Below are positions 1-64,000 of a stretch of 64,000 nt of DNA, one piece after another. Under the pieces are notes generated by a model. That model worked only from the letters and a program-made list of their open reading frames with translations. It was not told the DNA's origin and searched no databases. The stretch comes from an uncultured Candidatus Rokubacteria bacterium. Its GTDB lineage: Bacteria; Methylomirabilota; Methylomirabilia; Rokubacteriales; DASRDR01. Positions within the stretch are counted from its first letter, which is position 1. Every line of letters begins with the position of its first letter. The stretch is from the NCBI GenBank assembly GCA_963805625.1, contig CAWDVE010000010.1, positions 2,016,001-2,080,000 of the forward strand, read 5' to 3'. The translations under genes were made by a program, and so were the position numbers.

Positions 1-805
1 GCGGATGGTCGAAATCGACCTGGGCGAAATCGAGCGGGATCGTGCCGCCCAGCAGGCTGGCCCACGGGCGTCCGTTCCGGAGCGCGTCGGCGCGGGCATC
101 GGGATCGAGGTGCGGCAGCAGGACGACGCGCTCGAGTGTCGGCATCGCCCGCACGAGCTCCTGGATCGCCGGCCGGCGGTCGAAATCCCGACCTCCGTAG
201 CGGTAGCCGTCGACGGCGAACAGGACCTTCGGCTCGATCTGCTTGAACCGGTCGATCACGGCGCCCGACCCCATGTCCGGCGAGCAGCTCGACCAGATCG
301 CACCGAGGCTCGCGCACGCGAGGAACGCCGTGATCGTCTCCGGGATGTTCGGCATGTAGGACACGACCCGGTCGCCCGGGGCGACGCCCATGGCGCGCAG
401 GGCGGCGGCGACCGATGCGACGTCGTCCTGGAGCTCGGCCCACGCGATCTCCCGGCGGGCGCGGCCCTCCGACACCGCGATGAGCGCGGGGTGCTCGGCC
501 GATGCGTACCGCAACGCGTGCTCGGCGTAGTTGAGCCTGGCGCCCTCGAACCAGCGGGCGCCCGGCATCGTGTGCGCGTCGAGCACCCTTACGTCCGGCG
601 CCGCGGCCTGGATGGCGAAGTAGCTCCAGAGCGACGTCCAGAACGCTTCAATGTCCGTGACGGACCACCGCCAGAGGGCCTGGTAGGAGTCGAACGCGAG
701 CCCCTCGTGCTCCATGAGCCAGCGCATGTAGTCGGCCATGCGGCTCGCGGCGCGACGCTCGGAGGACGGCTCCCACAATACGGTGCCCTCGGTCACTGCC
801 GCCAT
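1..805 (-). CDS. Acetoacetate--CoA ligase (acetoacetyl-CoA synthetase), 5' part; runs off the window edge
   Basis: Manual minus-strand translation from ATG at 805: MAAVTEGTVLWEPS...YQALWRWSVTDIEAFW...WFEGARLNYAEHAL...GDRVVSYMPNIPET...GAIWSSCSPDMG...DRFKQIEPKVLFAVDGYRYGGRDFDR, typical of the family. Missing from the ORF track because it has no stop in the window. Confidence 0.9.
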   Translation of the reverse strand, partial: MAAVTEGTVLWEPSSERRAASRMADYMRWLMEHEGLAFDSYQALWRWSVTDIEAFWTSLWSYFAIQAAAPDVRVLDAHTMPGARWFEGARLNYAEHALRYASAEHPALIAVSEGRARREIAWAELQDDVASVAAALRAMGVAPGDRVVSYMPNIPETITAFLACASLGAIWSSCSPDMGSGAVIDRFKQIEPKVLFAVDGYRYGGRDFDRRPAIQELVRAMPTLERVVLLPHLDPDARADALRNGRPWASLLGGTIPLDFAQVDFDHP

Positions 806-1131
806 GGAGTGACATGTAGCATAAGATGGCCCCCCTTGGGGGAACCGGCGAAGCCCGAGCGCCCATCGCAATGGCAACGAAGTGACAACGAGCCCAAACG
901 CTCACTGAGCGCGGCCCGAGTACCGTCCCACCCTGACGTGGCGCAGCTTCCTCGGTTAGCCGGTCCCTCACCGACGCCCTTGTCCCGGATGCATTGGCCA
1001 TGACCAATCTCCACGAGGTGAACCAGACCTCTCGATCCGCCTCGGCGGATCGGGGCCAGCCACGTTTTCCCTGTGCAATAGCCTGAGGACGCCCGAGTCT
1101 GGGCTGCGACGGGTGCCGCCCGGTGCCGTCC

Positions 1132-1161
1132 TTGACACCGCCCGCGCCGACCGCGCACCAT
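1132..1161 (+). promoter_or_regulatory. Candidate sigma70 promoter upstream of the nitrile hydratase operon
   Basis: Perfect TTGACA (1132-1137), 18-bp spacer, weak -10 CACCAT (1156-1161). A second TACAAT lies at 1322-1327. Confidence 0.4.
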
Positions 1162-1379
1162 CGAGGTCGAACGGGTCATGGCTGACTTCGTCCGCCAGCC
1201 CTCTCTGGGGGGAACGGAGGAAACGGCCGAGACGGGGCTGTCTGTCGACTACCCCCTCGACGAAGTCCTCAGCTCCCGGCCCTGAGCTCCCCGGGCGTCG
1301 CGATCGGCCTGGCGCACGGGCTACAATCCCGAGCGACTGACTCGGACGACTGGCCGGATCGACGGGAGCGAGCGAGGAC

Positions 1380-2051
1380 ATGGACGGGATCCACGACCTG
1401 GGAGGCATGCACGGGTTCGGCCCGATCGACGCCGACCCCGCCGAGCGGGGATTCCACGCCTGGTGGGAGCCGCACGTGGTGGCGTGCGTCGACGCCGGGA
1501 TCGCCTGGCCCCTCTTCAGCATCGACGAGTATCGCCACAGCCGTGAGCGCCTGCCGCCCGTCCACTACCTCGAGGCCAGCTACTTCGAGCAGTGGCTCGA
1601 CTCGGCGTGTCAGCTCCTGGTCGAGAAAGGCATCGTGAGCCGCGAGGAGCTAGAGGCCCGGGTCCAGCTCTTCGCGGCCCGCCCGGAGAGCGAGGCGACC
1701 GTGGCGATCACGCCCCGGGAGCCGCCTCCCCGGGACGGGGTCGCCCCGGCCACCTTCCGCCGTCCGATGGCCGCCCGGCCGCGGTTCAGCGAGGGCGACC
1801 GCGTGGTCACCCGGAACCTGCACCGGGCCGGCCACACGCGGCTTCCCCGCTACGCGCGGGGCAAGCGAGGAGTGATCGCCTCCCGACGCGGCGGGTGGGT
1901 CTTTGCCGACACCAACGCCCACGGGCTCGGCGAGGATCCCCAGCACCTCTACAGTGTCCGCTTCGAGGCCGACGAGCTGTGGGGCGAGTCGGCCGAGGCG
2001 CGGGCGGCCGTCTACCTCGACCTGTGGGAGAGCTATCTCGAGCCCGCGTGA
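1380..2051 (+). CDS. nthB: Nitrile hydratase beta subunit
   Basis: N-terminal MDGIHDLGGMHGFGP, DEYRHSRE, YFEQWL, HTRLPRYARGKRG, PQHLYSVRF and the C-terminal DLWESYLEPA signature; GAGGA RBS. Confidence 0.97.
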   Translation: MDGIHDLGGMHGFGPIDADPAERGFHAWWEPHVVACVDAGIAWPLFSIDEYRHSRERLPPVHYLEASYFEQWLDSACQLLVEKGIVSREELEARVQLFAARPESEATVAITPREPPPRDGVAPATFRRPMAARPRFSEGDRVVTRNLHRAGHTRLPRYARGKRGVIASRRGGWVFADTNAHGLGEDPQHLYSVRFEADELWGESAEARAAVYLDLWESYLEPA

Positions 2052-2671
2052 GCGGGCGGGCGGAGAGTGCCGTGGGCAAGAATCACGCGAAGGTCGACCC
2101 CTACGTGGTGTCCCGTGTCCGTGCCCTGGAGTCCCTGCTCCTCGAGCGGGGCGTGCTCGCCCCCAATGCCGTGGACAAGGTCGTCCGCCGCTACGGCGAG
2201 GCCACGGGACCGTTGCTCGGCGCCAGGGCGGTGGCCCGGGCCTGGGTCGATCCCGCGTACCACCGGCTCCTCCTCGAGGACTCCCGTGCGGCGTTGGCTG
2301 CCCTCGGCCTGAACTACGACCGGCTGATCGTGGTCGAGAACACGCCAGCCGTGCACAACCTGGTCGTGTGCACGCTCTGCTCCTGCTACCCGTGGGAAGT
2401 TCTCGGGCTTCCCCCGACCTGGTACAAGCTCCCGGCCTACCGCTCGCGCGCCGTCTCCGAGCCCAGACAGGTCCTCCGGGAGTTCGGACTCGACATCCCG
2501 CCGACCCGGGACGTTCGCGTGTGGGACTCCAGCGCCGAGGTGCGGTACATGGTCCTGCCCCAGCGCCCGGCGGGCGCGGAGGGTCTCGGCGAGGAGGCGC
2601 TCGTCCGGGTGATCCCCCGAGATGCGCTGATCGGGGTGGCCGAGGTGACGCTCACGCCGGCCCCGGCTTGA
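2048..2671 (+). CDS. nthA: Nitrile hydratase alpha subunit, cobalt type
   Basis: Metal-binding VVCTLCSCYPW (Thr/Tyr = Co-type signature), GLPPTWYK, YRSRAV, VRVWDSSAEVRYMVLPQRP. GTG start overlaps the nthB stop (GTGA). Confidence 0.97.
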   Translation: MSGRAESAVGKNHAKVDPYVVSRVRALESLLLERGVLAPNAVDKVVRRYGEATGPLLGARAVARAWVDPAYHRLLLEDSRAALAALGLNYDRLIVVENTPAVHNLVVCTLCSCYPWEVLGLPPTWYKLPAYRSRAVSEPRQVLREFGLDIPPTRDVRVWDSSAEVRYMVLPQRPAGAEGLGEEALVRVIPRDALIGVAEVTLTPAPA

Positions 2672-3525
2672 TCCGGCCGCCCGTGTACGAGCGGCAGCGC
2701 AACATCGTCGTCCGTCCCGACGGGAAGCGCGTCAACGTGGCGCGCTTCCGCGGCCAGCTCTTCGTGTGCGCGAGCGGCTGTTGCTGCGGCCGCACGGAGG
2801 ACGGCTTCGCTCCCGTCCCCGCGGAGACCCTCCACCGGGAATGGGAGCGCCGCCGACTCCGGAACGTGGTCCATCTCACCATGGGCGGCTGCCTCGGGCC
2901 CTGTGCGCTGGCCAACGTCGCGCTCCTCCTCTTCGACGGGGAGGCCCAGTGGTTCCACACCATCGACTCCGACGCCTTGGCGGTGGCGCTGTACGACCAC
3001 GTCGAGCGGATGCTGGACGCCGACACCGTTCTCCCGCCCTCCGCCGCCCTGGCCGCCCACCACTTCACCGCCTCGTCATGGCAGCCGCGCCCCGACGGGC
3101 AGCCTGTCGACGATGCGCGCCTGTGGCGGGCCGCACGGGGGACCCACGGCTGCGCACCGTCGGCCTCCGGCCTCGCGGTCGGGACCAACCAGCTCACGGT
3201 GGAGCGCGTGGTGAGCGCGATGAGTGGGGAGGCGGCGCTCCCCCGGAAGAACGGCGAGCTGGTCTTCGAGGAGCCCTGGCAGGGCCGGGTGTTCGGGATG
3301 GCGGTGGCACTCCATGAAGGAGGGCTGTACGAGTGGGAGGAGTTCCGCCAGACGCTGATCGCCCGCATCTCCGCCGCCGAGGCGCGGGGCGGGCCGTTCG
3401 CCTACTACGAGGTCTGGCTGGAGACCTTCGAAGCGCTCCTGGGCCGCAAGGGGCTCATCACCCGTGAAGAGCTGGACGAAACCACTTACCAGTTCGAGTT
3501 CGGCGAGCGGGACGAGGTGTTCTGA
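2668..3525 (+). CDS. Nitrile hydratase accessory/activator protein fused to an N-terminal thioredoxin-like (2Fe-2S) ferredoxin-type Cys-rich domain
   Basis: TTG start overlaps the nthA stop (TTGA). N-terminal CASGCCCGRT...GGCLGPCALANV; C-terminal PRKNGELVFEEPWQGRVFGMAVAL...WEEFRQ...YYEVWLETFEALL (NHase accessory, P14K/NhlE-like). No stop between the domains. Confidence 0.85.
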   Translation: MIRPPVYERQRNIVVRPDGKRVNVARFRGQLFVCASGCCCGRTEDGFAPVPAETLHREWERRRLRNVVHLTMGGCLGPCALANVALLLFDGEAQWFHTIDSDALAVALYDHVERMLDADTVLPPSAALAAHHFTASSWQPRPDGQPVDDARLWRAARGTHGCAPSASGLAVGTNQLTVERVVSAMSGEAALPRKNGELVFEEPWQGRVFGMAVALHEGGLYEWEEFRQTLIARISAAEARGGPFAYYEVWLETFEALLGRKGLITREELDETTYQFEFGERDEVF

Positions 3526-3798
3526 GCAATCGGGCCGACAGGGACCTGCCCACCCACCGTGTCGACCAGTCTCCGGTGGGGGATCGGGTCGGCGGCGATA
3601 ACCAGGCCGGCGGCGAAGCGCGGCGACGGCTGATTGTAGCGGAGCGGCGCGCCGTCGAGGTCGGTCGTGGCGCCCCCTTCGGGGGAACGGCCGAGAAGGA
3701 GCCTATGCCGACTACCCGCGCTCCGGTACCGCCTTCGCGCAAGAACCGAATCCCTTCATCGGCAACTGAAAGCTCGTAACACACGAGGGAGGACAATC

Positions 3799-4872
3799 AT
3801 GAACCTATCGCTGGTAGTGGCGCGGGCGGCGGCGAGTTTCGCACTGCTCCTGGTCGCGATTGCGGCGGCGGCGCAGCAGAACTGGCCGGCGCCCAAAGAG
3901 GCCGACTGGATCGCCAAGGACTTCACGTTCCACAGCGGCGAGACGATGGATCTGCGCGTGCACTACACGACGGTCGGCGATCCGTCCGGAATGCCGGTAC
4001 TGATGCTGCACGGCACCACCGGCTCCGGCATCGGCTTGCTGACGCCGGCCTTCGCGGGCCAGCTGTTCGGCCCCGGCCAGGCGCTCGATGCCACCAAGTA
4101 TTTCGTCATCCTCCCCGACGCGATCGGCCACGGCAAGTCGTCGAAGCCGTCGGACGGCCTGCGCGCCAAGTTCCCACAATACAATTACGACGACATGGTT
4201 GCGGCCCAGTATCGTCTCGTCACCGAAGGCCTCGGCATCCGTCATCTGCGCCTCGTCATGGGCAACTCGATGGGCGGCATGCACACCTGGATCTGGGGCG
4301 TCAGGCACCCCGAGTTCATGGACGCGCTGGTGCCGATGGCCTCGCAGCCGACCGCGATGTCGTCGCGCAACTGGATGCTGCGCCGCCTCATCACCGAGAC
4401 CATCCGCCGCGACCCGGACTGGAACAACGGCAACTACGCGACGCAACCGAAGGGTGCGCAGTTCGCCAGCGTGTTCTACGGCATCGCCACCGCCGGCGGC
4501 ACGCTCGCCTACCAGAAGCAGGCGCCGACGCGCGAGCTGGCCGACAAGGTCGTCGACGACCGCCTCAACGCGCCGTTCGCCGGTGACGCCAACGACGTGC
4601 TCTATCAATGGGCTTCGTCGGGGGACTACAATCCGGCCCCGGGGCTGGAGAAGATCCAGGCGCCGCTGCTTGCCATCAACGCCGCCGATGACGAGCGCAA
4701 CCCGCCGGAGACCGGCCTGATGGATAACGCGCTCAAGCGCGTGAAGGGCGGCAAGCTTTACCTGATTCCGGCCAGCGAGGACACGCGCGGCCACAGCACC
4801 ACCGGCTTCGCCAAGTTCTACGCCAAGCAGGTCAGCGACTTCATGCAGACCGCGCCGAAGGGCACCAGGTGA
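3799..4872 (+). CDS. Exported alpha/beta hydrolase, homoserine O-acetyltransferase-like
   Basis: GGAGG RBS, Sec signal (LLLVAIAAAAQQ), LHGTTGSG, GNSMGG nucleophile elbow, ADDERNP, TRGH. Confidence 0.88.
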   Translation: MNLSLVVARAAASFALLLVAIAAAAQQNWPAPKEADWIAKDFTFHSGETMDLRVHYTTVGDPSGMPVLMLHGTTGSGIGLLTPAFAGQLFGPGQALDATKYFVILPDAIGHGKSSKPSDGLRAKFPQYNYDDMVAAQYRLVTEGLGIRHLRLVMGNSMGGMHTWIWGVRHPEFMDALVPMASQPTAMSSRNWMLRRLITETIRRDPDWNNGNYATQPKGAQFASVFYGIATAGGTLAYQKQAPTRELADKVVDDRLNAPFAGDANDVLYQWASSGDYNPAPGLEKIQAPLLAINAADDERNPPETGLMDNALKRVKGGKLYLIPASEDTRGHSTTGFAKFYAKQVSDFMQTAPKGTR

Positions 4873-5013
4873 CTGATTCTTTCCGTCACCCCCCGACTTG
4901 ATTGGAGCCCAGACTCTCTGAAGAAGATGGACCCTGGACTCTCGCGCCCCAGTTTCTTCTCGGAAGACACCTCCGCAGGATCGGGGACGATCTGTCCAGA
5001 GGGCAGCGCGCGG

Positions 5014-5092
5014 AATGCACCTGACCGCGCGCTCAGGCTTTGGGAGTTCAGATTGTCACGGCCACCGCGGCAGGTGAGCTCGGTCGTTGGGT
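5014..5092 (+). mobile_element. Degenerate integron attC-like site
   Basis: AATGCACCTGACCGCG...CGCGGCAGGTGA pair as L''/L' arms with two unpaired bases, followed by R' GTTGGGT (GTTRRRY) at 5086-5092. The R'' box (RYYYAAC) is not intact. Confidence 0.45.
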
Positions 5093-5119
5093 CTCGTTCA
5101 GCACGTCGTGAGAACGGGC

Positions 5120-5391
5120 CGTTCGGCACTTACACTGACCCCACTGCACACGTCGCAGGCAGAAAGGAGCTCGTCGATCACATCGGCGGGTTCTTTGAGC
5201 AGTTCCCGGGGGCCCACTTTGAGCTTATCAGTGGGATCGATACGCATCACGAGAAGCTTCGCTTCGCCTGGCGTATGGTGCTTGCGGATGGGAAGGTGTT
5301 TGTGGAGGGAATTGACTTCGGTGAGTTGTCCCCCGATGGCAAGCTGCATCGCATCGTCGGGTTCTTTGGGCCGCTTGCGCCAAGGCCATAG
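5120..5391 (+). pseudogene. SnoaL/NTF2-like protein, 5'-truncated fragment
   Basis: GTYTDPTAHVAGRKELVDHIGGF...IDTHHEKLRFAWRMV...EGIDFGELSPDGKLHRIVGFFGPL. No plausible start or N-terminal helix; lower GC than the flanks. Confidence 0.6.
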
Positions 5392-5534
5392 ACCGTGGCC
5401 GTAACTCGGCTTGACGCGATGCTCCCCGTAGTGGTCTTTTGACGGTGGATGAGGTTCCCCCGCGAGGCGGGCCGGCCATCCGGCGCGCCCCGGCGCCTGA
5501 CCGCCGCTCAGGCACGCGCTCCGTCTGCCGTGCG

Positions 5535-5966
5535 CTAGCGGCCCGGTCGGCTGTACTGCTGGGCGCGGACCACGCGGAGCCGGAACTCCCTTTCCCGACC
5601 TTGCTGAACGAGCTCCACCGCGAAGGCCGTCGGGCCTGCGCCAAACCCCGGACGGATGATGCTCGAGCCCTGGCTGACAACCTGCCCCTGTTCGTCCAGC
5701 CCCTCGAACGCAATCGTCGCGTCCCACTGGCTGCCGGCGGTCGACTCTGCCATCCCCACCGCCCGGACCGCCCCGCCTACGCGTTCGAGCGCCCAGCGGA
5801 GTGTGAGGAACTGCTCCCGCGTCGTGTTCGGCAGCGTCGGCGGAACCTCGATCCGAGCGCTCCGCACGCAGCCACCCGCGACGAGCGTGGAGGCAAGGAG
5901 CAGCCCGACCCAGCCAAGTCCGCCCGCCGCGCGCGAGAATCCGGCCACCCTGGGCTTCTTCGACAT
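5535..5966 (-). CDS. Hypothetical lipoprotein
   Basis: Basic N-terminus, hydrophobic stretch, lipobox-like VAGGC, GGAGG RBS, beta-rich body. Confidence 0.65.
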   Translation of the reverse strand: MSKKPRVAGFSRAAGGLGWVGLLLASTLVAGGCVRSARIEVPPTLPNTTREQFLTLRWALERVGGAVRAVGMAESTAGSQWDATIAFEGLDEQGQVVSQGSSIIRPGFGAGPTAFAVELVQQGREREFRLRVVRAQQYSRPGR

Positions 5967-6040
5967 GGCGAAACCTCCGGCCCAGTCGGCGGGTCAGCCT
6001 CTCCAGCCTGGGCTTGGTTTGGGGGTGTCCCGACGTGTGT

Positions 6041-6202
6041 TCAGAGTTCTAGACCGCCGTCGTCGCCTGATCGGCGCCGAGGGTCGCCCGCGTCATGTCC
6101 CGATCGCCGACACTCGTCCCAGTCGGCCGAAGTGCAGGTGGTCTCCTGGCACTCGAATTCACAGACCAGCCATCGCGCCAGCCTCACGATTGGGTCGATC
6201 AT
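6041..6202 (-). CDS. Small Cys-containing hypothetical protein (53 aa)
   Basis: GGAGG 5 nt before ATG; MIDPIVRLARWLVCEFECQETTCTSADWDECRR. Confidence 0.4.
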   Translation of the reverse strand: MIDPIVRLARWLVCEFECQETTCTSADWDECRRSGHDAGDPRRRSGDDGGLEL

Positions 6203-6762
6203 GGCAGCCTCCGTCCCGGGCGACACTTTCGTCGGAAACCGACGCTGATAGTCACTTGAGTGCAAGCCGAATACCGCACGTCTACTCTCTCACCGCAAGC
6301 CCCATCGGGAGGGATGTATGGTGGAGCCTTCCGGCCGGGCCTCGGGTAATCAGCGCGCGTTCCGCCACCCTCCTGACGCCCGCCGTCGAAGCGATCGTCC
6401 AGGAGATGCTCGCCGCCGCCCGACGGCCGAGAATACGGCGGTGCCGCGTCGAGCCGGTCTCCGGGCGGAGTCGGCCGGATCGCGTTCACGCCGCAAGCCG
6501 ACGGGAGGGTGGAGTTCGTGGGCTGCGTGTCGATCGGGTCGCTGGACGCCGGGGCGGAGCTCGCGGGGCTGAGTAAAGCGGGCGTGTCCCCGACGTGATT
6601 CGCAGGCTTGTGGAAGCAGGAATTCCAAGGGTTTATCAAGATCGCCTGACAACCGCCTGGTCGTCCCCGGAAGCCCGCGAGGACCCGGGCGCCCGGCCCG
6701 CTTGCACGGCGACCGGAAGCTCGCCATGATCGGGAACGAGCCGAGGCACGGAAAGGAGCGTC

Positions 6763-8307
6763 ATGACCGAGCACGAGTACGACGCGATCCTCGTGGGGGC
6801 CGGCCACAACGGGCTGGTCACCGCCTACTACCTCGCAAAGGAAGGCCTATCGGTCCTCGTCCTCGAGCGCATCGAGCGGGTAGGCGGCGGCATCGGGACC
6901 GAGGAGCTCTATCCGGGTTTTCACGTGCCCTACTGCGCCTACATCTGCCACATGCTCCACGGGAGGATCATCGACGACCTGGAGCTCCGCCGGCATGGGT
7001 TCGACCTCTATCCGGTCGACCCCTGGAGCTTCCACCCGTTCCCTGACGGCACCCACCTCCTCGGCTGGCAGGACACGAAGAAGTTCGTGCGGGAGCTCCG
7101 GAAACTGTCCGCCCACGACGCCGAGGCCTATCCCGACTGGGTCTCGTTCTGGGACCGGGCGTGCGGGATCGTCTACCGGTACTTCCTCGCCGACCCGCCG
7201 ACCTTCGCCCAGGTCGCCGCCGAGGTCCGCGGGACCGCCGACGAGGCCGTCTGGGAGACGATGCTGACCGTTCCGGTACGGGACCTGCTCGACGAGCACT
7301 TCGAGGACCCACGGGTCAAGGCGTACTTCGTCAACGCTCAGGACGCCGGCGACCCGAGCGTGCCGGGCAGCATCCTCTCCGTCGCCTATATCCGGAGCGG
7401 CATCCTCGGCAAGCCCGAGAACCGCGGGATCCCCAAGGGCGGCATGGGGCGCGTGTCCGAGGCGATGGCCCGGGCGGCCCAGGCCCAGGGGGTGGAGATC
7501 CGGACCGGCGTGACGGTCGACCGGATCCTGGTCGAGGACGGTCAAGCCCGCGGGGTGCGCCTCGGCGACGGACGCGAGCTCCGCGCCTCGCTGGTGATCT
7601 CGAACGCCGACCCGAAGCGCACGTACCTCTCGCTCGTCGATCCGAAGGATCTCGACGAGGGCTTCATCCGCCGAGTCCGGAACCTGAAGACTCGGGCAAA
7701 CTGCGTGAAGGTCCTGGTCGCCCTGCGGGAGTTCCCGGATTTCAGCCGCTGGCTCGGCCCGGGCTTCGACCCGCGACTCGCCGCCTACGTGAAGATCTGC
7801 CCGTCCGTCGAGTGGTTCCAGGCGAGCTGCGATGCGGCGAAAGCCGGGCGCCTCTCCGAGACACCCATCATGTACGTGCAGTTCCCGACGGTCTACGACC
7901 GCACCCTTGCGCCGAAGGGCATGCACGTGATGTCGAGCTGGTCCCTGTACTACCCGGCCCAGCCGGCCGCCGGCCCGTGGGACACGGCGAAGAAGAAGGC
8001 CCTCGGCGAACTCCACGTGGAGATCCTGTCCCGGTACGCCCCGAACTTCAGGGATGCGGTCCTGGACGTCACGGTCGAGACACCGCTCGACATCGAATCC
8101 CGGATCGGGATGACCGACGGCAACATCCGGCATCTCGACATCACCCCCCAGCAGTTCTTCGCGCGGCGGATGCCGTATCGTGCGCCGATCAAGGGCCTCT
8201 ACCTCTGCGGCGGGGGCACGCATCCGGGCGGCGAGCTCACGGGGGCCCCCGGTCACAACTGCGCCCGTGCGATCCTGCGCGATCTGGAGGAGACGGCACC
8301 GCGCTAG
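6763..8307 (+). CDS. Phytoene desaturase-family NAD(P)/FAD-dependent oxidoreductase
   Basis: GAGHNGLV dinucleotide-binding motif, PKGGMGRVSEAM, SNADPKRT, GLYLCGGGTHPGG; AAGGAG RBS. Confidence 0.9.
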   Translation: MTEHEYDAILVGAGHNGLVTAYYLAKEGLSVLVLERIERVGGGIGTEELYPGFHVPYCAYICHMLHGRIIDDLELRRHGFDLYPVDPWSFHPFPDGTHLLGWQDTKKFVRELRKLSAHDAEAYPDWVSFWDRACGIVYRYFLADPPTFAQVAAEVRGTADEAVWETMLTVPVRDLLDEHFEDPRVKAYFVNAQDAGDPSVPGSILSVAYIRSGILGKPENRGIPKGGMGRVSEAMARAAQAQGVEIRTGVTVDRILVEDGQARGVRLGDGRELRASLVISNADPKRTYLSLVDPKDLDEGFIRRVRNLKTRANCVKVLVALREFPDFSRWLGPGFDPRLAAYVKICPSVEWFQASCDAAKAGRLSETPIMYVQFPTVYDRTLAPKGMHVMSSWSLYYPAQPAAGPWDTAKKKALGELHVEILSRYAPNFRDAVLDVTVETPLDIESRIGMTDGNIRHLDITPQQFFARRMPYRAPIKGLYLCGGGTHPGGELTGAPGHNCARAILRDLEETAPR

Positions 8308-8383
8308 CTCGCTCGGCACGAGCACGATCTTCCCGGCGACGTCGGCTCGCTCCAGCATCCGGTGGGCTCTCCCGATCGCGTTG

Positions 8384-8415
8384 GCTCACATGGACACGGC
8401 AGCATCCATGTGAGC
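8384..8415. terminator. Inverted repeat between convergent genes (probable bidirectional terminator)
   Basis: Perfect 11-bp arms GCTCACATGGA / TCCATGTGAGC with a 10-nt loop. Confidence 0.5.
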
Positions 8416-8443
8416 GAGGGCCGTCGGAGCTCCGGGAGGCGGT

Positions 8444-8770
8444 TCAGGCCGGCCCCACGGCGAAGCGCGGCGGCCCGAGGTGCTGACCCCGGCAGACCGG
8501 GCAGGCCGAGGGCCGGTCGAGGCGGGCCCGCTTCCTGAAGACGAAGCCGCAGCCCAGACACCGGGCCGGCTCCATGCGGAGCCGCTCCGCCGTCGGCCGG
8601 AGCGAACGGGCGACGTGGGCGAGGTGATCGGCAACCTGCTTCTCCGGGATCCCGACGAGGCCCGAGAGTTCGTGGGCGGTGCGCGGACCCTCGCGGAGGT
8701 GGCGGAGGAGCGCTTCACGGACGGTGACCGAGCGCTCCGCCGGGGGGCGCTCACGTCGCGGCGCGGCCAC
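8444..8770 (-). CDS. Winged-HTH plus Zn-ribbon putative transcriptional regulator (COG3357/PF0610-like)
   Basis: HTH (PRTAHELSGLVGIPEKQVADHLAHV) followed by PARCLGCGFVF...PSACPVCR. Start uncertain (GTG 8770 or ATG 8788). Confidence 0.8.
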   Translation of the reverse strand: MAAPRRERPPAERSVTVREALLRHLREGPRTAHELSGLVGIPEKQVADHLAHVARSLRPTAERLRMEPARCLGCGFVFRKRARLDRPSACPVCRGQHLGPPRFAVGPA

Positions 8771-9047
8771 GCCGCCAGGATACCGCATGTCAGCCCCGAC
8801 CCGGCAGGCCACCCCGAGCGATCGGGACACCCGATGGGTTCACGCGGTGATCAGGACTGTACCGCAGTGTTCGTTATGCACTCGTGAGACGTGAGAAATC
8901 TCGTTTCGGGGAATCCCCTCCGGCACAGTCCCCGCCTGCACGGGCGGCCGTCCGTGAACCGGATGTGAATTCAGTCAGGTGGTCGTGCTGATTTGGCCAC
9001 CGTCGTGCGAGACTCGACTGCCGGCCGCGATCGTGCGGCGCGAGCCG

Positions 9048-9623
9048 TCAGGGGGACCGGGGCGCCCCGGCACGGGCCTCGGCCAGGTCGTTCCAGACAC
9101 GTTGGTCGACGAGCTGGCCGTCCCGCACAGTGAAACGGTCGACGAATCGGATGCCGGAGAACGGGCTGCCGTCGAGCCACTCGCCCGCGAGCGTCCCGTA
9201 GCAGTACACGGCGACCCCATCGTCGCCCGGCGCCTCGTCGAACCGCTCGTAGATCTTCCTGGCGAATCGGTAGCGCTGCCGGGCCCACTCGACCAGCTCC
9301 CCGAGTCCGGAGAAAGTCCGATCCCCGGGAAAGGTCATGCGGAAGCCCTCCGCCAGCATCGCCTGGGCCCCGTCCAGGTCCCGCATCTCGACCGCGCGAA
9401 GAAAGGCGCGCACGAGCTCCGCGGGAGCGAGTGGGTTCGGGTCCCCGGCCCGGGCGCCGACCGCCGCCGGCCGGCGCGCATCGGCGGTCGCACCGAGAAC
9501 CACGACGACATCCTCCGGCCGGAGGCCGAGTACCTGCCCGACCGCCCCGGACAGGCTGGGGGCGAGCCCATCCTCGAGCTGCCGCTCGGACAGCCCCGTC
9601 AGGGTCACGGTGACGACCGTCAT
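9048..9623 (-). CDS. SnoaL/NTF2-like protein with N-terminal tautomerase-like segment
   Basis: C-terminal LVRAFLRAVEMRDL...VYCYGTLAGEWLDGSPFSGIRFVDRF...DQRVWNDLAE. Translationally coupled to the upstream lyase. Confidence 0.8.
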   Translation of the reverse strand: MTVVTVTLTGLSERQLEDGLAPSLSGAVGQVLGLRPEDVVVVLGATADARRPAAVGARAGDPNPLAPAELVRAFLRAVEMRDLDGAQAMLAEGFRMTFPGDRTFSGLGELVEWARQRYRFARKIYERFDEAPGDDGVAVYCYGTLAGEWLDGSPFSGIRFVDRFTVRDGQLVDQRVWNDLAEARAGAPRSP

Positions 9624-10516
9624 GAGTACCTGGCCCGCGCGTCCTCCGGCACGCCGTAGGACTCCTCGAGCCGCTGCACCTCGGTCATGCCGAGCAGGTC
9701 GAAGAACTCCGTGAAGGACGCCACCTCGCCGACCAGGCCAGCGACGGAGCCGGTGTGGCGAAGGCGCCGGAGAACCTCTCGCGATGCGCGGATCGAGGCG
9801 AGGATCAGCCAGTTGGGGTAGATGACGAGCTTGAAACCGAGGGCGTCGATCTCGTCGATGCCCAGGAGGGGGGTCTTGCCGCTCGACGCCATGTTATAGA
9901 GGTGCGGCTTGGCGACCCGCAGCGGGATGGCGGCGAGCTGCTCGTGGGTCCTGGGCGCCTCGACGAAGATGACGTCTGCCCCTGCCTCCCCGTACCGCTG
10001 GGCGCGATCCACCGCGCATTCGAAACCCTCCACCGCGATGGCGTCGGTCCGTGCGATGAGCACGAGGTCACCGTCGAGGCGTGCGTCCGTGGCTGCCTTG
10101 ATCTTGGCCAGCATCTCCTCCGTGGAGATGAGCTGTTTGCCCGCGAGATGCCCGCACCGCTTAGGTAGGACCTGATCCTCGAGGTGCAGCGCCGCCACGC
10201 CGGCCTTCTCGTAGGCCTGGACCGTCCGGCGCACGTTCAGGGGTCCCCCGTAGCCGTTGTCGGCGTCGGCGATCAAGGGAAGTCCGGCAGCGTCGACGAT
10301 CCGGGCGGCGTTGTCGGCCATCTCCGTCATGGTGAGCAGGCCCACGTCGGGCATGCCCAGCCGCACGGCCGTCGTGCCGGCGCCGGTCATGTAGAGCGCG
10401 TCGAAGCCCTCCTGGGCCACGAGGCGGGCATTGAGCGCGTCGGCGACGCCGGGAGCCATGACGACCCCCGGCCGGGCGAGGAGCTCGCGCAAGCGGGCGG
10501 TAGGACGGACACTCAT
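9620..10516 (-). CDS. Isocitrate lyase/PEP mutase family C-C lyase (methylisocitrate or dimethylmalate lyase-like)
   Basis: ADADNGYGG, LHLEDQVLPKRCGH catalytic loop, LIARTDA, ADVIFVEAP. Confidence 0.9.
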   Translation of the reverse strand: MSVRPTARLRELLARPGVVMAPGVADALNARLVAQEGFDALYMTGAGTTAVRLGMPDVGLLTMTEMADNAARIVDAAGLPLIADADNGYGGPLNVRRTVQAYEKAGVAALHLEDQVLPKRCGHLAGKQLISTEEMLAKIKAATDARLDGDLVLIARTDAIAVEGFECAVDRAQRYGEAGADVIFVEAPRTHEQLAAIPLRVAKPHLYNMASSGKTPLLGIDEIDALGFKLVIYPNWLILASIRASREVLRRLRHTGSVAGLVGEVASFTEFFDLLGMTEVQRLEESYGVPEDARARYS

Positions 10517-10734
10517 GGGCGCACACTCCCGGGTGATGGGTGTCATCGGCCTGGCCGGTCCTCGTACACCGCTACGGTAGCGCAAGTCGGCGGGCGCGGA
10601 AACGGGACCGACGCCCCTCCCACCGCGGGTGACGTTGTCCTCGCTCGGGGACACCCCTATACTTGGCATCGACATCCGGTGGCCACGACCGACGCAACGA
10701 GAGCGGGCGACGAGCCCGAGAAGGACGGCCAAGC

Positions 10735-11964
10735 ATGGACACTCTGGGCAAGGAGCGGGACTCGCAGATCTCCCGGCGTCAGTTCGTGGTCGCGACGGCG
10801 GCGACCGCCGTCGCAGCCTTCCCGGCGATCCTGAGGGCGCAGGCGGCCCCTGTGAAGGTTGGCATCATGCACCCCATCACGGGGTTCCTCGCGTACTCAG
10901 GTAACCAGTGCCGCGCCGGCGCCCTGATGGCGGTGGAGGAGATCAACGCCGGCGGGGGCATCAAGGCCCTCGGCGGGGCCAAGATCGAGCCCCTGCTCGC
11001 CGACAACCAGTCGAAAGTCGACGTCGGCGCGTCGGAGTTCGAGAAGCTGAACGAGGCAGGCATCTCGGCCTTCGTGGGACCGTACGCCAGCGCGATCGGC
11101 ATCTCCACCTCCCAGGCCGCCACGCGCTACGCCCTCCCTCACGTCTGCGACGTCACGGTGTCGGACCGGGTCGTGGCCAAGGACAAGCCCACCACGTTCC
11201 GCTTCAGTCCGGGATACACCTCGATCGCCGAGACGGCGATCTCCCGGCTCGACGAGATCAACAAGTCGGCCGGCGGCATCGCCAAGAAAGTCATGATGGT
11301 GCACGAGGAGTCGGAGTCCGGCGCCGGCACCCAGAAGATGCTCGCCAAGGAGCTGCCGAAGTACGGCTTCGACATCGTCGAGACCGTCCTCCACCCGAAC
11401 CCGACGCGGGACTTCAGCAACATCGTCCTCCGCATCCGCGCGCGCAATCCGGACATCTTGATCATCGGCAACTACTACGACGAGTACGTGCTCCTGGTCC
11501 GGACGTTGCGTCAGCAGCAGGTCCGGCTCAAGGGCATCTACTCGGTCCTCGGCGGCGGGGCGTCGAGCTACCGCTTCGTGCGGGAGTCCGCGGAGGCGGC
11601 CCAGCACATCATGGACACCAACCACTGGTACAACCCGCTCAACCCGAAGGCCCTCGACCTGCGGAAGCGAGTGGAAGCTAAGGGGCTCGACTTCTCCTAT
11701 GAGGTGTACCTGAACTACAACGCGGTCATGTGGCTGGCCGACTCCATCGAGCGGGCGCGCTCCGCCAAGCGAGAGGCGATCGTGGAGGCGCTGGCCACCA
11801 GCACCTGGAGCGGCCACATCCTGCCGTACGGGCCGACGAAGATCGTCGACGGCCAGAACACCGGCGCCATGGCCGCCACGCTGCAGGTCCAGGGGAACGA
11901 CATCCAGGTGATCCTGCCGAAGCAGTTCGCGTCGGCCAAGATCGTCTTCCCCGCCCCGGCCTGA
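10735..11964 (+). CDS. Branched-chain amino acid-type ABC substrate-binding protein (Tat-exported)
   Basis: SRRQFV Tat motif, VKVGIMHPITG, EEINAGGGIKALGGAKIE. Confidence 0.92.
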   Translation: MDTLGKERDSQISRRQFVVATAATAVAAFPAILRAQAAPVKVGIMHPITGFLAYSGNQCRAGALMAVEEINAGGGIKALGGAKIEPLLADNQSKVDVGASEFEKLNEAGISAFVGPYASAIGISTSQAATRYALPHVCDVTVSDRVVAKDKPTTFRFSPGYTSIAETAISRLDEINKSAGGIAKKVMMVHEESESGAGTQKMLAKELPKYGFDIVETVLHPNPTRDFSNIVLRIRARNPDILIIGNYYDEYVLLVRTLRQQQVRLKGIYSVLGGGASSYRFVRESAEAAQHIMDTNHWYNPLNPKALDLRKRVEAKGLDFSYEVYLNYNAVMWLADSIERARSAKREAIVEALATSTWSGHILPYGPTKIVDGQNTGAMAATLQVQGNDIQVILPKQFASAKIVFPAPA

Positions 11965-11977
11965 GCCGGTCGATCCT

Positions 11978-12011
11978 CCGGACCCCGGCCTGCCCGCCGG
12001 CCGGGGTCCGG
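11978..12011 (+). repeat. GC-rich stem-loop after the solute-binding gene (mRNA stability or partial terminator)
   Basis: Perfect 13-bp arms CCGGACCCCGGCC / GGCCGGGGTCCGG. Confidence 0.5.
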
Positions 12012-12040
12012 CCGGGTCGGCCACCGCGCCTGATCCGCTC

Positions 12041-12913
12041 ATGCTCGAGCTGACGATCCTGGCACCGGCCCTGATCAACGGGGCCATGACGGGTGCGGTC
12101 TACGCGCTGATCGCCCTCGGCCTGACTCTGGTCTTCGGCGTGCTGCACATCATCAACTTCGCCCACGGCAGCCTGCTGATGGTCGCCATGTACGGCGTCT
12201 TCTTCCTCAACCGCCACCTCGGGCTCGATCCGTACCTGGCCATCCCCATCATGACGGCGGCCATGTTCGTTCTCGGCTTCGGGCTCCAGAAGAGCGTCAT
12301 CAGCAGGGCGAGCCACGGCCGCGACGAGATGATCCTCCTCGTCACGCTCGGCATCTCACTGATCATCGAGAACCTGGCGCTCTACCTGTGGTCGGCAGAC
12401 ACCCGCAACGTCCAGCTCCCTTACGGCTTCGCCGTGGTCAACCTCGGGGTGGCGCTGGTGTCGCGCACCCGCCTGATCGCGTTCGTCGCGGCCGTCGTGC
12501 TGTCCGCCCTGCTCTGGCTGCTCATCGACCGCACGGATCTGGGCAAGGCGATCCGCGCCGTCGCCCGGGAAAAGCAGGGCGCCCGGGTCGTCGGCATCGA
12601 CGTGGAGCACATCTACGCGATGAGCTTCGGCATCGGCGTCGCATGCCTGGGAGCCGCCGCGTGTCTCCTGCTCCCGATCTACTACGTCAACCCGCAGGTT
12701 GGCAACGTGTTCGTGCTGGTGGCCTTCACCATCGTTGTCCTGGGCGGCATGGGCAGCTTCGTGGGCGCGTTCGCGGGGGGGATCATCATCGGCATCGCGG
12801 AATCGCTGGGGGGGCTGTTCCTGGGCGAGAGCTTGGGCCAGATCGGCATCTTCCTCATCTTCATCGCCATCCTGCTGTTCCGGCCGACCGGTCTCTTCCG
12901 GGCAAGGGCGTAG
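12041..12913 (+). CDS. Branched-chain amino acid ABC permease (LivH-like)
   Basis: YALIALGLTLVFGVLHIINFAHG, GKAIRAVA, VVLGGMGS. Confidence 0.93.
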   Translation: MLELTILAPALINGAMTGAVYALIALGLTLVFGVLHIINFAHGSLLMVAMYGVFFLNRHLGLDPYLAIPIMTAAMFVLGFGLQKSVISRASHGRDEMILLVTLGISLIIENLALYLWSADTRNVQLPYGFAVVNLGVALVSRTRLIAFVAAVVLSALLWLLIDRTDLGKAIRAVAREKQGARVVGIDVEHIYAMSFGIGVACLGAAACLLLPIYYVNPQVGNVFVLVAFTIVVLGGMGSFVGAFAGGIIIGIAESLGGLFLGESLGQIGIFLIFIAILLFRPTGLFRARA

Positions 12914-12922
12914 AGGCGGGCG

Positions 12923-13903
12923 GTGGGGAGAAACGCGGTGGTCGGGGCGGTGGCGCTGGGACTCGCCCTGGCCGTTCCCCTGATCGTGCAGTCGGGCTTT
13001 TGGCTGAACCTGCTGACCCTGATGCTGTTCTTCGGCTATCTCGGCGGGTCCTGGAACATCCTCGGCGGGTACGCGGGCCAGTTCTCGTTCGGCCACGCCG
13101 CCTTCTTCGGGACCGGGGCCTACGTCACCGCAATCCTCCAGCTCACCCTCGGCCTGAACCCCTGGGTCACCATGCTCTTCGCCGCGGTCGGAGGCGCCTC
13201 GGTCGGTCTCGTGACCGGCTTCCTCAGCTTCCGCTACGGCCTCCGGGGCAGTTACTTCGCGCTGATCACGCTGGCCTTTTCCGAGGTGCTCCGCGTCCTA
13301 GCCACCACAGCCAAGATCACCAACGGCGGCCAGGGACTGGTCATCCCGTTGAGGACCGGGTTGGGAAACTTCCAGTTCGCCGGCAAGGCCGGCTACTACT
13401 ACGTCGCCCTGGCCATGACGCTCATCTCGCTGGCGGCGGCCTGGTGCCTCGAGCACTCGCGCTTCGGCGCCCGGCTCATGGCGGTGCGCGAGAACGAGGA
13501 CGCGGCGGAAGCCCTGGGGGTGAACGCGTTTGGGCACAAGCTGGCCGCGATCACCATCTCCGGGATGATGGCCGGCGCCGGTGGCACCTTCTACGTGCAG
13601 ATGTTCTTCTACGTCGACCCCGCCATCGCGTACGGTCCGGCGATGTCCGTCGAGAGCTTGCTGGTCTCGATCATCGGCGGGATGGGCACGGTCGCGGGGC
13701 CCCTGCTGGGCTCGATCGTCCTGCACCTCGTCGGCGACCTCACACGGAAGGTGCTGGCGAACGCTCCCGGGATCAGTCTCGTCCTCTACGGCGTGCTGCT
13801 CATCCTCATCCTGCGCTACCTCCCGAACGGGCTGATCGGGGGCGCCCGGGCCCTGGCCGGACGGGTGGGGCTGGGGACCGCCCGATCCGGGTCGACCGGG
13901 TGA
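12923..13903 (+). CDS. Branched-chain amino acid ABC permease (LivM-like)
   Basis: SWNILGGYAGQFSFGHAAFFGTGAY, LRGSYFALITLAF, AVRENEDAAEALG. Confidence 0.93.
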   Translation: MGRNAVVGAVALGLALAVPLIVQSGFWLNLLTLMLFFGYLGGSWNILGGYAGQFSFGHAAFFGTGAYVTAILQLTLGLNPWVTMLFAAVGGASVGLVTGFLSFRYGLRGSYFALITLAFSEVLRVLATTAKITNGGQGLVIPLRTGLGNFQFAGKAGYYYVALAMTLISLAAAWCLEHSRFGARLMAVRENEDAAEALGVNAFGHKLAAITISGMMAGAGGTFYVQMFFYVDPAIAYGPAMSVESLLVSIIGGMGTVAGPLLGSIVLHLVGDLTRKVLANAPGISLVLYGVLLILILRYLPNGLIGGARALAGRVGLGTARSGSTG

Positions 13904-14667
13904 CCGCGATGCTCCGGGTGTCCGCGCTCAGCAAGAGCTTCGGCGGCCTCCGGGCGGTCGACGGCGTCTCGCTCCAGGTGGACGAGGGGCGGATCGTGGC
14001 TCTCATCGGACCCAACGGAGCCGGTAAGACGACGCTGTTCGCCATGATCTCGGGGTTCCTCAGGCCCGACGGCGGGACGGTCGCGTTCCTCGGCGTCGAC
14101 ATCACCGGGCTGGCCCGGCACCGGATCTGCAACCTCGGGCTGGTTCGCACGTTCCAGCTGGTCCAGCCCTTCGCGGGGCTGACCGTGCGCGAGAACATCG
14201 CGATCGGGGCCCACGTCCGGCTCGCGCGTCGCCGTGACGCCCTGGCCCGAGCGGCCGAGGTGGCGCAGCGCGTGCACCTGGTCCGCCAGCTCGACGAGCC
14301 GGCGGCTCGCCTGACCGTGGCGGGCCGCAAGCGGCTGGAGCTCGCCCGCGCCCTCGCCACCCAGCCGAAGCTCCTCCTCCTCGACGAGGTGATGGCCGGG
14401 CTCACCCCGACGGAGACCGAGGAAGTGGTCCAGATCATCCGGACGATCCGGGACTCGGGCGTGACCGTCCTCCTCATCGAGCACGTCATGCAGGCGGTCA
14501 TGCGGCTATCCGAGCAGGTCTATGTCCTGAGCGACGGACAAATCATCGCGGAGGGGCGGCCGGCCGACATCGCCGCCGACCCGACGGTGATCGAGGCCTA
14601 CCTCGGGCGCGGGGCCGCCGCACGGATGGCGGCCGCCGCCGGGACGGAGCCAGCCCGTGGCCGCTAG
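13900..14667 (+). CDS. ABC ATP-binding protein (LivG-like)
   Basis: Walker A GPNGAGKT, LVRTFQ, LLLLDEVMAGL, IEHVM, VIEAYLG. Start GTG 13900 or ATG 13909. Confidence 0.93.
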   Translation: MTAMLRVSALSKSFGGLRAVDGVSLQVDEGRIVALIGPNGAGKTTLFAMISGFLRPDGGTVAFLGVDITGLARHRICNLGLVRTFQLVQPFAGLTVRENIAIGAHVRLARRRDALARAAEVAQRVHLVRQLDEPAARLTVAGRKRLELARALATQPKLLLLDEVMAGLTPTETEEVVQIIRTIRDSGVTVLLIEHVMQAVMRLSEQVYVLSDGQIIAEGRPADIAADPTVIEAYLGRGAAARMAAAAGTEPARGR

Positions 14668-15373
14668 GCGCCTGCTCGACGTGGAGCGGCTGTCGGCGGG
14701 CTACGGGCCCGTGCAGGTGCTGTACGACGTGTCGATCGCGATCGACTCGGGAGAGATCGTGGCGGTGTTGGGCAGCAACGGCGCCGGCAAGTCCACGCTG
14801 ATCAACGTCGTCACCGGGATCGACCTCCCGCGCGGCGGGACGGTCCGCTTCGATGGCCGCCCCATCCCGCCGGGGGTGTCGTGGGCGTGCGTGGCGGCCG
14901 GCATGGTGCAGGTCCCGGAGGGCCGCCGCATCTTCCCCAACCTCACGGTCCGCGAGAACCTGGAGCTCGGGAGCTACCGCCGGGGCAAGGCGAACCGCGC
15001 GCGCAATCTCGAGCGGGTGACCGGGGTCTTCCCGCGTCTGGCCGAGCGCATCGGCCAGTCCGCCGGAACGCTCTCCGGGGGCGAGCAGCAGATGCTCGCG
15101 ATCGGTCGGGGCCTGATGGCCGAGCCGACCCTCCTGATCCTGGACGAGCCGTCGCTCGGCCTGTCTCCCCGTCTGGTCGACGAGATCTTCGCGCTGATCC
15201 AGAGCATGAACCGGGACGGGCTCACGATCCTGCTGGTGGAGCAGAACGTGATGCAGTCCCTGTCGATCGCGCACCGGGCCTACGTCATCGAGAACGGCCG
15301 CCTGACGCTGTCGGGCAGCGCCGCCGATCTCATCGAGAACCCCGAGGTGAGACGGTCGTACCTCGGGCTTTGA
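14657..15373 (+). CDS. ABC ATP-binding protein (LivF-like)
   Basis: GSNGAGKS, QVPEGRRIF, LSGGEQQMLAIGR, LDEPSLGL, VEQN. Confidence 0.93.
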   Translation: MAARRLLDVERLSAGYGPVQVLYDVSIAIDSGEIVAVLGSNGAGKSTLINVVTGIDLPRGGTVRFDGRPIPPGVSWACVAAGMVQVPEGRRIFPNLTVRENLELGSYRRGKANRARNLERVTGVFPRLAERIGQSAGTLSGGEQQMLAIGRGLMAEPTLLILDEPSLGLSPRLVDEIFALIQSMNRDGLTILLVEQNVMQSLSIAHRAYVIENGRLTLSGSAADLIENPEVRRSYLGL

Positions 15374-15395
15374 AAACCGGGAGGCAAGGGAGACC

Positions 15396-16070
15396 ATGGA
15401 GACATCCGACAAGACGGCCCGGCAGCTGTACGAGGAGCTCAAGGCGCGGCCGACCCGTCCCCGCTTCGGCTTCGGGCGGAAGGCGGCGATCGTGAACATC
15501 GACCTGCAGAAGTCGTACACGAACGTGGGGGAGTTCGTGACGGCCTACGAGACGCACCCCCGGCAGGTCGACTACGTCAACCAGATCTCCGACCTGGCCC
15601 GGGCCAAGGGCCTGCCGGTCGTCTGGACCTACGTCGCCTACATGGAGTCGGGGGAGGACTGCGGCGTGTGGGGCACCCGGACGGCCACCCCGGACTCGCT
15701 CCAGAACATCAAGGTGGGCTCCCGCCGGGCCGAGCTCGACGACAGGCTGCACGTGGACCGGGTCAGGGACGTGATCGTCAACAAGCGCATGGCGTCCGCC
15801 CTTCACGAGACTCACCTGGCGTCGCTGTTCATCTGGCACCGGGTCGACACGCTGATCGTGACCGGCGGCTCCACGTCGGGCTGTGTGCGGGCCACGGTCG
15901 TCGACAGCCTGAGCCACGGGTACCGGACGATCGTGCCGGAGGAGTGCGTGGCCGACAAGCACGAGAGCCCGCACTTCGCCAACCTGTACGACATGGCGCT
16001 CAAATATGCCGACGTGGTGCCGGCCGCGGACGTCCTCCGGTACCTGCGGGACTACCAGCCCGGCGCGTGA
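15396..16070 (+). CDS. Isochorismatase-family cysteine amidohydrolase (maleamate or N-carbamoylsarcosine amidase-like)
   Basis: Catalytic D (NIDLQ), K (NKRMAS) and C (GGSTSGCVRAT); ANLYDMALKYADV. Confidence 0.88.
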   Translation: METSDKTARQLYEELKARPTRPRFGFGRKAAIVNIDLQKSYTNVGEFVTAYETHPRQVDYVNQISDLARAKGLPVVWTYVAYMESGEDCGVWGTRTATPDSLQNIKVGSRRAELDDRLHVDRVRDVIVNKRMASALHETHLASLFIWHRVDTLIVTGGSTSGCVRATVVDSLSHGYRTIVPEECVADKHESPHFANLYDMALKYADVVPAADVLRYLRDYQPGA

Positions 16071-16079
16071 GGGGAGACC

Positions 16080-16994
16080 ATGAGGAGCGATCCCGGACTC
16101 TACGACTACTGGCCCTACGTCGATCGCCCGCGGCTCACCTGGCCCAACGGGGCCCGGATCGCCTTCTGGGTGGCGCCGAACATCGAGTTCTACGAGCTCG
16201 ATCCGCCCGTCAATCCCACGTGGAAGGGGACGTGGGCCCGCCCGGTCCCCGACGTGCAGGCGTACTCCCACCGCGACTACGGGAACCGGGTCGGGGTGTG
16301 GCGGATGATGGAGGCGATGGACCGTTATGGCGTGCGGGGCAGCGTCTCGCTGAACGTCGCGCTCTGCGACCACCATCCGGAGATCATCGAGGCGTGCGCC
16401 GCGCGCAACTGGGAGCTCTTCTCGCACGGGATCTACAACACGCGGTTCACCTACGACATGTCGCGAGAGCAGGAGCGGGAGATCATCGAGGATTCCAAGC
16501 GGACCGTCAAGAAGTACAGCGGGCAGGACCTGGCCGGCTGGCTGGCCCCGGCGCTGACCAACACCGAGCACACGATGGACCTGCTCGCCGAGTGCGGCCT
16601 CCAGTACACCTGCGATCTCTTCCACGACGACCAGCCGGCGCCCGTCCACGTTCGGAGCGGCCGGCTCATCAGCATGCCGTACTCCCTCGAGATGAACGAC
16701 GTCATCGTGTACACCTACTACTTCGGGACGCCCCGCCACTACCGCGACCTCATCAAGGCGCAGTTCGACCAGCTGTATGCGGAGGGCGCGCGCTCGGGGA
16801 CGGTGATGTGCGTCCCGCTCCATCCGTTCCTGGTCGGCCAGCCACACCGCGTGGAGGCGTTCGCCGAGGCCCTCGAGTACGTCACGGGCCACGACGGGGT
16901 CTGGGTCACGACGGGCCGCGAGATCGCGGACTGGTACTATGCGCACCACTACGACACCGTCGCGGCGGCCATCGCCGCGCGGGCGGGAGCCTGA
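16080..16994 (+). CDS. Polysaccharide deacetylase family, PuuE/allantoinase-like cyclic amidohydrolase
   Basis: WPNGARIAFWVAPNIE, RDYGNRVGVWR, WELFSHG, PYSLEMND, LHPFLVGQPHR. Confidence 0.88.
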   Translation: MRSDPGLYDYWPYVDRPRLTWPNGARIAFWVAPNIEFYELDPPVNPTWKGTWARPVPDVQAYSHRDYGNRVGVWRMMEAMDRYGVRGSVSLNVALCDHHPEIIEACAARNWELFSHGIYNTRFTYDMSREQEREIIEDSKRTVKKYSGQDLAGWLAPALTNTEHTMDLLAECGLQYTCDLFHDDQPAPVHVRSGRLISMPYSLEMNDVIVYTYYFGTPRHYRDLIKAQFDQLYAEGARSGTVMCVPLHPFLVGQPHRVEAFAEALEYVTGHDGVWVTTGREIADWYYAHHYDTVAAAIAARAGA

Positions 16995-16998
16995 CGCC

Positions 16999-17922
16999 AT
17001 GCCGGTGCCGGCGGACTACCTGCGCTACCCTCACCGATCCCGCGGGATGGACCACGACCGGTACGAGTGGTCGATCCTGGTCCGGCGCAAGCCGGTGGAG
17101 TGGCCGGGCCGCGCCCGGATCGCGTTGCTCGTGATGCCGGCGCTCGAGTGGTTCCCCCTCGACATGACCGGGAAGCCGTTCCGCGCTCCCGGAGGGCTCG
17201 AGCGTCCCTACCCCGACTACCGCTACTACACGAGCCGCGACTACGGCAACCGGGTCGGGGTGTTCCGGGTGATGGAGGTGCTGGACGATCTCGGGGTCCG
17301 GGCCTCGGTGGCGGTGAATTCGGCGCTGGCGGAGCGCCATCCGTTCCTGATCGACGAGGTGGCCCGCCGGGGGTGGGAGATCGTCGCCCACGGCGTCCAC
17401 ATGGACCGGCTGCACCACGGCGGCCTGCCGGTCGAGCAGGAGCGCCAGCAGGTGCAGGAGTCGGTCGGCACGCTGCGCCGGCGGTCCGGCCAGCCGGTCA
17501 CCGGATGGCTGTCACCGGCCCGGTCGGAGTCGCAGCACACGCTCGACCTGGTGGCCGCCGAGGGAATCGCCTACGTCTGCGACTGGGTCAACGACGACAT
17601 GCCCTATCCCATTCGCACCGCGCACGGCCCCATCTACGCGATGCCTCACTCCCACGAGATCGACGACCGGGTGATCCTGCTCGACCTCCACCACACGGAA
17701 GCCCAGTTCGTGGAGCAGGTCTCGGACCAGTTCGACGCGCTGTACCGGGAGGCCGGGCGCCACGGCGGCCGGATCATGGCCATCACGCTCCACCCCTGGG
17801 TGATCGGCCAGCCCTATCGGATCCGCGCCCTGCGGGCCGCCCTCTCGCACGTCCTGCGCCACGCCGGGGTCTGGTCGGCAACCGCAGCCGAGATCCTCGC
17901 CGCGTTCAGGGCCCAGACCTGA
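16999..17922 (+). CDS. Second PuuE-like polysaccharide deacetylase family protein
   Basis: RDYGNRVGVFR, WEIVAHG, GWLSPA, DWVNDDMPY, LHPWVIGQPYR. Confidence 0.88.
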   Translation: MPVPADYLRYPHRSRGMDHDRYEWSILVRRKPVEWPGRARIALLVMPALEWFPLDMTGKPFRAPGGLERPYPDYRYYTSRDYGNRVGVFRVMEVLDDLGVRASVAVNSALAERHPFLIDEVARRGWEIVAHGVHMDRLHHGGLPVEQERQQVQESVGTLRRRSGQPVTGWLSPARSESQHTLDLVAAEGIAYVCDWVNDDMPYPIRTAHGPIYAMPHSHEIDDRVILLDLHHTEAQFVEQVSDQFDALYREAGRHGGRIMAITLHPWVIGQPYRIRALRAALSHVLRHAGVWSATAAEILAAFRAQT

Positions 17923-17958
17923 CGGCCGCCGCCGCCCCCTGGCCCGGGCGCCGCGAGA

Positions 17959-18567
17959 TCAGGGCAGCCAGGGATGCTCGGCCCGGTAGCGCTCCTCGAA
18001 GGCGGCGATCCGGTCCTCCAGGCCGAGCGTGCGGCCGATCTCGTCCAACCCCCTGAGCAGCGCTTCCTTCCAGAAGGCGTCCAGGGTGAAACGGTGGATC
18101 GCGCCATCGGCCGCGATCACGCTCTGGTCCGGCAGGTCGACGACGAGACGGCTGCCGGGATGGGCGGCGAGGCCCGAGCGGAGCGCCGCGACCGTGGCCG
18201 CCGGCAGGCGCACCGGGAGGAGGCCGTTCTTCAAGCAGTTGTTGTAGAAGATGTCGCCGAAGCTCGGCGCGATGACGGCCCGGAAGCCGTAGTCAAAGAG
18301 CGCGTACACCGCCCCTTCCCGCGAGGAGCCGCAGGCGAAGTTCTCGTTGGCGACCAGGATCCGTGCCGGCCGGTACGCCGGCCGGTTGAGGAAGAATTCG
18401 GACCTTTCCACGCCGGCGTCGTCGAGCCGCAGGTCGTGGAACAGGAAGCGCCCGTACCCGTCCTCTCGCGGGTACTTCAGGAACCGCGCGGGGACGATCT
18501 GATCGGTATCGACGTTGATCTCGTCGTAGGGCGCGGCGACGGCGTCGAGACGCGTGAACGGTTCCGT
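17959..18567 (-). CDS. leuD: Isopropylmalate dehydratase-family small subunit (apparent ACG start codon)
   Basis: (M)EPFTRLDAVAAPYDEINVDTDQIVPARFLK...NFACGSSREGAVYAL...APSFGDIFYNNCLKNGLLP...LLRGLDEIGRTL. The expected ATG reads ACG at 18567-18565. Confidence 0.9.
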   Translation of the reverse strand, partial: TEPFTRLDAVAAPYDEINVDTDQIVPARFLKYPREDGYGRFLFHDLRLDDAGVERSEFFLNRPAYRPARILVANENFACGSSREGAVYALFDYGFRAVIAPSFGDIFYNNCLKNGLLPVRLPAATVAALRSGLAAHPGSRLVVDLPDQSVIAADGAIHRFTLDAFWKEALLRGLDEIGRTLGLEDRIAAFEERYRAEHPWLP

Positions 18568-18568
18568 C

Positions 18569-19978
18569 TCAGGCCCCCTCCAGCAGGCGTCGCACGTCCG
18601 TCAGCCGTCCCGTCACCGCGGCGGCCGCGGCCATGGCCGGGCTCATCAGGTGGGTGCGGGCGCCCCTGCCCTGTCGACCCGGGAAGTTGCGGTTCGAGGT
18701 CGACGCACAGCGCTCCCCCGCCCCGACCGCGTCGCCGTTCATCGCGACGCACATGGAGCAGCCGGCCTCGCGCCACTCGAAGCCGGCGTCGGTGAAGGCC
18801 CGGTGCAGCCCCTCCGCCTCGGCCTGGGCCTTGACCTCGCCAGACCCGGGCACCACGATGGCCGGCACCATCGCCTTCCGACCCCCGAGCACGGCGGCCG
18901 CGGCCCGGAGGTCCTCGATCCGGCTGTTCGTGCACGACCCGATGAACACCCGATCGATCGGGAGCCCGCTGAGCGGAGTGCCCGGTGTCAGCCCCATGTA
19001 CGCGAGGGCCCGCTCCACCGCGCGCCGCGCGTCGGCGGTGGCGACACTCGCCGGATCCGGCACCCGGCCCCCGATGGGCACGCTCTGCCCCGGCGTGATC
19101 CCCCAGGTCACCATCGGCGCCATCTCCCCGGCGTCGACGGTCACCTCGGCGTCGAAGCGAGCGCCCTCGTCGGTCGGGAGGGTGCGCCAGTAGGCCAGGG
19201 CCCGGTCCCACAGCGCGCCGGAGGGCGCGAACGGGCGGCCCTCGAGGTACCGGTATGTCGTGTCGTCGGGCGCCACCATGCCGGCCCGGGCCCCCGCCTC
19301 GATCGACATGTTGCAGACGGTGAGCCGCTCCTCGACCGACATGGCCGAGATCGCCGGACCGGCGTACTCGACGACGTGCCCGACCGCGCCGTCGGTCCCA
19401 ATCCGGGCGATGATCGCCAGGATGACGTCCTTGGCGCTCACCCCGCGGGGCCGCCTGCCCTCGACGGTGATCCGCATCACGCGGGGTTTGACCTGCCAGA
19501 TCGTCTGCGTGGCCAGGACGTGGGCGTTCTCCGACTGGCCGATCCCGAACGCGAAGGCCCCCAGGGCCCCGTGAGTCGAAGTATGGCTGTCCCCGCAGAC
19601 GATGACGAGCCCGGGCTGGGTGATGCCCTGCTCGGGACCGACCACGTGCACGATCCCCTGGCGCCGGTCGCCAAGCGGGAAGAGGTGGATTCCTCGACCT
19701 GCCACGTTCCGGTCGAATGTCTCGACCATCCGGCGGATCTCGGGCGTCGGGGCGTCCGCGAGCGACCGGCTGACCGTCGGCACGTAGTGGTCGGGCGTGC
19801 CGTACGTCTGGCCCGGTCGGCGCAACCCGAGCCCGCGCCGGCCGAGGTCCGCAAAGGCGTGGAACGAGCCGTCGTGGATGATGTGGCGATCGACGTAGAG
19901 CAGGCAAGGCTCGTCGCGGCGAGCCAGCACGAGGTGGCTCTCCCAGATCTTGTCGAACAGGGTCCGCGGTTCCGCCAT
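18569..19978 (-). CDS. leuC: Isopropylmalate dehydratase-family large subunit (4Fe-4S aconitase family)
   Basis: [74 protein letters not shown]. Confidence 0.95.
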
Positions 19979-21021
19979 GGATGGCCCAAACTATAGCACC
20001 GATGGCGGACCGCCCGCTGCCGCGCATCCGTCTCGTCGTGCGTGCTGACCATCACAACGGATGCGGCCCGATGATTCAATCAGGGTCTGGGCAAAGAGCA
20101 CGAGAGCGGACCACGTCGCTTTGACCTGGGCATGCCGCTCTAACGAATACCTGGATCCCCGCTCGTATCGGGCTTTCGCCACCGGCTCGATGGCGGCGAG
20201 CCTGCCCGATCTCAACCCGACCGGCGTCTTCGAGCAAGGCCGCGCTGAATGCGCTCAAACCGAAGCCTCCGTTCCCGGTGCTCACGATGAGCGAGGAGTG
20301 CCGGCTCGGGCGCGAGCAAATCGAGACCGCGTACGCGCTGAAGCAAATCGACCCAGCGCCACCAGCACCACGACGGCAAGCCGGCCCCGGGTTGGATCGC
20401 GCCAGGCGGGGCGGCTCTCAGAAGTGGAGAAGCGGCTGCAAGGGCTGCAAGCCCAGCACCATACGGCCTGCATCCTCGTGCTGTTGAGGGCCATGCCGAT
20501 ATGCTGGAAGAGGGGCTGGTGACGGTAGTGAGCACTCATCAGAAAAATGAGGAATTCGGCACATTGCCGCGCGTGCCAAAGAGCGGCTGAATGGGGCCTG
20601 CGGGGAAGAGGATCCCGCGTGGGTAGCCTCAATCAAAGGAGGGGCATGGAGGACGCTCCACCCGGCCCTAGAGAAGCACCGCCAGGCGGCGTTGGTCCTT
20701 CGTGCCGAGAGTCGCCCAGCGGTGCCGAGTACGTAGTACCAGGATCCTGGCACTTGCCGGGACGGTGCAGGCGAGAACCTGCCCAGACCAAAAGGGCGGC
20801 CGGAGCGGTTGGCCGCCCTAGTTCTTTCTACGGGTCGCCCGCTCCCGAACCAGGGTCAGGGCATTGGCGGTGGACAGATGGAACCGCCCCAGCTCCAGCC
20901 GTCCAGCCTTCACCTTGGAGAGGTCAACGTCTCCGCCGACGCCGACCCGGTCACCAGGGTCAGCACGACGGCGAAGACCAGCAGCACCCGCGTTCGCTGT
21001 CGTTCCGCGGGTCCGAGCATG

Positions 21022-22797
21022 TCAGGAGAGGGATTTGGACACGCTCGCCTCTCGCTCAGCTCCCGCAGCGTGCATCGCCGCGAGGTACCCGAACGTCATC
21101 GCCAGTCCCAGTTGCGACCCGGCGCCCGGGTACTCGCCGCCCATGACGGAATGCATGTCATTCCCGCACGCGTACAGACCCGTGATCGCTCGGCTGGAAC
21201 CATCGAGCACTTGGGCGTGAAGGTTCGTGCGCAACCCCAAGCTGGTGCCGAGCGGGGTCGGGACGACCGCGACCGCGCAGTACGGTGGCTTCGTCAGCGG
21301 TCCGAGACACGGGTTCGGCGAATACTCAGGATCGCCGTTTGCGCGGTCGTAAGCGTTGCTCCCTTTGCCGAAGTCGGCGTCCACTCCGGTCCGGGCGAAC
21401 ACGTTGTGCGCCCTGATCGTCTCGACCAGGCCCGCGGCGTCGACGCCTATCTTGCGGGCCAGGGCCTCCACCGAGTCCGCGACGTGGAGGTAGCCGCTGT
21501 CGACAAACCGCTTCAATCTGAACGTACGAGGTCTGATCGTCCCCAAACCGTACTTCCAGAGGAACCGTCGGTCGCAGACCAGCATGGCGGGGATGCTCGG
21601 AACGCTCCGGTGTGAGCGGTACATCGCGCGCGTGAACTCGTGGTACGACACCGCTTCGTCGACGAACCTCTGTCCCGCCGAATTGACGGCCACCAGACCC
21701 GGCTTCGCGCGGTCCAAAACGATGTGCGGGTACACCGCCGTCGACCCGTCCTTGCGGGTCGCGATCGAGCTCGGGAACCAGAGCGCGTTGTCCGCTCCCG
21801 AAGGGCCGAGGGAGGCGCCGATCTCCTGGGCCAGCAGCAGCGTCTCTCCCACGCACCCCTCGAATGCGGCCGTATGCTGCGCCACTGGCTTGGGCAAGTA
21901 GCGCTCGCGGAGCCCCGGGCTCGCGGGGAAGCCTCCACCGGCGAGCACGACTCCGCGCGTCGCGCGCACCCGCACCTCCGAGCCGTCTCGCTCGACGACA
22001 AGACCGTCGGCGCGCCCGTCCTCCGAGATGAGCCGCGTGGTCCGGCCGTTGAACCAGATCGCGACGCGGCGATCGAGTAAGCTCTTGAAGAGTCTCGCCG
22101 CTAGCGCGTTCCCCAGCACGAGTCGCGTCCCACGCGTGTGACGCCAGCGATCCCGGACATAGCGCGCACTCAACGTCACTCCCAGCCGCAATGCATCCCA
22201 CGATCTCGGGATCCGCAAGAGGCGTGCCACCTCGCCGCGGGTCACCATCATCCCGCCGAACAGCATGAGCTCCGGCAGGGGCCAGCGCACCCGATCGAAC
22301 GCCTGGCCCAGCGTGCGCCCGTCGAACGGCAGTGGCTCCAGCGGCCGCCCGCCTTCCGCTGCCCCCGGCAGCTCCTGGCGATAGTCCGGATGGTGACGAT
22401 AGATCTGGAAGCGGACATCTGCGCGGGTCTCAAGATACTCCAGCATCTGGGGTCCCGCGGCGATGAAGGCCTCGCGTAACGTGCGATCTGCGCGGCCGTC
22501 GACGAGCGCATCCAGGTAGCGGAGCGCCGCCTCTGCGTCGTCGGTGATGCCGAGGCGGCGTTGCTGCGCATTATTCGGAATCCACACGCTCCCAGACGAA
22601 CGGGCCGTGGTCCCGCCGATTTGATCGCTTCTTTCGATCACGAGGGTACGCATACCCTCGATCGCCGAGACGAGCGCCGCGGTCATGCCGCCCGCGCCGG
22701 CGCCGAGGACGACCAGGTCGTACTCCTCATCCCAGCGTGACGCCGTCGATCTCACATTGACGCCTCGATCGGTGCCATATCCATCGCTCCCCCGCAT
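21022..22797 (-). CDS. FAD-dependent oxidoreductase, 3-ketosteroid dehydrogenase/fumarate reductase flavoprotein family
   Basis: DLVVLGAGAGG, GGTTARSSG, VVLAGGGF, GQRFVDEA, GLYACGND, YPGAGSQLG. Start uncertain. Confidence 0.9.
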   Translation of the reverse strand: MRGSDGYGTDRGVNVRSTASRWDEEYDLVVLGAGAGGMTAALVSAIEGMRTLVIERSDQIGGTTARSSGSVWIPNNAQQRRLGITDDAEAALRYLDALVDGRADRTLREAFIAAGPQMLEYLETRADVRFQIYRHHPDYRQELPGAAEGGRPLEPLPFDGRTLGQAFDRVRWPLPELMLFGGMMVTRGEVARLLRIPRSWDALRLGVTLSARYVRDRWRHTRGTRLVLGNALAARLFKSLLDRRVAIWFNGRTTRLISEDGRADGLVVERDGSEVRVRATRGVVLAGGGFPASPGLRERYLPKPVAQHTAAFEGCVGETLLLAQEIGASLGPSGADNALWFPSSIATRKDGSTAVYPHIVLDRAKPGLVAVNSAGQRFVDEAVSYHEFTRAMYRSHRSVPSIPAMLVCDRRFLWKYGLGTIRPRTFRLKRFVDSGYLHVADSVEALARKIGVDAAGLVETIRAHNVFARTGVDADFGKGSNAYDRANGDPEYSPNPCLGPLTKPPYCAVAVVPTPLGTSLGLRTNLHAQVLDGSSRAITGLYACGNDMHSVMGGEYPGAGSQLGLAMTFGYLAAMHAAGAEREASVSKSLS

Positions 22798-22867
22798 GGT
22801 CACGGAGCTCCCCTGCGTTCGCCGCGATGTCGCCGGGCACCACGGTCGGCGAGGGCGACGGAAGCGG

Positions 22868-23275
22868 TCATGGTTTGCGGCGGCCGTCGACGGGCTTCGC
22901 CTGGGGCATGTCAGCCGGGGGGGATGCCACCACAATGAAGATCAGGTCCTCCAGCCCCGTGTTGAAGATCCCGTGCCGCACTCCGGCGGGGATGTGCACG
23001 ACCATGTGGGGCTCCACGAGATGCCTCTTCCCGTCCAGTTCCACCATCCCCTTGCCCTGAAGGACGTAGTAGATGTTCTCCGCGACCTCGTGGACGTGGA
23101 CCTCGGCGTACCCCTTCGGCTGATAGCTGGAGATCCGGAAGTCGAAGTACCGCGTGTCCGCATTGCTCGGATGCACCAGCATCTTCGAGAAAGCCTCGAA
23201 GTGTCCGGGAGGCTGCTCCCAGAAGGCCTCCTCGGCTCGCATCACCTTCGCTTTGGGTTTCGTCCCTTTCCTCAT
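22868..23275 (-). CDS. Cupin domain protein
   Basis: HVHEVAENIYYVLQGKG...HIPAGVRH cupin motifs; GGAGGAG RBS. Confidence 0.88.
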   Translation of the reverse strand: MRKGTKPKAKVMRAEEAFWEQPPGHFEAFSKMLVHPSNADTRYFDFRISSYQPKGYAEVHVHEVAENIYYVLQGKGMVELDGKRHLVEPHMVVHIPAGVRHGIFNTGLEDLIFIVVASPPADMPQAKPVDGRRKP

Positions 23276-23764
23276 GGCTCCTCCCTGGGCTCGGATTTCA
23301 GACGGAACCGGGCCCCGTCCGAGCCACGGGATCCATCCGGCCCGGCTGGCCCTGGCACGCGGCCACGCAATCCGCGCGTCCTCAGACAATCCTCTCGTGG
23401 CGCGAGCACGCTTACGCGACCGATTCGAGCGACACACGGCACCCTTGACGTCCCATGGCCATGAAGGGTACGCCGCATGATCGCCTGGCATGCCGACGAC
23501 GGACGGCCTCCGGGCCTCATCGAAGGAGTCTTCCCGAGAGTCCGTCGACCCGCCGTGGTGATAGTCCCTCGACGCGGTGCACGGTCGGCCGTCAAGCGCC
23601 GCCGCCTCGTCCGGCTCGGGCGGGAAATCACCTCCGTCGGAAGTCGTCGCCTCCATCGCGCGCGGGAAGCGGAGCTTCCCCCGGTGAGTCGAATGACGGA
23701 CGTACCCACGACCTCCGGGGCCTGCCCGGTGCTCCGATCCCCGTAACGGCTGCCGGGGCGCCAA

Positions 23765-25555
23765 TCATCGATCGGATCGCACTCGATACGTGGGGACAAA
23801 TGGCTTGAGAGGAGGCAGCACCCACCCCCCAGTAGCGACTGGACGCTCGTCAGACTGCACCGGAACGTCGATGACGGACGGACCGTTGGAGGCGAGTGCG
23901 GCAGCCAGGGCCTCACCGAAGTCGTTGGGCTTCTCGACCCGGTACCCGTCCGCCCCCATGGCCCGGGCCAGCGCGGCGAAGTCGGTGCTCACGAGATCAC
24001 CCGTGCGCCCGTCGCGAAAGCGCGTGGCCAGCTCGCGCGGACCAAACGCCCCGACCTGAAGATCGCGAATGGACACATAGCCGCCGTTATTCCACACGAC
24101 CCACACCGCCGGGACATGGTACTCCACGGCCGTGGCCACGCTATGCGCAGCCATCAGAAAGCCCCCATCGCCACACACCGCGATAGCCGGGCGCTCGGGC
24201 GCGGCGAGCTTGGCGCCCACGACGCCGCAGACGGCGAAGCCCATCGATCCGAAGCCCCAGGACTGAAGAAACGATCGGGGCCCCCGCACCTTGAGGCGCT
24301 GGACCAGCCAGTTGTGGTGCACGCCGACGTCGGAGAGCACGATGGCTTGGTCGTCCAGCACGCGCGACAAGGTCGCCACCACGCGTTCCGGGTGGAGCGG
24401 AACGCCTTCAGTCTCGGCCAGCGGGCCCCGGTCCATTTCCCAGAGGTCCCGGGCGGCCGCCAGACGCTTGACCCACTCCGCGTGCCGTCCCTTCGGGGTC
24501 TCGCGGTGCTCGATCTGCGCTATGAGCTGGCGCACCACGGTCCGGGCGTCGCCGAGGACACTGACGGCCACCGGGTAGTTTCGGCCGATCTCGGAAGGAT
24601 CCACATCCACCTGGATGAGCTTGGTCGGCGGAATGCTGAACGTGTATCCGGAGATCCAGCTGCTCGACATTCGATCGTCGAACCGCGCGCCAAGGGCCAG
24701 GATCACATCGGCATTGCGGGTCGCCTCGTTGGCGGCGTAGGCGCCGTTGCGGCCGACGTTGCCGAAATACAATGGATGGTCGGCGGCAAGGACGCCCGCG
24801 GCCAGCGGTGTACTCACGGTTGGCACGTTGAGACGCTCGGCCAGCGCCTGCACGTCCCGCTCGGCTTCGGAGAGCACGCAACCTCCGCCCACCAGCACCA
24901 CGGGCTTCGTGGCTCCGAGCAGAAGCTCGAGTGCCGCCAACAGCCGCTGGTCTTCCGCAGCGCTTCGGGCGCGCGCCACATCCCCGACCGGTTGCTCCCA
25001 CTCGTCCCCGGCCTCGACCCTCTCCACGAACAGATCGAGCGGCACGTCGACCTGCACCGGACCCGGGCGTCCACCGAGCATCTCCTGAAACGCCAGCCGC
25101 ATCGCCAGCGCCAACTGGTCAGGCCTGGTCGGCTGGAAACTGCGCTTGACATACGGCCGAAGGACCGACGGAAAGTCCGCCTGATGGTGCCGGTACGTCT
25201 CCTGGAACGCGCCACGGTTGAACTGAACACTCGGCACGTTGCCCGTGATGGCGAGGAGCGCGGAGGAATCCATCATGGCTGACGCGATGGCCACGGGGAG
25301 ATTCGCCGACCCCGGTCCGCAGGACGTGAACGTGACGGCCGGCCGGTGCAGTACGCGCCAGTACGCGTCGGCCATGTGTCCCGCCGCCTGTTCATGATGG
25401 ACGGACACGGTCCGGATCTGATCCTGGACATCGTAAAGCGCGTCCAGGAGACCGATGTTGCCGTGGCCGCACAGTCCGAACGCGAAACGGACGCCTTCGC
25501 ACAGCAGCCTGTCCACAATGACCTGCGCCCCGGTCTTAGAGAGCGTCGTGACCAT
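23765..25555 (-). CDS. Thiamine pyrophosphate-binding enzyme (acetolactate synthase large-subunit family)
   Basis: FGLCGHG, HHEQAAGHMAD, TSCGPGSAN and the TPP motif GDGGFLM...NNGGY. Confidence 0.93.
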   Translation of the reverse strand: MVTTLSKTGAQVIVDRLLCEGVRFAFGLCGHGNIGLLDALYDVQDQIRTVSVHHEQAAGHMADAYWRVLHRPAVTFTSCGPGSANLPVAIASAMMDSSALLAITGNVPSVQFNRGAFQETYRHHQADFPSVLRPYVKRSFQPTRPDQLALAMRLAFQEMLGGRPGPVQVDVPLDLFVERVEAGDEWEQPVGDVARARSAAEDQRLLAALELLLGATKPVVLVGGGCVLSEAERDVQALAERLNVPTVSTPLAAGVLAADHPLYFGNVGRNGAYAANEATRNADVILALGARFDDRMSSSWISGYTFSIPPTKLIQVDVDPSEIGRNYPVAVSVLGDARTVVRQLIAQIEHRETPKGRHAEWVKRLAAARDLWEMDRGPLAETEGVPLHPERVVATLSRVLDDQAIVLSDVGVHHNWLVQRLKVRGPRSFLQSWGFGSMGFAVCGVVGAKLAAPERPAIAVCGDGGFLMAAHSVATAVEYHVPAVWVVWNNGGYVSIRDLQVGAFGPRELATRFRDGRTGDLVSTDFAALARAMGADGYRVEKPNDFGEALAAALASNGPSVIDVPVQSDERPVATGGWVLPPLKPFVPTYRVRSDR

Positions 25556-25649
25556 CTTCCGCCTCCCGTCCTCTCGGCCGCCCGGGCCACGGTCTGCCCG
25601 AGGCAGCGAACACGCAAGGACGCGGCCTATCGCACATCCTGTTCAGTGC

Positions 25650-25720
25650 TGAGGGAAGTGAAGGACTCGAACCCGCGACCTCCGGATTGGCGGTCCAGTG
25701 TGCGTAGCGGCTGCACCCCA
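25650..25720 (-). pseudogene. Degenerate tRNA-like remnant (Gly GCC-like anticodon loop)
   Basis: Minus strand CTGGA-CCGCCAA-TCCGG-AGGTC-GCGGG-TTCGAGT-CCTTC: anticodon arm, variable loop and T-loop are recognisable; the D-arm and acceptor stem do not pair. Confidence 0.4.
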
Positions 25721-25901
25721 AGCTCGACCAGATCGGACCGTATCACGCGTCTCTGGGAGGATCAAACACTGCAGCGTCTGGACGCATCTCACCGCCGCCG
25801 ATACTTGGCCTTGGCTTCGAGGTGGCGCCTACGCGTCCAGCCGTTCTCGGCCAGCCCCTGCGTCCCCACGGGGCATCGCGGCCATCCCTTATGATGAGGG
25901 G

Positions 25902-26708
25902 GTGCCACGGCTCGAGCGCGCGGGGTTGGTCACGGCCTACGCCGTCGAGGGCGCCGGGCCGCCGGTCCTCCTGATCCATGGCGTGGGCGCCCGACTCGAC
26001 GCCTGGGACGGAGTCGTGGCGGCGCTCGGCGGGTGCTTCACGACGATCCGCTTCGACCTCCGCGGCCACGGCGAGTCCTCGAAGCCACCGGGCCCGTACT
26101 CGGCCGCGCTCTTCGCCGAGGACGCGCGCGTGCTGCTCGACCACCTCGGCATCGGCCGGTGCCACGTCGCAGGTCACTCGCTGGGCGCTACGGTTGCCCT
26201 CCGCCTGGCCCTCGACCAGTCCGACCGCGTCGAGGGCCTCGCTCTCCTCAGCGCCGCGGCAGGCCGCACCGAGGAGGAGCGGCAGCGCGTGCTGGAGCGG
26301 CTCGTGATCGTTGAGCACGGCATCCCCGGCGAGCACTTTCGCCGCTCGCTCTCCCGGTGGTTCTCGGACGAGTTCCGGCGCGCCAACCCGGAGCTGCTCG
26401 AGCGATACGCGGCGCGCAATATGGAGAATGACCCGCGCGCTTATGCGGCGGCCTATCACGTCCTCGCCACGACGGACCTCGCCGAGGAGGCCGCGCGGGT
26501 CCGCGTCCCGACGCTCATCGTGACGGGCGAGGGTGACGTCGGCTCAAACCCGCGCATGGCCCGGCTCCTGCACACGCGGATCCCCGGCTCGCGGCTCGAG
26601 ATCCTGCCCGGGCTCCGGCACGCGATACTGATCGAGGCGCCCACGCTCGTCGCGCGACTGCTCGCCGGCTTCTTCGCCGGCTCCCCGAGCGGCGCGGGGC
26701 GGGGTTGA
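25902..26708 (+). CDS. Alpha/beta hydrolase (3-oxoadipate enol-lactonase-like)
   Basis: LLIHGVG, FDLRGHGES, GHSLG nucleophile, GEGDVGS, LRH. Confidence 0.88.
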   Translation: MPRLERAGLVTAYAVEGAGPPVLLIHGVGARLDAWDGVVAALGGCFTTIRFDLRGHGESSKPPGPYSAALFAEDARVLLDHLGIGRCHVAGHSLGATVALRLALDQSDRVEGLALLSAAAGRTEEERQRVLERLVIVEHGIPGEHFRRSLSRWFSDEFRRANPELLERYAARNMENDPRAYAAAYHVLATTDLAEEAARVRVPTLIVTGEGDVGSNPRMARLLHTRIPGSRLEILPGLRHAILIEAPTLVARLLAGFFAGSPSGAGRG

Positions 26709-26904
26709 CGCACCTGCCGGCCTGTCCTACGGTGCCTTGCACCGATGCCCGGCCGCCGCCTCATGACCGGCTCCGCGAGCACTTCAGGGGCGCCCAGGCC
26801 GACGAGAGGCAGGAAAAGGTGGGCGCGCCCGACGTACCGCCGGCCGCGCATGCGTGATCGTCGGCGGGCAGTCGGGCGCGCCGCACGGGCCCAATGCCCC
26901 GAAC

Positions 26905-27128
26905 GACTCCTGGAGTACAGCGTCGAGGCGAAGCGCCCGTTTGGAACTGACTGTCCGGTCGCGACGCCGAAGGAGGCGATCGCGCAGTTCCGCGGGTTGA
27001 ACCGGATGGTGGAAGATGCGAACCTGCCCCGGATCCCGGAGCGCGTCATCGGGGCGATGCCCTACGAGCGACCCTTCGAGCTCCTGGGGCTCGCGACGCC
27101 GCACGACGGAGGAGACCGATCACGATGA
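26905..27128 (+). pseudogene. C-terminal remnant of an amidohydrolase_2-family gene
   Basis: LLEYSVEAKRPFGTDCPVATPKEAIAQFRGLNRMVEDANLPRIPERVI...FELLGL resembles the family C-terminus (FGSDYP). Its stop overlaps the LLM start; no N-terminal part found. Confidence 0.5.
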
Positions 27129-28561
27129 AGTTTGACTACTTCGTGACCCACACGCGGGTGGATGCCGCCGAGCCGTTCGAGCAGGTCTACGCCGGCGGGC
27201 TCGAGCAGCTGAAGCTGTGCGACCAGATGGGACTGAACACCGTCTGGTTCCCCGAGCACCAGTTCACCAACCAGCTCTGCTCACCGGCACCGCTCATCAA
27301 CGTGGTGGACGCCGCACATCGCACCCGTCGCGTCAGGCTCGGCACGGCGGTCGTCATCACACCGTACTACGACCCCCTGCTCCTGGCGGGGCAGGTCGCG
27401 CTGGCCGACCAGCTCACGCAGGGGCGCCTGGACATCGGCTTCGGCCGCGGCGGTTTCAAGTACGAGTACGAGCGGCTCGGGATGACGGAGCCGCTCGCCG
27501 CCGCCCGCCAGCAGGAGGCCCTCGAGATCATCCTTCGGGGGTGGACGGAGACGGACTTCGCCTATTCGGGCACCCATTTCAAGTTCCCCGAGGTGACGGT
27601 CGTCCCGCGCCCGTTCCAGCGGCCGTGCCCGCCCACGTGGATCGCTGCGCGCACGCCGGACAGCCTGCGATTCGCGGCCGAGCACGGCATCGGCATCATG
27701 ATGGCGCCGCAGCGTCAGCCGATCAGCCGCCTTCAGGGCCAGATGCGGCTCCTCGACGCCATCTGCGAGGACCTTGGCGTGGACCGGCCACCGGTGCGCA
27801 TGAGCCGCGAGATCTGGGTGTCGACCAGCCAGGCCGAGACGCGGCGGGTCGCCGAGCTGCTGCGGGAGTACCACACGGTGCAGTGGAACCTCCACCAGAA
27901 CGCCGCGCCGACGGTGGACGGCTTCACGGAGGCCGTCCCGCTCCCCCGGGGCTACGACATCTCACCAGAGGAGCTGATCGCGCGGAGCGTGATGGGCGAA
28001 CCCGAGCAGTGCGTCGAGCGGCTCCGCGAGTACGAAGCCCTGGGCGCCGACGCATTCATCGCCAACTTCGACTGGGGCCAGCCGAAGCGGGACATCCTCC
28101 GGTCGATGGAGCTCTTCGCGGAGCGGGTGCTGCCGCACTTCGCCGACGACCGGCCCGCGGTTCGACCCGTGCCGGACCCGCACGGCCGCGCTCGCACCGC
28201 GGTACGCGAACCGGTGCTCATCGACGTCGAGGGGCTGGCGGGGGACTGGATGCACTGGGAAGCCGACGAGTGGTTCGGACAATTCGAGCGCGTGTCCGGG
28301 GGCGAGCACCGGCGGAGCCACATCTTCGACTTCGCCACCGCGCCAAAGGTGCGGGCACACGCGGACGGCTCGGTCGACGTGCAAGGGCTCCTGCGCCTCG
28401 TCTCGGACGTCGGGTGCCCGGACTGCGGTCGGCCCGTCATCGCGCTGTACCGGCGGTGGGAGGGCGAGGACCGGGCGGCGATCACTCGACATCTCACGGA
28501 GCGCATGCGCGCGCTCCGGTGGCACGAACGACACACGAACCGACGACCGATGGGACGGTGA
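27125..28561 (+). CDS. LLM-class (luciferase-like) flavin-dependent oxidoreductase with a C-terminal extension
   Basis: VWFPEHQF, RLGTAVV, DQLTQGRLDIGFGRG, SMELFAERVLPHF, then about 135 extra residues including CPDCG. Confidence 0.9.
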   Translation: MKFDYFVTHTRVDAAEPFEQVYAGGLEQLKLCDQMGLNTVWFPEHQFTNQLCSPAPLINVVDAAHRTRRVRLGTAVVITPYYDPLLLAGQVALADQLTQGRLDIGFGRGGFKYEYERLGMTEPLAAARQQEALEIILRGWTETDFAYSGTHFKFPEVTVVPRPFQRPCPPTWIAARTPDSLRFAAEHGIGIMMAPQRQPISRLQGQMRLLDAICEDLGVDRPPVRMSREIWVSTSQAETRRVAELLREYHTVQWNLHQNAAPTVDGFTEAVPLPRGYDISPEELIARSVMGEPEQCVERLREYEALGADAFIANFDWGQPKRDILRSMELFAERVLPHFADDRPAVRPVPDPHGRARTAVREPVLIDVEGLAGDWMHWEADEWFGQFERVSGGEHRRSHIFDFATAPKVRAHADGSVDVQGLLRLVSDVGCPDCGRPVIALYRRWEGEDRAAITRHLTERMRALRWHERHTNRRPMGR

Positions 28562-28566
28562 CGACC

Positions 28567-28956
28567 ATGGCGACGCTGGAGGAGTATCGCGGGATCGGGC
28601 AAAAGCTGCGGCAGCGGGTGTTCGGGCCGCCGACGGGCGCCAAGAGTCCGACGCAGGAGCTGGCCCCCGACCTGGGGCGGATCAGCGACGAGGTCCTGTT
28701 CGGCCAGATCTGGAGCCGCCCCGGCCTGGAGCTGCCACACCGGAGCATGATCACCATCGCCGCGCTCACGGCGCTGGGACGGGAGACGGAGCTCCGAGCA
28801 CACATCCGGGGAGGGCTCAACCTCGGGCTCTCGCGCGAGCAGATCGTGGAGATCATCTTGCAGATGGCCTTCTACGCCGGCCAGCCGGCGGCCCACGCCG
28901 GCTTCCGTGCGGCCAAGGAGGTCTTCGACCAGCTCGACAAGCAGGGAGGACACTGA
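28567..28956 (+). CDS. Carboxymuconolactone decarboxylase family protein
   Basis: LFGQIWSRPGL, RSMITIAALTALG, ELRAHIRGGLNLG, EIILQMAFYAG. Confidence 0.9.
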   Translation: MATLEEYRGIGQKLRQRVFGPPTGAKSPTQELAPDLGRISDEVLFGQIWSRPGLELPHRSMITIAALTALGRETELRAHIRGGLNLGLSREQIVEIILQMAFYAGQPAAHAGFRAAKEVFDQLDKQGGH

Positions 28957-28957
28957 C

Positions 28958-30514
28958 ATGCACGCGCATCGCGCTCGGCACGTGCGTAACGCCCGATCCG
29001 CCTGGATCGCCGTCTCGATCGTCGTCCTGTTGGCGGCCGCCGTCGGGCCAACCGCCGCCCAGACGCCGGTGCGAGGCGGCGCCCTCCGCGTGGGCTGGAT
29101 CGCGGACGCAAAGACTCTGGACCCGCACTTCTCGGTGCAGTTCTCGGAGCGCTACGTCCTCTACATGGTCTTCAACACGCTGGTCGGCCTGGACAAGGCT
29201 TTTAACGTCGTGCCCGAGCTCGCGCGTGCCTGGCAGATCTCCCCGGACGGCAAACACGTGACGTTCCAGCTCCAACGGGGCGTGAAGTTCCACGACGGGA
29301 GCGACTTCACTGCCGACGTCGTCAAGTGGAACATCGAGCGCATCCTGGATCCCCAGACGAAGTCCCCGCAGCGGAGCCAGCTGGAGCCGGCCGTGGCCGC
29401 GGTGACGGTGGCGGATCCCCACACGGTCGTCTTCGAGCTGAAGAAGCCGTTCGCGCCGTTGCTGGCCGCGCTGGCCGAGCGTCCGGGGTTCATCGTGTCG
29501 CCGGCGGCCGTGAAGCAGGCCGGTCCCGACTTCGGCCGGCGCCCGGTCGGGACGGGGCCGTTTCGCTTCGTCGAGTGGGTGGCCGACTCCCAGCTGACGC
29601 TCGAGCGGTTCCCGGATTACTGGGACAAGGGCAAGCCCTACCTCGACCGCGTCACGTTCCGGATCGTCCCCGATCCCACGGTGCGGCTCACCATGGTGCG
29701 GACAGGCGAGGTCGACATCGCCACGGACGTGGACGCCAAGGATGTCCCCGCGCTTCAAGGCGAGGCCGCGCTCCGCGTGTCCGAGATGCGACCCCCTGCG
29801 CGGTGGACGGCGCTCCAGTGGCATGTCGACAAGCCGCCCTTCAACAGCAAAGCGCTCCGGCAGGCAATCGCGCTTGGCATCGATCGGAACGAGCTCAAAG
29901 AGGTGCTGCTGCGCGGTTTCGGCGAGCCGGCGCGCGGCCCGGTCGTGCCCGGGCTCTGGTGGTTCGACCCCGGCTTCAAGGGCTTCGGCCACGACGTCGA
30001 GCAGGCCAAGCGGAAGCTCGCCGAGGCGGGTTATCCGAACGGCTTCCGGCACAAGTTCGTCGTCGAGAACACTCCCCAGTGGATTCGCCAGGCGGAGCTG
30101 CTCCAGGGGCAGCTCCAGAAGATCAACGTGACGCTGGAGCTCGAGCCGGTCAACACCGCGGACGCCTATGCCCTCATCGTCCAGCGGAAGACCAACTGGA
30201 CCCACACCCGCTGGACCCAGCGCGCCGATCCCAGCGGGCTGCTCGCCATCCTGTTCCACAGCAAGGGATTCGCGAACTCGACCGGCTACAACAACCCCCG
30301 GGTGGACGAGCTGCTCGACCGCGCGGCGGCGATCTACGAGCCGGAGCGCCGGAAGCCACTCTATCAGGAGGCCGAGCGGCTCATCGTGGACGATGTCCCA
30401 TACGTGTTCCTCAACTACACGACCGAGTTCGCGGTCATGAACCGCAAGGTCCAGAACTGGGGCTGGATCCCCGACTTGATCCCGCGCTTCCGCGAGCTGT
30501 GGCTCGAGCGCTGA
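28958..30514 (+). CDS. Peptide/nickel ABC substrate-binding protein (family 5)
   Basis: Signal peptide, TLDPH, PELARAW, GVKFHDG, PVGTGPFRF. Confidence 0.93.
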   Translation: MHAHRARHVRNARSAWIAVSIVVLLAAAVGPTAAQTPVRGGALRVGWIADAKTLDPHFSVQFSERYVLYMVFNTLVGLDKAFNVVPELARAWQISPDGKHVTFQLQRGVKFHDGSDFTADVVKWNIERILDPQTKSPQRSQLEPAVAAVTVADPHTVVFELKKPFAPLLAALAERPGFIVSPAAVKQAGPDFGRRPVGTGPFRFVEWVADSQLTLERFPDYWDKGKPYLDRVTFRIVPDPTVRLTMVRTGEVDIATDVDAKDVPALQGEAALRVSEMRPPARWTALQWHVDKPPFNSKALRQAIALGIDRNELKEVLLRGFGEPARGPVVPGLWWFDPGFKGFGHDVEQAKRKLAEAGYPNGFRHKFVVENTPQWIRQAELLQGQLQKINVTLELEPVNTADAYALIVQRKTNWTHTRWTQRADPSGLLAILFHSKGFANSTGYNNPRVDELLDRAAAIYEPERRKPLYQEAERLIVDDVPYVFLNYTTEFAVMNRKVQNWGWIPDLIPRFRELWLER

Positions 30515-30604
30515 TCGGTCACGCCGCACACCCTCGGCCCCGGGCGGATCGCGTGACGGTCTGATGATCGGCCCCAGACCGGGGCCGGGCCCGACCACCT
30601 GACC

Positions 30605-31549
30605 GTGCCCGTCTTCGTGCTTCGCCGCGTGGCGGCGATGCTCTTCGCCATGTTGTTCCTTACCGCGCTGATCTTCATGCTGATGCACGCAATCCTGGGC
30701 GACCCGGTGGTCCTGATGCTGGGCCGCGACGCGGACCCGGCCACGGTGACGCGCCTTCGCCAGGACCTCGGCTTCGACCGGCCCGTGCACGTGCAGTACC
30801 TCGACTGGCTGGGTCGACTCTTGCGGGGCGACTGGGGCCGCTCCTTCCGCACGAGCCAGCCCGTGCTGGGCGCGATCGCCGCCCGGCTGCCGGTGACTCT
30901 CGAGCTGACGCTTCTCGCGCTCGGACTCGCCCTGGGGCTCGCCCTCGTTCTCGGCATCCTCGCCGCGGTGCGCCCCCACGGGCCGCTCGACTTCGGCGTC
31001 TCCGTGCTCACCGCGCTCGGGATCGCCATGCCGAATTTCTGGATCGCGATCCTGCTGATCCTGCTCTTCGCCCTCCACCTCCGCTGGCTTCCCTCCTCCG
31101 GCAGCGTGCCGCTGTCGGAGGACCCGCTCGGGAACCTGCGCGCCATGGCGCTGCCGGCGATCACGCTCAGCGCGGCCTACTTCTCCAACCTGGCCCGCCT
31201 GACGCGGGCCCGGATGCTCGAGGCGCTGGAGAGCGACTACGTGCGGACGGCCCGCGCCAAGGGCGTGCAGGAGCGCCGCGTCCTGTGGGCGCACGCGCTG
31301 CGGAACTCGTTCCTGCCGGTCCTGAGCGTGCTCGGCGTCAGCCTCTCGCGGCTCCTCGGAGGCGCGGTGGTCACCGAGACCGTGTTCGCCCTGCCTGGAG
31401 TCGGCGTCCTCCTCGTCGATTCCATCCTGAGCCGCGACTTCCCCGTCGTGCAGGGCGTGATCGTCGTCGTCACCGTCGGCGTCTTCCTCACGAACCTCCT
31501 CGTCGAGCTGGGCTACGGGCTGGTGGATCCGCGGGTGCGGCATGAGTAG
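30605..31549 (+). CDS. Peptide/nickel ABC permease (DppB-like)
   Basis: GDWGRSF, MPNFW, DYVRTARAKG, TETVFALPGVG, DPRVR. Confidence 0.93.
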   Translation: MPVFVLRRVAAMLFAMLFLTALIFMLMHAILGDPVVLMLGRDADPATVTRLRQDLGFDRPVHVQYLDWLGRLLRGDWGRSFRTSQPVLGAIAARLPVTLELTLLALGLALGLALVLGILAAVRPHGPLDFGVSVLTALGIAMPNFWIAILLILLFALHLRWLPSSGSVPLSEDPLGNLRAMALPAITLSAAYFSNLARLTRARMLEALESDYVRTARAKGVQERRVLWAHALRNSFLPVLSVLGVSLSRLLGGAVVTETVFALPGVGVLLVDSILSRDFPVVQGVIVVVTVGVFLTNLLVELGYGLVDPRVRHE

Positions 31550-32384
31550 GCGGACCGCGCAGGTCGCCGCCGGCGCCGCCGTCATCGGCGCCGCTCTCCT
31601 GTGCGCCGGGCTCGGCGCGCGCCTCGCGCCGCACGACCCGCTGCGCTACGACGTCCGCAGCACCCTCCGCGCCCCGAGCCCGGCGCACCCGCTCGGGACC
31701 GATCCCCTCGGACGCGACGTGCTGAGCCAGGTGATTACCGGAGCTCGCGTCTCGATGGTTGCCGGCGTGGTCTCGGTGATCGTGGGCATGGCGGCCGGGA
31801 CCGCGGTGGGCCTGGTGGCGGGGACCGCCCGCGGCCGCGCGGCCGGCCTCCTGATGCGCGCCATGGACAGCCTCCTCGTATTCCCGTCCCTCGTGCTGGC
31901 GCTGGCCATCACCGCCTTCCTCGGCGTGAGCCTGTGGAACGTGATCGTCGCGCTCGCGGTGACGTTCCTGCCGACGTTCGCGATCCTCGTCCGCGGGGAG
32001 GTGCTGTCGCTGCGGGAGCGCGACTTCGTCACCGCCGCCTGGGCGCTCGGATCCCGCCGGGCGCGGGTCATGTGGCGCCATCTCCTGCCGAACGTCGGCG
32101 ACGTCCTGCTGGTCCAGGCCTCGTTCGGCGTCGGGACCGCGATCCTGACCGAGGCGAGCCTGAGTTTCCTCGGGCTCGGAGTGCCGCCGCCCGTCCTTTC
32201 CTGGGGTCGCATGCTGAGGGAAGGCTACTCGTATCTCCTGTTGGCGCCGTGGATCTCGGTTGCGTCGGGCGCCGCGATTTTCGTCGTCGTGCTGGCCTTC
32301 CAGTTGCTGGCGGACGGCCTCCAGGACATCTTCGCCCGGCGGGCCGGTGGCGCGGGGCCTCGCGGGATGGTCGGCAGGGGGTAG
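31542..32384 (+). CDS. Peptide/nickel ABC permease (DppC-like)
   Basis: HPLGTDPLGRD, HLLPN, EASLSFLGLG, SWGRML. Confidence 0.93.
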   Translation: MSRRTAQVAAGAAVIGAALLCAGLGARLAPHDPLRYDVRSTLRAPSPAHPLGTDPLGRDVLSQVITGARVSMVAGVVSVIVGMAAGTAVGLVAGTARGRAAGLLMRAMDSLLVFPSLVLALAITAFLGVSLWNVIVALAVTFLPTFAILVRGEVLSLRERDFVTAAWALGSRRARVMWRHLLPNVGDVLLVQASFGVGTAILTEASLSFLGLGVPPPVLSWGRMLREGYSYLLLAPWISVASGAAIFVVVLAFQLLADGLQDIFARRAGGAGPRGMVGRG

Positions 32385-32648
32385 AGAGGGCCCTCGGGCT
32401 TCGACCCGTCCCATCGCGGCGTCCGGACCACGCGGCGGGCCACGCCGCGCGGTCGGCCGGCGAGCATACGGCAGCGACCGAAGTAGCCCTGGAGCCGGAC
32501 GGTAGTCGACATGAGGCCGGTTCCCGGCCCAAATGGCCGGCGGACGACGAGCCCGAGGGGCGCAGAAGGTCGCGCGGACGACCGTCGCATGGGGGGCGCC
32601 CGCGAGCGCGGCCGGGCTTCGGGCTATGCTCGGCGCTGCGGCAGCGCC

Positions 32649-32805
32649 TCAGTCCAGGCGCCTCAGTTCTGCCCGTGCCGGCTCCAGCCAGGAGCGCATG
32701 TCCATCTCGCCGTACATCGCCGTCGCGGTCGTCAGGTGCTCCTCGGCCTGCTCGCGTTTGCCCGTCCGCCGGTAGAGTCGCCCGAGGCCGAGGTGGCAGG
32801 CGACT
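32649..32805 (-). pseudogene. C-terminal remnant of an adenylate cyclase-AAA-TPR protein
   Basis: VACHLGLGRLYRRTGKREQAEEHLTTATAMYGEMDMRSWLEPARAEL aligns with the C-terminus of 58683-62048 (HLGLGRLYRRLG...AEEHLTAAAMMYRGLDM). Confidence 0.7.
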
Positions 32806-32945
32806 CGACGAAGTGGCGGGACGCACGGACACGGCCCCGCGCCCCCGCGCACGCGAGCGCCCCCGAGCGGGGCCGGGTCGACGGCCAGGCGCCCCGGCGC
32901 TGCGCCACTCGATTCATCGCTCGGTCGGGGGCGATCGGCGGGGAG

Positions 32946-33617
32946 CTACGCGTCTCCTTCATTCCAGGCTTTGACGATGTGCTCGGACCGCGTCACGAGC
33001 GTGAGGCGCCGCAGGAACGCCATCGCCTCATCGTGGTACTCCTTCTGCATCGGCCCGACCAGATCTTCTGGCACGACGACGAAGAAGCCGAGGTTGATGG
33101 CGTGCCACGCGGTCGGGAGGATGCCCACCTCGGTGGCGATGCCGGTGTGAATGATCGTCCGCACGCGGTGGAGCCGCAGCAGGTACTCGAGCGGGGTACC
33201 GATAAAGGCGTCGACCCGATACTTGTCGATGATGGTCTCGCCAGGCCCCGGCTTGAGCGCATCCACGGTCTGGCAGCCCCAAGTACCGTGAATCGACGAC
33301 TCGAGGGTCCAGCGCCGGACGGGGTCGGTCAGCACCGCGTAGTTGTCGCGGACCCGCGTATCCGGGAAGGTCGCGACGTTCGGGAGGTTCGTGTACTGCG
33401 TGTACATGACACGGACCTTCTGCGCCCGCGCAGCGTCGAGAAAGCCGGCGATCGGCGCGACGATCCCGGTGACATCGATCCGGCGCCCGGCCTTGGCGAA
33501 GACGCCGTCGGGGCCAGTGTTGTCGTTCTGAATGTCGTGCATGATCACCACGGTGTGCGCCGGGTCGACGATCTCGGCGAGAGTCTGCGGAATCTCCCGG
33601 CCTTCCCACTTCAGCAT
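32946..33617 (-). CDS. Isochorismatase-family hydrolase (Cys-less, YecD-like)
   Basis: MHDIQND, DKYRVDAFIGT, TGIATEVGILPT (Gly at the nucleophile Cys position). Confidence 0.85.
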   Translation of the reverse strand: MLKWEGREIPQTLAEIVDPAHTVVIMHDIQNDNTGPDGVFAKAGRRIDVTGIVAPIAGFLDAARAQKVRVMYTQYTNLPNVATFPDTRVRDNYAVLTDPVRRWTLESSIHGTWGCQTVDALKPGPGETIIDKYRVDAFIGTPLEYLLRLHRVRTIIHTGIATEVGILPTAWHAINLGFFVVVPEDLVGPMQKEYHDEAMAFLRRLTLVTRSEHIVKAWNEGDA

Positions 33618-33705
33618 TGCTGGTCCTTTCTAGTTGAGGTCATGGAGTCGGTGACGCTCGGTCGGCGCGCGAGCGCGCTGCGGCCCCCGTCCCGGCACAC
33701 GGCGC

Positions 33706-34743
33706 TCACGCGGACGCGACGGTGACGCCGAGGCGAGGCACGACCTGCTCGACAAAGGCGCCCAGGACCTCCCCGACGTTCCGGCCGGGGGGGGCGTGAG
33801 GCCGGATGGTGATGGAGGTGATCGCCGGGCGCAACAGGACGGCGATCTGATCGGCCACCCGCTCCGGACGGCCCGCCAGCACCGTCCGGTCGACGGCCGC
33901 CTCCGGCAAGGCCGCCGCGGCCTCGTCGAGCCGGCTCGTGTCCTTGGCGGCGGCGATCTCCGTGAAGCGCTCGGGCATCCGCAAGTCCAGCCGCTCCAGG
34001 AAGTCCCAGTGCGGATACCCGGCGATCAACCGCGCCGCGACACGGCGGCGCATGACGCCCCGCGCGGCCGCCTCGTCCGCGTCGATGCAGACCTCCGGCC
34101 GGAGGGACACGTCCAGGTCGTCGAGCGTCCGGCCCGTCCGGGCCCGTCCCTCGCGAAGCTGCTCGAGGTAGAAGTCAAGCGCGCTCGGCACCAGCGTGTT
34201 GGCGACGAGGACGCCATCCGCCACCTCGCCGGCGAGCCGCATGACCTGGGCGCCGTGCGTCGCGAAGTAGATGGGGATGGACTTCCGGACCGGCGTGAAC
34301 TGAAGCTTCCCTTCGTAGAGCTCCACGACCTTGCCCCGGACGGTCAGGCGCTCGCCCCCGAGCAGGCGCCGGACGACGTCGACCGTCTCCCGGAGGGCGG
34401 CCACGGGCAGCTTGGCGGTGATCCCGAGCTCCCGGAACCCCGTGCCGCCGATCCCGAGCCCGAGGAGTGCCCGGCCGCCCGAGAGCTCGTCAAACGTCGC
34501 GAGGGTCGCGGCGGTGACCCCCGGGTGCCGGGAGTAGGGGTCGGCCACCCCGGGGCCCAGCTCGATGCGGTGGGTGCTCATGGCGAGCGCCGCCAAGCCC
34601 ACGAAGCACTCGCGAAACAGCCGGAGGTCCGTGTACCAGAGCTGATGGTACCCGAGCGACTCCACCAGGCGGCCTAGCTGGATGAGCTCCGCGGCCCGGT
34701 ATTCGGCGTTCAAGAGGCAGCCGATCCGCAGGGATCGTGTCAT
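33706..34743 (-). CDS. LLM-class flavin/F420-dependent oxidoreductase (Mer-like)
   Basis: IELGPGVADPYSRHP, ATFDELSGGRALLGLGIG, LAGEVADGV. Confidence 0.9.
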   Translation of the reverse strand: MTRSLRIGCLLNAEYRAAELIQLGRLVESLGYHQLWYTDLRLFRECFVGLAALAMSTHRIELGPGVADPYSRHPGVTAATLATFDELSGGRALLGLGIGGTGFRELGITAKLPVAALRETVDVVRRLLGGERLTVRGKVVELYEGKLQFTPVRKSIPIYFATHGAQVMRLAGEVADGVLVANTLVPSALDFYLEQLREGRARTGRTLDDLDVSLRPEVCIDADEAAARGVMRRRVAARLIAGYPHWDFLERLDLRMPERFTEIAAAKDTSRLDEAAAALPEAAVDRTVLAGRPERVADQIAVLLRPAITSITIRPHAPPGRNVGEVLGAFVEQVVPRLGVTVASA

Positions 34744-34775
34744 AGGTCTCCTTCTCGACGGCAGGCGACGCCGGA

Positions 34776-34822
34776 CCGCTCGGCCGGGGGCCGGTTCTCG
34801 GAACCGGCCCCCGGCCGAGCGG
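34776..34822. repeat. Perfect 22-bp inverted repeat inside an operon
   Basis: CCGCTCGGCCGGGGGCCGGTTC-tcg-GAACCGGCCCCCGGCCGAGCGG. Confidence 0.75.
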
Positions 34823-34823
34823 G

Positions 34824-35246
34824 TCAGCGCCCGAGCTTCGCCGCGGCCGCCCGGAGCATCGCCCCAGCCTCGGCCTTGATGGCCGAGACGTTCGGCGCGC
34901 CGCCGGCGATCGCGAAGACGTTGATCGCCGGTTCGCCCGTCGCCTTCAGCGTGTACTGGTAGCCCTTAGGGAGGAAGATCTGCTCGCCCTGGCGAATCGT
35001 GGCCTCCCCCGCATCCCCTTGACCGTTGTCCCAGGCGACTCTGATGCTGCCCTGGGCCACGTAGAAGGCTTCCTCCGCCTTCCCCTGCCACTTCATGTCG
35101 GCCATGTCGGCCGCGTGGTGGCACACTCCCATCCGCAGCATCTCGGTGCCGACCGTCTCCTGACACACGTTGTAGACGGTGCCCATGCCCTTGGCGAGCT
35201 CGACCGGCGGAATCGCCGCCTTCCCGATCGTGACGACCTTGCTCAT
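34824..35246 (-). CDS. Cupin domain protein
   Basis: EEAFYVAQGSI...GEQIFLPKGYQY cupin-barrel pattern; RBS present. Confidence 0.8.
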   Translation of the reverse strand: MSKVVTIGKAAIPPVELAKGMGTVYNVCQETVGTEMLRMGVCHHAADMADMKWQGKAEEAFYVAQGSIRVAWDNGQGDAGEATIRQGEQIFLPKGYQYTLKATGEPAINVFAIAGGAPNVSAIKAEAGAMLRAAAAKLGR

Positions 35247-35273
35247 CGTTCCTCTCGCTCCTCTTGGGTGTAA

Positions 35274-35474
35274 TCAGGCCGTCGGGCGCTGTCGGTCCGG
35301 CCAGAGCAGCCCCCCGATCGCCCAGTTCTCTCGCTTGACCTCCTCGATGATCACGTGCACCCCCTCCGGGGTGTTGCCCGTGACGCGGGCCACCACGTCC
35401 GTGACCTCCTTGACGAGCTGTCGCTTCTGGTCGACCGACCGCCCGTCGTACATCTCGATCCGCACTACCGGCAT
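35274..35474 (-). CDS. 4-oxalocrotonate tautomerase family protein
   Basis: Pro-1, GRSVDQKRQLV, VHVIIEEV..ENWAIGG; AAAGGAGG RBS. Confidence 0.93.
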   Translation of the reverse strand: MPVVRIEMYDGRSVDQKRQLVKEVTDVVARVTGNTPEGVHVIIEEVKRENWAIGGLLWPDRQRPTA

Positions 35475-35525
35475 GCCAGGCCTCCTTTCGATCTCGACTC
35501 CGCCGAGGGGTCCCGACCACGGGGC

Positions 35526-36413
35526 TCAGGCGAGGAAGCTCCGCAGTCTCGGGTTCAGCGCGACGTTCAAGCCGTCCCCGAGTACGTTCAACAGCAGCAC
35601 GAGCGCGAAGATCGCCGCACCGGGAAAGGCCGGCACCCACCAGGCGCTGGTCGCGTACTCGAGGCCGCTAGTCAGCATCTGACCGAGGCTCACGACGTTC
35701 GGGTCTCCGACGCCCAGAAAGCTCAGCGACGCCTCGGTCAGGATGCCCGACGAGGCCAGCAGGGCGACCATCGCGATGACCGGGGGCAGCGTGTTGGGAA
35801 GGATCTCGCGGAACATCAGCTTGGCGTCGCTGACCCCGAGCGCCCGGGCGCCCAGCACGAAGGCCTCCTCGCGCAGCGCGAGGACTTCGGCGCGGACGAT
35901 CCGCGCGATCTGCGGCCACGTCGTGACGCCGAGCAGAACGACCACGAACACGAGTCGGCCCCCGAAGAGGAACGCGATGGACAGGACCAGAAAGAAGGTC
36001 GGAACGATCAACAGCGCATCGGCCGCCCGCATCACCACGTGGTCCACCCAGCCGCCGTAGTAGCCGGCGACCGAGCCGAGGGCGACCCCGATGGACATCC
36101 CGATGAGCGCCACCGTGGTGCCAACAACCAGGGAGGTGTTCACCCCGTGCAGCACGCGCCCGAGGATGTCGCGGCCGAGGTAGTCGGTGCCCAGCGGGTG
36201 GTGGCGCGACGGCGCGTCGAGCACGCGCGCGGAGATCGCCTCGGGCTCCACGGCGAGCAGCAGAACCGCGGCCGGGGTCGTGATGGTGACGGCGACGAGC
36301 GTGTACAGCGCGAACCGCGCGGCCCGGTGGCGTCGGAAGACACGCCAGAAGTCGTCCATTCCCCGCAGGCGCTCCCGGATCCAAGAGAGGACGGGGACGG
36401 TCCGGTCAGGCAT
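35526..36413 (-). CDS. Peptide/nickel ABC permease (DppC-like)
   Basis: HPLGTDYLGRD, EILPN, EASLSFLG, LNVLGDGL. Confidence 0.92.
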   Translation of the reverse strand: MPDRTVPVLSWIRERLRGMDDFWRVFRRHRAARFALYTLVAVTITTPAAVLLLAVEPEAISARVLDAPSRHHPLGTDYLGRDILGRVLHGVNTSLVVGTTVALIGMSIGVALGSVAGYYGGWVDHVVMRAADALLIVPTFFLVLSIAFLFGGRLVFVVVLLGVTTWPQIARIVRAEVLALREEAFVLGARALGVSDAKLMFREILPNTLPPVIAMVALLASSGILTEASLSFLGVGDPNVVSLGQMLTSGLEYATSAWWVPAFPGAAIFALVLLLNVLGDGLNVALNPRLRSFLA

Positions 36414-37377
36414 AGCGGACGCGCGGGTCGAGCACGACATAGAGGAGGTCGACGACGAGGTTGGCAAGCACGACCGCGATCCCGATCACGATGAAGACGC
36501 CGAGCACGACGGGGTAGTCGTGCTGGATGATGGCGTTGAAGGTGAGCCGGCCCATCCCGGGCCAGGCGAAGACGACCTCGGTCATCACGGCGCCCGCGAA
36601 CATGGTGCCCAGGTGAAGGCCGAGGATGGTCAGGATCGGGCGCGCGGCGTTGCGGAGGGCGTGCCGGTACACCACGCGGGTCTCCGACAGGCCCTTCATT
36701 CGGGCCGTCGTGAGGTAGGGCTTCCGGGATTCCTCGAGCATGGACGCGCGCGTGAGCCGCGCGAAGGCCGCCAGGTACCACCAGACAAGCACCCCGAGCG
36801 GCATCGCGATGTGAGCGGCGACGTCCAGCGCATACGCCAGGCCGCGCGCGGACGACCCCAGGGTGTACATGCCCTGGGTCGGCAGCCATCGGAGGCTGCT
36901 CGCGAAGACAACGATGAAGATGATCCCGAGCCAGAAGGGGGGCGTCGAGTACCCGACCATCGATACCGCGCCGATGACATAGTCGTACCAGGAGTTCAGC
37001 CGGCGCGAGGACTCGATGCCGAGGAGGACCCCGAGCCCGGTGGCGAGGACGAGGCTGGGAACCATGAGCAGGAGCGTGTTGGGAATGATGCGAACGAGCA
37101 TCGCGCCGACCGGCTGCTGGTTCACCTGCGAGTACCCGAGGTTGCCGCGAAGAAGGTTGAGCACGTACGCGGAGTACTGCTGCCAGAGCGGGCGGTCCAG
37201 GCCCCACTGGCGTCGGATGTTGTCGAGGGTCTCCGCGCTCACGTTCTGCGCTCCGTAGAGATACAGGACCGGGTCGCCTGGCGCGAGCCGCATCACGAAG
37301 AAGCCGAGCGTGATGACGAGCAGGACGAGGCCGACGCTCTGCATCACGCGCCCCACGACGTAGCTCCACAGTGACAT
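36406..37377 (-). CDS. Peptide/nickel ABC permease (DppB-like)
   Basis: APGDP, TPPFW, YLTTARMKG, TEVVFAWPGMG, LDPRVR. Confidence 0.92.
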   Translation of the reverse strand: MSLWSYVVGRVMQSVGLVLLVITLGFFVMRLAPGDPVLYLYGAQNVSAETLDNIRRQWGLDRPLWQQYSAYVLNLLRGNLGYSQVNQQPVGAMLVRIIPNTLLLMVPSLVLATGLGVLLGIESSRRLNSWYDYVIGAVSMVGYSTPPFWLGIIFIVVFASSLRWLPTQGMYTLGSSARGLAYALDVAAHIAMPLGVLVWWYLAAFARLTRASMLEESRKPYLTTARMKGLSETRVVYRHALRNAARPILTILGLHLGTMFAGAVMTEVVFAWPGMGRLTFNAIIQHDYPVVLGVFIVIGIAVVLANLVVDLLYVVLDPRVRYA

Positions 37378-37472
37378 CGGCGGTGCGGGGCCGCGTCATC
37401 GTCCACGCGGGCGGCCGCCGCGGTGGGGGGTCGGCCCCGGGGGCCCGAGCGGCCCCCGGGTGGCTTCTCGCG

Positions 37473-39089
37473 TCACGTGTTCAACCAGGCGCCCTCCACC
37501 GAGGTCAGCGTGCCGGTCAGGGCGTCCATGCTGTGGAGCCCCTCGACCTGCCGGCGAAACATGTCGAGGCCCACCGCGCTGTACAGCGGGATCACCGCTG
37601 TCTCGTCGAACGCGATCCTCTGGGCCTCGAGGTAGAGGCCCTTACGCTTCTCCTGGACCGCCGTGGCCCGGGCCGCCTCGATCAGCTCGGTCGCCCGCGG
37701 GTGGTTCCACTGGGCGTAGTTCGCCCCGCCCGGCTTGACGTTCCGGCCGCTCAGGTAGTCCATCACGTACGCCGGATCCACCTGCCGGGACAGGAAGATG
37801 CTCCAGATGCAGCCGGCGGTGTCCCGATCCTGGCGGATCCGTGCGATGTACGTGGCCCATGTGTAGCTCTTGATGCTGGCCTCGATGCCGATCGGCACCA
37901 GCATCGCCTTCAGGGCCTCGGACAGCTTCACGCGGAATCCCTCGGTGGCGAGGAGCGTCACCGCGAAGCGCGTTCCACCCTTCCGGGGGAGTCCGGCTTC
38001 GTCGAGCAGCTGATTGGCCTTCGCCGGATTGAACTCCGACTTGATCGCCGGATCGTGCGCCCACGTGAGAGCGGGCAGGTTGCCGATGTAGGAGTCCTGC
38101 ACCCGGCCGAACCCCTGCAGCAGTGCCTTGACGATCAGCTCCTTGTTGATCGCGAGGGCGATCGCCCGGCGCACCTTGGGATTGTCGAAGGGCGGGGCCG
38201 CGCAGTTCATCCAGAGGTTCTGATTGAAGTTCTGCACGAACTCCTGGAAGAGGATGTTCGGCGGCTTGGCATCGACAAGCTGTCGCACCTGAGCGTAGGG
38301 AAGGCCGCCCGGCATCCCTTGCGACAGAACCGCGTCCAGCTCGCCGTTCTTGAAGGCCTCGATGCCGGTCGCCGCGTCCGACACCACCTTGAAGATCACC
38401 TGGTCGACGTACGGCTTGCCCTTGCGGAAATAGGCGCGGTTGGCCTCGAAGGCGAGGTGGCTGGACCGCTGCCATTCCTTCAGCTTGAAGGGCCCGGTGC
38501 CGATCGGCATGGTCAGCGCGGGGTTCCTCCGGAAATCGCTGCCGGCCCAGACGTGCTTGGGCAGGATGCCCACGGCCGAGATGCCGGGCATCATGAGGAC
38601 GTTGGGGCCGTCGAACTTCAGGCTCACCGTGTACTTGTCGGGCGTCTCGACCGCCTTCAGGTTGGCGACGTACACGTTGAGCGGCGAGGCCACCTTCGAG
38701 TCGGCGATGCTCTCGTAGGTGAACCGGACGTCCTCGGCCGTGCACTCCTTGCCGTCGTGGAACATGACGCCCGGGGTCAGGCGGAACGTGAACGTGTCCG
38801 CCGTGTCGGAGATCGTCCAGCTCCGCGCGAGGCCGGGAACGAGCTCGCCCGTCGAGCCGTAGTCAGTGAGGCCGTTGTAGACCATCCGCTGCGTCTCCGG
38901 CCAGTTCGTGCCTTCCAGCGCGGGGTTGAAGCCCACGGCCGGCTCGATCTGCAGGAGGCGCAGGGTCCCGCCGCGCTTGGGCTCGCTGGCCGCGACGCGT
39001 CGCACGCCGCGAGCCGTCCCGGCCGTGACTGCGGCGCCGGCGGCGGCGAGGCGGAGGAAACCGCGTCGGGTGACGGTGCCGTTTCTCAT
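37473..39089 (-). CDS. Peptide/nickel ABC substrate-binding protein (Tat-exported)
   Basis: TRRGFL Tat motif, PGLARSW, GVMFHDG, PIGTGPFKL. Confidence 0.92.
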   Translation of the reverse strand: MRNGTVTRRGFLRLAAAGAAVTAGTARGVRRVAASEPKRGGTLRLLQIEPAVGFNPALEGTNWPETQRMVYNGLTDYGSTGELVPGLARSWTISDTADTFTFRLTPGVMFHDGKECTAEDVRFTYESIADSKVASPLNVYVANLKAVETPDKYTVSLKFDGPNVLMMPGISAVGILPKHVWAGSDFRRNPALTMPIGTGPFKLKEWQRSSHLAFEANRAYFRKGKPYVDQVIFKVVSDAATGIEAFKNGELDAVLSQGMPGGLPYAQVRQLVDAKPPNILFQEFVQNFNQNLWMNCAAPPFDNPKVRRAIALAINKELIVKALLQGFGRVQDSYIGNLPALTWAHDPAIKSEFNPAKANQLLDEAGLPRKGGTRFAVTLLATEGFRVKLSEALKAMLVPIGIEASIKSYTWATYIARIRQDRDTAGCIWSIFLSRQVDPAYVMDYLSGRNVKPGGANYAQWNHPRATELIEAARATAVQEKRKGLYLEAQRIAFDETAVIPLYSAVGLDMFRRQVEGLHSMDALTGTLTSVEGAWLNT

Positions 39090-39245
39090 ATCATGCCTCC
39101 GTCCTTGTGGATCCCAGGAGTGTGACGACCGGTCAGCCGCCGGAGACGGGGGCTTCCGCCGCATCGAGGGTCTGTGCGGAGCGTATCGGTAGTGGATCCG
39201 TTTCCCTCGCCTGACCGCGACCGACAGGGTTGTTCGATGGCACTT

Positions 39246-39293
39246 CAGTTTCTAAACTGGGGATATATTCGCCGGAGCCTCAAAGTCTGTCAA
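39246..39293 (-). promoter_or_regulatory. Promoter with palindromic operator for the ABC-tautomerase-cupin-LLM operon
   Basis: Minus-strand TTGACA (39293-39288), 17-bp spacer, AT-rich -10 (GAATAT), then the palindrome CAGTTT-NN-AAACTG (39246-39259) over the likely start site. Confidence 0.6.
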
Positions 39294-39315
39294 GGTCGTG
39301 GGCGCGGCGGGCCCG

Positions 39316-39879
39316 TCAGAACGACGGCGGCGTGATCACCCAGAGGACGACGGCCTGGGTTTGCCGGCTCGGGTTGCGGAACCCGTGCAGGCGCGTCGAG
39401 CTGAAGTAGAAGCTGTCCCCTTTTCGCAGCCGGAACACATCGTCTTCGACACGGAGCTCGAGCGTCCCGGACAGGACGAGCCCGAACTCCTCTCCGGCGT
39501 GATCGTACGCCCCTTTCGAGCCCTCTCCGGGAGCGATCGTCACGCAGAGTGGCTCCATCTTCTTGCCCCGCTGGCGCGTGATCAGGAGCTCCTTCACGAT
39601 GCTCGGATTCGTGATGGGCAGCCGGGGGCGCTCTTGCCGTCGCAGGACGATCTGGTTCCCGTCGGCGCCGTCGTCGTCGATGAAAAGCTCGACGACGGAG
39701 ACCCCGTAGCCGGCTGCGATCCTCTTGAGAGACGCGAGGGACGGCGACGCTCGCCCGGTCTCCACCTGCGACAGGTAGGCCTCGCTATACCCGGCTTTCT
39801 GCGCGACCTCTCGGAGCGTGCGCTCTTGTGCGCGTCGCAACCGCCGAAGCCGCTGGCCGAGCTCCGTCATGAGCGTCAT
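39316..39879 (-). CDS. XRE-family HTH plus cupin transcriptional regulator
   Basis: LGQRLRRLR...TLREVA...YLSQVETGRASPSL; HAGEEFGLVLSG...GDSFYF..H. True start may be ATG 39870. Confidence 0.93.
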   Translation of the reverse strand: MTLMTELGQRLRRLRRAQERTLREVAQKAGYSEAYLSQVETGRASPSLASLKRIAAGYGVSVVELFIDDDGADGNQIVLRRQERPRLPITNPSIVKELLITRQRGKKMEPLCVTIAPGEGSKGAYDHAGEEFGLVLSGTLELRVEDDVFRLRKGDSFYFSSTRLHGFRNPSRQTQAVVLWVITPPSF

Positions 39880-39990
39880 GATGCGAGGGCGCGGGAAGGT
39901 CTGTCAACCTGGGGTCAGGCCTTGGTGTTGAGTCTACTCAAGATTGACCCCGGGCAGTGACGATTGGGGACTATGCTCGAGCACCGGGGA

Positions 39991-40077
39991 TCAGGCCGCC
40001 CGGGGCGGCAGGGTGGCCGTGAGCTTCTCAGCCGGAGTGTGGCCCTTGAGAGCGAGCGAGAGCCGCTGGTAGTCATA
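39991..40077 (-). mobile_element. Remnant of an IS481/IS3-like integrase-core transposase C-terminus
   Basis: YDYQRLSLALKGHTPAEKL resembles the YNxxRxHxxLxGxTPxE motif. Confidence 0.45.
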
Positions 40078-40149
40078 CGTCGCCCCCCAACCTCGGAGTG
40101 TCGCGGAGCTATCGGACGCTCGGGAAGCCGGGCGGCCAGCCCGGTAACG

Positions 40150-40320
40150 GAATCGAGTCCCTATTTCCTCACCGGCTTCGCCGCGTGCGGCCTCTGCACC
40201 GGGAGCTTGGAGGTGCGAAGCCGGCTCACGGGCACCCGGCGAGCCCACGTCTACGCGTGCGCGACGTACCAACGGCGCGGATTCAGCGTCTGCGGGAACC
40301 GCCTGGTCGCGCCGCCCACT
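40150..40320 (+). mobile_element. Remnant of a large serine recombinase zinc-beta-ribbon domain
   Basis: SPYFLTGFAACGLCTGSL...YACATYQRRGFSVCGN (YLLxG..CxxCG...YxC...C pattern). Confidence 0.6.
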
Positions 40321-40376
40321 GTGGGCGAGGCCGTCCTCGACAACTGTTCCCTGGAACCCCTCGTCGGCTCGCCCCG

Positions 40377-41228
40377 TTACGTCCGGAGCCGGGGATCCAG
40401 GACGTCCCGCGTGGCGTCCCCGAGGAAGTTGAAGCTCAGCGTCGTGAGGAAGATCGCGGCGCCGGGGGCCAGGCTGAGCCACGGCGCCATTTCGAGGTAC
40501 TCGCGTCCCGTGTTCAGCATGGCGCCCCAGCTCGGGGTCGGGGGCTGAGCCCCGAGGCCCAAGAACGACAGGCCGGCCTCGGTCAGGACCGCGAACGCCA
40601 GGCGAAGGGACGCGTGGATCACGACCACCGCCACCGTGCCGGGGACGATGTGCCGGACCACGATGCGCCGGTCGCCCGCGCCGAGCGCCCGGGCGGCCTC
40701 GACGAACTCCTGCGACCGCAACGTCAGCACCTGCCCCCGGACGAGCCGGGCGAAGCCCGGGATGCCGATGACGCCGATGGCGATCATCGCGTTTCGAAGA
40801 CTCGGCCCGAGGGCGGCGGTGATGGCGAGCGCCAGGACGATCGACGGGAACGCCAGAAGGCCGTCCATCACCCGCATGATCACATTGTCGAGCCAGCCGG
40901 CGTGGTAGCCGGAGACCAGCCCCAGAACGACCCCCAGGCCCAGGGACAGCGCGACGGCAAGCACCCCGACGCCGAGGGACACTCGCGCCCCGTACAGGAC
41001 CCGGCTGAGAATGTCGCGCCCGAGATCGTCGGTCCCGAGCCAATGTGTCCGCCCCGGCGATTCCAGCATGCGGTCGAGCACCTGCTCCGTCGGATCGAAT
41101 GGGGCGAGGGCGGGGCCGAGCAATGCCAGGAGCGTGAGGACACCGACCGCGATCAGACTGACGACGCCCATCCGACTCCAGCGCCACCGAACGCGGGCGG
41201 CGGGTCCGCTGGACTCGGTGGAGCGCAC
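40377..41228 (-). CDS. Peptide/nickel ABC permease (DppC-like)
   Basis: HWLGTDDLGRD, EAGLSFLGLG, PSWGAML, LDPR. Start uncertain. Confidence 0.9.
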   Translation of the reverse strand: MRSTESSGPAARVRWRWSRMGVVSLIAVGVLTLLALLGPALAPFDPTEQVLDRMLESPGRTHWLGTDDLGRDILSRVLYGARVSLGVGVLAVALSLGLGVVLGLVSGYHAGWLDNVIMRVMDGLLAFPSIVLALAITAALGPSLRNAMIAIGVIGIPGFARLVRGQVLTLRSQEFVEAARALGAGDRRIVVRHIVPGTVAVVVIHASLRLAFAVLTEAGLSFLGLGAQPPTPSWGAMLNTGREYLEMAPWLSLAPGAAIFLTTLSFNFLGDATRDVLDPRLRT

Positions 41229-41235
41229 GGCCGGC

Positions 41236-42181
41236 TCAGTGGTAGCGGATCCGGGGATCCAGCCACGCATAGGTGAGATCGACGAGGAGATTCACGACGA
41301 GAAAGTTGACCGCCAACAACAGGACCACACCTTGCACGATCGGGAAATCGCGCTGGAAGATCGCATCGACGAGAAGCCGTCCGACACCCGGAAGCGCGAA
41401 GATCGTCTCGGTGATGACCGCACCGCCCAGGAGGGCCCCCGCTTGGAGGCCGACGACCGTCACCACCGGGATGAGCGCGTTCCGCAGGGCATGTCCTCAG
41501 CACGATCCGGCGCTCGGGGAGTCCTTTCGCCCGGGCCGTGCGGACGTACTCGAGCTCGAGAACCTCGAGCAGGCTCGCCCGGGTCATCCGCATCAGAACG
41601 GCGGCGATCGCCACCCCCAACGTGACGGACGGCAGCACGAGCGACCGGACCCAGGCTCCGAGATCGCGGCTAGGGCTCACCCAGCCGAGCGGTGGCAGCC
41701 ACCCCAGGGTCAGCGAGAAGACCAGGATCAACAGCACCGCCAACCAGAAGCTCGGCAGGGAGACACCGGAGATGGCCACCAACGTGGCCGTCACGTCCAC
41801 CACCGAGTTGCGGCGGAGCGCAGCCAGGATTCCGGCGGGAAGGCCGATCGCGAGCGCTACGAGCAGCGCGGCCATGGCCAGGCTCAACGTCACGGGTGCT
41901 CGCTGGCGAATCGCGTCCATGACCGGCTGGTTCGTGCGGATGGACCGTCCGAGCTCGCCCTGGACCGCGCGCCCGAGCCACGTCAAGTATTGCAGTGGAA
42001 GGGGCTGATCGAGGCCAAGCTGGTGCCGGAGCGTCGCCACCGTGGCCGGGTCCGCCTCCTCGCGGAGCATGATACGGACTGGGTCCCCAGGCGTGAGGTG
42101 GATCAGGGAGAACACAACGACGCTCACGACCCCGAGGATCGGCACGACCGCACCGGCACGGCGGAGCAGGTAGCCGAGCAC
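41236..42181 (-). pseudogene. Peptide/nickel ABC permease (DppB-like) with a +1 frameshift near 41494
   Basis: [19 protein letters not shown], then an extra base (CTG AGG A CAT GCC CTG CGG AAC); [15 protein letters not shown]...[10 protein letters not shown]...LDPRIR continues in another frame. Confidence 0.8.
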
Positions 42182-42311
42182 GCGACCGCCTCAGCGCGGC
42201 CGGCCCGCGCGGTCGATGGCCACGGCCCGAGGATGGCGGAGACGTCGGGGCGTGAGCGTCCCGGCGGCCGGCGTGCCGCTGATCACACGGACGGACGACG
42301 CCGCGGGTCCC

Positions 42312-43844
42312 TCACCGACCGAGCCAAACCCGCTCCAAACGCATGCGTCCGTCGGGGATCTCGGCGTATCCCTGGACCCTGGCCTCCCACGCCTTGGTCC
42401 ATGCGTCGTGGTGCAGAAAGATAACCGGGACCTCGTCGATGACGATTCGGAGAGCCTCCCCGTAGAGGCGTTTCCGCTCGCTCTGCTGACTCGCCGAGCG
42501 CGCGCCCCGGAGGAGCTCGTCAAGCCGGGGGTTCGAGAACTTGCCCCAGTTGTTGGTCCCCCCGGTGATCAGGTGCGCATACATGTTGCCGTCCGGATCG
42601 GCACGGCCACTCCACAGCCCCTCGGCCCCATCGAACTGAGTCGCTCTCCGTTTCTCGTCGAAGGCCCCGACCTCGAGCAGGGCGATCTCCATGTCGACAC
42701 CCATTTTCTTCAGGTTGTCCTGGATGATCTCCGCCTGCTTCTGGGCCACGGGGGTGTTCACGATATTCAGCACGAACCGGAAGCCGTTCGGTTGGCCACC
42801 CTCGGCGAGCTTCTCCTTCGCCTTCGCGAGGTCGGGCGTCCCACCGTAGCCAGCGAGGGGTTCGTAGGCCCAGCTCCGAGGCGGGATCGGACCCTGAGCA
42901 AGCGCCCCCGTGCCGAAGAACACGGCTCGCTGGATGGCCTCACGGTTGATGGCCCAGGCCACCGCTTGCCGGATGGCCTTGTTGTTGAAGGGTGGTCGTG
43001 TATGGTTCAGCTCGATGCGCCGGTAACCGAGCCCGGGTGTCTCGATCACGCGAAGCTTGGGGTTCGCCTTGGTGCCGGCCAGGTCCTTCGGGGGAAGCTC
43101 GTCGATCAGGTCTAGAGTGCTGGTCCGGAGCGCGGTCAGCTTGACCGTATGGTCGGGGATCGGCTTGTAGACGATCTCGTCGAGATAGGGCAGCCCGGTC
43201 TTCCAGTATCCGGCGACCCGCCGGACCGTGAGGTGGTCATCCTTGACCCACTCGACGAACTGAAACGGGCCAGTGCCCACGGGATTGCGAGCGAAGTCCT
43301 TGCCGAACTTCTCGACGGCTGCCCGCGAGACCATCATCCCGGCGCGATCGGCCAGGGTCGCGAGCAGCGCCGCATCGGGCTGCTTGAGGTTGACCCGGAT
43401 CATGTGAGGGTCGGTGACGTCCACGGACTTGACATTCCCGAGCTCGCTCCGGCGGATCGATCCCGTGGCGGGATCGAGCATCCGCTCGAAGTTCCACTTC
43501 ACGACGTCCGCGGTCAAGTCGGTCCCGTCGTGGAACTTCACGCCTCGCCGAAGGCGAAAGATGTACGTGAGCGGGTCCGGCTGCTCCCAGGACTCGGCAA
43601 GCTCGGGGACGATCTTGAGATTCGCATCCAACCCGACAAGGGGGGTATAGAGCTGGTAGTAGAGGTCCCGGTCCTCTGCAGACGTGGACATGTGGGGGTC
43701 CAAAGTCGTGAAGTCAGCCTGGAGTCCGACCCGGAGGGTCCCACCGCGCTGCGGCTCCTGGCCCGTGGCGGGCATGCCCAGCGCCAGAGTGGCCCCGGCG
43801 ATCGTCGCGACCAGGAGGCCTCGCCAACTCCGTCGTCCACCCAT
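42312..43844 (-). CDS. Peptide/nickel ABC substrate-binding protein
   Basis: AAAGGAG RBS, signal peptide, TLDPH, PELAESW, GVKFHDG, PVGTGPF. Confidence 0.93.
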   Translation of the reverse strand: MGGRRSWRGLLVATIAGATLALGMPATGQEPQRGGTLRVGLQADFTTLDPHMSTSAEDRDLYYQLYTPLVGLDANLKIVPELAESWEQPDPLTYIFRLRRGVKFHDGTDLTADVVKWNFERMLDPATGSIRRSELGNVKSVDVTDPHMIRVNLKQPDAALLATLADRAGMMVSRAAVEKFGKDFARNPVGTGPFQFVEWVKDDHLTVRRVAGYWKTGLPYLDEIVYKPIPDHTVKLTALRTSTLDLIDELPPKDLAGTKANPKLRVIETPGLGYRRIELNHTRPPFNNKAIRQAVAWAINREAIQRAVFFGTGALAQGPIPPRSWAYEPLAGYGGTPDLAKAKEKLAEGGQPNGFRFVLNIVNTPVAQKQAEIIQDNLKKMGVDMEIALLEVGAFDEKRRATQFDGAEGLWSGRADPDGNMYAHLITGGTNNWGKFSNPRLDELLRGARSASQQSERKRLYGEALRIVIDEVPVIFLHHDAWTKAWEARVQGYAEIPDGRMRLERVWLGR

Positions 43845-44438
43845 GATGTGCTCCTTTCTACACGGCTCTACACGGCATGCTTGGGGATCGGACTCTCGGC
43901 GACCTCCATACCAAGAGCAGTCGCCTCGGCTGGCCGAACCTGTCCCGGCCGTCCATCCCAATGGTCGCTTGGAGAGTCATCTCTGGGCTGTCCGTACGTC
44001 AACGGCTCGCGCTCGCCCTCCGCTGCCGTGAACGCGACGTCATCCAGGGCGCCCGCGTCGAAGCGGTTCGGGCCCGGGCGCGACTCGACCACACTCGGTG
44101 CCCCCCTCCCTTGCTCCACGGGGTCTCCCTGTCCCGGCGAGGCGGTCGGCACCCTTCCGGGCCACCCGCGCGGGCACCTGTACCACGTCGTCCGCAAGAA
44201 CGTCAACATCGGTTCCCCTCGAAGACTCACCCGAGATCGCGTCACGTGTTCGGATCCGAGCCTGGCGGCCCCGCAATTGCCCGAGTCGACGGCCAGCACC
44301 GCTGCCAGTATGGGCAGATGCTATCCTGTGGTCCGTCGGCTGGCCGGCCCTCGACGGGTGCGCCATGCCGTCGCGAAAACTCACTTTCCGACCGGGGGAC
44401 CCGGGGACCCGAGGCGTCGCCCTACCTGAGAGCAAGCC

Positions 44439-45563
44439 ATGGACCTCCGCGCGATCCAACAGGAGTTCCCCATCCGGGCCCATCGTGTCTACTTGAACAA
44501 CGCCGCGATCGCTCCGGCCTCGACACCGGTGATCACCGCGATGAACCGGTTCCTCGCCGACATCCGCGATCACGGCGATGGCCATTATCTCGACTGGTGC
44601 CGGCACACCGACGACGTCATCAAGCGGAAGATCGCTGCCCTCATCGGGGCCGACCGCTCGGAGATCGCGTTCGTCAAGAACACGACCGAGGGCGTGCTCC
44701 TCGTCGCCAACGGTTTGGACTGGGCGCCCGGCGACAACGTCATTGTCCCCGACATCGAGTATCCGTCGAACGTCTACTGCTGGATGAATCTCCGCCGGCA
44801 GGGGGTCGGAATCAAGTGGATCAAGAGCCGCGAAGGCCGGGTCCTCGTGGAGGACATTGCGCCACTAATTGATGAGCGCACGCGTCTGGTCACGCTGAGT
44901 GCCGTGCAGTTCTCCAATGGCTTCCGGCAGGACCTCATGCGGACGGCCGAGCTCTGCCAGAGCCGGAACGTCCTCCTCAATCTCGACGCGATCCAGCACA
45001 TCGGGGCGCTTCACTTCGACGCGAGCCGGTGTCCCGTGGATTTCCTCTCGGCAGGGGGACATAAGTGGCTGCTTGGTCCGATCGGCACGGGATTCTTCTT
45101 CTGCCGACGCTCGGCTCTCGATCGGCTCCGTCCAGCCAACGTCGGGTATCACAGCGTTGCCAAGGACGCCGACCACCTCGACTACGACCTCGCGTTTCGC
45201 CCGGACGCGGGCCGCTTCGAGGAGGCGCTTGTCAACTTCCCGGGTCTCTGGGGACTCGAAGCGGCGGTCGACCTGGTCCTCGCTCTCGGTACCCGTCGCA
45301 TCGAGCAGCACGTCCTCGACCTCACGTCGCGCCTGATCGACGGCCTCCTCGAGCGAGGGTACCTCGTCCTGAGCTCCGGGCACGCCGACGAGCGATCCGG
45401 CATCGTCACGTTCCGGCATCCGACCCGGAACGCGGACGAGCTGCACGCGCACCTTCAGGCCGCCCGCATCGACGTCGCCCTGTGCCTCGGCGCCCTCCGA
45501 GCCTCGCCCGGAGCCTACAACGACGAGGCCGACGTCCAGGCTCTGCTCGAGACGCTGCCCTGA
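44439..45563 (+). CDS. Class V PLP-dependent aminotransferase/cysteine desulfurase-like enzyme
   Basis: YLNNAA, FVKNTTEG, EYPSN, LDAIQ, GGHKWLLGP (PLP lysine). Confidence 0.9.
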   Translation: MDLRAIQQEFPIRAHRVYLNNAAIAPASTPVITAMNRFLADIRDHGDGHYLDWCRHTDDVIKRKIAALIGADRSEIAFVKNTTEGVLLVANGLDWAPGDNVIVPDIEYPSNVYCWMNLRRQGVGIKWIKSREGRVLVEDIAPLIDERTRLVTLSAVQFSNGFRQDLMRTAELCQSRNVLLNLDAIQHIGALHFDASRCPVDFLSAGGHKWLLGPIGTGFFFCRRSALDRLRPANVGYHSVAKDADHLDYDLAFRPDAGRFEEALVNFPGLWGLEAAVDLVLALGTRRIEQHVLDLTSRLIDGLLERGYLVLSSGHADERSGIVTFRHPTRNADELHAHLQAARIDVALCLGALRASPGAYNDEADVQALLETLP

Positions 45564-45839
45564 TCATCTCATGGTGCGGGCTGACTAGGTGTGACCCCGC
45601 CGCCGCCCACGGTGGCCCGGCTCACGCCCACCCACGGGGCGATCTGGGCGCCTAGAAACGTTCCCGCACCGGGTCTTCGAGTCGCTCGAGCCGCCAACGG
45701 TGATCCTCAAAGATGAGCCTCCCGATGGTCTCAAGGCGGTCCCCGATAGCATCCGGGCGCCTGTCGACATCGTCCGCTCGACCGAGCCCCCCGCTTGCGC
45801 GGTGACGCCCGGCGCCGCCCCTTCTGTGTGGCAGTCTGG

Positions 45840-46460
45840 TCACGGGAAGAAGTAACTGATACCGACCACCACGGCGCTCGAATTGATCCCGATGTTCGGG
45901 GAGCACCGGGCGCCGTTCGAGATGTGCTGATAACGATAGGCGGCGGTCAACGCCGTCCGGTCCGAGACGAACAGCATCGCGCCGGCGCCGGCCTGCACCA
46001 GGAAGTTCACGTCGCAGGTCGACCGGCTCCGGTCGATTTCTCCGCTCAGCACGCCCAGCCCCGCTTCCAGGTATGGTCGCACCAGCGGCCCGGTTGCGAA
46101 GATCCACCTGACCAGGGCGCTCAGGCCCGCGACCGTGGTGGAATTGCGGGCGTCCTGGCGCAAGACAGCCGGTTCGGCCAGCAGCTCGAAGTTGCCGCGC
46201 GGCCACCCCGAACCGTGCTCGTCCGTCACGACGTAGCCGAGGTGCGGGAGAAACTGGAGCGTCTCCACGCTCTCGAGACCGTTCGCGGGGCCCACTTGGT
46301 GGCTGACTGAGTATCCGCCGGCCAGCGTGACGTCCCACATGCCTGCCCGCAGCGGCTGCTGCGCTAGGCCGTCCCCAGGCGCGGTCAAGAATGCCACCCC
46401 CGCTACCGCACCCACGAACCTACCCCGCCGGGCGCCCGCTTCTCGCCGTGCTCGCGCCAT
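45840..46460 (-). CDS. PagL-like acyloxyacyl hydrolase/lipid A 3-O-deacylase outer-membrane beta-barrel
   Basis: Signal peptide, PYLEAGLG, NFLVQAGAG, YRYQHISN..PNIGINS, terminal aromatic strand GISYFFP. Confidence 0.8.
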   Translation of the reverse strand: MARARREAGARRGRFVGAVAGVAFLTAPGDGLAQQPLRAGMWDVTLAGGYSVSHQVGPANGLESVETLQFLPHLGYVVTDEHGSGWPRGNFELLAEPAVLRQDARNSTTVAGLSALVRWIFATGPLVRPYLEAGLGVLSGEIDRSRSTCDVNFLVQAGAGAMLFVSDRTALTAAYRYQHISNGARCSPNIGINSSAVVVGISYFFP

Positions 46461-46585
46461 TGCCCAGTTCGAACCGCATCTCATCAGGGAGCGCAGCGTC
46501 AGTGGATCGCGCCCCGCGACGCCGCCTGACCCCCGGTCAACGCAACGACACCAGAGTCCCTGACTCAGTCTGTTCGAGTCTACGT

Positions 46586-47065
46586 CTAGGAAGGCTCCCG
46601 AAACTTGGTGATCGCGCTGTCCAACGCTGCCTTGAGCTCGCCCCAGGCTTTCTCCGCGCCCGTCTTCAACTCGCCGAGCGCGGCCCGGGCAGGCTCCCGC
46701 TTCGCCCGCCATTCCTTCGTCAGGCGCTTGGCCTCCTTCTCGGCCTGCTCCGCTCGATCGCGCAGATCCCCGATGAGGGGACGGAGCTCTCGCAACTGAG
46801 TCTGGATCGCGCCGTGAAGTCGCTCGACAAGAATCTTCACGGTTGTCTCGCCGCTCTCGGCCTTTGCTTGCGAGCTTTCCAGGGCCTTGCTCCACGCCTT
46901 GAGCTTGGCCTCGATCTCTCCGCGGAGCTCGTCGATCTGCTCGTAGTACCCTCTCCGGGCCTCCGCCACAGCCTTGTCTGCCTTGGCCTTCAGGCTCTCC
47001 AGTTCGGTAGCCCATTCCCGGAGCTGGGCCTCGATTTTCGCTTCCAGCGGCTCGCCCTTGCTCAT
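46586..47065 (-). CDS. Coiled-coil protein (Sll1863-like stress-response family)
   Basis: GGGAGG RBS; KIEAQLREW..ELESLKAKA...KAWGELKAALDSA, with internally repeated helices. Confidence 0.75.
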   Translation of the reverse strand: MSKGEPLEAKIEAQLREWATELESLKAKADKAVAEARRGYYEQIDELRGEIEAKLKAWSKALESSQAKAESGETTVKILVERLHGAIQTQLRELRPLIGDLRDRAEQAEKEAKRLTKEWRAKREPARAALGELKTGAEKAWGELKAALDSAITKFREPS

Positions 47066-47506
47066 CGTGACCTCCCTTGTACGAACGCCTTCATCGATCA
47101 GATTGTATGACCAGCAAGTTTGCCGCAAGTTTGTCCAAAGACCGGCCGGCTCAAGCGCTTGATCGCTCTCTTCCAGAGCACGTGCCCTGCGCACCTTGAT
47201 CCTTGACCCTTGCGTCAGCCGAAGCCGCTGGCCGTCGTCCCCGACCGACCAGGCCGTCGTGCGTGAAGCATGGACGCGGCCTCGGTCGGGGAACCAGCCA
47301 GGTACTCGACACCGGTGACGACGCGGACGGCGCGTACCCCGCAGGGCCCCTTGACGGCTCCGCGCGCGTGTCGTCTCATCGGGGCGTCCGACACGCGATG
47401 ACGACCGCCCTTCACGCCGCCCCGTTCCGGTGCCGTCCGACCGCGTGACCGCGCCCCGGCCGGGAAGCTTCCCCTCCCCGATGAGCGCGAGCCGCGAGGA
47501 GCCGCC

Positions 47507-48859
47507 GTGAGGCCTGTCGAGCGCGTGGTCGACCTGAGCGTGCCGATCCACGAGGGCATGCCGGTCGACGACCTCGGACCGAAATTCTGGGTGCGGCTCT
47601 CGCACGCGGCCTCCCGGCCCCTCTACCAGTACACGCAATCGCGTGAGGGGCGCGTCTTCCTGACCACGGACCACGTCGGAACGCATCTCGACGGGCCGCT
47701 GCGCTTCGACCCGAAGGGCGCGTCCGTCGAGCAGCTCCCGCTCGACCGCGTGATTCGCCCGGCGCGCCTCCTCGACCTGCGCGGCGCCGCGTGCGGCCAG
47801 GCCATCGGCGCCGCCGAGCTGGAACACGCCGGCGCCGACCTCCAGGCGGGCGACGCCGCCGTCCTGTGGACCGGCCACGACTTGCACCTCGAGAGCCCCG
47901 ACTACTTCTGGCATCGGCCGTGGCTCGGGATGGACGGGGCCGGGTGGCTGGTCCGCCACCGCGCGGGCATCGTCGCCGCCGACTTTCCCGGACTCGGGCC
48001 GCCGCGCGACGACCGGTACGAAGTGAAGCGGGCGCTCCACCGGGGGGGCGCGCTGACCGTCGAGCAGCTCACCGGCCTGGCGGCGCTGGCCGGGGTGCAG
48101 TGGCACCTCGCTGCGTGTCCCCTGCGGATCCGCGGTACGCCCGGCTCGCTGGTCCGCGCCGCGGCGCTGGTTGGCTTCACCGCGCGAGAGGTCGTGGACC
48201 TGAGCCTCGACATCTATCCCGGGATGACGGCGCTGGGCGGTGCTGTGCCCACCTACTGGTCGCGGGCCAGCCACGAGCTGACGGCGTTCTTCTACAGGAA
48301 CGAGCTGTCGTACCAGACGACGTCGATGCTGCTGAGCGAGCACGCGGGCACGCACATCGACTCCCCGTATCACTTCGACCCGGACGGGGCCGCCATCGAG
48401 GCGATGACGCTCGACGCGCTCTTCGCGCGGGCGCGGATGCTCGACCTCACGGCGAAGCGGCCGCTCGAGGGCATCGGCCCCGACGACCTCGACGCGGCCC
48501 TCGGCCGGCTCGGGGAGCCCCTTGACCCCGGTGACGCCGCTGTGGTCTGGACCGACCACTCGCGGAACTACGAGCGGCCCGACTACACGCACCACCGTCC
48601 CTTCATCACGGCCGAGGGCGCGGCCTGGCTGGCAGCCCACCGGCCGGGGCTCGTGGCGACGGATCTGGTCGGGCTGGACGAGCCGGTCGACCACGTCACG
48701 CCGGTGCACAACTGCCTGCTCCGCGCGGGGATTCCCCAGCTCCAGGTCCTGACCAACCTCGGTCGCCTGGCGGGCCGCGAGGCCTACGTGGCCGCGTTCC
48801 CGCTCAAGCTCGTCGGCGGGACCGGCTCGCCACTCCGGGCCTTCGCTGTGCTCGCGTAG
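47507..48859 (+). CDS. Cyclase-family (kynurenine formamidase-like) metal hydrolase with two tandem domains
   Basis: Two VVDLS...HxGTHxDxP motifs (HVGTHLDGPLRF and HAGTHIDSPYHF) and two PL(R/K)..G..GS endings. Confidence 0.9.
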   Translation: MRPVERVVDLSVPIHEGMPVDDLGPKFWVRLSHAASRPLYQYTQSREGRVFLTTDHVGTHLDGPLRFDPKGASVEQLPLDRVIRPARLLDLRGAACGQAIGAAELEHAGADLQAGDAAVLWTGHDLHLESPDYFWHRPWLGMDGAGWLVRHRAGIVAADFPGLGPPRDDRYEVKRALHRGGALTVEQLTGLAALAGVQWHLAACPLRIRGTPGSLVRAAALVGFTAREVVDLSLDIYPGMTALGGAVPTYWSRASHELTAFFYRNELSYQTTSMLLSEHAGTHIDSPYHFDPDGAAIEAMTLDALFARARMLDLTAKRPLEGIGPDDLDAALGRLGEPLDPGDAAVVWTDHSRNYERPDYTHHRPFITAEGAAWLAAHRPGLVATDLVGLDEPVDHVTPVHNCLLRAGIPQLQVLTNLGRLAGREAYVAAFPLKLVGGTGSPLRAFAVLA

Positions 48860-48880
48860 GCGGAGGGGCCGAGGAGTCCG

Positions 48881-50068
48881 ATGACCCCGGTGACCGGCCA
48901 CATCGACGACCGCGAGACGATCGCCCTGCTCCAGCGTCTCCTGCGCCTGAACACCGAGAACCCGCCGGGCAACGAGGGACCCGCCGCGCGCCTCCTCGCC
49001 ACCTACCTCGAGCCTCTCGGATTCAAGACGGAGTACCACGAATCGGCGCCGGAACGCGGGAGCCTGGTCGCGCGGCTCCGTGGCACGGGCAGCGGGCGCA
49101 CGCTCGTGATGAACGGTCACCTGGACATCGGGCCGATCGGGACGGGCTGGACGAAGGATCCCCTCGGCGGCGAGATCGAGAACGGCAAGATCTACGGCCG
49201 GGGCGTGAGCGACATGAAGTCCGGCGTGGCCGCGATGGTCGCGGCGGCCCGCGCGGTCGTCCTGAGCCAGATCCCGCGGCGCGGCGACCTGATCCTCATG
49301 CCCACCGCCGACGAGAGCTCCGGCGGGCGCCTCGGCATGGGCCACCTCGTGAAGACGCTCCGGGACCTCCGGGCCGACATGGCCGTCGTCGGCGAGCCCA
49401 CGGTGGGCGACGTCTGCCTGGCCCATCGCGGCGCGGTGTGGGCGGAGATCATCGCGATCGGCAAGTCGGGGCAGGCCAGCCGGCCGGCGTCGGGGATCAA
49501 CGCCATCATGGCCATGGGCCGGGTCCTCCGGGCCCTGGAGACGGACCTCGCCCCGCGGCTCGCCAGCAAGACGCACCCGCTCCTCCCCACGCCGAACCTG
49601 AACGCGGGGCTCATCGACGGTGGCGTCAAGGCCAACGTCATCGCCGAGCGCTGCCGCGTGGTCGTCGACCGCCGCAGCCTGCCCGGCGAGCGCACCGAGG
49701 ACATCGTCGGCGAGATCCGTGAGTGCGCGGCGCGCGCGGTGGAGGGGACCGGGGCACGGGTCGAGGTCAACGTCGTCATGGCCAAGCCGGGGTCGGAGAT
49801 TCCCGCGGACGCCCCCGTGGTCGCCGAGTGCATCCGGGCGTTCGAGGCGGTCGTGGGCCGCCCCCCCGCGGTCCGCGCCAGCCCCGGGTACACAGACGCC
49901 CACTGGTTCAACCTCGACCTCGGCATCCCGGCGGTGGTCTTCGGCCCCTGGTACCTCCACCCGCCGGCCGGGAGCATCTCGGACATCCCCGACGAGCACA
50001 ACTACGTGGAGGACGTCCTGACCGGCACCCGGGTCTATGCGCAGCTCATCGCGAACGTCATCGGCTGA
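48881..50068 (+). CDS. M20/ArgE-DapE family metallo-deacylase
   Basis: NGHLD, GRGVSDMKSG, ADES, GEPT, GYTDA, VFGP. Confidence 0.9.
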   Translation: MTPVTGHIDDRETIALLQRLLRLNTENPPGNEGPAARLLATYLEPLGFKTEYHESAPERGSLVARLRGTGSGRTLVMNGHLDIGPIGTGWTKDPLGGEIENGKIYGRGVSDMKSGVAAMVAAARAVVLSQIPRRGDLILMPTADESSGGRLGMGHLVKTLRDLRADMAVVGEPTVGDVCLAHRGAVWAEIIAIGKSGQASRPASGINAIMAMGRVLRALETDLAPRLASKTHPLLPTPNLNAGLIDGGVKANVIAERCRVVVDRRSLPGERTEDIVGEIRECAARAVEGTGARVEVNVVMAKPGSEIPADAPVVAECIRAFEAVVGRPPAVRASPGYTDAHWFNLDLGIPAVVFGPWYLHPPAGSISDIPDEHNYVEDVLTGTRVYAQLIANVIG

Positions 50069-50116
50069 CGGGCGCGGCGCCGGCCCCGCCGGCCCGCCGC
50101 GCGAGGAGCGGTCCCC

Positions 50117-50995
50117 ATGCTGAGTCTCGACGGCGCGATCGACATCCACGTCCACTCGTCGCCGGAGGTCTTCGGCCGCATCGGAGACGCCATCGAGATC
50201 GCCCGCCGCTGCGAGGCGGCCGGGATGCGGGCGGTCGTGTTCAAGGCGCACCACGAGGGCACGACGACGCGGGCCTACCACGCGAACCGCGAGCTGCGCA
50301 ACCTCACCGCACTCGGCGGCCTGGTCCTCAACGACTTCGTCGGGGGTATCAACCCCGTGGCGGTGAAAGCCGCGCTCGACCAGGGCGCCAAGATCATCTG
50401 GGCGCCCACGATGCACTCAAAGCACCACGAGGAGACGTTCGGCGGCCGCGGCACGTACGGCATCAAGCGGCAGACGGACGAGGGCACGATCCAGCGCCCG
50501 GGCATCGAGGTCCTCGACGCGCGCGGCCAGCTGTCCCCCGCCCTAGTCCAGGTCCTGGAGCTGGTCCAGGAACGTGACGCAGTGTTCGCCACCGCCCACT
50601 TCTCCCCTGCCGAGATCGAGGCGGTGGTGACGAGCTACGCCTCGCGCATGAAGATCCTGATCAATCACCCGTTCTTCCTGCCGCGCACCATGCCCATGGA
50701 CTGGTACGTCCGCATGGCCGAGCGGGGCGCCCACCTCGAGCTCTGCGCCAACATCTGCCAGCCCATGGCCTTCCACCAGGGCGGCGGCATGCTCCTCCAG
50801 CAGGCGGTGGACCTGATCAATGCGGCCGGCGTCGGCCAGTGCGTGGTGGCAACGGACGCCGGCCAGCCCTACAGCCCGTGGCCCGACGAGGAGCTGCGCG
50901 CCTTCATGAACTGCCTCTACGATGTCGGACTGACCGAGACCGACATCCGGCAGGTGATGGTCGAGAACCCGGCCCGGCTGCTCGGGCTGGACTAG
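50117..50995 (+). CDS. DUF6282-family amidohydrolase-fold protein
   Basis: IDIHVHSSP, FKAHH, GGINP, WAPT, ATAH, INHP, TDAGQ, ENPARLLG. Confidence 0.8.
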   Translation: MLSLDGAIDIHVHSSPEVFGRIGDAIEIARRCEAAGMRAVVFKAHHEGTTTRAYHANRELRNLTALGGLVLNDFVGGINPVAVKAALDQGAKIIWAPTMHSKHHEETFGGRGTYGIKRQTDEGTIQRPGIEVLDARGQLSPALVQVLELVQERDAVFATAHFSPAEIEAVVTSYASRMKILINHPFFLPRTMPMDWYVRMAERGAHLELCANICQPMAFHQGGGMLLQQAVDLINAAGVGQCVVATDAGQPYSPWPDEELRAFMNCLYDVGLTETDIRQVMVENPARLLGLD

Positions 50996-50999
50996 CCGC

Positions 51000-51902
51000 A
51001 TGGCCAGCACTGGGACCGGCACCGGTCGGCGCGCCCGCACCGGGTACTGGTTCGTGGCCCCGGCCACGGCGGTCCTCCTGCTCGTCCTCGTGCTGCCGGT
51101 CGTCCACGTCTTCTACGAGTCCTTCGTGTGGACGACGTCGAGCCGGGCCCGCGTCGTCCCGAGCGCGCGGAACTACGTCGCCCTCGCCGAGGACGAGGTC
51201 GTCCGGACTGCGGTGACGAACACGGCCACCTTCACCCTGGTCAGCGTGCTCGGTCACCTGGCCATCGGCCTCGGGGTGGCGCTCCTCCTGAACCAGCAGA
51301 TCCGCGGGCGGGCCGTCTTTCGGAACCTGGCGCTCCTGCCCTGGATGCTGCCGCCGGCGGTGGTGGCGACCGGCTGGGCGTGGCTCTACCACAACCCCTT
51401 CGGGATGCTGAACCCCCTCCTGACCGGGCTCGGCGTCCTGTCGGCGCCCCGGGCCTGGCTCGCTTCCCCCGACACGGCGATGGGCGCGGTGATCGTCGCC
51501 AATCTGTGGCGGGGCTTCCCCTTCATCTCGCTCGTCCTCCTCGCCGGGCTCCAGGCCATCCCCAACGCGCTCTACGAGGCGGCCGGCGTGGACGGCGCGG
51601 GCCCGTGGGCCCGGTTCCGTCACGTGACGCTGCCGGGGCTCCGGCGCGTGATGCTGATCGCGCTCACGCTGGACGTGATCAACACGGTCAAGTACTTCGA
51701 CCTCATCTGGGTGATGACGGCCGGCGGGCCCGCCAACCGGACCGAGGTGCTCTCGACGCTGATCTACCGGCTGGCCTTCCAGTTCTTCCGGACCGGGCGG
51801 GCAGCGGCGCTGGCGATGGTGATGGTGGCGGCGCTCGCCGTCTTCAGCATCTTCTACGTGCGGCTGACGGTCCGGACGGCCGCCGAGACGGCGACGGGAT
51901 GA
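51000..51902 (+). CDS. Carbohydrate ABC permease (MalF-like)
   Basis: LLPWMLP, WRGFPF, LQAIP..LYEAAGVDGA, TAGGPA. Confidence 0.92.
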   Translation: MASTGTGTGRRARTGYWFVAPATAVLLLVLVLPVVHVFYESFVWTTSSRARVVPSARNYVALAEDEVVRTAVTNTATFTLVSVLGHLAIGLGVALLLNQQIRGRAVFRNLALLPWMLPPAVVATGWAWLYHNPFGMLNPLLTGLGVLSAPRAWLASPDTAMGAVIVANLWRGFPFISLVLLAGLQAIPNALYEAAGVDGAGPWARFRHVTLPGLRRVMLIALTLDVINTVKYFDLIWVMTAGGPANRTEVLSTLIYRLAFQFFRTGRAAALAMVMVAALAVFSIFYVRLTVRTAAETATG

Positions 51903-52750
51903 GGGCCGCGTCGGGCGGGCGGCGGATGCGGCGGGTGGTGTGGCCGGCAGCGGTCTACGCCGCGCTGGCCGTCGTGAACATCTTCGTCCTGTTCCCGCTG
52001 TACTCGATGATCGCCACGTCGATCCGGCCCCCATCAGCCGCCATGACGGTGCCGGTCCAATGGTGGCCCGCGGTACCGACCCTGGACGCCTACGTCAACA
52101 TCTGGCTCGGGCGCCCGTACGGCCGTTACTTCCTGAACAGCGCCGCGGTGGCCTCGGCAACGACCCTCGTGTCGATCGGCCTGGCCGCGCTGGCGGGGTA
52201 CGGGTTCTCGCGCTACCGCTTCCGGGGCGCGAGCGGCCTCCTGATGGCGATGGTGGCCACCCAGATGATCCCGAGCATCCTGCTCCTCATCACGTACTTC
52301 AAGGTCGTCTCGTGGCTCGGTCTCTACAACACCCTGACCGCACTGGTGCTCGCCTACACGTCCTTCGTGCTCCCCTTCACCACATGGCTGCTGAAGGGAT
52401 ACTTCGACAGCGTGCCGATCGAGCTGGACGAGGCGGCGATGATCGACGGGTGCTCGCCGCTCTCCGGCTTCCTGCGCGTGATCCTGCCGGTGGCGCTCCC
52501 CGGCATCACAGCGACGTCGATCTACGCGTTCCTGCTCGCGTGGAACGAGTTCATCTTCGCGTACGTCCTGACCGACTCGAGCGAGAAGTACACGATCAGC
52601 GTGGGCATCGCCCACTTCTTCGGAGAGTACAGCGTGGCGTGGAACGAGCTGATGGCCGCCGGCCTCGTGGCGGCGGTGCCGCCGATCGTGCTGTACTTGT
52701 TCACGTCCCGCTTCCTGGTGTCCGGCCTCACCGCCGGCGCCCTGAAATGA
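51899..52750 (+). CDS. Carbohydrate ABC permease (MalG-like)
   Basis: YFLNS, GYFDSVPIELDEAAMIDG, AWNEF, GLTAGALK. Confidence 0.92.
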   Translation: MRAASGGRRMRRVVWPAAVYAALAVVNIFVLFPLYSMIATSIRPPSAAMTVPVQWWPAVPTLDAYVNIWLGRPYGRYFLNSAAVASATTLVSIGLAALAGYGFSRYRFRGASGLLMAMVATQMIPSILLLITYFKVVSWLGLYNTLTALVLAYTSFVLPFTTWLLKGYFDSVPIELDEAAMIDGCSPLSGFLRVILPVALPGITATSIYAFLLAWNEFIFAYVLTDSSEKYTISVGIAHFFGEYSVAWNELMAAGLVAAVPPIVLYLFTSRFLVSGLTAGALK

Positions 52751-52816
52751 GCCCATGGAGCGGCGATGGCCCCAGCAGCCCGCGCCCGCGCGCGCGGACA
52801 GAAGGAGGATGGACGC

Positions 52817-54112
52817 ATGACGACATGGCGACAGGCGAGATGGAGGATGGCATGGGGCGGGGCGGCGCTCGGCATGGCCGCGCTGGCCCTCGCGCTCGCC
52901 GCGCCGGCGACCGCCCAGGCGCCGGTGCAGCTCCGGTTCATGAGCTGGTACTTTGGGGAGGACCCGGCGGGGCCGGCGCTTAAGGCGCTGTTCACCGAGT
53001 TCGAGAAGCGCAACCCCCACATCAAGGTCGTGGCCGAGCAGGTGACCTCGGCCGAGCGGGTGCCGAAGTTCACGGCGGCCATGGAGGCCGGTCGCGGGCC
53101 CGACATCTACATGGACACCCCGCCCAACGCCCCGAATCTCATCGCGCGGGGCTACTGCACGAACCTCGAGCCCCTGATGAAGGCGGAGAAGGAGGACATC
53201 AAGGCTCGCTTCACGAAGGGCGACCTCGACAGCTTCACCGATGACAAGGGCGACCACTTCTTCCTGCCCTACTCCACCGGGCCGATGGGGCTGATCTACA
53301 ACGCCAAGGCCTTCCAGGACGCGGGCCTCGATCCCAACCGACCCCCCCAGACCTGGGAGGAGCTGCTCGACTACTCGAAGAAGCTCACCAAGGGCAACCA
53401 GTACGGCATCGGGCTCTTCGGCAAGGGCGACAACTCGAGCGTGTGGCGCCTCTGGTACTGGTGGATGTCCAACGGCGGCAACGTGCTGACCTCCGACGGC
53501 AAGCGCAGCGCCATCAACAGCCCGGAGTTCATCGAGGCGGTCGATTTCTGGGCCGACCTCTACCGGAAGCACAAGGTGGCGCCCCCGAGCGTCCCCACCA
53601 ACAGCTTCGGGGAGAACAACCAGCTCCTCGCCCAGGGCGTGGTGGCCATGGTCGAGAGCGGCGTGTGGCAGTTCGGGGTGACCGAGAAGATCAACCCGGC
53701 ACTCAAGGGCCAGCTGCGCGCCGCGCCGATGCCGATGCGCAAGGTCAAGGTCGCGGTCGGGGGCGGCACCGACTCCCTCTGTATCACCAAGAGCAGCGCA
53801 CACGTGAAGGAGGCCTGGGAGCTCCTGAAGTTCCTGTCCGACGAGCAGTCGGGCGTGACGATATGGAAGATCCACGGGAAGTTCCCGGCCAACGTCCGCG
53901 CGATGCAGCGGCCGGAGCTCAAGAGCGACCCGCTCGTGACGGCGTTCGAGCCGATGATCCAGGTGGCACGGACACCGTTCAAGAGCACGAAGTACGTCGA
54001 GATCACCCAGGCGCTCGGCGTGATGCAGCAGGAGGTGCTGACCGGCGCGAAGCCAACAGCCGCCGCGGTGAAGACGGCCTCCGACCGGATCGACTCGATC
54101 CTGCGGGACTAG
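52817..54112 (+). CDS. Carbohydrate ABC substrate-binding protein
   Basis: GGAGG RBS, signal peptide, EFEKRNPHIKV, LIYNAKAF..AGLDP..PPQTWEEL. Confidence 0.92.
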   Translation: MTTWRQARWRMAWGGAALGMAALALALAAPATAQAPVQLRFMSWYFGEDPAGPALKALFTEFEKRNPHIKVVAEQVTSAERVPKFTAAMEAGRGPDIYMDTPPNAPNLIARGYCTNLEPLMKAEKEDIKARFTKGDLDSFTDDKGDHFFLPYSTGPMGLIYNAKAFQDAGLDPNRPPQTWEELLDYSKKLTKGNQYGIGLFGKGDNSSVWRLWYWWMSNGGNVLTSDGKRSAINSPEFIEAVDFWADLYRKHKVAPPSVPTNSFGENNQLLAQGVVAMVESGVWQFGVTEKINPALKGQLRAAPMPMRKVKVAVGGGTDSLCITKSSAHVKEAWELLKFLSDEQSGVTIWKIHGKFPANVRAMQRPELKSDPLVTAFEPMIQVARTPFKSTKYVEITQALGVMQQEVLTGAKPTAAAVKTASDRIDSILRD

Positions 54113-54704
54113 GATAGGTCCCTATCGCGCCAGACCTTCAGTAAGCCGCTGAGGGGTCGAGCCAACCCACCGGCCGGCACCGGGGAGGTCGCCCCGGTGT
54201 CGGCCACGCGGGCCCACGGTCGAGTTCCACGCGAATCGCCTTCAGCTGCCGGTGCTCGAACTCGCTGACCATGAGGCCGCGCCACCGCTCGGCGGCCCGG
54301 ACCGTCGATGGGGCCAGGCGATCGGGCGATCAGCAAGAAGCGCAGGGGCGCATGCTGCGAAAGGCGAAGGCGTAAGTGCGCTTCCGAGAGCGCGGTTGGG
54401 CCAGGGTCTGGAGCTGGACGCTGCGCAGGAGGTTGTGGGTCACCCTGAAGCTCCCTAGCGATGCGAGAATTGGGAACCACGAGGGCGTCAGGCGCAAGCT
54501 TACGCGCTCGGTGACGACCTCGGCCAGCGTTTGCCCCTGACGGCGTGTTGCGGCGGTCAATGACCACGTTTCCGCCCTCTTCCCAACCCACCCGGCGCCG
54601 CGGGGTATTGAAGGAGACATCGAATCTCGGGAGTCTGCTACGATACGAACCGGCCTGACGAGCAGCGCATGAGCACCACGCCCTCCGGGAGGTCAGATGC
54701 CTCG

Positions 54705-54826
54705 ATGGCTCGCCTCGAAGACCTGACCCGAGGCGCGACGGTGAAGGGCATCCTGCCCGACCACTCCATGACCGTCGTGGACGCCCAATGGCACGGCTCG
54801 AGATGCGTCGAGCTAACGTACGAAGG
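54705..54826 (+). pseudogene. N-terminal remnant of an SNF2-family helicase gene
   Basis: MARLEDLTRGATVKGILPDHSMTVVDAQWHGSRCVELTYE matches, from memory, the N-terminus of helicases in helicase-DUF1156-DUF499 loci; similarity ends after about 40 aa. Confidence 0.55.
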
Positions 54827-54973
54827 GGAGGCCGGTCCTGGCCGGTCGCTCCCACGGGGTGGCGGGACTCGCTTCTGTGCGCCCATCCCGCGTCTGCGCC
54901 ACGATAGGCGCGTGACCGCGAGAGCCACGGTTCGGATCGGCGGCCCCCCGGGGGGTGCTTCGCGGAGGGTGTC

Positions 54974-57409
54974 ATGAATCGAGAGTGGTCGGCGCGGCAG
55001 TCGATCGACGACGATCCCGACGTGCGCATCGAGCGGGACGGCGCCGCCGTCCGTCAGGTCCTCCATCTGACGCGCCCGTTCATGCACGAGGGCGCCACCT
55101 CGCCCGAGGACCTCGCCGCCCAATACCTCCGCGTCCGTGCCAACCTGTTCGACATCGACCCATCCACCCTTCCCGGCTCCCCGTCGCCGGCCCAGGACGG
55201 GGCCCGCCTGGACCCGAACCCCATGTCGGTCGAGAGCCGGGAGGGCGAGAGCGTGGCGGTCATCTTCCAGCAAATCCAGAAGATCGAGTCCCCGGCTCCG
55301 GAAAACGCCCGGTTTGACCTCCCCATCTGGGGGGCGGGCATCCGGGTCATGGTCGCTCGCGCTCCGCTCCGCGTGACGAGCGCCTACACCACGCTCCAGC
55401 CTGACCTGCCGAAGACGGTCGCCGTAGAGAGCGGGCCCTACCCCTATCCGAAGACGGCAGAGGAAGCGGCTCCGGGAAGGGCCGATCCGGCCACCGTCGA
55501 GGGTTACTTCGCGTACCCGGGTCCGGACCCTCGCCTGCGCGCGCGGGCCTCTACCCCGGTGCTCGTCTTCGGTCGGGAGGAGCATCTGGAGAACGGCCGG
55601 ATCCTTCCCTACCGCTACTATCACGACCTCGAGACGGTCATCCGCAAGGAGGTGCTCGTCTCCTCGGCCGCCGGCCTCGTCTTTCCCGTGGATCCCAGAA
55701 GCCAGAGCGCTCAGCCCGAGCCTGGCCCGTACCGCCCCGGGACGGAGCTCGACGCCTACGCCGCGCACCGGTCGCTACCGGACCTCACCGCCCCGGCGCC
55801 CGGGGGCAATTGGACGCTCGAGGGGACGCGGGTCTATGTCGCGCAGCCCAACCCGCTCGGCATCGCTCCGCCGTCCGAGCCGGGCCAGCTCTTCGACTAC
55901 ACGGCCCGCACGAATCACTTCGCGGGCGTGAACGCCTATCGTCACTGCGACGCGGCGTTCCGGATGGTGGCGGCCCTCGGATTCCCCCTAGCTGTGTACT
56001 TCAAGCCGAACCACGATGCCGGCAAGTTCCCGATCCGGGTCGTGCACCGGGCGCCGATCCCCCCAGGGCGGGGGCTCTTCGACGGCCGGACGGTCAACGC
56101 CCAGGTCACCGGCGACGAGCTCCCCGGCGTCGTGGGCGAGATGCGCTTTGCCCTCGCCGATCTCACTGACGCGGTCGATAACCCGATCGGAATCGCTGCC
56201 GACGCGCGGTTCGCGTGGCACGAGTTCGGGCACGTTCTGCTCATCGCGGCGACTGGGGAGATCGAGTTCCGGTTCGCCCACGGTGCCGGCGACGCCCTCG
56301 CCGCCGTGATCTGCGATCTCGACTCGCAGGTCGCGGTGAGTCCCCAGCTCGCGCCATGGCGCGGCGTGACGTTCCCCTGGGTGGAGGCGCTCCGGCGCCA
56401 TGACCGTCGGGCCGAGGACGGCTGGGCCTGGCACGGCTCGCTCTATGACCGCGCCACGTACGGCGAGATCCGCGATCCCGCCGGCTACCGGGCGGAGCAG
56501 CTCCTCTCGTCGACGCTGTTCCGGCTCTACCTGGCCCTGGGCGGAGCCGCCCAGCTTCCGGGAGGCCAGCCGGCCGCCCTGGCGCGCCGGACGGCCGCGG
56601 CCTACACGGCGTACCTGATCGTGCGGGCGATCCGCGCCCTGGGTCCGGCTTCGACGGCGCCGGCCCTCGACGCGTACGGCCTGGCCGGCGCGCTCCTGGA
56701 CGCCGACGTCGGGACCGGCTCACTGCTCCCGGACGAGGCGCTGTTCGCGCCGTTCCCGGCCCGCCGCCGACGGGGCGGGGCGGCGCACAAGGTCGTGCGT
56801 TGGGCATTCGAGCGCCAGGGCCTCTACGCGCCGGCGGCGGGTCGCCGCCCCTGGAACGCTCCCGGCGATCCCGAGGCGGTCGACGTCTACATCGACGACG
56901 GGCGCAACGGGCAATACGGCTACACGGCAGCCTGGGAGGCTCAGGCCCCCCATCTGCGGGTGTCGGCCACTCCGAATCCCAATGACCCGGACGTCCCCCC
57001 GCACGCCAATGTGTCGAGTCACGTCTTCGTCCGGGTCCAGAATCGCGGACTCCAGCCGAACCCCCAGCCCGCCACGGTCCGGGTGTTCGTGGCGCGCGTT
57101 CCTCCAGCCGGGCGGCCGCGCTGGCGCCTCGGGCCGGGCACGGGCAATCCTTGGGCCGAGTTGCAAGGTGAAGTCGGTGCGACGACCAGCGCCGTCGTGC
57201 CGCCGGGGCAATCGGTCGAGTTCGGACCGTTCCGCTGGCGGCCGCCAGTGGCCGGGCTACACAGCCTCCTGGCCTGCGTCGACGCGCCAGGGGATCGCTG
57301 CAACGCCCTCAGCCCCACCCTCGCGTGCGCGATCGGCCCGACGCGGCTGGATCACCTGGTGCCGCTCGACAACAACATCGCCTACCGGGAGGTGGCGGTC
57401 CTCGCCTGA
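54974..57409 (+). CDS. Zinc metallopeptidase-like protein (M36/M4 gluzincin-like) with a C-terminal Ig-like domain
   Basis: GGAGG RBS; propeptide-like N-terminus; NAYRH, VNAQ, WHEFGH (HExxH), AHGAGD; C-terminal VFVRVQNRG...DNNIAYREV CARDB-like pattern. Confidence 0.75.
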   Translation: MNREWSARQSIDDDPDVRIERDGAAVRQVLHLTRPFMHEGATSPEDLAAQYLRVRANLFDIDPSTLPGSPSPAQDGARLDPNPMSVESREGESVAVIFQQIQKIESPAPENARFDLPIWGAGIRVMVARAPLRVTSAYTTLQPDLPKTVAVESGPYPYPKTAEEAAPGRADPATVEGYFAYPGPDPRLRARASTPVLVFGREEHLENGRILPYRYYHDLETVIRKEVLVSSAAGLVFPVDPRSQSAQPEPGPYRPGTELDAYAAHRSLPDLTAPAPGGNWTLEGTRVYVAQPNPLGIAPPSEPGQLFDYTARTNHFAGVNAYRHCDAAFRMVAALGFPLAVYFKPNHDAGKFPIRVVHRAPIPPGRGLFDGRTVNAQVTGDELPGVVGEMRFALADLTDAVDNPIGIAADARFAWHEFGHVLLIAATGEIEFRFAHGAGDALAAVICDLDSQVAVSPQLAPWRGVTFPWVEALRRHDRRAEDGWAWHGSLYDRATYGEIRDPAGYRAEQLLSSTLFRLYLALGGAAQLPGGQPAALARRTAAAYTAYLIVRAIRALGPASTAPALDAYGLAGALLDADVGTGSLLPDEALFAPFPARRRRGGAAHKVVRWAFERQGLYAPAAGRRPWNAPGDPEAVDVYIDDGRNGQYGYTAAWEAQAPHLRVSATPNPNDPDVPPHANVSSHVFVRVQNRGLQPNPQPATVRVFVARVPPAGRPRWRLGPGTGNPWAELQGEVGATTSAVVPPGQSVEFGPFRWRPPVAGLHSLLACVDAPGDRCNALSPTLACAIGPTRLDHLVPLDNNIAYREVAVLA

Positions 57410-57449
57410 CGGGCCATCCGTCGAGCTCGGGTCGGCGGCTGCGCCCGTC

Positions 57450-58355
57450 TCACGCCCACTCGCCGGCCGCGCTCGTGAGCAGCTGCGCGAAATAGGGACA
57501 CTGCGCGGCATTCTTGAGCAAGGCGAAGCTCTGGTCGGCCAGATATTGGCCCGCCTGGGAATCGGATGCGTAGTGAAAGCCCCCCCGCTCGCGGTTGACG
57601 GCGACGCGCTCCGCCAGCCAATCGAGCGCGGGTCCATGCGAGAGCTTGATCGCCGCCGGCAGCGCCTCCTTGAGGCAGAGAGTCATCAGCCGGCTCTGGG
57701 TGGCGTGGCCGCTCGGAAAGGCCGGGTGCGCGGGCGGGCCGAAGGGCGGGCACAGGCCCGGGGACAGCACGGAGGGCCGCGGCCGCTTGTACGTGTACTT
57801 GAAGTGCATCGCGATGATCTCGCCGACGCGCACCGCCACGTTCAGCAGCACCAGGTTCCAGAACTTCGTCGTCCTGTCGAGGTTGAGCAGCGACGCCCAG
57901 TACTGCGGCGCACCGTCGTGCTGGATCACGATCTCCGCCAGGTAGCGCTCGCGCTGGTCGCGCATGAGCGTCTGAAGTCCATTGATCTCGCCGTTGACGA
58001 AGGCCTGAGCTTGCGCCGGTGTCGTTCCGCCGAAGGCGGTCGACCACTGGAGGAGATTGACCGGGATTTGGATCTGCTGCCACGGCGTGCCAGCGAACTC
58101 GTTCACATACCGCAGGGCGAGCAACGCCGGATCCCACTTCTCGTCGGCATAGTCCTGCCACGGCGGGGCTTGGATCTCCACGGGAAAGCTCGGCGGTGCG
58201 TTGGGGGCGAGCGTGAACTGGAGTGTCAGCGGCGCCGCGCCCAGCTCGGGCGGCGTACCGCCGAAGCCCATCCCCATGCCCATGCCCATGCCCATTCCCA
58301 TCCCCATGCCCATGCCCATGCCCATCCCCATGCCCATGCCCATCCCCATCCCCAT
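57450..58355 (-). CDS. PAP2/vanadium-dependent haloperoxidase-like protein with N-terminal (Met-Gly)15
   Basis: AAAAGGAGG RBS; motifs KYTYKRPRP (K-x6-RP), HPAFPSGHA and NRERGGFHYASD. Confidence 0.88.
   Translation of the reverse strand: MGMGMGMGMGMGMGMGMGMGMGMGMGMGMGFGGTPPELGAAPLTLQFTLAPNAPPSFPVEIQAPPWQDYADEKWDPALLALRYVNEFAGTPWQQIQIPVNLLQWSTAFGGTTPAQAQAFVNGEINGLQTLMRDQRERYLAEIVIQHDGAPQYWASLLNLDRTTKFWNLVLLNVAVRVGEIIAMHFKYTYKRPRPSVLSPGLCPPFGPPAHPAFPSGHATQSRLMTLCLKEALPAAIKLSHGPALDWLAERVAVNRERGGFHYASDSQAGQYLADQSFALLKNAAQCPYFAQLLTSAAGEWA
58266..58355 (-). repeat. Hexanucleotide tandem repeat (ATGGGN)15 encoding (MG)15
   Basis: 90 nt; ATG is invariant and the Gly codon varies (GGC/GGG/GGA). Confidence 0.95.
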
Positions 58356-58682
58356 GACGCCCTCCTTTTGGCGTGGCGCACCCGGGTCCCCGCCGGTGGC
58401 AGGCGACCACGAGCAGCTCGTGGCGGAGTTCTACTGATCGTGGGTTAGATGAAGCAGCTCGGCGCTCACCAACTGGGCAAATCCGCGTCGCGGCGCCGCC
58501 TCCTCCAAGGATCCGCAGCATCTCGCAGGCGACGTCCCGTCCCAGCACGGGACCGACCTGTGCGACCTCGCGCGCGGTCGGCGGGCGAGCCTAGCGACCC
58601 CTGAGCGAGTCCCGAAGCGCCGCCGGGATCGCCACTGGCGTGAGCGGCCCGGTGAGGGTGTCGAGGTCACCGTCTGTCCGGA

Positions 58683-61600
58683 TCAGCCTGGACTGCAGGA
58701 TCCGCTCGGCCTCAGATCGGCCTCCGCCTGCGCCAGCCCGAGAGGCATGTCCAGTCCCCGGTACATCATGGCGGCGGCCGTGAGATGCTCTTCAGCCATG
58801 GGATGGTCTCCGAGGCGTCGGTAGAGGCGTCCAAGGCCGAGGTGGGAGTGAGCGACCAGCGGGCGCATGCCCAGCGTCTCGGCCAGAGCCAGCCCCTGGC
58901 GGAGGTGGCGCTCGGCGGCGTCGAAGTCGCCCGGGTCACGGTCAAGCGCCAACTTCCCCAAGAGGTGGAGCGCGCGCGCTTCGTGGCCACGCTCGCCCCG
59001 GTCGCGAGCCAGGGCAAGCGCCCGCTCCGCCGCTGACCGAGCCTCGTCGGGCCGCCCCGCGCGAACGAGGGAATCGCCCTGCCAGACAAGAGTTGGAGCC
59101 AGGACCGCCTGGCGTCGGGTCTGGGCCTGCATCACGGCCGTCTCGAGGAGGGGGAGTCCCTCGGCCGGAGCGCCCCAGGCAGCGCGCGCGTAGCCGAGGG
59201 CACCCATGACCTGAACCTGGTACAGGAGGTTGTCGGTGCGACGACACAGATGGAGCGCCTGGTTCAGGGCCTCGACGGCTGTCGCCAGCTCGCCGCGCTC
59301 GAGATGCACGCGGCCAATGCCGAGGTGGGCCACCACACAGTTGAACGGCTCGTCCTTCGCGAGCTGCAGCGCGCGCTCCCCGCGGGCCACGGCCTCCACG
59401 AACCGTCCCATCTCAGCCAAACAGACGGCGGCCCAGGCGCCCACGACAGGGAGCCGGTTCACGAAGACGCCCGATCGGGGTATCCCCTCGTGCGCGGCAT
59501 CCACCGCCGCCGCCTGATCGTAGAGAGCGAGGGCTTCAGGAAGGTCGCCGGACGACAGGGCGATCTGACCGAGGAAGAATCTCGCGACGAACTCGATCTC
59601 CCAGTCGCCTTCGCCCGTGACGAGCTCCAGCGCCCGCGCCCCGTATTGGCGGGCCCGCTCGTAGGCGGCCGTCTCATAGTAGACGGCCGTCATGAATGTG
59701 TAGACGCGGCCCAGGCGCCGGCGATCCGCCAGCGCCGTGGCGAGGCGCTCCGCCTCCCGCAGGTGCTCGATAACCCGCTCGTGCTCGAGCAGTTGAGCGA
59801 GTGGCGTGCGGACGGCGAGTCGCAGATCGGCCGCCTCCTCCAGCCGGGCCCGTGTCTCCGGGAGGTGACCAAGGGCGAGGAGCGCACGCTCGTAGAGGAC
59901 CGCGGCTTCGGCGGCGGCCGCGGAGCGTGCGTAGACCTTGGCCGCAGCCTGACGAGCATACCTCACGGCTTTCTCCCACATCTCGGCCGCGAGCGAATGA
60001 TGGGCTAGGCGCTCGAACTCACCGGAGAGCCGATCGGCGTGGAGACGCTCGATCGCCTCGACGACGCGGGCGTGAAGGGCCCGCCGCCGCTCGTGCAGGA
60101 GGCCCTGATAGGTCACGTCATGGGTCAGGGCATGCTTGAACGTGTAGCCGACCTCGGGCGCGGTGTGCCTCTCGTAGAGCAACTCGGCCGCCCGGAGGTG
60201 TCTCAGGCCCGACCGCAGCCTTTCGTCCGACACCTCGGCGATCGCACGGAGCAAGGTGAGCGGCACGTCCTTGCCGACGACGGCCGCTGCCTGGAGAAGG
60301 GACTTGTCCTCCGGGACGAGGCGGTCGATCCGAGCGGCGAGGACGGCTCGTACTGTGGGAGGCACTGACAGGGCGTCCAGCGCCTGCTCGAGCCGATAGA
60401 CGCCTCGCTGGCCGACCAGAGCACCCGACTCGACGACAGTCTGGATGCTTTCCTCGAGGAAGAACGGGTTGCCCTCGGTGCGCTCGATCAGAAGCGCCTT
60501 CAAGGGATCGAGGGTCAGGTGGGTTCCAAGGAGCGCGTCGAGCAGGGCCGACGCGCTCTCTGGGGGGAGGGAGTCGACTCGGAGCTGCGTGTAGTAGGTC
60601 TTCCCACCCCAGTCGTGTCGATATTCAGGACGGTAGCTGACCAAAAGCAGAAGCCGGGCGGTCGGGAGCTGTTCGACAAGGGCGTCGAGGACAACCTGCG
60701 TTTCGGAATCACTCCACTGGAGGTCCTCGACGACGACGAGGAGAGGCTGGACGCCGCTCTCGTGGAGGAGAAGGCGCGTGATGAACTCACGGGTGCGCTC
60801 ACGTCGCCGCGTCGGGGCGAGGGCATGCCACGCGTCGTCTTCCACCGGTAGGTCCAGCAGCGCGAGCGGTGCCACGAGATCAGGCTGGAGCATGCTGCCG
60901 GGCGTCAGGAGCCTACCCGTGACCTTCTCCCGGGCCAGTTGCGGATCATCCCGCTCCTGAATCCCGAAGTATCGTCGCAGGAGGTCCACCAGCGGCAGAT
61001 ACAGCGTCGCCGTCCCGTAGGATACCGCATGGCCCTCGAGGACGAGCCAGCCGTGAGTGCGGTGGGAATGGGTCAGCTCCCAAACAAGGCGGGACTTGCC
61101 CACACCAGGTTCGCCGACAAGGGCGACGACCTGCCCGCGGCCGGCGGCAGCGCGGCTGATGGCCTGGCGGAGCTGCTCGATCTCGGCGTCGCGACCGACG
61201 AAGCGGGTGAGACCGCGGGCGGCGGCGGCGTGGAGGCGGGAACGCAACGGGCCGGCGCCGAGCATCTCGTAGGCCTCCACGGGCGCCTCGAGGCCTTTGA
61301 CCAGGCGCAGACCGAGCGGCCGGACCTCTATGTAGCCCTCGGCGAGGCGGAGGGTATCCACGTTCAACAATGTAGTGCCCGGCTCTGCGAGCTGCTCCAT
61401 TCGAGCGGCGAGGTGAGTCGTCTGCCCCACGGCGGTGTAGTCCATCTGGAGATCGCTGCCGATGGCGCCGACGACGACCTCGCCGGAGTTGAGTCCGACC
61501 CGAATCGCCAGGCCCTCCAGCCGATGCGTGTGGCGCACCTCCTCGGCGTACCGCCGAATCGCGGCCTGCATGTCAAGCGCGGCGTAGCAGGCCCGCACCG

Positions 61601-62048
61601 CATGGTCCTCGTGGGCCAGGGGGGCGCCGAAGAGCGCCATGATCCCGTCGCCCATGACCTGATTGACTGTGCCCTCGTAGCGGTGGACGGCCTCCATCAT
61701 GCGCTCGAGCACGGGATCGAGGAGCTTCCGAGCCTCCTCGGGATCCCGGTCGGCCATGAGCTCCATGGAGCCCTTGAGGTCGGCGAAGAGGACGGTGATC
61801 TGCTTGCGCTCGCCCTCAAGGGCGGTCTTTGAGGTCAGAATCTTCTCGGCGAGGTGTTTGGGGGTGTAGGTAGCTGGAGAGATGAACGGAGTTTCGGCTG
61901 CGAGCGGCTGGCCACACTGAAAACAAAAGCGAACGCCGCCGGGCAGCTCTGCACCACACCGCACGCAGGCCTGGGCGAGCTGCGCGCCGCACCCGAGGCA
62001 AAACTTCGCCTGGGGCGGATTGTCCGTCTGGCACTGCGTACACCGCAT
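58683..62048 (-). CDS. Double zinc ribbon-adenylate/guanylate cyclase-AAA ATPase-TPR (STAND-like) protein
   Basis: Four CxxC pairs, ITVLFADLKGS, MGDGIMALFGAP, Walker A GEPGVGKS, VVEDLQW, GNPFFLEE, FKHALTHDV, TPR-like tail. Confidence 0.95.
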   Translation of the reverse strand: MRCTQCQTDNPPQAKFCLGCGAQLAQACVRCGAELPGGVRFCFQCGQPLAAETPFISPATYTPKHLAEKILTSKTALEGERKQITVLFADLKGSMELMADRDPEEARKLLDPVLERMMEAVHRYEGTVNQVMGDGIMALFGAPLAHEDHAVRACYAALDMQAAIRRYAEEVRHTHRLEGLAIRVGLNSGEVVVGAIGSDLQMDYTAVGQTTHLAARMEQLAEPGTTLLNVDTLRLAEGYIEVRPLGLRLVKGLEAPVEAYEMLGAGPLRSRLHAAAARGLTRFVGRDAEIEQLRQAISRAAAGRGQVVALVGEPGVGKSRLVWELTHSHRTHGWLVLEGHAVSYGTATLYLPLVDLLRRYFGIQERDDPQLAREKVTGRLLTPGSMLQPDLVAPLALLDLPVEDDAWHALAPTRRRERTREFITRLLLHESGVQPLLVVVEDLQWSDSETQVVLDALVEQLPTARLLLLVSYRPEYRHDWGGKTYYTQLRVDSLPPESASALLDALLGTHLTLDPLKALLIERTEGNPFFLEESIQTVVESGALVGQRGVYRLEQALDALSVPPTVRAVLAARIDRLVPEDKSLLQAAAVVGKDVPLTLLRAIAEVSDERLRSGLRHLRAAELLYERHTAPEVGYTFKHALTHDVTYQGLLHERRRALHARVVEAIERLHADRLSGEFERLAHHSLAAEMWEKAVRYARQAAAKVYARSAAAAEAAVLYERALLALGHLPETRARLEEAADLRLAVRTPLAQLLEHERVIEHLREAERLATALADRRRLGRVYTFMTAVYYETAAYERARQYGARALELVTGEGDWEIEFVARFFLGQIALSSGDLPEALALYDQAAAVDAAHEGIPRSGVFVNRLPVVGAWAAVCLAEMGRFVEAVARGERALQLAKDEPFNCVVAHLGIGRVHLERGELATAVEALNQALHLCRRTDNLLYQVQVMGALGYARAAWGAPAEGLPLLETAVMQAQTRRQAVLAPTLVWQGDSLVRAGRPDEARSAAERALALARDRGERGHEARALHLLGKLALDRDPGDFDAAERHLRQGLALAETLGMRPLVAHSHLGLGRLYRRLGDHPMAEEHLTAAAMMYRGLDMPLGLAQAEADLRPSGSCSPG

Positions 62049-62145
62049 TCCGGGGCCTCCACGGAGCCAGTGAGCGCGGAGGAATGTGCGCCAAGCCTAG
62101 TCGCCGCATCGTGGCAGGTCAAGCGACTCTCGGAGGGCTGCGCCA

Positions 62146-62653
62146 TCAGAACATCGGAGTCGGGATGTCCCCCCAGCGCACGTGCGCGGGCGGGGTCTCG
62201 ACCGCCGTCACCGCGGGGCCCGAGATGTCGACGCGGGCGACCACGATCGGGTCTCGCCCATACGCGTTCAGGACGATCTCGCGGCCCGACGCGCGCGGGA
62301 CACGCGTGCGGGCCTGCGTGAGTAGCACTTTGTAGTAGCGCCGGTCGAACCCGGCGGGCTGCTGATGCCCTCTAAGCGGCGGATTGCGCTCGAGGGGAAG
62401 ATCCGGCAGCTGCCACTCGAGCGGAACCACGTAGACGATGAGCGTGCCCGGCGCGGCGCGGCGAAGGGCCGTCTTTCTTGGCCAGTTGCATGAGGGGAGC
62501 CGCGTCCCGTTCAGCGGTGAGCGTGGTGCCAAAGACGTCGACGCTGGCGAGATGACCCTGCTGCTAGCTCCACGGTCGTACGACTCCCGGAAGATAGGGA
62601 CCACCGATTGCGATGAGCAAGAAGCCGGCGATGACGATCATCACGAGGGTCAT
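62146..62653 (-). pseudogene. Disrupted hypothetical exported or membrane-anchored protein
   Basis: MTLVMIVIAGFLLIAIGGPYLPGVVRPWS, an in-frame TAG, then an apparent frame change into GTLIVYVVPLEWQLPDLP...WGDIPTPMF. Confidence 0.4.
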
Positions 62654-62884
62654 TAGACAGGCCTCGGAAACTGGCCCATGGGTTGCTTGCATTTCGAGCT
62701 GGGGCCTCTGCAAACCAAGGACGCGAGCTTCTGCAGGCCGCGAGCAGGCACGCGATCCAGCGATCTCCTGGGCGGGTTGAGGAGGCTCTTATTGAGCCTT
62801 GCGCAAGTAATGGAAAGAGCGGACTTGCCCCGGCGCTCGGTGATCTGGTCGAGGGCAACAGGCGATGACGGCTCGAGTGGGTCG

Positions 62885-63601
62885 CTATGCTGGGCGGGCG
62901 GCGACCGCGCCCCCGACGCGCTCGACGCCGGCGAATGCGCTCAGCGTGAGCCAGGTCGGGAAGGCGCGGACGAGCGACGGCGGCCCATCGAGCCGGATCA
63001 GGCCAGCACGGACGGTCTCGGCCAGCCGCACGTCACCCATCCAGACCCGTGTCAGAGTCCGGAGGTCGGCGCTGACCACGATGTCGACCGGAAAACCGGG
63101 GTCCTTGAGGCAGAGGTCGACCTCCCGCCGCTCGAGCACGAGCCACCACGTTCTCGGGCAACGCATGGTCGCCGGCACCCCGCGGAAGTCGAAGCGCACG
63201 ACGACCCGCTCCGAGGGCAGCGCTTCCAGGTTCACACGCCGGTGGATGTCCCACATGAGCAGGCCCGGGTCCAGGTCACCCCGGTCGACCTGTGCGCGGG
63301 CCCACCGCTGGCCCCACTCGCCGAGGCACTCGATAAGCGGCCGCAACTCCTCACCCGCCGCGGTGAGGTGGTATTCGCGCCCGCGGCCATGCGGCCTGGC
63401 CACGCTCCGCACGATGCCGGCGTCCTCGAGCTGTTCGAGACGTCCGGCGAGGAGCGTGCGCGACATCAGGGGCACACCCCGGTGGAGGTGGCTGAAGCGA
63501 CGGCTCCCGCAGAGCAGCTCGCGCAGGACGAGCGGGGTCCATCGCTCGGCGACGATCTCGGCCGCCTTGGCGACCGGGCAGAACTGGCCGTACCCCTTCA
63601 T
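62885..63601 (-). CDS. HxlR-family winged-helix regulator with C-terminal SCP2-like domain
   Basis: YGQFCPVAKAAEIVAERWTPLVLRELL, YHLTAAGEEL, DLCLKDPGF. Confidence 0.92.
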   Translation of the reverse strand: MKGYGQFCPVAKAAEIVAERWTPLVLRELLCGSRRFSHLHRGVPLMSRTLLAGRLEQLEDAGIVRSVARPHGRGREYHLTAAGEELRPLIECLGEWGQRWARAQVDRGDLDPGLLMWDIHRRVNLEALPSERVVVRFDFRGVPATMRCPRTWWLVLERREVDLCLKDPGFPVDIVVSADLRTLTRVWMGDVRLAETVRAGLIRLDGPPSLVRAFPTWLTLSAFAGVERVGGAVAARPA

Positions 63602-63705
63602 CCTGTCTCGAGGGTAGTGAACGGCGGAGGGCGTCGCAAGTCCATTTTTTGTGCTTTACCGCCCGGCCGGCCGGAGCCATCCTGCCGGTCACCAGGAGGT
63701 GCCCT

Positions 63706-64000
63706 ATGGTTGCTCGATCAGCTCTCGAGACTGAGCGTCGCGACGGCACCGCTCTCGACGATGCGGCCCTCGCCGACCTGGCGCCACACTTCCGTGGAGA
63801 GCTCATCCGTCCCGGCGACCCGCCGTACGACGCCGCCCGCGCCATCTGGAACGGTGCGATCGATCGTCATCCCGGGCTCGTCGCGCGCTGCACCGGCGCC
63901 GCCGACGTCCGTGCCGCCGTCCGTTTCGCGCGCGAGCACGATCTTCTCGTCGCCGTGCGAGGCGGCGGCCACAACGTCGCCGGCACCGCGGTGTGTGACG
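63706..64000 (+). CDS. FAD-binding oxidoreductase (berberine-bridge-like), 5' part
   Basis: AGGAGG RBS; YDAARAIWNGAIDRHPGLVARC...AVRGGGHNVAG (FAD-linked His motif). Truncated by the window edge. Confidence 0.9.
   Translation, partial: MVARSALETERRDGTALDDAALADLAPHFRGELIRPGDPPYDAARAIWNGAIDRHPGLVARCTGAADVRAAVRFAREHDLLVAVRGGGHNVAGTAVCD

Follow-up and report, generated by a model that had tools for sequence, protein, structure and literature searches.

A nitrile hydratase activator fused to a six-cysteine ferredoxin-like domain related to the N-terminus of CobN

The stretch of Rokubacteria DNA analysed here (64,000 nt, referred to as the window) carries a gene for a 280-aa protein in which a predicted thioredoxin-like ferredoxin (TLF) domain with six cysteines is joined to a nitrile hydratase (NHase) activator domain. 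We propose, with the chances about evenly balanced, that the tethered TLF domain captures cobalt and passes it to the alpha subunit of the enzyme. The suggestion of an earlier note on this DNA, that a cobalt chaperone or redox module may be wired into the activator, fits all of the comparative evidence given below.

The molecular details of NHase maturation are described as largely lacking in a 2024 review (PMC11672702). Open questions are the route of cobalt to the buried site and what reduces, then oxidises, its cysteines. The fusions bring a candidate cobalt donor or redox partner into the activator protein and, should the domain also supply CobN, a single part would connect the handling of cobalt for corrin and non-corrin targets. 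New here are reverse-order fusions behind nthBA with a single origin rejected, predicted selenoprotein relatives, and a suggested ligand set with an extra thiol pair. In the open-access literature, no description of a TLF-activator fusion, no study of the N-terminal TLF domain of CobN and no description of selenocysteine forms of the domain were found.

Table 1 Features of the NHase locus and of the fused gene, with positions in the window. Residue numbers refer to the fused protein.
Feature	Position	Strand	Basis or remark
Acetoacetate-CoA ligase	2-805	-	Neighbour of the NHase operon
nthB, NHase beta subunit, 223 aa, both halves intact	1380..2051	+	TIGR03888, 232 bits against a cut-off of 152; PF21006 and PF02211
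nthA, NHase alpha subunit, 199 aa	2072..2671	+	TIGR01323, 257.6 bits against a cut-off of 249.85; start agrees with relatives
Alpha-subunit metal site CTLCSCY, Co-type signature	2369..2389	+	Sequence
Fused TLF-activator gene, 280 aa	2683..3525	+	Third gene, behind Co-type nthB-nthA
N-terminal beta-hairpin, residues 1-21	2683..2745	+	Model strands E8-10 and E16-18
TLF domain, residues 22-134	2746..3084	+	Predicted fold
C29-x3-C33-C34-C35-G motif	2767..2790	+	Predicted roles: cluster ligands for C29 and C35, extra thiol pair for C33/C34
C70-L-G-P-C74	2890..2904	+	Distal Cys pair of FeSI and HydB at the same alignment positions
Linker, variable, low confidence	3085..3198	+	pLDDT <50 for residues 143-194
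Conserved His155-x-Cys157 in the linker	3145-3153	+	Conservation among 120 relatives
NHase accessory (activator) domain, resembling the N-terminal half of beta	3199..3522	+	TIGR03889 at 3265-3474; PF21006
Acidic conserved tail of the activator domain, YQFEFGERDEVF	3487-3522	+	Conserved among relatives
MetX-like alpha/beta hydrolase	3799-4872	+	PRK06489, above cut-off

The fused gene and its surroundings

The frame 2668-3525 (+) is open throughout and, as described earlier, encodes C-A-S-G-C-C-C-G and G-C-L-G-P-C in its first half, followed by an NHase accessory domain. The start implied earlier, TTG 2668, would overlap the nthA stop codon (TGA, 2669-2671), but translation probably starts at GTG 2683, which is 11 bases past this stop, since the database copy of the protein (P0002) has 280 aa and relatives begin at the same position.

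A check for a missed stop near 3130-3200 had been advised, and none was found. An independent soil-metagenome contig (record 22) covers 2867-3484 without a gap and differs by 12 substitutions, and none of the 11 substitutions checked creates a stop. The best 120 of 1040 matches, obtained in a search restricted to similar lengths (longer and shorter proteins were searched in addition), are without exception full-length fusions of 270-285 aa, with 75-100% identity and 95-99% of the query length covered. Relatives of known organism belong mostly to Rokubacteria/Methylomirabilota, and some to Chloroflexota.

Within the phylum, the domain was matched in 126 of 251 genomes and closely in 55, with 56 matches at E<1e-60. 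Fifty of these strong matches, the own locus included, were examined: 36 are in-frame fusions, seven have the activator part adjacent with the frame broken or cut (assembly errors or real splits), one is ended by a contig end, and six are free domains without NHase. The alpha gene lies upstream in 34 of the 36 in-frame fusions and is absent from the stretch of sequence covered for the other two. A missed stop or an assembly-made fusion was rejected on the strength of the relatives, the gapless contig, the phylum survey and the substitutions free of stops. Three apparent alpha-TLF-activator triple fusions (P0122, P0203 and P0226) were also rejected, being frameshifted read-throughs.

The alpha-subunit motif CTLCSCY, which we take to be of Co type by the Thr/Tyr rule, is identical in all 25 of the loci L001-L027 that contain the alpha site. 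The position of the fused gene behind nthB and nthA follows the order beta-alpha-activator, described in PMC7193024 as usual for Co-type NHases. A split beta subunit, with the activator part as an AnhD-like N-terminal piece, was rejected in view of the intact nthB upstream.

No amidase adjoins the NHase operon in the window. The neighbours of fused operons differ between loci, with an amidase upstream in L100, L105 and L106. In many fused operons the gene immediately ahead of nthB encodes DUF7676 (PF24724), which is also present in one cobalamin-riboswitch operon; DUF7676 matches 30 loci, including duplicates (examples are L003:4050-4628, L007, L013, L016, L119:7014-7616 and L130:3087-3614). 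It was not found in the source genome, and a literature search gave no paper naming it. In L018, a frame of 1480 aa ahead of nthB was considered as CobN and rejected, as it is DUF748. No riboswitch or other RNA family reached the gathering score in the window, a further 12 loci, among them five fusions, gave none either, and no sigma-70-like promoter was found in 800-3900. The RNA contigs of one run touch nthB and nthA and include mere scraps of the fused gene, and thus have no bearing on its expression.

A second Co-type NHase is present in the source genome (G000:C13:142300-147400; L068:7302-12382), with alpha-beta order and a His-rich alpha N-terminus. Its plain activator gene is located about 3.3 kb downstream of the alpha-beta pair, beyond two short reverse-strand genes, antitoxin/PIN-like by eye, and a large regulator-like gene. 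This plain activator is 40% identical to the C-domain of the fused protein.

Domains, cysteines and predicted selenoprotein relatives

The identification of the C-terminal half as an NHase activator was borne out by TIGR03889 (71.5 bits against a cut-off of 46), and the fused protein falls below the beta-subunit model (TIGR03888, 48.8 bits against 152). Sequence and context alike place the C-domain in the Co-NHase activator family. It has in common with NhlE, NhhG and P14K (TIGR03889) a helical domain like the N-terminus of beta, the third position in the operon and a Co-type alpha subunit; unlike these, the fused protein is twice as long, with an N-terminal six-Cys TLF, a Cys-bearing linker and an acidic tail. 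Co-type activators are small stand-alone proteins, and the 280-aa fusion is therefore a variant. The C-terminus of P14K is positively charged, as given in PMC7193024.

Fe-type NHase activators (COG0523 GTPases with CxCC, Nha3) likewise tie a Cys cluster to metal loading of the alpha subunit, but they have a P-loop GTPase fold, whereas the fused protein combines a TLF with a beta-like chaperone. Identity with a COG0523 Fe-NHase activator was rejected, as no NTPase family in Pfam or NCBIfam matched and the TLF fold was found instead. A search for CobW in five genomes gave no guidance, since the family model matches other GTPases too.

By sequence, the N-terminal part gives weak ferredoxin matches, the curated ferredoxin model scoring 19.4 against 195 bits. 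The thioredoxin-like [2Fe-2S] ferredoxin fold, named in the earlier note, was recovered when the structure model was compared with solved proteins. The domain gave Z 11.3 with Azotobacter FeSI (5ABR; rmsd 2.3, 94 residues aligned), in agreement with Foldseek (5ABR, E 5e-4), Z 11.1 with the Aquifex protein 1F37 and Z 9.3 with 9JN8 of R. capsulatus. Residues 21-135 folded alone reached pLDDT 94.8 and pTM 0.87. The fold is that of these proteins and of HydB/NuoE, and the first and distal Cys pair align with theirs; the fused protein differs from the solved thioredoxin-like [2Fe-2S] ferredoxins in having 14-23% identity to them, a CCC triplet with two extra Cys, and a cluster that is predicted.

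The N-terminal hairpin is common to the copies borne by CobN, in which R6, V9, R11, D13, G14 and N18 are found at 93-100%, and is missing from divergent free copies of the phylum, where weak matches mostly start at about residue 24. The full-length model consists of two folded domains and a low-confidence linker; as a single chain it displays no inter-domain contact (pTM 0.48), which counts against cobalt hand-over. The TLF domain is conserved as well as the activator part (75-94% and 72-89%, respectively, per 20-residue window), while conservation in the linker windows 141-180 is 46-58%. Among the 120 best relatives, 111 have C157, 99 have H155 and 115 have some linker Cys.

All six cysteines of the TLF domain are kept in 442 of 457 homologs spanning the motifs. 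In FeSI and HydB, cluster ligands stand at the positions of C29, C70 and C74; the second ligand position aligns, depending on the profile, to C34 or to the third Cys, C35. The substitutions favour C35: the two intact-looking homologs that lack both C33 and C34 (P0431 and P0426) retain C29, C35, C70 and C74, and loss of C35 is seen in two garbled rows only. These few substitutions suggest C29, C35, C70 and C74 as the ligands of a [2Fe-2S] cluster and C33/C34 as an extra reactive pair; the C-x4-C spacing in the fused protein would indicate C34 as ligand, which counts against the choice of C35.

The number of cysteines may also be read as a sign that there is no Fe-S cluster, and that the ferredoxin fold and the six Cys make up a mononuclear or binuclear Co site, as in a classical metallochaperone. 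Six near-invariant Cys exceed the need of a [2Fe-2S] site, the CCC loop is unlike that of solved TLFs, and the curated ferredoxin score is far under its cut-off. We nevertheless regard this reading as improbable, given the alignment of C29, C70 and C74 with the ligands of FeSI and HydB and the persistence of the four-Cys subset where C33/C34 are lost.

Six distant homologs (L188-L193; E 1e-15 to 1e-18), two paralogs each in G509, G533 and G637, have the motif C-x-G-C-TGA-C-G with the TGA in frame at the middle Cys of CCC, the equivalent of C34. A G+C hairpin about 12 nt downstream of each TGA, of -19 to -21 kcal/mol over 50 nt, is predicted to be SECIS-like, and SelB above cut-off and tRNA-Sec were found in all three genomes. 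Because of the in-frame TGA at the C34 position, the hairpin and the Sec machinery, the six homologs are predicted to be selenoproteins. Selenocysteine usually takes the place of a reactive Cys, and can also ligate clusters; its predicted presence at this position speaks for a chemically active thiol at C34. The genes are very similar in three similar genomes, and the Sec form in these perhaps goes back to a single event. No cobalt neighbours were found at the Sec homolog genes, which counts against a function in cobalt hand-over.

In one fusion from Chloroflexota (L024/L167) a TGA stands at C70. It is probably an error and not a Sec codon, as no hairpin like those of the six genes follows (-9.7 compared with -19 to -21 kcal/mol) and the near-identical L152 has Cys. 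The selB gene of the source genome appears to be in two pieces (G000:C21:223609-225488), possibly due to an assembly frameshift, near tRNA-Sec at C21:228131.

CobN, other carriers of the domain and repeated fusion

The resemblance to the N-terminus of some CobN proteins, which had been pointed out earlier, proved to be real and close. CobN (PF02514) accounts for 117 of the 120 best long matches, with the TLF domain N-terminal and 50-70% identical across its whole length, hairpin and six Cys included (Chloroflexota, Meiothermus and others); the six Cys, H64 and H92 are invariant in all 117 copies. Matches to the domain were found in 62 of the 401 genomes from the phylum to which G253 belongs (Chloroflexota), most of the close ones in frames of 1400-1600 aa. 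The partner of the domain in the window, unlike the tetrapyrrole chelatase CobN, is a protein-maturation chaperone. CobN puts cobalt into a corrin (PMC7242693), and thus Co(II) supply is the obvious need common to CobN and NHase. As the source genome lacks CobN, the fused copy has no CobN to serve there.

Free copies of the domain are annotated '(2Fe-2S) ferredoxin domain-containing protein'. Of 20 loci with divergent free copies, the neighbours were scanned in 15: four copies lie behind cobB/cobQ-type or cbtBA genes, two of them with cbtA or cbtB. One of these four is part of a cobalamin-riboswitch operon. Counting against cobalt hand-over, no cobalt neighbour was found at 11 of the 15 divergent copies or at any of six close free copies. 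The source genome's own free copy (G000:C10:1672395-1672931, minus strand; L067:10400-10932) is frameshifted, by assembly error or decay, and lies directly behind a 49-aa cbtA remnant. In L161 (682-1436) a free copy is found directly upstream of nthB, a possible pre-fusion arrangement.

Other fusion partners, as seen in 58 of 150 listed representatives that were scanned, are YHS/HMA metal domains and a Co/Ni ABC ATPase. The YHS-fused subfamily adjoins HMA-type P-type ATPases in L197 and L202; the domain family is therefore not cobalt-only, which again counts against cobalt hand-over. Members of this subfamily (P0446, P0448, P0449 and P0459) have a longer first loop and YHS and HMA fusions, which suggests a copper-type use of the same domain.

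A profile search of 1.84 billion representatives gave 475 matches. Fusions with the activator first are P0373 (cluster of 11), P0376 and P0397 (cluster of 2), and they form two types, one comprising P0373, P0376 and L201 and the other P0397. Directly upstream of P0373-type fusions, nthB-nthA with CTLCSCY was found in all four complete metagenome loci and in genome G254. A CobN-like stretch appears by eye to be kept behind the domain of P0376, where Pfam makes no CobN call. Loci with reverse-order fusions are L140-L143 and L201.

In a quick tree of the domain (56 rows, alignment of 134 columns), the forward fusions form one clade (SH-aLRT 95); this clade and the two reverse types are each nested among CobN domains of their own, the reverse types with support of 98 and 99. 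The AU test rejected a single clade of all activator fusions (p-AU 1.07e-9), and also a clade of the forward and first reverse types (p 0.007, P0397 left out), with groups set by architecture, tests picked after viewing a tree, and P0335 and its duplicate P0510 omitted. A single origin of the activator fusions is thus rejected by the AU tests; on this short alignment, two or three fusion origins are likely, with the direction from CobN to activator.

The recurrence of the fusion bears on the idea that the TLF domain is a sensor or a passenger, joined to the activator via a shared cobalt-regulated operon. It would then make the activator respond to metal or oxygen status, or be idle for NHase. 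Such a role would suit the many NHases that mature with plain activators, the unrelated neighbourhoods of most free copies, and the long and loose linker. It would sit poorly with at least two, and probably three, separate fusions in both orders and with a conservation of the domain that equals that of the activator part, and it appears improbable.

Cobalt hand-over and redox chemistry

For other activators, PMC7193024 describes that apo-alpha is bound, that Co enters and the Cys ligands are oxidised in the complex, and that holo-alpha swaps into apo-NHase. In the cobalt hand-over proposed for the fused protein, the C-domain, whose family is assigned by sequence, would mimic the N-terminal half of beta and bind apo-alpha like NhlE and P14K. 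The N-domain, the fold of which is confidently predicted, would hold a [2Fe-2S] cluster via C29, C35, C70 and C74, as the substitutions indicate. C33/C34, perhaps together with His155/Cys157 of the linker, would form a surface thiol site binding Co(II), from which the metal would be handed to the CTLCSC motif of alpha, the cluster keeping the C33/C34 thiols reduced. The loaded and Cys-oxidised alpha subunit would then swap into apo-NHase, a step known for other activators and assumed here. Where it is fused to CobN, the same TLF module would feed Co(II) to CobN.

The main rival is that the TLF is a redox module only and carries no Co, its cluster and C33/C34 either reducing the Cys of apo-alpha for Co entry or helping to oxidise them to sulfinate/sulfenate. 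The fold is that of electron-transfer TLF domains, in vitro Co insertion into apo alpha-activator complexes uses DTT, mercaptoethanol or GSH (reports in PMC3511329 and PMC7329996), a redox function of activators is proposed in PMC7193024, and the predicted Sec at C34 suits thiol redox chemistry. Nevertheless, the closest copies of the domain are borne by CobN, which has no NHase-type cysteine site to reduce or oxidise, and the neighbours and partners (CbtA/CbtB, Co/Ni ATPase, YHS, HMA) are metal parts and not reductases. On balance a purely redox function is judged rather unlikely. Hand-over of cobalt is preferred because the main clients, CobN and NHase, share a need for Co(II) and not a cysteine chemistry, and because the remaining fusion and neighbour partners are metal transport or binding parts.

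Classical activators are described in PMC7329996 as enabling rather than delivering cobalt, which counts against hand-over; direct cobalt transfer by an activator is also reported, in PMC7193024. A further point against it is that TIGR03889 is over cut-off in 127 of the 251 genomes of the phylum, compared with 55 having a close copy of the domain. As many activators lack the domain, and the second NHase has a plain activator, the TLF would be an optional aid and not a requirement.

A role in loading cobalt into proteins, so far unstudied, is likely for the TLF domain. Tentatively, and with more doubt than belief, the six-Cys TLF may be a mobile, unrecognised cobalt-delivery domain, that is, an Fe-S protein whose extra vicinal thiols (a selenol in some lineages) capture Co(II) without GTP. 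It would serve cobalt insertion of both the corrin (CobN) and the non-corrin kind (nitrile hydratase), and would have moved from CobN onto activators on three occasions, as forward and as reverse fusions. Co-type NHases are used industrially to catalyse amide production, and the domain could aid their expression.

By language-model features, the clusters nearest to the domain include DUF1636 (PF07845), at a score of 0.95 and with DUF1636 in 18-26% of members. The resemblance to CbiW-type proteins named in the earlier note was examined through DUF1636, which gave no match in the TLF domain, and 22 distant homologs reach at most 22.9 bits against a gathering cut-off of 31.6. CbiW is named in operon lists (PMC7895991, PMC8123684). 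DUF1636 is described as TLF-like (PMC4520260), and its gene as the leading one in a cobalamin operon under riboswitch control (bioRxiv 2025.12.19.695462).

Follow-up and report, generated by a model that had tools for sequence, protein, structure and literature searches.

The window analysed here is the whole stretch of 64,000 nucleotides from the genome of an uncultured Candidatus Rokubacteria bacterium. One of its genes encodes a PAP2-type enzyme whose reading frame opens with fifteen Met-Gly units. A gene for a predicted zinc peptidase converges on it, and a co-oriented gene for a large cyclase-STAND-TPR protein lies upstream. The features of this locus are the following:

54974..57409, plus strand: convergent protease gene, 811 aa, with a predicted pro-region, an M36/M4-like zinc peptidase and a C-terminal CARDB-like domain (model)
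56219..56233, plus strand: HExxH zinc motif, H416-E417-x-x-H420, of the 811-aa peptidase (alignment)
57450..58355, minus strand: PAP2 ORF with N-terminal tract, 301 aa
57450..58130, minus strand: PAP2 core, residues 76-301, predicted single helical bundle of the class A acid phosphatase type (sequence and model)
57561..57593, minus strand: motif 3, R255...H261...D265 (alignment)
57705..57728, minus strand: motif 2, H210...S215-G216-H217 (H210-PAFPSGH217) (alignment)
57774..57800, minus strand: phosphate/vanadate motif 1, K186...R193-P194 (alignment)
58131..58265, minus strand: post-tract linker, residues 31-75, with a PPELG..PLTL motif (sequence comparison)
58266..58355, minus strand: (Met-Gly)15 periodic N-terminal tract, residues 1-30 (pLDDT below 50 in the monomer model)
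58361..58366, minus strand: Shine-Dalgarno AGGAGG, 5 nt ahead of the first ATG (sequence)
58683..62048, minus strand: zinc-ribbon/class III cyclase/AAA(STAND)/TPR gene, 1121 aa, co-oriented (sequence)

The repeat tract of the window gene

The strong ribosome-binding site, the 15 Met-Gly units and the PAP2 domain with all three of its motifs, which a first-pass annotation of this DNA had reported, are confirmed from the sequence. The tract consists of exactly 15 copies of ATG-GGN, with the Gly codons GGC (9), GGG (5) and GGA (1), a split that resembles that of seven window genes (GGC 0.59, GGG 0.24, GGA 0.08). It is the sole (MG) run in the genome and by far its longest exact dipeptide run (six frames, 7.27 Mb), so it does not result from chance. 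In the same 7.27 Mb, neither a second gene with such a tract nor a close PAP2 paralogue was found. Nor is the tract an assembly artefact, since an independent run on a soil metagenome gave a contig that spans positions 58273-58634 without a gap, including most of the tract.

The same annotation had taken the restriction of the variation to the Gly wobble base as a sign of protein-level selection rather than slippage. All six departures from the consensus unit do fall at this base, but Met has a single codon, which means that silent variation is possible at Gly only, and the five GGG copies do not represent five independent events. Moreover, the tract DNA shows a 24-nt super-period at 94%, which implies that slippage or block duplication helped to shape it. 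Protein-level selection and slippage are thus both at work in the window tract.

In the AlphaFold monomer model, residues 1-31 have a pLDDT below 50 and no confident structure. The PPELG..PLTL motif that follows in the linker is specific to the metallopeptidase clade, and residues 31-75 can be regarded as a putative cleavage or docking region. A promoter and terminator scan found nothing at this locus.

Periodic tracts across the relatives

The relatives comprise 114 protein matches, the best 80 of at least 495 confirmed GTDB loci and the best 80 of at least 472 metagenome loci; the set of 160 loci (GTDB and metagenome) contains near-duplicates. An N-terminal periodic tract is present in 145 of these 160 best loci, while 10 are truncated at the 5' end and five were scored as having none. 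Among these five, L032 seems to be broken at its 5' end, the tract of L044 precedes the called start and L047 is degenerate, so only L041 and L054 are truly tract-less.

Homologues of the window gene therefore carry tracts as a rule, yet their sequences are strikingly diverse. Among the 136 distinct tracts, lengths range from 7 to 87 residues (median 19) and 65 different units occur, such as GT, GA, GY, GQ, GV, GH, GM, NQ, DF, DM and EN, or longer ones such as DGN, EGN, AGN, ADG, GGLN and one 8-residue unit. Gly makes up 41% of the tract residues and G/A/S/T/N together 76%, with 0.3% of K/R, 0.9% of P and no Cys. Only 10 of the 136 tracts have Met in their unit, and Met accounts for 3.3% of tract residues, which speaks against the roles first imagined for this residue as a hypohalite sink, a redox switch or a Cu/Ag site. 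Hypohalite-reactive residues as a whole (Met, Cys, Lys, Trp, Tyr and His) amount to 6.6% in the tracts versus 14.2% in the cores. MG tracts do recur in Bradyrhizobium and, independently, in Roseobacteraceae, and close relatives switch their unit among GV, GM and GL. Many tracts of the G1 clade, named after the class of the partner protease, are only 9-15 residues long.

The earlier claim that the tract is selected at the protein level was borne out: the distinct codon variants of the 136 tracts are synonymous in 638 cases and non-synonymous in 84, a ratio that is inflated as the tracts are defined at the protein level. On these sequence comparisons, it is the periodicity that is under selection, and not methionine. 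Phase variation was rejected, given that the repeat units are whole codons.

The tracts are very likely translated. Indeed, an in-frame ATG lies at most 20 codons before the tract in 125 of the 130 assessable cases, with a Shine-Dalgarno core in 104, and no Met occurs in the next 40 residues for 87 of the 117 Met-free tracts. A start downstream of the repeat, which had been considered as a possible objection, is therefore unlikely, with GTG or TTG starts possible. Annotation can nevertheless hide the tract: the database proteins P0006, P0009 and P0016 begin at its last Met, and P0009 nearly equals the L020 protein of Bradyrhizobium niftali from residue 33 on. A profile search returned 1,151 clusters at 50% identity (E up to 1e-30), and the tract is visible in the database sequence of 55 of its 133 new top matches. 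Since gene callers frequently place the start after the tract and annotate the product as an ordinary PAP2 protein, this large family has stayed hidden.

The PAP2 enzyme core

The window protein matches PAP2 with an E value of 2.4e-6. Among 54 homologues its three motifs are invariant or nearly so; H210 and E123 are invariant as well, and R135, E141 and Q145 near-invariant. Over the 160 best loci, motif 2 is found in 158, motif 3 in 157 and motif 1 in 144. All 158 loci having motif 2 also have a His of the vanadium bromoperoxidase (VBPO) type three residues before FPSGH, so this residue, which the first reading had pointed out, is real and invariant. In the window protein it is H210, which aligns with the bromoperoxidase His and with Phe397 of Curvularia. 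This His also occurs in distant relatives that lack a tract and have hydrophobic N-termini (P0348). The review PMC9144378 confirms the Phe397/His difference and gives its effect on halide specificity as uncertain.

The helical core of the AlphaFold model is confident (mean pLDDT 87). Class A acid phosphatases rank first in single-sequence (E 4e-7) and profile (E 1e-20) searches, and bromoperoxidases rank lower (profile E 1e-10), the matches to vanadium haloperoxidases (VHPO) having E values of 1e-10 to 1e-5 over the motif region. The predicted structure follows the same order: it aligns to class A phosphatases with Z scores of 18.6-21.1 (rmsd 2.1-2.9 A over about 200 residues) and to vanadium haloperoxidases and NapH3 with Z scores of 13.2-14.7. 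One bundle is seen in the monomer model; the two-bundle core typical of VHPO may be built by one chain or by a dimer. The initial description as a haloperoxidase-like enzyme is thus right as to the His and the motifs, but class A acid phosphatases are closer by sequence and by predicted fold, and the predicted activity is more probably that of a phosphatase or phosphotransferase than that of a haloperoxidase. No signal peptide of the kind found in class A acid phosphatases was detected in the tract-bearing PAP2 N-termini; a strongly hydrophobic 15-residue window occurs in only 6 of the 160 loci, and the N-termini are periodic tracts.

In some G1-clade PAP2 proteins (L036:6852-8636, L112:2266-4377, P0253, P0262, P0275 and P0276), one to three beta-rich inserts precede the core. 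These inserts have no Pfam or PHROGs match; their resemblance to the insert of phage head-decoration proteins is an unsupported assumption of ours. A PHROGs comparison of 10 proteins likewise gave no match.

The partner proteases

In the 811-aa peptidase of the window, H416, E417, H420 and E508 are invariant over 62 homologues, E508 being the candidate third ligand. The model of this protein is confident, and Foldseek matches it to fungal M36 peptidases (E 4.5e-4, TM 0.40-0.46), and also to M4 and a CARDB domain. No Pfam match, PDB-sequence match or signal peptide was found, so the M36/M4 assignment is made by fold only. The first-pass annotation had suspected a link between this neighbour and the tract, and the peptidase is indeed a true partner that recurs across loci, which keeps alive both the removal of the tract as a leader and the idea of a polymerising motif. 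Consecutive accessions in Bradyrhizobium hipponense confirm the peptidase-PAP2 pair. In the phylum of the window, the M36-like peptidase occurs in 9 of 251 genomes and in none of 14 congeners. Two further M36-like cases (L231 and L232), on Mesorhizobium and Paracoccus plasmids, have no annotated repeat-PAP2 neighbour.

The partner is not always of this class. Over the 160 best loci, the proteases are HExxH peptidases (55), G1 (45), S8 (28), C1A (7) and C70/C39-like (5). There are thus five unrelated partner classes (M36-like, G1, S8, C1A and C70), and a sixth one, an S9 prolyl oligopeptidase, is fused behind a (TA)n-PAP2 enzyme in two related genomes. In L180:4372-8283 and L183:4302-8077, this fusion is preceded by a tandem tract-less PAP2 paralogue in which Leu replaces the invariant His; in L183 the receptor and the peptidase are both split, perhaps by assembly errors. 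A hydrophobic export signal is absent from 141 of 142 protease ORFs in a crude test.

Two minor observations concern the window peptidase gene. An RNA run gave one 240-nt contig within it, which is too weak to count as expression. Just before it lies an ORF (54669-54977, plus strand) without a match in Pfam, NCBIfam or PHROGs, whose first 55 residues presumably resemble the N-terminus of SNF2-type helicases.

The TPR receptor and the three-gene module

When all ORFs of the 160 loci are clustered, one constant neighbour and several alternative ones emerge. The constant one is a TPR receptor, the third and most constant partner, which had been missed in the first-pass annotation. It is present in 125 of the 160 best loci and is co-oriented directly upstream of the PAP2 gene in 112. 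With about 600 residues, it combines an N-terminal output domain, a TolB/FlgO-like middle part and TPRs; the middle part gives weak FlgO matches and is what we take to be TolB-like. While the TolB-like/TPR part is constant, the output domain swaps between a class III cyclase, BTAD/wHTH and a sigma-54 activator, the latter being found in relatives of the window's genome. Of the 101 receptors of full length, 83 retain the cyclase residues D, D, N and R. At the position that selects the base, 40 of 95 have K, 16 have E and 13 have S, with differences between clades (E in 15 of 33 in the metallopeptidase clade, S in 12 of 32 in the G1 clade, K elsewhere), which suggests that modules may make different cyclic nucleotides. 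The RRNPP family models gave no match among the module receptors, which weakly match TIGR04510 (40 of 400 bits, far below cut-off).

Receptor and protease are both present in 112 of all 160 best loci. Where the flanks extend to 3 kb or more on each side, the receptor is found in 72 of 72 loci and the protease in 70 of 72. Another six loci belong to the phylum of the window, and all six have the three genes. The two loci without a protease are the two truly tract-less loci, both from Bosea, and no peptidase was found with Pfam among their 27 flank ORFs; this joint loss of tract and protease represents one event in one Bosea lineage. The three genes also stay together whatever their order: in the rearranged loci L109, L028 and L111 the receptor gene is inverted and follows downstream, and L109 additionally has its peptidase gene upstream in the same orientation.

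The period of the tract follows the protease class, being even in 49 of 49 M36-like loci, 3 in 40 of 40 G1 loci and 4 in 7 of 7 C1A loci, and the linker motif likewise tracks the class. The PAP2 tree also splits by protease class, with 7 changes for a minimum of 6 (quick tree of 81 rows, leaving out 3 of the 80 GTDB loci and L182, which lack the motif pattern used), so the match of period and class amounts to about six events and may reflect shared descent. Receptor and enzyme have also diverged in parallel, as the identity of the receptor TPRs correlates with that of the PAP2 cores (Spearman 0.58 over 70 loci).

The receptor, the repeat-tailed PAP2 enzyme and the protease therefore form a conserved and widespread bacterial three-gene module, and this conclusion is well supported. 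The module is mainly distributed in Pseudomonadota and in Rokubacteria/Methylomirabilota, and its cultured hosts include Bradyrhizobium, Ruegeria, Reyranella and Roseomonas. CRP-family genes occur in 17 of the 160 best loci.

The window copy and its receptor

The enzyme of the window falls in the metallopeptidase clade (27 rows, support 95), but no module-type receptor was found in its genome and no remnant of one near the window. The best match to such a receptor reaches 264 bits and is 340 kb away, versus 381-597 bits for held-out module receptors (n=36). A lone cyclase-TolB-like-TPR gene (G000:C10:1730103-1732277) lies outside the module clade, and no PAP2 or M36-like gene was found in the 18 kb examined near it. 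At the place that the module receptor occupies elsewhere, 327 bp upstream of the PAP2 gene, lies the cyclase-STAND-TPR gene. It is one of 28 long paralogues in the genome, most of them 32-67% identical over long stretches, a set that looks like an NLR-like expansion. Its cyclase matches TIGR03903 with 317 of 706 bits, far below cut-off, and an AAA region like its own was found in none of the 160 loci.

This protein shares the logic of a TPR sensor coupled to a cyclase and may for this reason be a replacement receptor, but the gene may also be a chance neighbour. The chances seem about even that it has taken over the receptor role in this genome or that the module receptor was simply lost.

How the module may function

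The catalytic motifs are intact in the PAP2 enzymes, the metallopeptidases and most cyclases, and all three proteins look cytoplasmic from their sequences. TPR peptide receptors encoded beside a processed precursor are established in the RRNPP systems. On this basis we tentatively propose, with a confidence that stays somewhat short of an even chance, that the protease cuts the unstructured tail and that the freed peptide switches the output of the TPR receptor, the PAP2 gene being the middle member of the module. The protease would be cytoplasmic and made as a zymogen and, once activated, it would cleave within or just behind the tail. The released periodic peptide would bind the TPR groove, where its backbone and period would be read more than its side chains, and the receptor would then make a cyclic nucleotide or activate transcription. 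The freed core may act as a class-A-type phosphatase or phosphotransferase, either as a second output or as a maturase.

Several observations fit this proposal poorly. No alignment column of the receptor or the peptidase was found to track the unit of the tract (lowest family-wise P values of 0.47 and 0.54, over 21 lineages and with low power), and in distant pairs sharing the same unit, TPR similarity is no higher than in others (0.43 vs 0.43). Together with the switching of units among close relatives, the lack of unit-tracking columns is odd for a specific ligand, and the missing side-chain-specific signal leaves room for an assembly tail, a fused RiPP-like precursor or a toxic effector. 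The proposal also gives no reason for the use of an enzyme as a precursor, and the lack of a module-type receptor in the window's genome counts against the proposal as well.

The first alternative is that the Gly-rich tract polymerises and clusters the enzyme in fibrils or condensates, possibly as cross-beta for period 2 and as a polyglycine-II-like structure for period 3; the receptor would respond to the intact tail or to its polymer, with the protease resetting the system. This would explain why the side chains vary freely whereas the periodicity and the small residues persist, and why no partner site tracks the unit. Alternating units such as GA, GQ, NQ, TA and NL are known amyloid-prone patterns. 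The partners, however, offer no template: no real matching tract was found in 132 receptor ORFs and none in the proteases, while of three flagged cases one was a run of N, one the ORF of a PAP2 fusion and one a shadow frame. As many G1-clade tracts are so short and the window genome has no second tract gene, we consider polymerisation, with the structures proposed for it, unlikely.

We give a smaller chance to the idea that the enzyme is a fused precursor and maturase, following a RiPP logic, in which the PAP2/VHPO-type domain would modify its own tract before the protease frees the modified peptide for the TPR receptor. The tracts share no side chain (compare GA, GV, TA, NQ and DF), so only a backbone chemistry could be common to them, and we know of no backbone-modifying chemistry for PAP2 enzymes. 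Furthermore, no transporter or other tailoring gene recurs in the flanks of the 160 loci, and tract-less paralogues keep the core. In favour of this idea, H210 and E123 are invariant and R135, E141 and Q145 nearly so, and the receptors weakly match the cyclase of peptide-modification systems TIGR04510, as does the window cyclase TIGR03903, both far below cut-off. N-terminal repeats fused to an enzyme are also described for SkrBURP (PMC11253845). Protease classes that serve RiPP maturation include S8, C39-like and S9, the last of which is fused here.

Slightly less probable again is a death or defence effector, in which the tail would keep a toxic phosphatase or oxidase off until the protease removes it when the receptor senses an invader. 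The patchy spread of the peptidase in the phylum and the STAND-TPR gene upstream in the window would suit such a role, and protease and output swapping are typical of conflict systems according to passages of PMC7159879. Yet the receptor outputs are regulatory, and neither the PAP2 enzyme nor the peptidase has a match in PADLOC 2.0, where PycC is matched only by a generic cyclase domain and a subtilase model by one S8 protease. The comparison of flanks with PADLOC covered 150 genes of 14 loci (out of 564 flank ORFs, and without a matched set of controls); 7 of them gave a match, each time owing to a common domain, for example a kinase. No close relative was found on viral contigs (best E 1e-17) or plasmids, and a location in defence islands or mobile elements is not supported by these comparisons.

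A neutral spacer, namely a slippage-born low-complexity run tolerated at the N-terminus, is very improbable: the 24-nt super-period and the free variation of length (7-87 residues) and unit would be expected of it, but the tract is present in 145 of the 160 best loci and in all clades, shows a strong synonymous excess and genome-like Gly codon use, and was lost together with the protease. Finally, the original reading as a vanadium haloperoxidase with a Met-rich hypohalite sink, redox switch or Cu(I)/Ag(I) site has kept the invariant VBPO-type His (the residue discussed in PMC9144378) and the recurrent MG tracts on its side, but with 126 of 136 units Met-free and reactive residues depleted it is refuted as a family-wide role and is hardly credible otherwise, the enzyme being nearer to acid phosphatases and the His, of uncertain role, also occurring in tract-less P0348.

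Relation to known systems

The class A acid phosphatases (PhoN, PhoC and the P. aeruginosa enzyme 7f17) are likewise single soluble helical bundles of about 220 residues with the three motifs. The module enzymes differ from them by the lack of an export signal, the presence of a tract and a linker, the His three residues before FPSGH and fixed gene partners, at 14-23% identity. With the vanadium haloperoxidases (Ascophyllum, Corallina, Curvularia, NapH1/NapH3), they share the vanadate-binding motifs and the VBPO-type His, which is not diagnostic alone, whereas they are about half the size and align with the lower Z scores given above.

As for signalling, the RRNPP systems of Firmicutes comprise Rap-Phr, NprR-NprX, PlcR-PapR and AimR-AimP. 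The module would be analogous to them in having a TPR receptor with an output domain beside the gene of a peptide source, the release of a peptide being presumed here. In contrast to RRNPP, the role of precursor would fall to an enzyme that bears a homopolymer-like tail and lacks a signal peptide, not to a small exported protein, and the module has a dedicated in-locus protease (of six classes), a TolB-like domain and cyclase outputs. Proteins of TIGR04510 and TIGR03903 also place a cyclase and TPRs next to putative peptide processing, beside peptide-modification clusters, but the module scores far below their cut-offs, and no NHLP precursor, YcaO or dehydrogenase recurs in the flanks of the 160 loci. 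In amyloid signalling (Bab/Agp, BASS, HET-S), a TPR-bearing receptor adjoins an enzyme or effector that carries a short repeat-like motif at one terminus; there, according to 10.1101/2024.11.07.622273, receptor and effector have this motif in common, while the module receptors have none. The borosins and fused burpitides have repeats and enzyme in one chain, a protease in the cluster and a prolyl oligopeptidase among the partners (PMC11253845); unlike them, the module has no common modifiable residue and no known PAP2 maturase, and its constant partner is a receptor and not an exporter.

A full-text literature search found no description of the module, an earlier mention being possible, and the passages of PMC8195603 and PMC7159879 on conflict systems do not mention it. 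The receptor-enzyme-protease module with a polymorphic repeat tail is thus apparently undescribed in print.

Taken as a whole, the release and reading of a tail peptide would define a new widespread class of peptide signalling, a proposal we rate as a little less than evenly probable: a PAP2/vanadium-enzyme domain would carry, and may also chemically modify, a simple periodic signal; proteases of unrelated families, recruited on at least six occasions, would set this signal free, and TolB-like/TPR receptors would read it. It would be unusual for six unrelated protease classes to have been recruited repeatedly to the same slot, each with a repeat period of its own, and the superfamily would gain a new chemistry if a PAP2 enzyme acted on its own tail or together with it. 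Cyclase-TolB-like-TPR proteins, which to our knowledge have no recorded ligand, are frequent among soil and symbiotic bacteria. If the proposal is true, it would provide the first ligand for these orphan proteins and, in this genome, for the NLR-like cyclase-STAND-TPR family too. The module already names, in cultured hosts, a candidate ligand source and a candidate activating protease for the cyclase-TolB-like-TPR proteins.
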